DNA of 9,532 nt from the IMG/VR virus record IMGVR_UViG_2671180986_000016. The stretch is one strand, 5' to 3'. Shown here piece by piece: positions 1 through 9,532 of the stretch. The notes beneath the pieces are model-generated. The model saw only the letters and a list, made by a program, of their open reading frames with translations. It was not told where the DNA came from and did not search any database. Made by a program: the position numbers and the translations under genes. The DNA is from a virus (taxonomy: Duplodnaviria > Heunggongvirae > Uroviricota > Caudoviricetes). Numbering within the stretch: position 1 is the stretch's first letter; every line of letters starts with the position of its first letter.

Positions 1-1239
1 ATGAGCAGCGCAATTCATAGACTTAGCGACACTCTTTTACGAAAATTAAGCGGATCACCAACCACAAAAAACGCCTTTTTTAATGACGGTGGCAATCTTA
101 GCGTAAGACATTCCACCAGCGGCCTGTTAACCTGGTATTTCACTTACAGGGCCGGAACTGGCAGGCAGGTATCACCGGAACGCCTGAGACTGGGCAACTA
201 TCCCGATCTGAGCCTGAAAGCAGCCAGGGAAAAAGCGGCACAGTGTCGCGCCTGGCTGGCTGAGGGGAAAAATCCGCGCTATGAGCTTAATCGTGCTGTA
301 CAGGATGCGTTAGCCCCCGTGACAGTTAAGGAAGCGCTCACTTACTGGCTTGAATCGTATGCAAAGGAAAAGCGCACTGACTACGAATCACTGAAAAGCC
401 GGATCAATAAACACATAATCAGCCAGATTGGCGCTTTGCCGTTGGAAAAATGCGAGCTACGGCACTGGTTGGCATGTTTTGACCAGATGGCAAAGCGAAG
501 CCCAGTATCTGCCGGATTTTTGCTACAGGTATGCAAACAGGCGCTTAAGTACTGCCGAAAACGACGATACGCAATCAGCAACGTTCTTGATGATATGGTT
601 GTCGGTGATGTGGGAAAAAAAGCAGAAATAAGCGAGCGCGTACTAACAAACAAGGAGCTTGGGGAATTACTCCGCGCCCTGGATGAAAAAATTTACCCAC
701 CGTACTACAGCGCCCTGATTCGCCTCCTGATTGTCTTCGGATGCCGTGCCACTGAGCTAAGACGCTCTGAGGTCCAGGAATGGGATTTTAAAGAAATGCT
801 CTGGACCGTGCCGAAAGAACACAGCAAAACGAAGGTAGCAATATTCAGGCCAATACCGGAAGCGATCTTGCCGTTCGTAACGAAGCTGGTGGAGCAGAAC
901 AGGCACACGGGATTATTGCTCGGAGAACTGAAAGGGCAATCATCCGTATCAGAGTACGGAAGAACGGCACACAGACGCATTAATCAAGCCCCCTGGACGT
1001 TGCACGACATCCGGCACACGTTTACAACGATGCTGAACGATTTAGGCGTGGATCCTCATGTAGTGGAGCAGCTAACCGCGCACCAGTTGCCAGGAGTGCA
1101 ACGAGTCTATAATCACTCCCGTTATCTCGATGCAAAACGTGACGCTCTTAATCTATGGGTTGAGCGTCTCGAGCTTCTCCAGAACAATGATGAAAAAATC
1201 GTTGTTATGACCCCGCGAATTTACTCCCAAAATTCTTGA
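1..1239 (+). CDS. int: Tyrosine-type site-specific integrase, P4-like (412 aa)
   Basis: Complete ORF from ATG at 1 to TGA at 1237-1239. C-terminal catalytic signature of tyrosine recombinases: conserved Arg context GCRATELRRSE, H-x-x-R in LHDIRHTFTTML, nucleophile Tyr region VYNHSRYLDAKR. N-terminal region resembles P4-type Int arm-binding domains. Followed by an alpA-like gene, as in P4-like islands. Confidence 0.9.
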   Translation: MSSAIHRLSDTLLRKLSGSPTTKNAFFNDGGNLSVRHSTSGLLTWYFTYRAGTGRQVSPERLRLGNYPDLSLKAAREKAAQCRAWLAEGKNPRYELNRAVQDALAPVTVKEALTYWLESYAKEKRTDYESLKSRINKHIISQIGALPLEKCELRHWLACFDQMAKRSPVSAGFLLQVCKQALKYCRKRRYAISNVLDDMVVGDVGKKAEISERVLTNKELGELLRALDEKIYPPYYSALIRLLIVFGCRATELRRSEVQEWDFKEMLWTVPKEHSKTKVAIFRPIPEAILPFVTKLVEQNRHTGLLLGELKGQSSVSEYGRTAHRRINQAPWTLHDIRHTFTTMLNDLGVDPHVVEQLTAHQLPGVQRVYNHSRYLDAKRDALNLWVERLELLQNNDEKIVVMTPRIYSQNS

Positions 1240-1280
1240 CAAATTACGGCTGTTTTTCTTGCGAAAAATGGCCCTCTAAA

Positions 1281-1317
1281 ATAAATCGTCGAATATCGGC
1301 AAATATCGACGATTTAT
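1281..1317. promoter_or_regulatory. 11-bp perfect inverted repeat ATAAATCGTCG / CGACGATTTAT with 15-bp spacer; candidate protein-binding site (operator or Int/AlpA site)
   Basis: Arms at 1281-1291 and 1307-1317 are exact reverse complements. Spacer and flank carry direct repeats AATATCG (1292-1298, 1302-1308) and ACTATCG (1326-1332). Sits about 40 bp after the int stop in a 410-bp AT-rich non-coding stretch. The AT-rich stem makes an intrinsic terminator unlikely. Confidence 0.3.
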
Positions 1318-1648
1318 ATGTGTCAACTATCGAAAAAAATTGAAATGTCTTCTTCTGAGTTCTTATTCTCTGTTTCTTGATTATTCCAATACCTGATGGT
1401 TTATCTATTTGTTTTTAATGAGGTAATTCAGGTGTCATGCCAAATGGCGACATTTTTTGTTGCGTCGCTTAAAAACTCGTGACACGATTTTAAACACTAA
1501 CGAGCTTCTACGAACCTTAGCGAACAAAGCCTTTAGCATGGTTGTGTTTTTAATTTAAGAGGTGAAAAAGAATCTAAGTAATATCCGATCTCATATATCT
1601 ACAGCTAAGAGAAAAGTTTATATACGTAATTTTTATGTAGGTTTTTGT

Positions 1649-1858
1649 ATGCGTGAAATAAATGAAGATCGCGTAATCCGTGAGGATGAATGTCGTAAGT
1701 TAACTGGAGTGTGCCGCACTACACGTTACGAACTGGAGAAAAAAGGGCGCTTTCCGTCACGTCTTAATCTGGGCGGTCGTTCTGTAGGGTGGCTGCTGTC
1801 CGAGGTTATGGAATGGGTTAAAAGCCGGGATCGCATTAATTCAGGTAAGGCAGTGTAA
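1649..1858 (+). CDS. alpA: AlpA-family (prophage CP4-57-type) transcriptional regulator, 69 aa
   Basis: MREINEDRVIREDECRKLTGVCRTTRYELEKKGRFPSRLNLGGRSVGWLLSEVMEWV... matches the AlpA pattern (HTH followed by LGxRSVGW...E...EW). ATG at 1649 gives the family-typical length of about 70 aa. The ORF-track start GTG 1562 (98 aa) has its AAGAGG motif directly abutting the start codon, so it is less likely. Confidence 0.8.
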   Translation: MREINEDRVIREDECRKLTGVCRTTRYELEKKGRFPSRLNLGGRSVGWLLSEVMEWVKSRDRINSGKAV

Positions 1859-1885
1859 AGGGGAGCATATGACACATAAAACAAA

Positions 1886-1905
1886 GGCGACCTGGGGCGG
1901 TCGCC
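1886..1905. terminator. GC-rich hairpin GGCGACC-TGGGGC-GGTCGCC flanked by A-tract (left) and T-run (right); probable bidirectional intrinsic terminator between convergent alpA and the leftward transcript
   Basis: Perfect 7-bp stem (1886-1892 / 1899-1905) with 6-nt loop. On the minus strand the hairpin is followed by TTTGTTTTAT (reverse complement of 1876-1885), a good U-tract. On the plus strand it is followed by AGTTTGG, a weaker one. Confidence 0.4.
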
Positions 1906-1969
1906 AGTTTGGAAACACTAAACATAAGCATGTCAATGATAGCCGCTATCAGGCTGGTGGGCAATGCTA

Positions 1970-2146
1970 TCAGTCTGTTTCAGTGCGTTGCCATAACTGC
2001 GAAGCTCTCTCCTTTGATGAGTATTCTTTAAGGTACTTCTCAAGGGCAAAAGAACACGGCGCGAATCGTTCTGATTCATGCTCTTTCTTTCTGCGTCGTC
2101 TTTTTCGTGCAGGTGATGTTTTTTTGGTTGATTCTTCGTTGGTCAT
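1970..2146 (-). CDS. Candidate small basic ORF (58 aa, MTNEESTKKTSPARKRRRRKKEHESERFAPCSFALEKYLKEYSSKERASQLWQRTETD); speculative
   Basis: Hand translation of the minus strand: ATG at 2146, stop at 1970-1972. It is in the same frame as the upstream RHH-like gene (TAA at 2204-2206) and 19 codons after it. It ends about 65 bp upstream of the hairpin at 1886-1905. Below the ORF-track length cutoff. Weak SD (AGGCG). Lys/Arg richness could simply reflect a T-rich intergenic stretch. Confidence 0.2.
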   Translation of the reverse strand: MTNEESTKKTSPARKRRRRKKEHESERFAPCSFALEKYLKEYSSKERASQLWQRTETD

Positions 2147-2203
2147 TGTGTGCGCCTGTAAAGCAATGCGCCGGAGTTCCTCACACCACGGCGCTGATAG
2201 TGA

Positions 2204-2509
2204 TTATTCTGATTCTTTGGCCTTGCGGCGCTGGAGTTCTTCGCGTGCAACGGTGATAAGCTGCCCGATTTCCTCCGCTGCCTTGATGCCGATTTGTTCG
2301 ACATTAGCTAGGGCATCCAGTGAAGACACAAGGGGATTTTCTCCACTTCCTTCTGCCTGGCGCCTGGCGATCTCACCGCGTACAGCCGTAACTATAAAAT
2401 TCGCTTTAGTTTCCCCTGGCTGTAGGGATGCCTCAATGCCACTCACTACTTCATGTGGAAATCTGGCATTCAGTTGCTGTGACTTATTGTTAACAGAACT
2501 CCTGGACAT
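2204..2509 (-). CDS. Small regulator, probable ribbon-helix-helix (CopG/Arc-like) DNA-binding protein, 101 aa; candidate repressor of the rightward operon
   Basis: Minus-strand ORF with preferred start ATG at 2509 (reverse complement of 2507-2509), preceded by a strong SD GGAGGTG (reverse complement of 2514-2520) at 6-nt spacing. The longer track ORF (start 2656) would begin upstream of this SD. The N-terminus KSQQLNARFPHEVVSGIEASL fits the RHH beta-strand plus helix pattern (x-R-F-P-x-E). Divergent from the rightward operon across an operator-containing region. Confidence 0.55.
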   Translation of the reverse strand: MSRSSVNNKSQQLNARFPHEVVSGIEASLQPGETKANFIVTAVRGEIARRQAEGSGENPLVSSLDALANVEQIGIKAAEEIGQLITVAREELQRRKAKESE

Positions 2510-2540
2510 GTTTGCACCTCCCATTAATAACGGGATGCAG

Positions 2541-2607
2541 TGTAATACAAAAGTGAATACCAAAAAAGACTTGAAATGGTATTCACCTAAATGTAATGTG
2601 AATACCA
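2541..2607. promoter_or_regulatory. Divergent promoter/operator region: three copies of the 10-bp site GTGAATACCA (two direct, one inverted) overlapping a candidate rightward sigma70 promoter
   Basis: GTGAATACCA at 2553-2562 and 2598-2607; reverse complement TGGTATTCAC at 2577-2586. Centre-to-centre spacing is 24 and 21 bp. Both direct copies are preceded by TGTAAT (2541-2546, 2592-2597). Candidate promoter: -35 TTGAAA (2571-2576), 17-bp spacer, -10 TAATGT (2594-2599). The middle site fills the spacer and the third site overlaps -10/+1. Confidence 0.5.
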
Positions 2608-2709
2608 CAAGTGCTGATACATGCAATTCAGCAATTGAAACGACGAAGCCCCGCAAGTGTCGTTACCACTCGCAGGGCTTCTAACCAACAACGTAAACGA
2701 GGAGCCGTT

Positions 2710-2907
2710 ATGGTTGCCGTAAATCATATACCACACCTTGTACACACACAAACGGCCTTTGTGTGGCGTTTTCTGGCCCTGAGTGCCGGAGAATCTCAAA
2801 TCATCCACGTAACCGCCTGGACGGAACGCGAAGCGCGTAACCGTTGCCCGTCAGGTTGTGTTGCTGTATTCGCCGCCCGTATTCGTCAGGAGGTGTGCCA
2901 TGCCTGA
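2710..2907 (+). CDS. Small protein, 65 aa, first gene of the rightward operon; possibly Icd-like (host cell-division inhibitor) family, function uncertain
   Basis: ATG at 2710 preceded by SD GAGGAG (2699-2704) at 5-nt spacing; stop TGA at 2905-2907 overlaps the next start (ATG 2900) by 8 nt. MVAVNHIPHLVHTQTAFVWRFLALSAGESQIIHVTAWTEREARNRCPSGCVAVFAARIRQEVCHA. The family guess rests on recalled resemblance (W/F-rich N-terminus, EREARxxL, FAxR...QEV) and typical position just upstream of the primase in P4-like islands. Confidence 0.5.
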   Translation: MVAVNHIPHLVHTQTAFVWRFLALSAGESQIIHVTAWTEREARNRCPSGCVAVFAARIRQEVCHA

Positions 2908-3140
2908 CATGACCAATTACCAGTACCTGATTAATCCGCATTTTAACTGTGAGCATGATATTGCTAAAAAGGTTTATTCCGCTGCGGATGGGGCTACTGA
3001 CAATATATCAATGGCTGTTGCGTCAATTGGTAGCCTGATGTGGCATGCGTCAGAAAATGAGGAATATGACGAAAAGGCTATGCGCATTGACATGGGTAAT
3101 ATTGGCTTGTTACTGGCAATGCTTGGGCAGTTTGATATTT
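2900..3140 (+). CDS. Unknown protein, N-terminal 80 aa visible, 3' end hidden in masked block 3141-4461
   Basis: ATG at 2900 (alternative ATG 2909) with strong SD AGGAGG (2888-2893) at 6-nt spacing. MPDMTNYQYLINPHFNCEHDIAKKVYSAADGATDNISMAVASIGSLMWHASENEEYDEKAMRIDMGNIGLLLAMLGQFDI... Its reading frame differs from that of the primase/helicase segment after the mask, so it is probably a separate gene unless the mask hides a frameshift. Confidence 0.45.
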
Positions 3141-5876
3141 NNNNNNNNNNNNNNNNNNNNNNNNNNNNNNNNNNNNNNNNNNNNNNNNNNNNNNNNNNNN
3201 NNNNNNNNNNNNNNNNNNNNNNNNNNNNNNNNNNNNNNNNNNNNNNNNNNNNNNNNNNNNNNNNNNNNNNNNNNNNNNNNNNNNNNNNNNNNNNNNNNNN
3301 NNNNNNNNNNNNNNNNNNNNNNNNNNNNNNNNNNNNNNNNNNNNNNNNNNNNNNNNNNNNNNNNNNNNNNNNNNNNNNNNNNNNNNNNNNNNNNNNNNNN
3401 NNNNNNNNNNNNNNNNNNNNNNNNNNNNNNNNNNNNNNNNNNNNNNNNNNNNNNNNNNNNNNNNNNNNNNNNNNNNNNNNNNNNNNNNNNNNNNNNNNNN
3501 NNNNNNNNNNNNNNNNNNNNNNNNNNNNNNNNNNNNNNNNNNNNNNNNNNNNNNNNNNNNNNNNNNNNNNNNNNNNNNNNNNNNNNNNNNNNNNNNNNNN
3601 NNNNNNNNNNNNNNNNNNNNNNNNNNNNNNNNNNNNNNNNNNNNNNNNNNNNNNNNNNNNNNNNNNNNNNNNNNNNNNNNNNNNNNNNNNNNNNNNNNNN
3701 NNNNNNNNNNNNNNNNNNNNNNNNNNNNNNNNNNNNNNNNNNNNNNNNNNNNNNNNNNNNNNNNNNNNNNNNNNNNNNNNNNNNNNNNNNNNNNNNNNNN
3801 NNNNNNNNNNNNNNNNNNNNNNNNNNNNNNNNNNNNNNNNNNNNNNNNNNNNNNNNNNNNNNNNNNNNNNNNNNNNNNNNNNNNNNNNNNNNNNNNNNNN
3901 NNNNNNNNNNNNNNNNNNNNNNNNNNNNNNNNNNNNNNNNNNNNNNNNNNNNNNNNNNNNNNNNNNNNNNNNNNNNNNNNNNNNNNNNNNNNNNNNNNNN
4001 NNNNNNNNNNNNNNNNNNNNNNNNNNNNNNNNNNNNNNNNNNNNNNNNNNNNNNNNNNNNNNNNNNNNNNNNNNNNNNNNNNNNNNNNNNNNNNNNNNNN
4101 NNNNNNNNNNNNNNNNNNNNNNNNNNNNNNNNNNNNNNNNNNNNNNNNNNNNNNNNNNNNNNNNNNNNNNNNNNNNNNNNNNNNNNNNNNNNNNNNNNNN
4201 NNNNNNNNNNNNNNNNNNNNNNNNNNNNNNNNNNNNNNNNNNNNNNNNNNNNNNNNNNNNNNNNNNNNNNNNNNNNNNNNNNNNNNNNNNNNNNNNNNNN
4301 NNNNNNNNNNNNNNNNNNNNNNNNNNNNNNNNNNNNNNNNNNNNNNNNNNNNNNNNNNNNNNNNNNNNNNNNNNNNNNNNNNNNNNNNNNNNNNNNNNNN
4401 NNNNNNNNNNNNNNNNNNNNNNNNNNNNNNNNNNNNNNNNNNNNNNNNNNNNNNNNNNNNNGCTATTCGCAGAACGCCATTAAATCGGCGGTCGATACCA
4501 TGAAGTTAAGTTTGCCTGTAATGGGGAATACAGCCCGTAACCTGATTGGATTCAGTAACGGGGTATTTGATACCAGAACAGGTAATTTTCGGGAGCATAA
4601 CAAAAACGACTGGTTGTTAATTGCCAGTGAATTACCTTTCAGCCCACCAGCAGAGGGGGAAACGCTGGCAACACATGCGCCGAATTTCTGGAAGTGGTTA
4701 CGCCGTTCGGTGGCTGAGAATGACCGCAAGGCGGATCGCGTACTGACTGTATTATTCATGGTGCTGGCGAACCGGTACGACTGGCAGTTATTCATTGAGG
4801 TAACAGGTCCAGGGGGAAGTGGTAAAAGCGTGATGGCGGAGATTTGCACCATGCTGGCGGGTAAGGCCAACACAGTATCGGCAAGCATGAAGGCGCTGGA
4901 AGATGCAAGGGAACGCGCGTTAGTGGTTGGCTTTTCGCTGATTATCATGCCGGATATGACCCGCTACGCTGGTGATGGGGCAGGGATTAAGGCCATTACA
5001 GGCGGTGACAAGGTGGCAATTGACCCGAAACACAAAGCCCCCTACTCAACGCGTATTCCGGCAGTAGTGCTGGCGGTTAACAATAACGCCATGTCATTCA
5101 GTGACCGCAGCGGGGGGATCTCACGTCGTCGGGTGATATTCAATTTTTCGGAAGTTGTACCGGAGAACGAACGCGACCCCATGCTGGCAGAAAAAATAGA
5201 AGGAGAGCTGGCGGTTGTGATTCGCCACCTGCTTACTCGTTTTTCTGACCAGGACGAAGCTAAACGCCTGCTGTATGAGCAGCAGAAATCAGAAGAAGCT
5301 CTGGTGATAAAACGCGAGGGCGATTCGCTGGTGGACTTCTGCGGCTATCTCATGTCGTCGGTAATGTGTGATGGTCTGTTAGTGGGTAATGCCGAAATTA
5401 TTCCGTTCAGTCCGCGCAGGTATCTTTATCACGCCTATCTGGCATATATGAGGGCACACGGATTCGGTAAACCTGTAACACTGACGCGCTTCGGTAAAGA
5501 TATGCCGGGGGCAATGGCGGAATATGGCAGGGAGTATATGAAACGGAAAACGAAGCACGGTTTGCGTTCAAANNNNNNNNNNNNNNNNNNNNNNNNNNNN
5601 NNNNNNNNNNNNNNNNNNNNNNNNNNNNNNNNNNNNNNNNNNNNNNNNNNNNNNNNNNNNNNNNNNNNNNNNNNNNNNNNNNNNNNNNNNNNNNNNNNNN
5701 NNNNNNNNNNNNNNNNNNNNNNNNNNNNNNNNNNNNNNNNNNNNNNNNNNNNNNNNNNNNNNNNNNNNNNNNNNNNNNNNNNNNNNNNNNNNNNNNNNNN
5801 NNNNNNNNNNNNNNNNNNNNNNNNNNNNNNNNNNNNNNNNNNNNNNNNNNNNNNNNNNNNNNNNNNNNNNNGGTGA
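3141..5876 (+). CDS. P4 alpha-type primase / SF3 (D5-like) replicative helicase; both ends lie in masked sequence, visible part is 4462-5572 (C-terminal helicase region)
   Basis: Visible 370 aa carry Walker A GPGGSGKS, Walker B-like hydrophobic strand ending in D (LIIMPD), and the D5_N / P4-family primase C-terminal domain pattern (NLIGFSNGVFDTRTG..., VVLAVNNNAMSF). The start is somewhere in mask 3141-4461 and the true stop is probably inside mask 5573-5871; the coordinates given are only the envelope of the open frame (first visible in-frame stop TGA 5874-5876). Confidence 0.75.
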   Translation, partial: XXXXXXXXXXXXXXXXXXXXXXXXXXXXXXXXXXXXXXXXXXXXXXXXXXXXXXXXXXXXXXXXXXXXXXXXXXXXXXXXXXXXXXXXXXXXXXXXXXXXXXXXXXXXXXXXXXXXXXXXXXXXXXXXXXXXXXXXXXXXXXXXXXXXXXXXXXXXXXXXXXXXXXXXXXXXXXXXXXXXXXXXXXXXXXXXXXXXXXXXXXXXXXXXXXXXXXXXXXXXXXXXXXXXXXXXXXXXXXXXXXXXXXXXXXXXXXXXXXXXXXXXXXXXXXXXXXXXXXXXXXXXXXXXXXXXXXXXXXXXXXXXXXXXXXXXXXXXXXXXXXXXXXXXXXXXXXXXXXXXXXXXXXXXXXXXXXXXXXXXXXXXXXXXXXXXXXXXXXXXXXXXXXXXXXXXXXXXXXXXXXXXXXXXXXXXXXXXXXXXXXXXXXXXXXXXXXXXXXXXXYSQNAIKSAVDTMKLSLPVMGNTARNLIGFSNGVFDTRTGNFREHNKNDWLLIASELPFSPPAEGETLATHAPNFWKWLRRSVAENDRKADRVLTVLFMVLANRYDWQLFIEVTGPGGSGKSVMAEICTMLAGKANTVSASMKALEDARERALVVGFSLIIMPDMTRYAGDGAGIKAITGGDKVAIDPKHKAPYSTRIPAVVLAVNNNAMSFSDRSGGISRRRVIFNFSEVVPENERDPMLAEKIEGELAVVIRHLLTRFSDQDEAKRLLYEQQKSEEALVIKREGDSLVDFCGYLMSSVMCDGLLVGNAEIIPFSPRRYLYHAYLAYMRAHGFGKPVTLTRFGKDMPGAMAEYGREYMKRKTKHGLRSXXXXXXXXXXXXXXXXXXXXXXXXXXXXXXXXXXXXXXXXXXXXXXXXXXXXXXXXXXXXXXXXXXXXXXXXXXXXXXXXXXXXXXXXXXXXXXXXXXXXX

Positions 5877-5964
5877 ACAGTTGGTGAATAGTTTTTGTGA
5901 AACTGTTAACCCATTAACATCATGAATAAAAAGGGAAAATTGCAAAAGGTGAACAGGTGAAGGG
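5872..5964. repeat. Iteron cluster of P4 alpha type-I sites (TGTTCACC, seen here as its reverse complement GGTGAACA); probable ori/crr-like replication region
   Basis: GGTGAACAG at 5872-5880 and 5948-5956 (perfect). Degenerate copies GGTGAATAG at 5883-5891 and GTGAAGGG at 5957-5964. Flanking repeats AAAATTGCAAAA (5936-5947) and AAAATGCAAAA (5967-5977). Located immediately downstream of the primase/helicase gene; more copies may lie in the adjacent mask. Confidence 0.55.
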
Positions 5965-6007
5965 TTAAAATGCAAAAATTTTATTTTATTGCTGTGAGGT
6001 AAAGCCT

Positions 6008-6253
6008 GTGACAACGAAGCACGCCAAAAAACCACAATCTCACGCCCTTGATTTGACAGAACACTGGCTGAGGGTGGCGATAAAAATCATCGACCGCAAC
6101 GCCGGGGAAGGATACGCGAAAGCACATCCCGAACTGATAAGCGCATTCATGACCACGACGGCGGCAAACTTTGCCACGCTGACAGAACGGGAGATTGCCG
6201 AAGCGGAACAGGTGACAACCATCAACGTTAAAACCGGAGAGCAGACAGCATGA
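6008..6253 (+). CDS. Hypothetical protein, 81 aa
   Basis: GTG start at 6008 with SD GAGGT (5996-6000) at 7-nt spacing; stop TGA at 6251-6253 overlaps the next gene's ATG (ATGA). Protein-like composition (MTTKHAKKPQSHALDLTEHWLRVAIKIIDRNAGEGYAKAHPELISAF...). No family recognised. Confidence 0.5.
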   Translation: MTTKHAKKPQSHALDLTEHWLRVAIKIIDRNAGEGYAKAHPELISAFMTTTAANFATLTEREIAEAEQVTTINVKTGEQTA

Positions 6254-6533
6254 CAGCACAGATAGCGGCTTACGGGCGGCTGGTGGCTGACCCGCAGTTA
6301 AAGACCACCAGCAAGGGTACGCAAATGACGATGGCGAGTATGGCGGTTCCCCTGCCGTGCAGCCAGGCAGATGACGGAACGGCGACGATATGGTTATCCG
6401 TCCTGGCGTTTGGCAGACAGGCTGACGCACTGGCAAAGCACCAGAAAGGCGAGCTGGTGAGCGTGGCGGGTAACATGCAGGTAAGCCAGTGGACAGGCCA
6501 GAACGGAGAAACGCGGCAGGGCTGGCAGGTTAT
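6250..6533 (+). CDS. Single-stranded DNA-binding protein-like OB-fold protein; 3' end in masked block 6534-7327
   Basis: ATG at 6250 with SD GGAGA (6236-6240). The visible 95 aa align by eye to the bacterial SSB OB fold: TIWLSVLAFGRQADALAKHQKGELVSVAGNMQVSQWTGQNGETRQGWQV compares with E. coli SSB [52 protein letters not shown]. Confidence 0.7.

Positions 6534-9532: not shown

Follow-up and report, generated by a model that had tools for sequence, protein, structure and literature searches.

Gram-negative PICIs have been described as controlled by AlpA, and the work in which they were discovered did not settle whether they have a global repressor as well (PMC6092414). The window analysed here, i.e., the whole 9,532-nucleotide stretch of viral DNA, carries on its minus strand a small gene at 2204..2509, and the question raised by this locus is whether its 101-aa product could be such a repressor. 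The first-pass annotation had proposed a master repressor with an RHH fold, starting from the premise that Gram-negative PICIs are AlpA-activated and lack a dedicated Stl-like repressor, with which the literature agrees. A survey of the zone between alpA and primase in Gram-negative PICIs lists Bro-network proteins and immunity RNAs and does not mention the YlcI/YnfO family (PMC10111431), to which, as described below, the 101-aa protein belongs. The best reading of our results is that EcCICFT073-type islands have in this protein an immunity repressor which occludes promoters and is autoregulated.

The element was compared with known islands in gene content and order. The order in the window is int (1-1239, + strand), alpA (1649..1858, + strand; 59.9 bits for Pfam Phage_AlpA), a 58-aa ORF on the minus strand (orf58, 1970..2146), the target gene, an Icd-like gene, a small ORF, primase and ssb, followed by a ClpP-type prohead protease and the major capsid protein, with several stretches masked with N. 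The features of an EcCICFT073-type Gram-negative PICI were thus found, namely the order of int, alpA, primase, ssb and capsid-type genes, a length of about 10 kb and a chromosomal location. Both int and alpA converge on the target gene. It does not lie directly after alpA as had been stated, since orf58 and a terminator-like hairpin (1886..1905, minus strand) are situated between them; the hairpin and its T-run end the leftward transcript, and no T-run was found on the plus strand after alpA. The product of orf58 is small and basic and matches phrog_21027 (E 7.8e-13), and its gene is probably co-transcribed with the target gene; it is annotated in the relative L002 and in EcCICFT073, and was not detected in many other loci. 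The first gene of the rightward operon encodes the 65-aa Icd-like protein (2710..2907, + strand; 63.8 bits for NF033153 at a cut-off of 25), and is so annotated by RefSeq in the relatives L001, L002 and L092. Divergence of the target gene from the replication operon, as first described, was borne out by the gene order in the window and in these same three relatives.

The same arrangement was found in known E. coli islands. L001 and L002, two E. coli relatives located between cspD/yljB and clpS, have the gene order of the window. In EcCICFT073 the order is int, alpA, a Bro-like remnant, C_RS30800 (the orf58 homologue), C_RS30120, the Icd-like gene, DUF4222, primase, ssb, PerC, capsid and decoration protein. 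C_RS30120 encodes on the minus strand a 59-aa YlcI/YnfO protein, which is a short form of the target gene product; a long antisense shadow ORF covers it, and its late-numbered locus tag suggests a later addition to the annotation. When orf58 together with the C-terminal half of the gene was used in a megablast search of 5,426 complete E. coli genomes, matches were obtained in at least 591 of them, at up to five places per genome and all chromosomal.

The 101-aa reading frame is a real, coding gene. Its ATG is at 2509 and its stop codon TAA at 2204-2206, and a Shine-Dalgarno sequence was recognised by reading (2516-2523, minus strand; GGGAGGTG) with the ATG 6 nt further on, in agreement with the earlier description of a small minus-strand protein with a strong ribosome-binding site. 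When 36 DNA alleles were compared, the conserved C-terminal half differed at third, second and first codon positions of the minus-strand frame 689, 58 and 210 times, respectively. The 271-aa ORF that overlaps the gene on the plus strand (1869-2684) is best read as a shadow ORF. An alternative TTG-initiated reading of 150 aa was dropped because homologues begin at the same ATG methionine.

The protein scored 60.3 bits against NCBIfam NF041551 (YlcI_YnfO_N) over residues 9-50, covering all 42 model positions, in comparison to a curated cut-off of 30 bits, and its homologues are named YlcI/YnfO in RefSeq as well. It also matched phrog_6522, a family with no known function, from end to end (E 1.7e-46). 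The word-indexed search yielded 126 homologues, most of about 101 aa, from Escherichia, Yersinia, Klebsiella, Salmonella, Enterobacter, Citrobacter, Serratia and Cronobacter, while only 73 clusters were returned when 1.84 billion cluster representatives were searched exhaustively with a profile; judged by these searches, the family appears small and largely enterobacterial. About half of the 73 clusters are short forms of 55-65 aa which end after the second helix and share with the long form the tail RRKAKE(S/Q)E, and they look like internal deletions of the long C-terminal helix. With the long and short forms as queries, tblastn against 50,697 phage records gave no match, and PADLOC gave no defence-system match for the target gene or its neighbours. 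In the open-access literature we found neither a published function for the YlcI/YnfO family, although a description in a subscription journal is possible, nor a YlcI, YnfO, DUF3950 or RHH protein tied to PICI regulation. The assignment of a repressor appears to be new for Gram-negative PICIs and for the YlcI/YnfO family, while the mechanism is of a known kind.

To examine the fold, AF2 models of the monomer were used. An earlier model built from 32 close homologues had a pLDDT of 74 and an ill-defined N-terminus, and Foldseek gave nothing useful with it; a deeper alignment of 47 sequences, including distant short forms, raised the pLDDT to 86.8 (93-97 over residues 11-50), so that the N-terminus was well modelled. 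In this model, residues 1-18 are extended, helices span residues 19-28 and 35-54, and a single long helix covers residues 59-100. The N-terminal arm and strand (1-18) with the two short helices thus form the strand-helix-helix domain of about 45 residues that is found in the RHH (MetJ/Arc) superfamily. Residues 1-18 are unpaired in the monomer, and a dimer with a paired ribbon is assumed. The fold matches included TacA1, Rv0298, StnY, NikR, AmrZ, omega, ORF56, SvtR, ParD and CdbA, with coiled coils matching the C-terminal helix interspersed among them, and Foldseek gave five weak matches to the model, all of which, judged from their descriptions, we take to be RHH antitoxins or regulators.

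Sequence comparisons pointed in the same direction at lower significance. No curated RHH Pfam family reached its threshold, the best being PSK_trans_fac with 16.4 bits in comparison to a cut-off of 28.3; among 47 members of the family, sub-threshold matches were obtained to PSK_trans_fac (12), CB_ParB_C (3), RHH_1 (1) and TacA1 (1), all of them RHH families. Searches of PDB sequences with the profile and with the N-domain alone returned no significant match, and the best profile hit (E about 1) was 3no7, which we take to be the RHH ParB of pCXC100. The turn between the helices carries the G-E-T/S pattern typical of RHH proteins. The strand KSQQLNARFPHEV aligned with the DNA-contacting strand of Arc, KMPQFNLRWPREV, in the register Q.N.R[FW]P.EV, and pairwise BLASTP gave 47% identity over 15 strand residues (E 4e-4 for that single comparison). 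Q12, N14 and R16 fall in this alignment opposite Q9, N11 and R13 of Arc, which are the base-contacting residues of that repressor. The hhalign probability was 7% against Arc and 0.9% against Mnt, too weak for a claim of homology. From the model and these comparisons we conclude that the N-terminal domain has the RHH fold, and the 101-aa protein is very probably an RHH DNA-binding protein. The fold that had been suggested for it was thus recovered by structure prediction as a strand-helix-helix domain, even though no RHH Pfam family scored above threshold.

The 200-bp intergenic region between the two divergent genes contains a repeated element and two promoter-like sites. Exact GTGAATACCA occurs three times in the whole window, always within the same 55 bp of this region, and when the 200-bp region was shuffled 20,000 times, an 8-mer present in three copies arose in only 0.6% of cases. 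We numbered the copies together with a degenerate fourth one: O1 (2531..2540, minus strand) reads CTGCATCCCG, matches GTGAATACCA at 6 of 10 positions, and was positioned by homology; O2 (2553..2562, plus strand), O3 (2577..2586, minus strand) and O4 (2598..2607, plus strand) are exact. The four sites are 21-24 bp apart, alternate in orientation, and lie over two back-to-back promoters. For the rightward promoter, P_R, a putative -35 TTGAAA (2571..2576, plus strand) was recognised by reading and a putative -10 TAATGT (2594..2599, plus strand) by reading and by positional homology with other types; the -10 has three of six consensus matches, A2 and T6 among them. O3 occupies the first 10 nt of the 17-nt P_R spacer, and O4 shares the final 2 nt of the -10 and also covers the position expected for the start site. 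For the leftward, putatively autoregulated promoter, alignment of the operator regions suggested TACACT (2539..2544, minus strand) as the -10, which overlaps O1; the corresponding hexamer in other types is TATACT, TATAAT, TATATT or TATAGT, and the leftward -35 is poor. O2 falls in the spacer and -35 region of this promoter, and O1 on its start-site side, where the related alleles L028 and L010 have a good copy.

The promoter scan called neither P_R nor the leftward promoter in the window. In EcCICFT073 the homologous promoter, TTGACG-18-TATAGT, was called, and GTGGGCCACACC occurs twice on it, at the positions of O3 and O4. Near alpA, near int and in the rest of the window, the search for further operator copies gave only 2-mismatch matches at chance level, and there is thus no evidence of the 101-aa protein controlling alpA. 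The leader of the rightward transcript contains a hairpin (2645..2681, plus strand) formed by an inverted repeat with compensatory changes (z-score -3.2), followed by a near-invariant CUAACCA (CUGACCA or CUUACCA in a few loci) and then by a small hairpin around the Shine-Dalgarno sequence. Rfam searches of the whole window, and of the intergenic region with lax filters, found no C4, isrK or other real family, the matches being chance miRNA-like ones only, and immunity by RNA alone was for this reason rejected for the window.

To see how the repeated motif relates to the protein, we collected 91 loci, with EcCICFT073 analysed in addition. Of these loci, 80 came from IMG/VR and eight from reference genomes (Enterobacter, Photorhabdus, Xenorhabdus, Phytobacter and a record labelled Martelella), and the remaining three are L001, L002 and the window. 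The architecture is common to every one of the 91 loci, and the motif varies with the protein allele. At least ten strand alleles were distinguished in this set including EcCICFT073, each with its own 9-10 bp motif at the same four positions. QQ(L/I)NARF goes with (G/C)TGAAT(A/C)NCA, KQISIRI with TGAATCACA, QSLTARI with GTCTTACAC, QMTTIRV with GATATACAC, QLTTVRV with GAAACACAC, QKLQARA with TGGAATCCA, QALKARV of EcCICFT073 with GTGGGCCACAC, and AKKNIRF of the short form in L001 with TGTGCGCACA; two more strand alleles were seen beyond these eight. The operator-bearing region that had been suspected upstream of the gene was therefore confirmed, both by the three exact copies and by the co-variation of the motifs with the DNA-reading segment.

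Types B, C and D provide a natural swap. Their proteins are 85-93% identical to the C-terminal half of the window protein and identical to each other over residues 23-55, the differences being confined to residues 2-22, and yet their motifs are TGAATCACA, GTCTTACAC and GATATACAC, respectively; specificity thus maps to the arm and strand, as expected of an RHH protein. Within types, conservation was 85% for the sites and 74% for the sequence between them (Fisher p = 0.002, with compared pairs that are not independent of each other). The operators adjoin the first 22 codons of the gene, and their co-inheritance could therefore partly reflect linkage.

Based on the observed gene, fold, sites, their location on promoter-like hexamers and the allele-specific covariation, we infer a course of events as follows. 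Dimers of the protein would recognise the 9-10 bp site by means of residues about 2-22, in the N-terminal arm and beta-strand, and would probably pair through the long C-terminal helix. Binding to O3 in the P_R spacer and to O4 on its -10 and start site would control P_R, which is predicted to drive the icd-like, DUF4222, primase, ssb and capsid genes, while O2 and the weak O1 at equivalent positions on the leftward promoter would serve autoregulation. Filled sites would block RNA polymerase, so that the replication and packaging operon stays silent while the element is integrated and the repressor limits its own synthesis from the leftward promoter. The long helix, which is conserved across specificity types, is likely the oligomerisation surface joining dimers on sites two helical turns apart; alternatively, it could be a docking surface for an inducer. 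That the 101-aa protein is an RHH DNA-binding repressor forming an immunity module with its own operators is in our judgement reasonably probable, and that it represses P_R through the O sites is, as far as can be judged from the sequences, at least as likely. The more ambitious claim, that it is the principal immunity switch of the island, is put forward as tentative and on balance doubtful.

Release from repression would likely be linked to AlpA. Helper phages switch on alpA in EcCICFT073, and AlpA activates its own expression as well as that of reporters inserted behind alpA, which depend on it (PMC6092414). Helper-induced transcription of alpA would head rightward into the repressor gene, and since alpA converges on the cassette and the hairpin has a T-run for the leftward direction only, we propose AlpA-dependent read-through into the operon; such transcripts, antisense to the repressor gene, may hinder repressor synthesis and at the same time transcribe the operon independently of P_R. 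Over-expressed AlpA alone leads to excision and replication of EcCICFT073, and deletion of alpA abolishes its transfer (PMC6092414). Any repression by the 101-aa protein can thus be overridden without a phage anti-repressor, and the protein is not an insurmountable lock.

These same AlpA experiments also favour the strongest alternative, in which the 101-aa protein is a local, autoregulated accessory factor that tightly shuts off the icd-like gene, which may be toxic, together with the neighbouring genes, while the fate of the island is decided entirely by AlpA and, in some relatives, by a C4-type RNA. The first gene under control is indeed Icd-like, and in L001 and L030 the C4, c4-a1b1 and isrK RNAs lie within the same operon, from which it follows that the protein may be one of several layers of immunity. 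The window itself has no C4 RNA, though, and no promoter-like site other than the controlled promoter lies upstream of the icd-like/primase block in either the window or EcCICFT073. The ten or more specificity types further point to selection for heteroimmunity, as a principal immunity repressor typically shows. We therefore regard a purely local role as unlikely, while keeping it as the most serious competitor.

Less probable still, and with quite low odds in our estimation, is that the motifs are recognised by another factor, which could come from the host or be AlpA or the Icd-like protein, and that the YlcI-like protein has a different role, e.g., in packaging. This would be in line with E. 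coli K-12, where ylcI diverges from the terminase gene nohD with no comparable site array between them, and with the label 'transcriptional repressor' carried by the PHROG families that match the Icd-like ORF. The covariation speaks against it, together with the DNA-binding RHH fold of the 101-aa protein. Motif type follows residues 2-22 of this protein one-to-one, and not the alleles of AlpA, integrase, the Icd-like protein or primase: type A operators are constant (identical or a few bases off) even though the accompanying AlpA ranges from 27% to 100% identity, integrase from 22% to 100% and the Icd-like protein from 51% to 100%, and they are also kept alongside different primases, while near-identical AlpA (97-100%) is found with four operator types. 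AlpA, the Icd-like protein and Int are thus not the readers of the sites.

The order of an RHH gene followed by a small gene, and a C-terminal helix that could bind a partner, would also fit a type II toxin-antitoxin pair with the RHH protein as antitoxin, orf58 as toxin and the repeats as the autoregulatory operator. We consider this very improbable: orf58 encodes a highly basic protein of 58 aa with no toxin-family match in Pfam or PADLOC, a 57-nt gap separates it from the RHH gene, which in many loci is kept with no detectable orf58 although a toxin would be obligate, and two of the sites lie on the divergent replication-operon promoter, beyond the gene's own promoter. A ParG- or omega-like centromere-binding protein with iterated sites for partition of the excised element, to which the weak CB_ParB_C Pfam matches and the resemblance of omega and ParG arrays to non-palindromic short sites in alternating orientation could be counted, can be dismissed as extremely improbable, given that no gene for a ParA-type ATPase is annotated in related islands or was recognised where the window can be read, that the element is integrated in the chromosome, and that the sites coincide with promoter hexamers.

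Going back to the autoregulated immunity repressor, its family is represented in the model island EcCICFT073. If it is the immunity repressor, this would explain the silence of a strong replication-operon promoter, offer a handle on the induction pathway of the islands, predict heteroimmune classes of islands, and give the YlcI/YnfO (DUF3950) family its first function. A promoter-level RHH control layer was not known before in Gram-negative islands of the EcCICFT073 type, and the module would provide small repressor/operator pairs that are naturally orthogonal to each other and differ in only about 20 residues. A wider generalisation, which we offer as a speculation with less than even chances, is that the YlcI/YnfO RHH proteins are the missing immunity repressors of EcCICFT073-type Gram-negative PICIs, keep the replication operon silent, divide co-resident islands into heteroimmunity groups by at least ten operator specificities, and form the switch point for helpers; in that case the switching could be done by AlpA-driven convergent transcription across the repressor gene, or by a phage anti-repressor acting on the conserved C-terminal helix.

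With regard to known systems, the arrangement had first been compared to Stl/Str of SaPI. In common with SaPI Stl and PICI Rpr, the gene belongs to a phage-inducible island, diverges from the replication and packaging operon, has many alleles, and is proposed to keep the island silent. The part of the comparison that concerns divergence therefore holds, while neither homology to Stl nor a Stl-like layout was found: the proteins are unrelated in sequence or size, with no HTH or other shared family found, and stl is co-directional with int (PMC6092414), whereas int and alpA of the window point toward the target gene. In addition, the Gram-negative model island is induced via AlpA (PMC6092414), with no known anti-repressor.

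Omega of pSM19035, CopG and ParG share with the 101-aa protein the RHH fold, arrays of short direct or inverted sites on promoters, and autoregulation, and the omega heptad WATCACW resembles the type B motif AATCACA; these are regulators of plasmid copy number and partition, however, while the window protein comes from an integrated phage satellite and is set apart by its C-terminal helix. YlcI and YnfO of E. coli K-12 (DUF3950, in cryptic prophages) belong to the same NCBIfam family, but K-12 ylcI stands beside nohD and has no operator array of this kind, whereas the short forms of L001 and EcCICFT073 hold the place in the island that the long form holds in the window.

P4 is similar in having an AlpA/Vis-type gene upstream (PMC10111431). 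The immI region of P1 and P7 has a repressed promoter followed by icd, as the first gene controlled in the window is Icd-like, and L001 and L030 carry the C4, c4-a1b1 and isrK RNAs at the matching place. The window differs from immI and from P4 with its CI RNA in having no C4-type RNA, from P1 and P4 in the leftward gene cassette between alpA and the operon, and from P1/P7 in that its proposed promoter-level repressor is an RHH protein encoded beside the promoter, the one of P1 being a distant C1-type repressor.

Mnt of P22 is likewise a small repressor whose N-terminal RHH domain is followed by a helical segment for oligomerisation, in Mnt a tetramerisation helix (Mnt sequence according to 1MNT and 1QEY), it diverges from the operon that it silences (mnt in comparison to P_ant-arc-ant), and its operators overlap both promoters; the strand register Q/H-x-N-x-R-x-P-x-E-V is common to Arc, Mnt and the 101-aa protein. 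The differences are that the operon in the window consists of satellite Icd-like, primase and capsid genes in place of the antirepressor, that hhalign does not demonstrate homology to Mnt or Arc (0.9-7%), and that the window has four spaced, mostly non-palindromic sites while Mnt has one symmetric operator. Taking these analogies together, the best reading is that P22 Mnt and the P1 immI region, and not SaPI Stl, would be the closest functional analogues of the 101-aa protein and its operators.

The rightward operon's leader (2645-2715, + strand) contains a GC-rich hairpin at 2645-2681, followed by the motif CUAACCA, which is nearly invariant, although a few loci have CUGACCA or CUUACCA instead. 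Beyond this motif, the Shine-Dalgarno sequence of the icd-like gene, the first gene of the operon, sits in a second, small hairpin. Across 20 loci, compensatory changes were found in seven of the ten predicted leader pairs, and the z-score of the fold was -3.2. The leader gave no match to any Rfam family; the structure could serve as an attenuator, mark a processing site or be the target of an antisense RNA. Within the icd-like reading frame itself, a terminator-like hairpin with a subsequent T-run (CACACAAACGGCCTTTGTGTG GCGTTTTCTG; 2745-2765, +) falls in the first 20 codons, and it is kept in the loci carrying the icd allele of the window but missing in the allele of EcCICFT073, the model Gram-negative phage-inducible island. 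This hairpin could be an attenuation point or a mere by-product of the coding sequence.

On the leftward side, the gene for the putative ribbon-helix-helix (RHH) repressor is followed, after a gap of 57 nt, by orf58 (1970-2146, - strand), which encodes a conserved protein of 58 aa matching phrog_21027, with a very basic composition that includes KRRRRKK, and a leftward terminator-like hairpin (1905-1886) lies downstream of it. A counterpart of orf58 is annotated in EcCICFT073 as C_RS30800; among the related loci, many that retain the RHH gene have no detectable orf58. Antisense to both leftward genes runs an open frame of 271 aa (1869-2684, +), and an equivalent frame, also long and on the + strand, is present in EcCICFT073, with a Bro-like remnant at its start. 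The RefSeq locus tags of the small leftward genes of EcCICFT073 are late-numbered (C_RS30120, the short RHH gene form, and C_RS30800), and such shadow ORFs may be the reason that these genes were overlooked on earlier maps.

In the YlcI/YnfO family, to which the RHH gene belongs, the C-terminal tail RRKAKE(S/Q)E (2204-2240 in the window, and in homologues) is common to the long form of 101 aa and the short forms of 59-65 aa. The latter resemble long forms from which the long helix has been deleted in frame between two RRQ/RRK repeats. In the E. coli K-12 prophage DLP12 (L093, 6252-6834), the family member ylcI (b4589, DUF3950) is divergent from nohD, a terminase small-subunit homologue, across a gap of 388 bp that includes the cos area. 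Since this 388-bp region holds no operator array of the island kind, the prophage members may have a target different from that of the island members.

In the window, a large part of the region for the primase N-terminus, ssb, the protease and the capsid is hidden by long stretches of N, at approximately 3140-4480, 5560-5880, 6530-7330, 7930-8270 and 8360-8860. The E. coli relatives have a fusion of protease and capsid; the counterpart region here is masked. The int-alpA RNA motif (RF02996) was found in some related islands (L005, 7326-7394; L032, 6090-6157; L041, 6141-6208) and was not detected in the window, and the Rfam search of the window likewise gave no C4, a1b1 or isrK RNA. Two close relatives, L001 (10539-10743, +) and L030 (2496-2681, -), have a C4 antisense RNA together with its a1b1 targets and isrK; the matches reach Rfam gathering scores and lie within the rightward operon, right after the icd-like gene. 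This set is an RNA immunity layer of the P1/P4 type on top of the RHH gene.

Follow-up and report, generated by a model that had tools for sequence, protein, structure and literature searches.

Between a leftward ylcI/ynfO-family gene and a rightward operon that begins with an icd-like gene, the stretch of DNA analysed here (the window, 9,532 nucleotides) carries three copies of one 10-bp sequence. This raises the question of which protein reads these repeats, and whether it turns the rightward operon on or off. The conserved position of the sites in related islands and their co-variation with the N-terminus of the neighbouring protein argue that they are, quite probably, the operator of the island's own YlcI/YnfO protein, an Arc/Mnt-like repressor that would shut the rightward promoter.

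The repeats and the satellite that carries them

The window is a capsid-forming PICI-type satellite, a class read here without the portal and terminase genes, which lie beyond the window or within masked stretches. The window encodes an integrase, AlpA, SSB, a ClpP-like prohead protease and a major capsid protein, and the gene order matches the capsid-forming PICI organisation given in the cf-PICI preprint. A leftward block contains the ylcI-family gene and a rightward block the icd-like, primase, SSB, protease and capsid genes. The features are as follows:

1-1239: integrase
1649-1858: AlpA gene (Pfam Phage_AlpA, E = 1.7e-16), 0.7 kb upstream of the repeats
1886-1905, minus strand: intrinsic terminator, GGCGACC-loop-GGTCGCC followed by TTTGTTTTAT (terminator scan and sequence)
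1970-2146, minus strand: 58-aa ORF downstream of ylcI, with a KRRRRK motif (PHROG 21027, E = 7.8e-13)
2204-2509, minus strand: ylcI/ynfO-family gene, 101 aa (NCBIfam NF041551), the proposed repressor; ribosome-binding site GGAGG, 7 nt before the ATG, as read from the sequence
2510-2709: intergenic region of 200 bp between ylcI and the icd-like gene
2710-2907, plus strand: icd-like gene, 65 aa (NCBIfam NF033153, E = 5.2e-18), first gene of the rightward operon
past the icd-like gene: small ORFs, primase/helicase (partly masked), SSB, ClpP-like prohead protease and major capsid protein

The replication gene bears the annotation primase in L001, a homologous locus. The 58-aa ORF is probably co-transcribed with ylcI; the terminator, which is strong only in the leftward direction, ends this ylcI-orf58 unit (1905 to 1886). 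A 271-aa ORF on the plus strand (1869-2684) was rejected as a real gene: it lies antisense to two conserved minus-strand genes and crosses the intergenic region, whose length varies.

An earlier note on this DNA had described the repeats as a three-site operator in a region starting at 2510, with three exact 10-bp copies, one of them inverted, lying within 55 bp and about two helical turns apart. As the divergent gene spans 2204-2509, position 2510 is the first intergenic base. Both the coordinates and shuffling bore out the copies themselves. When the region 2510-2709 was shuffled 200,000 times under each of two models, at least three non-overlapping copies of any 10-mer, counted on either strand, arose in one mononucleotide shuffle and in three first-order Markov shuffles. 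The spacing also held, with centres 24 and 21 bp apart for the 10-mers and 23 and 22 bp apart for the 9-nt core. The search for further copies that the note had proposed returned only the three exact occurrences of GTGAATACCA on either strand of the 9532-base window; with two mismatches allowed, four further matches were found elsewhere in the window, giving 7 in total against 5.4 expected, which is chance level. The sites and the predicted promoter elements among which they lie are arranged as follows:

2531-2539, plus strand: degenerate site 1, CGGGATGCA, 6 of 9 positions identical to TGGTATTCA, over the leftward transcript start predicted at about 2532
2539-2544, minus strand: candidate leftward (ylcI) -10, TACACT, put forward from its match to the TATACT of most other islands
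2553-2562, plus strand: site 2, GTGAATACCA, 8 bp upstream of the rightward -35 and in the leftward -35/spacer zone
2571-2576, plus strand: predicted rightward -35, TTGAAA
2577-2586, minus strand: site 3, reading TGGTATTCAC on the plus strand, its first base directly after the -35; it fills the spacer
2594-2599, plus strand: predicted rightward -10, TAATGT, 17 nt after the -35
2598-2607, plus strand: site 4, GTGAATACCA, overlapping the -10 by 2 nt as well as the transcript start predicted at about 2606
2622-2630, plus strand: possible weak fifth site, TGCAATTCA, 7 of 9 positions, centred 23 bp after site 4
2645-2681, plus strand: conserved GC-rich hairpin in the rightward leader, followed by a near-invariant TCTAACCA (14 of 15 variants)

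Layout of the array and its promoters in related islands

For comparison with related islands, positions 2150-2950 were used as a blastn query against 5426 complete E. coli genomes. The ylcI/icd module was present at least in part in 2014 of these genomes, and with at least 80% query cover in 265. Loci were taken from eleven E. coli, five chosen by protein type, and five from other genera (Photorhabdus, Yersinia, Serratia, Pectobacterium and one contig labelled Pseudomonas). A scan of species genomes with protein alignment gave 5 loci, and further diversity came from the E. coli genomes, from IMG/VR and from exact-protein look-ups. The set that was compared consisted of 20 ylcI-carrying islands from seven named genera and from metagenomes, with 13 types of protein N-terminus, or head.

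A TTGnnn hexamer lies at an equal distance from ylcI in 20 of 20 islands, and a TAnnnT follows 17 bases on in 18 of them. In long-form islands with clear repeats the sites are centred at about -36, -13, +10 and +32 from the first base of the -35, they alternate in orientation and they are spaced by 22-23 bp, so that the layout relative to the -35 and -10 is kept among homologous islands; L010 and L015 fit the four-site layout less cleanly. The exact sites of the window correspond to positions two to four of this array. A good fourth site was found at the site 1 position in 15 of 20 related islands, including the Yersinia island that has the window's head, while the degenerate form of site 1 is common to the window and L001. 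An extra site like the fifth one of the window is located at +54 in L002 and L014. The three sites first described are thus real, but they are the well-kept part of a larger array that includes degenerate site 1 and the weak fifth site. Most probably, four sites represent the ancestral layout and the window island has lost the site nearest ylcI.

A consensus promoter scan did not call TTGAAA-17-TAATGT, which agrees with the consensus at 8 of 12 positions, and the leftward -10 was likewise not called. The rightward promoter is predicted from its position, which is kept across islands, and not from a consensus match. On the leftward side, most loci share a conserved block between sites 1 and 2, CAGTATACACAAAA. 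The block CAGTATACAC, which reads TATACT on the minus strand (here TACACT), is likely the -10 of the ylcI promoter; the corresponding -35 is poor, consisting of a T-run. Two bipartite operators, each spanning a -10, describe the layout best, one belonging to the rightward promoter and the other to the likely ylcI promoter. The ylcI -10 of related islands likewise lies between two sites, 1 and 2, which suggests that ylcI is autoregulated. Since site 1 has decayed in the window, autorepression would be weak or absent there.

The repeats had been said to overlap the -35 spacer and the -10/+1 of the candidate rightward promoter, and this is indeed the case: site 3 lies in the spacer, site 4 extends 2 nt into the -10, and the predicted promoter is kept in related islands. 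Because the sites sit on the core promoter, we favour repression of the rightward promoter over its activation. Of the repressor- or activator-controlled switch that the earlier note had left as a pair, repression is the likelier part, and activation of the rightward promoter the less likely one.

A YlcI-family protein might still bind these sites and act chiefly as an activator, or as a switch working in both directions, either stimulating the leftward promoter, as P22 Mnt does indirectly, or recruiting polymerase to the rightward one. Both promoters are off consensus, the leftward one with its poor -35 in particular, and site 2 occupies a classic activator position, about -45 to -55 relative to the rightward promoter. 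Furthermore, the promoters lie back to back, and repression of one could therefore benefit the other, as the annotation of P22 Pant/Pmnt has it. We nevertheless consider this unlikely. In the long-form islands sites 3 and 4 lie on the rightward spacer and on the -10/start, which is hard to reconcile with activation, and stimulation of the leftward promoter by YlcI would be compatible with repression of the rightward one and is not a true rival to it.

The YlcI/YnfO protein and the sequence of its proposed sites

The 101-aa protein scored 60.3 bits (cutoff 30; E = 1.3e-16) over residues 9-50 against NF041551 (YlcI_YnfO_N), a model of the 42-residue N-terminal domain, and its homologues carry the RefSeq name YlcI/YnfO family protein. 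It also matches PHROG 6522 and 949, neither of which has an assigned function. Residues 1-32 are hypervariable, and from residue 33 onward the sequence is near-invariant. Column entropy reaches its maximum at residues 12-15, while Asn7, Ser10, Arg16 and Pro18 are invariant or nearly so. The hypervariable part is taken to comprise a putative arm, a beta-strand and helix A, and the conserved residues 33-53 helix B; beyond them would come a Gly/Ser linker (54-58) and, at the C-terminus, a long helix (59-100). AlphaFold2, run on a 42-sequence alignment, predicted helices at 19-28, 35-53 and 59-100 and disorder in residues 1-15, with a mean pLDDT of 75.

Fold searches with the 101-aa protein were negative. 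No Pfam match was obtained at E <= 0.01, and at E <= 10 PF07704 alone appeared, below threshold; the same family was sub-threshold in 33 of 42 members, with a best E of 0.0011. Searches of PDB sequences with phmmer and with profiles returned chance-level matches only, for example to DNA polymerase beta and Hef. Profile alignments with hhalign were weak for P22 Arc (P = 0.0058, probability 6%) and P22 Mnt (P = 0.067), and the alignment with an Arc-like ORF of L011 (P = 0.0064, residues 8-52) also had a low probability. All three fall into one register (QQLNARFPHEVV against PQFNLRWPREVL), in which YlcI residues 12, 14 and 16 correspond to Arc residues 9, 11 and 13. In Arc, Gln9, Asn11 and Arg13 are the base-contacting residues. 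The short-form member L013 matched 'Arc-like' PHROG families at E = 0.09-0.34. The divergent protein had been taken for RHH-like at the outset; a ribbon-helix-helix fold is suggested, by the weak alignments in the Arc register, for the N-terminus of YlcI/YnfO proteins.

The sequence of the sites varies between islands and tracks the N-terminus (residues 1-32) of the YlcI/YnfO-family protein encoded divergently. The following heads and repeats occur together:

head QQLNARF: repeat TGGTATTCAC
head QLTTVRV: repeat TGTGTTTCA
head KQISIRI: repeat TGTGATTCA
head QSLTARI: repeat TGTAAGAC
head KKLEARV: repeat TGGCTGACA
head QMTTLRV: repeat TGTATATCAC
head QALAARV: repeats TGTGCAACA and TGTTTTCAC

Within an operator type, residues 1-32 of YlcI are at least 97% identical, and between types they are at most 72% identical. 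Conserved position and co-variation were both found in the comparison of 20 islands with 13 head types; among 111 cluster representatives there are at least 18 head motifs. The exact inverted repeat was present in 14 IMG/VR contigs, and a QQLNARF-type gene adjoined it in all 13 readable cases. A shared head goes with shared repeats across genera, as seen for E. coli and Photorhabdus and for E. coli and Yersinia, where the spacers between the sites have diverged. Between Serratia and Pectobacterium, sites 3 and 4 have both changed from T to A at the same position.

Were residues 12, 14 and 16 to read the DNA, a distant protein in which these three are the same would be expected to share the sites. 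The prediction held for P0099, a protein from a metagenome scaffold with the head QQINARV and 57% identity overall, which has TGTTATTCA, TGCGATTCAC twice and an exact GTGAATACCA at the standard positions. In the Yersinia island, whose protein has the QQLNARF head (79% identical), the left operator contains an exact TGGTATTCA at site 1 together with GAATACCA, and the right one contains CGATTCAC/GTGAATCG, with TGCGATTCAC used there in place of TGGTATTCAC. The sites of P0099 and of the Yersinia island therefore define TG[GC][TG]ATTCAC as the site family of the Gln-Asn-Arg head, with two central positions that tolerate substitution. The mapping of heads to sites is not one-to-one, as the SLTARI and SVTARI islands share one site exactly and no more.

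Part of the coupling could be plain co-inheritance, given that the N-terminal codons of ylcI adjoin the operator DNA. The footprints kept across genera and the successful prediction lessen this concern without dispelling it. It bears on the view that another factor, be it a helper-phage, host or other island protein, reads sites that merely travel with the 5′ end of ylcI, for adjacency alone predicts that these codons and the intergenic DNA are inherited together. We hold this to be very unlikely. Inside the co-inherited block the sites were kept across genera and the spacers diverged; P0099, at 57% identity, shares both the putative reading residues and the site family; and the protein varies most at residues 12-15. 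Each of 32 complete E. coli genomes contains the operator region just once, with no second copy to point to a phage regulon. The Icd-like protein, the 58-aa ORF and AlpA are all uncoupled from the site type, and each was rejected as the binder; homologues of the 58-aa ORF accompany other operator types in L014 and L011. CRP came into consideration as some types contain TGTGA...TCACA, and was rejected because the spacing of the half-sites is about 20 bp, not 6, and because the motif changes between islands.

AlpA, the other binder named by the earlier note besides the divergent protein, is encoded 0.7 kb upstream and is required for PICI and cf-PICI induction (PMC6092414), so that it might bind the repeats and activate the rightward operon. 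If so, the site should follow the AlpA variant, and it does not: one identical AlpA (L003, L012 and L013) occurs with three different, unrelated repeat sequences, and islands sharing a repeat type have AlpA proteins that are 25-42% identical, on average 37%. In addition, the sites have the position of a repressor, on the spacer, the -10 and the transcript start, and the target described for AlpA, which activates its own promoter, is the alpA promoter and not the ylcI/icd-like region (PMC6092414). AlpA as the reader of these sites is thus scarcely credible, and the divergent YlcI/YnfO protein, with which the sites co-vary, is the candidate we retain. As origins and attachment-site arms can also contain short repeats at a spacing of about two helical turns, one might think of replication-origin iterons or of arm-type recombination sites for an integrase or excisionase, but this is extremely improbable for sites that are fixed relative to a conserved -35/-10 in most islands and lie 1.3 kb from the end of the integrase gene, not at the island boundary, the more so as PICI origins, according to the literature, lie downstream of the primase gene.

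A proposed off switch and its relation to known systems

With YlcI/YnfO as the repressor, the switch could operate as follows. Most likely, the N-terminal ~50 residues of YlcI would form an Arc/Mnt-like ribbon-helix-helix dimer, in which the beta-strand, with Gln12, Asn14 and Arg16, would recognise one site of ~10 bp. The flexible linker and the long C-terminal helix would join YlcI dimers, which in this joined form would sit on sites 22-23 bp apart, about two helical turns. The short-form proteins (n=3; 59-64 aa, without the long helix) have arrays that lack site two and in which the third site is displaced or direct, a difference in layout that fits a C-terminal helix setting the 22-23-bp spacing by joining dimers. 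P22 Mnt has a helical oligomerisation domain C-terminal to its RHH domain. With sites 3 and 4 bracketing the rightward -10 and site 2 just upstream of the -35, occupancy by YlcI would exclude RNA polymerase from the rightward promoter, and the operon of icd-like, primase, SSB and capsid genes would be kept silent while the satellite is quiescent. Possibly, AlpA-driven transcription from upstream that runs antisense through ylcI lifts the repression.

In logic, and probably in fold as well, the immI region of P22 comes closest. There, too, a small leftward regulator has a promoter that overlaps or abuts the rightward one, with operators on core elements (P22 annotation). P22 Arc 5-27 and Mnt 8-20 align to the YlcI profile in one register and have the motif N-x-R-x-P-x-E-V in common with it, but the similarity lies below significance and does not establish homology. 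The systems also differ in architecture: each P22 protein has one operator of 21-23 bp with half-sites about one turn apart, whereas the YlcI array has four or five sites at 22-23 bp. P22 immI controls an antirepressor gene, and the YlcI array would control the replication and packaging operon of a satellite.

In its place in the element, the switch resembles Stl/Rpr of SaPIs and Gram-positive PICIs, where a divergent regulator near the int side acts on the replication/packaging promoter and keeps the satellite quiescent (PMC6092414). Stl-type repressors are, by published description, larger and inactivated by a helper-phage protein, whereas the YlcI family has no known inducer or induction role. 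Gram-negative PICIs are induced through AlpA according to reports, unlike Stl/Rpr systems, and the prototype cf-PICI, of the EcCIEDL933 type, is without ylcI. Lambdoid CI/Cro switches likewise have several related sites across divergent promoters, and, as in lambdoid immunity regions, the reading head and the operators of the YlcI switch have diversified together amid freely recombining flanking modules. Lambda differs in the helix-turn-helix fold of its regulators, and the YlcI switch shows no sign of a Cro-like antagonist or of a RecA-cleavable domain.

The icd-like gene as first controlled gene and the conserved structured leader recall the c4 RNA - icd - ant arrangement of P1 immI and the CI RNA of P4, and such immunity RNAs have been reported in some Gram-negative PICIs (PMC10111431). 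In the leader hairpin 90% of cells are paired across 15 sequence variants, compared with 33-48% in slid controls, and 4 pairs have compensatory changes. The hairpin also occurs in the ylcI-less island L011 and forms part of the icd-like leader and not of the YlcI switch. No family, C4 and isrK included, was returned when the whole window was searched against Rfam at E <= 1, so that the hairpin is not among the recognised C4/CI/isrK immunity RNAs. For the same reason we exclude RNA immunity of the P1/P4 kind; the control element here is a set of repeats in the DNA, co-varying with a protein, and not an antisense RNA.

In the 2018 literature the repressor of Gram-negative PICIs was termed "unclear", and work on AlpA-dependent induction names no repressor (PMC6092414; cf-PICI preprint). 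The 2025 cf-PICI preprint describes the gene downstream of alpA as variable and assigns no function to it. A literature search, which covered few subscription-journal papers, found no role for YlcI/YnfO and no such off switch in Gram-negative satellites. The comparative evidence gives the YlcI/YnfO family a concrete and testable function, with DNA sites and likely reading residues, for a mechanism that is of the classic repressor-operator type. The ylcI/icd module is common in E. coli, with the operator type of the window in 32 genomes, and matched pairs of protein and operator could serve as orthogonal repressors.

In a ylcI-less island of the EcCIEDL933 type, an unannotated ORF occupies the slot of ylcI in the same orientation and matches the PHROG 'Arc-like repressor' (E = 5.7e-7), and this island has repeats of its own that abut TTGACA. 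YlcI/YnfO proteins and unrelated Arc-like proteins in the same slot might together provide the master repressors so far missing from many Gram-negative PICIs and cf-PICIs, a reading that, taken as a whole, we regard as possible but rather doubtful. If it is true, the hypervariable heads and their matching four-site operators would define 'immunity groups' of satellites. The near-invariant C-terminal domain would then be where repression is lifted by helper phages or by AlpA-driven antisense transcription across ylcI, and induction of Gram-negative satellites would require two keys, AlpA plus derepression, and not activation by AlpA alone.

Leader hairpin and coding sequence of the icd-like gene

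2645-2681: GC-rich hairpin within the icd-like leader
2680-2687: TCTAACCA, single-stranded, 3′ of the leader hairpin
2710-2907 (+): icd-like gene
2745-2765 (+): terminator-like hairpin within the icd-like coding sequence

The leader hairpin is kept in 15 sequence variants, in which 90% of cells are paired compared with 33-48% in slid controls, and compensatory changes were found at four of its pairs. The TCTAACCA following the hairpin is near-invariant (14 of the 15 variants). As there is no U-tract, the hairpin was rejected as a classic terminator, and no Rfam family matched it. It is also present in the EcCIEDL933-type island, which lacks ylcI, the divergent YlcI/YnfO-family gene. Recombination of the leader hairpin is independent of operator type, i.e. 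the type of short repeats on the rightward promoter, from which the type of Icd-like protein is also uncoupled. The latter matches PHROG 1743 (E = 1e-23) and PHROG 6196 (E = 7e-18), both labelled ‘transcriptional repressor’. The hairpin inside its coding sequence reads CACACAAA-loop-TTTGTGTG, followed by GCGTTTTCTG.

Form of YlcI, operator layout and neighbouring frames

In islands with the long form of YlcI, the operator sites are centred at -36, -13, +10 and +32 relative to the -35 hexamer. The short-form proteins of L008, L009 and L013 comprise 59-64 aa and lack the long C-terminal helix; here the centres lie at -35, +10 and +45 or +35, site two is absent and, in L013, every site is in direct orientation. 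This different layout with the short form hints that the C-terminal domain of YlcI sets the site spacing.

Downstream of ylcI or antisense to it, the following features were identified:

1970-2146 (-): orf58, conserved and basic, 58 aa
1905-1886 (-): intrinsic terminator 3′ of orf58
1869-2684 (+): open frame of 271 aa, antisense to orf58 and ylcI, spanning the operator region

The orf58 product, which contains a KRRRRK motif and then FAPCSFALEKYLKE, belongs to PHROG 21027, a family of unknown function, and is encoded in islands of differing operator types. The 271-aa frame is probably spurious as a gene, given its antisense position and its course across the operator region; its equivalent in O157:H7 genomes is annotated as a gene by RefSeq. 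Masking affects long segments of the window (translated as X at about 3140-4450, 5560-5870, 6530-7330, 7930-8270 and 8360-8860); the analysis accordingly covered the primase beyond its N-terminus and the unmasked parts of SSB and the head genes.

Possible switch modules in related islands

L013, 809-988 and 1550-1729 (both -): two YlcI/YnfO-family genes
L003, L012 and L013, about 1108-1152 (+): second, upstream copy of the leader hairpin
L011, 2556-2741 (-): unannotated 62-aa ORF with TTG start (O157:H7 strain 3384, EcCIEDL933-type island)

The paired YlcI/YnfO-family genes of some islands, together with a further leader hairpin in the interval from alpA to the main switch, suggest that switch modules occur in tandem or as remnants.

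The ORF in L011 matches PHROG 228 ‘Arc-like repressor’ (E = 5.7e-7) and Pfam HicB (E = 4.8e-4), and a 247-aa ‘hypothetical protein’ annotated by RefSeq on the + strand is antisense to it. The region beside a TTGACA is flanked by two copies of AGGTGGTCACCT. Judged by these matches and the repeat pair, the prototype cf-PICI type may also possess a divergent RHH regulator, missed by annotation.

What the first reader, a model, noticed from the sequence alone, without database searches (positions are those of the whole stretch)
5872..5964. P4 alpha-type iterons immediately downstream of the primase/helicase gene: probable origin or cis-replication region
In P4 the alpha protein binds type-I octamers TGTTCACC clustered in ori and in crr. 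Two perfect and two degenerate copies appear here in reverse complement within about 90 bp, next to A/T-rich AAAAT(T)GCAAAA repeats. The location just 3' of the helicase gene mirrors the P4 crr position. More copies may be hidden in mask 5573-5871.
Basis: partly seen in the sequence, partly recalled or inferred. Interest (0 to 1): 0.55.

Follow-up and report, generated by a model that had tools for sequence, protein, structure and literature searches.

The report
Replication origin of a phage satellite
The repeated 8-base motif marks the replication origin of a phage-parasitic chromosomal island (a PICI), and it uses the same protein-binding repeats as the classic satellite phage P4; origins of this kind are already described, so the finding is correct but fairly ordinary.

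Summary
GGTGAACA (reverse complement of TGTTCACC) is exact at 5872 and 5948, with degenerate copies at 5883, 5904 and 5956. No dinucleotide shuffle out of 1000 gave such a cluster.

The N masks are inflated. A near-identical contig, L082, shows that mask 5573-5871 hides the last 20 codons of the helicase gene and six more exact copies. That gives 8 exact octamers in a 303-bp intergenic region. In relatives the density is about 23 per kb there, against 0.19 per kb elsewhere.

The element is an enterobacterial PICI, not P4. Its 605-aa "primase family" protein is 49% identical to P4 alpha across the helicase and the origin-binding domain (PDB 1KA8, E=2e-24). It lacks alpha's zinc-ribbon and Toprim primase domains.

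The visible half lines up with the P4 ori iteron cluster at nearly the same spacings. The hidden half resembles a crr unit. Relatives keep this layout while all their iterons change together with a C-terminal protein segment.

EcCICFT073, whose pri-rep-ori was tested functionally in 2018, has the same layout with TGTCTACC. Verdict: this is the island's replication origin, a new member of a known kind. The underappreciated point is its clear homology to the P4 replicon.

The parts
4462..5572 (+). Visible part of the P4-alpha-like SF3 helicase / origin-binding protein gene ('Pri-Rep', annotated 'DNA primase family protein'). The gene starts in mask 3141-4461 and ends in mask 5573-5871.
   Evidence: Translation. 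The full 605-aa protein comes from the proxy L082:1860-3677. Pfam domains D5_N, DUF5906 and Pox_D5. The close relative L001's protein is 49% identical to P4 alpha residues 313-776. Residues 502-598 match PDB 1KA8 at E=2.3e-24.
5573..5871 (.). Masked stretch of 299 N, where the real sequence is about 228 nt. It holds the last 20 codons and stop of the helicase gene, then the left half of the origin. That half has two tandem plus-strand iterons, a 35-bp AT-rich spacer, one minus-strand and two plus-strand iterons, a second spacer, and the first minus-strand iteron of the right-hand triplet.
   Evidence: The proxy L082:3617-3844 has flanks identical to the window. Six exact octamers lie at L082 3708+, 3718+, 3761-, 3782+, 3801+ and 3835-.
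5872..5879 (-). Exact iteron (GGTGAACA on the plus strand). It is the second of three tandem copies at 10/11-bp spacing.
5883..5890 (-). Iteron with one mismatch (GGTGAATA), the third of the tandem triplet.
   Evidence: It aligns with P4 ori copy 9331.
5904..5911 (+). Opposite-orientation iteron with one mismatch (TGTTAACC). It is a perfect TGTTCACC in relatives such as L001.
   Evidence: It aligns with P4 ori copy 9353.
5912..5947 (.). AT-rich spacer of about 27% GC, a candidate DNA-unwinding region. It matches the 35-bp AT-rich spacer in P4 ori.
5948..5955 (-). Exact iteron (GGTGAACA).
   Evidence: It aligns with the P4 ori pair 9396/9406.
5956..5963 (-). Degenerate iteron (GGTGAAGG, two mismatches). 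It is a perfect copy at this position in Klebsiella and Pectobacterium relatives. The same variant occurs in P4 crr.
5964..6007 (.). AT-rich tail (TTAAAATGCAAAAATTTTATTTTATTG), followed by the ribosome-binding site of the next gene.
   Evidence: TAAAAT after the last iteron pair is shared with P4 ori.
6008..6253 (+). 81-aa conserved protein of unknown function, the first gene downstream of the origin.
   Evidence: phrog_1231, E=5e-49
6250..6533 (+). Start of the island's own single-stranded DNA-binding protein gene, which continues into mask 6534-7327.
   Evidence: Pfam SSB on L082:4223-4642. Annotated as SSB in relatives.

Best explanation
The region is the replication origin of an enterobacterial phage-inducible chromosomal island (PICI). 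It spans the roughly 300 bp between the helicase gene and the 81-aa ORF, and window 5872-5964 is its right half.

The island's 605-aa protein is a P4-alpha-type SF3 helicase with a C-terminal winged-helix origin-binding domain. That domain binds the (A)CTGTTCACC iterons. The iterons form four clusters, with tandem copies 10-11 bp apart and clusters in opposite orientation, around AT-rich spacers of 22-30% GC.

Binding of many protomers is proposed to nucleate the helicase on the DNA and melt an AT-rich spacer. Host polymerase then replicates the excised island, and the island's own SSB, encoded just downstream, coats the single strands.

Shown here:
- the iteron array and its strong enrichment;
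- homology of the protein's C-terminal domain to the solved P4 origin-binding domain;
- collinearity with P4 ori;
- concerted change of iterons and protein in relatives;
- the same layout as the functionally tested EcCICFT073 ori.

Inferred:
- direct binding of the protein to the iterons;
- the site of melting;
- the source of primers. The protein lacks alpha's zinc-ribbon and Toprim primase domains, so priming must come from its uncharacterised N-terminal 140 aa or from the host primase.
For: 1. Eight exact octamers lie in 303 bp of the proxy L082, with only one other in 6.6 kb. In 70 relatives the density is 23.3 per kb inside against 0.19 per kb outside. In whole PICIs, 8-9 of 9-10 copies sit in this one intergenic region.
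2. C-terminal residues 502-598 match the P4 alpha origin-binding domain, PDB 1KA8, at E=2.3e-24. The close relative L001's protein is 49% identical to alpha across the helicase and binding domain.
3. The right half aligns with P4 ori iteron for iteron. Start-to-start spacings are 10, 11, 21, 44, 8 against 10, 11, 22, 43, 10, and the alignment z-score is 15.8. The left half shares two tandem copies, a 43-bp start-to-start distance and the spacer motif CTTTTATxTCAG with the P4 crr units.
4. Relatives from other genera keep the same layout, but all copies switch together to TGTCTACC, TCTCCACC or CTGTCCGC. Proteins 86-90% identical in the helicase differ in iteron exactly when a 26-residue C-terminal segment is replaced: 46-50% identity plus a 5-aa insertion, against 77% in those that keep TGTTCACC.
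5. EcCICFT073 has the same gene order and origin layout. Its pri-rep-ori supported maintenance of a temperature-sensitive plasmid, and deleting rep or ori impaired it (PMC6092414).
6. The spacers are AT-rich. No RNA family, tRNA, promoter or terminator offers another explanation for the region.
Against: - No experiment exists for this allele. Binding and firing are inferred.
- The masked half is read from a near-identical proxy, not from the window itself.
- The protein has no recognisable primase domain, so the initiation chemistry is incomplete.
- Iteron specificity does not map only to the variable C-terminal segment. L154 and L156 share that segment but have different repeats. EcCICFT073 reads TGTCTACC with a quite different domain.
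- Within close relatives, iterons are not more conserved than spacers, because the whole region is about 96-99% conserved.
Confidence: 0.85

Rival explanations
1. The array is only a crr-like cis enhancer. The true initiation site would lie elsewhere in the island, as in P4, where ori and crr are 4.7 kb apart.
For: The position immediately 3' of the helicase gene is where crr sits in P4. The left half resembles a crr unit.
Against: The right half is collinear with P4 ori itself. Complete islands have no second cluster: 8-9 of 9-10 exact copies are in this one region. The EcCICFT073 rep-ori fragment alone maintained a plasmid.
Confidence: 0.05
2. The repeats are operator sites. Through them the helicase protein, or another island regulator, would control transcription of the downstream ORF81-SSB genes, with no origin function.
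For: The array lies directly upstream of the next genes. No terminator follows the helicase gene, so transcription reads through the region. Iteron-binding initiators often autoregulate; this is general knowledge of iteron plasmids.
Against: No sigma-70-like promoter was found on the coding strand. Eight to eleven sites in four clusters around AT-rich spacers go well beyond an operator. The layout matches P4 ori and the tested EcCICFT073 ori. This role could also coexist with origin function.
Confidence: 0.05
3. The element is a P4-like satellite and this is its crr in the strict sense.
For: The iteron sequence is identical to P4's and the helicase and binding domain are alpha-like.
Against: - Gene content is that of a PICI: int, AlpA-type regulator, DUF4222, short Pri-Rep, SSB and a ClpP-like prohead protease/capsid fusion. 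No sid, psu or delta gene is annotated in the relatives.
- The protein lacks alpha's zinc-ribbon and Toprim domains.
- The ori-like and crr-like units are fused.
- No P4 type-2 repeats were found.
Confidence: 0.03
4. The octamers are a chance cluster in an AT-rich intergenic region.
For: Two exact copies somewhere in the window occur in 7 of 200 shuffles.
Against: No shuffle out of 1000 gives four near-copies in 93 bp. Six more copies lie under the mask. Enrichment across 70 relatives is about 120-fold.
Confidence: 0.01

Closest known systems
Bacteriophage P4 ori (NC_001609 9310-9413, type-1 repeats bound by the alpha protein)
   Same: The octamer TGTTCACC is the same, as is the extended CTGTTCACC consensus. 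The order, orientation and spacing of six copies match: three tandem, one inverted, an AT-rich spacer of about 35 bp, then two tandem. The cognate protein has a homologous helicase and origin-binding domain.
   Different: - In P4, ori lies 2.3 kb upstream of alpha and needs a distant crr. Here it abuts a crr-like unit directly 3' of the helicase gene.
- No type-2 decamer repeats are present.
- The protein lacks alpha's primase domains.
Bacteriophage P4 crr (NC_001609 4291-4590, two 120-bp units 3' of alpha)
   Same: It sits immediately 3' of the helicase gene. The hidden left half shares two tandem copies, a 43-bp distance to an inverted copy, and the CTTTTATxTCAG spacer motif.
   Different: - There is one unit, not two.
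- Collinearity is lost after about 65 bp.
- The unit is inverted relative to the gene.
- No terminator lies between gene and repeats.
- No DnaA box is present, whereas P4 has a perfect one at 4281.
- The left half matches the inverted ori triplet even better (z=17), so calling it crr-like is only moderately supported.
Gram-negative PICI origins, prototype EcCICFT073 (Fillol-Salom et al. 2018, PMC6092414)
   Same: The island type and gene order are the same: int, alpA, DUF4222, pri-rep, ori, small ORF, SSB. The origin is immediately 3' of pri-rep, with iteron sets flanking AT-rich DNA and an identical cluster layout.
   Different: EcCICFT073 uses TGTCTACC. Its Pri-Rep is only 48% identical overall: 45% in the helicase, 35% in the binding domain, but 66% in the N-terminal domain. 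The allele in this window has not been tested.
[quoted passage not shown]
   Same: The position and general logic match, as stated in PMC6092414.
   Different: The comparison rests on the paper's description only. Sequences were not compared here.

Membership tests
P4-type (alpha / type-1 iteron) replicon | Multiple copies of the octamer TGTTCACC in both orientations | tested here: met
   Eight exact copies and three degenerate copies (one or two mismatches) in 303 bp of the proxy; two exact and three degenerate copies visible in the window. P4 annotation and counts.
P4-type (alpha / type-1 iteron) replicon | Cognate protein with an alpha-type SF3 helicase and a C-terminal origin-binding domain | tested here: met
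   The close relative L001's protein is 49% identical to alpha 313-776. The proxy L082 protein matches PDB 1KA8 at E=2.3e-24.
P4-type (alpha / type-1 iteron) replicon | The same protein carries a zinc-ribbon plus Toprim primase domain | tested here: not met
   Pfam finds Zn_Ribbon_Prim and Toprim in alpha but not in this protein. The N-terminal 140 aa match only phrog_2850, of unknown function.
P4-type (alpha / type-1 iteron) replicon | Bipartite cis elements: ori and crr separated by kilobases, with type-2 repeats in ori | tested here: not met
   There is a single fused cluster and no second cluster in whole islands. No type-2 repeats were found.
P4-type (alpha / type-1 iteron) replicon | Protein-dependent replication from the site | not testable with these tools
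   Needs a plasmid replication assay or footprinting.
Gram-negative PICI origin (Fillol-Salom 2018) | Located immediately 3' of the pri-rep gene of a PICI | tested here: met
   The helicase stop is at L082 3675-3677 and the array spans 3708-3936. The PICI gene set is shown.
Gram-negative PICI origin (Fillol-Salom 2018) | [quoted passage not shown] | tested here: met
   The definition comes from PMC6092414.
Gram-negative PICI origin (Fillol-Salom 2018) | Same architecture as the functionally tested EcCICFT073 ori | tested here: met
   Iteron maps compared side by side.
Gram-negative PICI origin (Fillol-Salom 2018) | Supports Pri-Rep-dependent autonomous replication | not testable with these tools
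   Shown only for EcCICFT073.

The most novel reading that the evidence does not exclude
Enterobacterial PICI replicons and the P4 replicon may be one homologous family. The PICI origin would then be a fused P4 'crr + ori'.

This allele keeps P4's exact iteron and a binding domain about 50% identical to alpha's. P4 alpha and this PICI helicase could therefore recognise each other's origins. Co-resident satellites of two different families might then cross-activate, titrate or exclude one another.

Published overviews treat the satellite primase-replicases as only distantly related or as analogues.
Probability: 0.3. Interest if true: 0.5.

Novelty: new member of a known kind. Interest (0 to 1): 0.3.

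Why it matters
It locates the origin of a very common E. coli island. At least 506 of 5426 complete E. coli genomes carry this helicase-origin module.

It also links two satellite families that are usually treated as unrelated in their replication functions. The PICI module here is a clear homologue of the P4 alpha/ori/crr system, with the same iteron.

The natural variants give a ready map for engineering or predicting origin specificity, and for asking whether co-resident satellites interfere at the replication level. In these variants all iterons of an origin change together with a short C-terminal segment of the helicase.

None of this changes the known picture of how PICIs replicate.

Tried and rejected
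- An exact 59-mer from the window found nothing in the GTDB representative genomes. No E. coli complete genome is identical; the best is 97.3%. The near-exact source-like contig came from IMG/VR instead.
- Conservation of iterons versus spacers among 50 distinct close relatives was uninformative, because the whole region is almost invariant.
- Promoter and terminator scans were negative. So were scans for DnaA boxes, IHF sites, GATC and P4 type-2 repeats, for Rfam families and for tRNAs.
- DUF4222, the gene just upstream of the helicase, shows no similarity to P4 Cnr, which holds the same position in P4.
- A single-sequence AlphaFold model of the visible part of the binding domain was unusable, with pLDDT 41. 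Calling the variable segment the 'wing' of the winged helix therefore rests on general fold topology, not on a model.
- Two 45-49 kb fetches of CFT073 missed the island before the third found it.
- The classic P4 papers (Ziegelin 1993; Lindqvist 1993) are not held. That alpha binds the type-1 repeats is therefore cited from my own knowledge, together with the NC_001609 annotation.
- The AAAAT(T)GCAAAA pair was rejected as a functional repeat, because it is not conserved.
Full report
OBSERVATION

The window shows GGTGAACA, the reverse complement of TGTTCACC, exactly at 5872-5879 and 5948-5955. These are the only two exact copies in the 6371 visible bases, against 0.25 expected.

One-mismatch copies lie at 5883-5890 (GGTGAATA) and, on the other strand, at 5904-5911 (TGTTAACC). 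GGTGAAGG at 5956-5963 is a two-mismatch copy.

Four copies with at most one mismatch fall within 93 bp. None of 1000 dinucleotide-preserving shuffles reached that; the maximum was three.

The GenBank record of P4 (NC_001609) annotates 'ori type 1 repeats'. These read TGTTCACC, and all 11 exact copies in P4 lie in ori (9310-9413) or crr (4291-4590).

WHAT THE MASK HIDES

The window has six runs of N. An IMG/VR contig, L082, matches every unmasked window segment from 1649 to 9022 at 100%, with one mismatch in total. At each mask it is 1.2-1.3 times shorter than the run of N. The masks are therefore not length-preserving.

All 83 relatives examined have 217-228 nt where the window has 299 N. I use L082:3617-3844 as a proxy for mask 5573-5871.

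In L082 the helicase gene ends at 3675-3677. The ORF listed as '3045..5876' is thus a mask artefact. The next gene starts at L082 3981, which is window 6008.

The 303-bp intergenic region holds eight exact octamers. Six of them lie under the mask. It also holds the degenerate copies. Only one other exact copy exists in the 6.6-kb contig.

The repeated unit is really about 10 nt, ACTGTTCACC. P4's copies have the same extended consensus.

Across 70 relatives the density is 23.3 exact copies per kb in this region, against 0.19 per kb outside it. In complete islands of about 10.5 kb, 8-9 of 9-10 copies are here.

WHAT THE ELEMENT IS

Close relatives in E. coli chromosomes carry this gene set:
- integrase;
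- a small helix-turn-helix (AlpA-type) regulator;
- Icd-like and DUF4222 genes;
- a 'DNA primase family protein';
- a small ORF;
- SSB;
- sometimes PerC;
- then capsid-related genes only.

The window's own genes give the same picture. This is the organisation of Gram-negative phage-inducible chromosomal islands (PICIs). Some relatives, such as L001, are of the capsid-forming type.

At least 506 of 5426 complete E. coli genomes carry the helicase-origin module at 80% coverage or more.

THE PROTEIN

The 605-aa protein of the proxy has Pfam domains D5_N, DUF5906 and Pox_D5. It also matches the TIGR01613 'primase, P4 family' C-terminal region.

The near-identical L001 protein is 49% identical to P4 alpha over alpha residues 313-776, which cover the helicase and the origin-binding domain. 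It has none of alpha's zinc-ribbon or Toprim primase domains.

Residues 502-598 of the L082 protein match the solved P4 origin-binding domain, PDB 1KA8, at E=2.3e-24. The N-terminal 140 residues match only phrog_2850, a family of unknown function.

ARCHITECTURE COMPARED WITH P4

The right half of the region (L082 3826-3950, roughly window 5853-5977) aligns with the P4 ori cluster copy for copy. It has three tandem copies, one inverted copy, an AT-rich spacer of about 35 bp, then two tandem copies. Start-to-start spacings are 10, 11, 21, 44, 8, against 10, 11, 22, 43, 10 in P4. The local alignment z-score is 15.8 against shuffles.

The hidden left half shares three features with each P4 crr unit: two tandem copies, a 43-bp distance to an inverted copy, and the spacer motif CTTTTATxTCAG (z about 7).

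The left half is also an inverted copy of the right-hand tandem pair. This is a 36-nt imperfect inverted repeat with arms 105 nt apart, and it scores z=17 against the reverse complement of ori. Its crr-likeness is therefore only moderately supported.

On the P4 map the order and orientation are crr, then 4.7 kb including alpha, then ori. That matches left half then right half here, with the two parts fused.

GC content falls to 22-30% in the spacers, against 45-60% in the flanking genes.

There are no DnaA boxes, consensus IHF sites, GATC sites or P4 type-2 repeats. There is no promoter on the coding strand and no terminator. No Rfam family or tRNA is present.

COMPARATIVE EVIDENCE FOR PROTEIN-DNA RECOGNITION

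I fetched 80 loci from other species that encode relatives 55-88% identical. Most have a repeat array directly 3' of the gene.

Many keep TGTTCACC:
- Klebsiella, Citrobacter, Raoultella, Kluyvera ascorbata, Pluralibacter and Pectobacterium;
- the long alpha-type genes of Xenorhabdus and Photorhabdus;
- Zobellella.

Others have the same cluster layout, but every copy is changed:
- TGTCTACC in L093, L095, L096 and L101;
- TCTCCACC in L098;
- CTGTCCGC in L100.

The change tracks a 26-residue segment near the protein's C-terminus. L093, L095 and L096 are 86-90% identical to the window-type protein in the helicase and 79-85% in the first part of the binding domain. In this segment they are only 46-50% identical and carry a 5-aa insertion. 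L089 and L091 have the same helicase identity, keep 77% identity in the segment, and keep TGTTCACC.

By general winged-helix topology this segment would be the beta-hairpin wing. That is an inference, because my single-sequence model was unusable.

Two caveats apply. L154 and L156 share the segment but differ in repeat. EcCICFT073 reads TGTCTACC with a much more divergent domain.

WHAT IS ALREADY KNOWN

Fillol-Salom et al. [quoted passage not shown] They report four Pri-Rep alleles in E. coli.

They also showed that the EcCICFT073 rep-ori fragment maintains a temperature-sensitive plasmid, and that deleting rep or ori impairs this.

I located EcCICFT073 in CFT073 (L167). It has the same gene order and the same origin layout with TGTCTACC. 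Its Pri-Rep is 48% identical to the window-type protein.

The feature in this window is therefore a further allele of a described kind of origin.

One point does not seem to be appreciated in the papers I could read. [quoted passage not shown] A 2023 survey suggests that satellite primase-replicases are analogues rather than homologues. Yet this allele is a plain homologue of the P4 replicon, down to the iteron sequence and spacing. The classic P4 papers are not in the library, so I cannot exclude that this was noted elsewhere.

MECHANISM

The most likely sequence of events is as follows.
1. After induction the island's operon is transcribed through the helicase gene and the origin. No terminator is predicted there.
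2. The helicase protein binds the iterons through its C-terminal domain.
3. Clustered, helically phased sites in opposite orientations around AT-rich DNA promote helicase loading and melting.
4. The island's own SSB, encoded just downstream, coats the single strands, and host enzymes complete replication.

The array, the domain homology, the collinearity with P4 ori, the concerted variation and the functional precedent are shown. Binding, the melting site and the source of primers are inferred.

Confidence that this is the island's origin, recognised by the adjacent protein, is 0.85.

Rivals carry little weight (see the rival entries):
- a crr-like enhancer with the origin elsewhere;
- a pure operator array;
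- a true P4 satellite;
- chance.

VERDICT

There are three corrections. The element is a PICI rather than P4. The visible part is the ori-like half. The AAAATGCAAAA 'repeats' are not conserved.

Novelty: a new member of a known kind.

Interest is modest (0.3). The most novel reading left open is replication-level cross-talk between PICIs and P4 satellites that share the iteron. I give it a probability of about 0.3.

Noticed in passing
window masks 3141-4461, 5573-5871, 6534-7327, 7932-8274, 8363-8493, 8586-8858: Every run of N is 1.2-1.3 times longer than the matching stretch in the otherwise identical contig L082. Distances and ORFs that span masks are therefore artefacts, for example '3045..5876, 943 aa' and '6250..7383'.
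   Followed up: yes
L082:1860-2280 (inside window mask 3141-4461): The 'primase family' protein has no recognisable primase domain. Its N-terminal 140 aa match only phrog_2850, of unknown function. This domain is mosaic: it is 66% identical to EcCICFT073's, while the helicase is only 45% identical, and it is absent or unrelated in Pectobacterium and Serratia relatives. How these islands prime DNA synthesis is unclear.
   Followed up: partly
L093, L095, L096, L101, L098, L100 (3' of the helicase gene) and the last ~40 residues of their proteins: These look like natural specificity swaps. All iterons of an origin change together (TGTCTACC, TCTCCACC, CTGTCCGC), along with a short C-terminal protein segment that carries 1- or 5-residue insertions. 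The rest of the protein stays 73-90% identical.
   Followed up: partly
L082:3738-3752 (masked in window); P4 L003:4344-4358 and 4524-4538; L167:38047-38062: A non-iteron motif in the first AT-rich spacer, TTTTAT(A/T)TCAG(T/A), is shared by this island and both P4 crr units. EcCICFT073, which uses a different iteron, has the loosely similar TTTAATTCAGTA. It could be a melting or priming site, or a host-factor site. It is one mismatch from the IHF consensus.
   Followed up: partly
L003 (P4) 4281-4289: A perfect DnaA box, TTATCCACA, sits at the outer edge of P4 crr. The island's origin has none, even allowing one mismatch.
   Followed up: no
L082:2414-2421 (inside window mask 3141-4461): There is one extra exact TGTTCACC inside the helicase coding sequence. 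Most relatives also have one or two copies outside the origin. It may be chance, and I did not examine it further.
   Followed up: no
L113, L114, L115, L118, L149 (Xenorhabdus ehlersii) and other Xenorhabdus/Photorhabdus loci: Single genomes carry up to five long alpha-type genes, each followed by TGTTCACC/TATTCACC-type repeats. Several integrated elements with the same iteron can evidently coexist, which bears on the cross-talk idea.
   Followed up: no
L159-L164 (Pantoea/Erwinia): Relatives about 55% identical show no repeat array within 350 bp 3' of the gene. Their origin must be elsewhere or built differently.
   Followed up: no
window 8522-9532 (L082:5305-6450): The last gene in the window begins with a ClpP-type protease domain. 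In the relative L002 it is annotated as a ClpP-like prohead protease/major capsid fusion. This is an unusual capsid-related gene for an island that lacks terminase and tail genes.
   Followed up: no
window 1869-2684 (L082:221-1036): A 271-aa ORF between the AlpA-type regulator and the replication genes has no Pfam or PHROG match. In some E. coli relatives the matching position is annotated as a truncated hypothetical gene.
   Followed up: no
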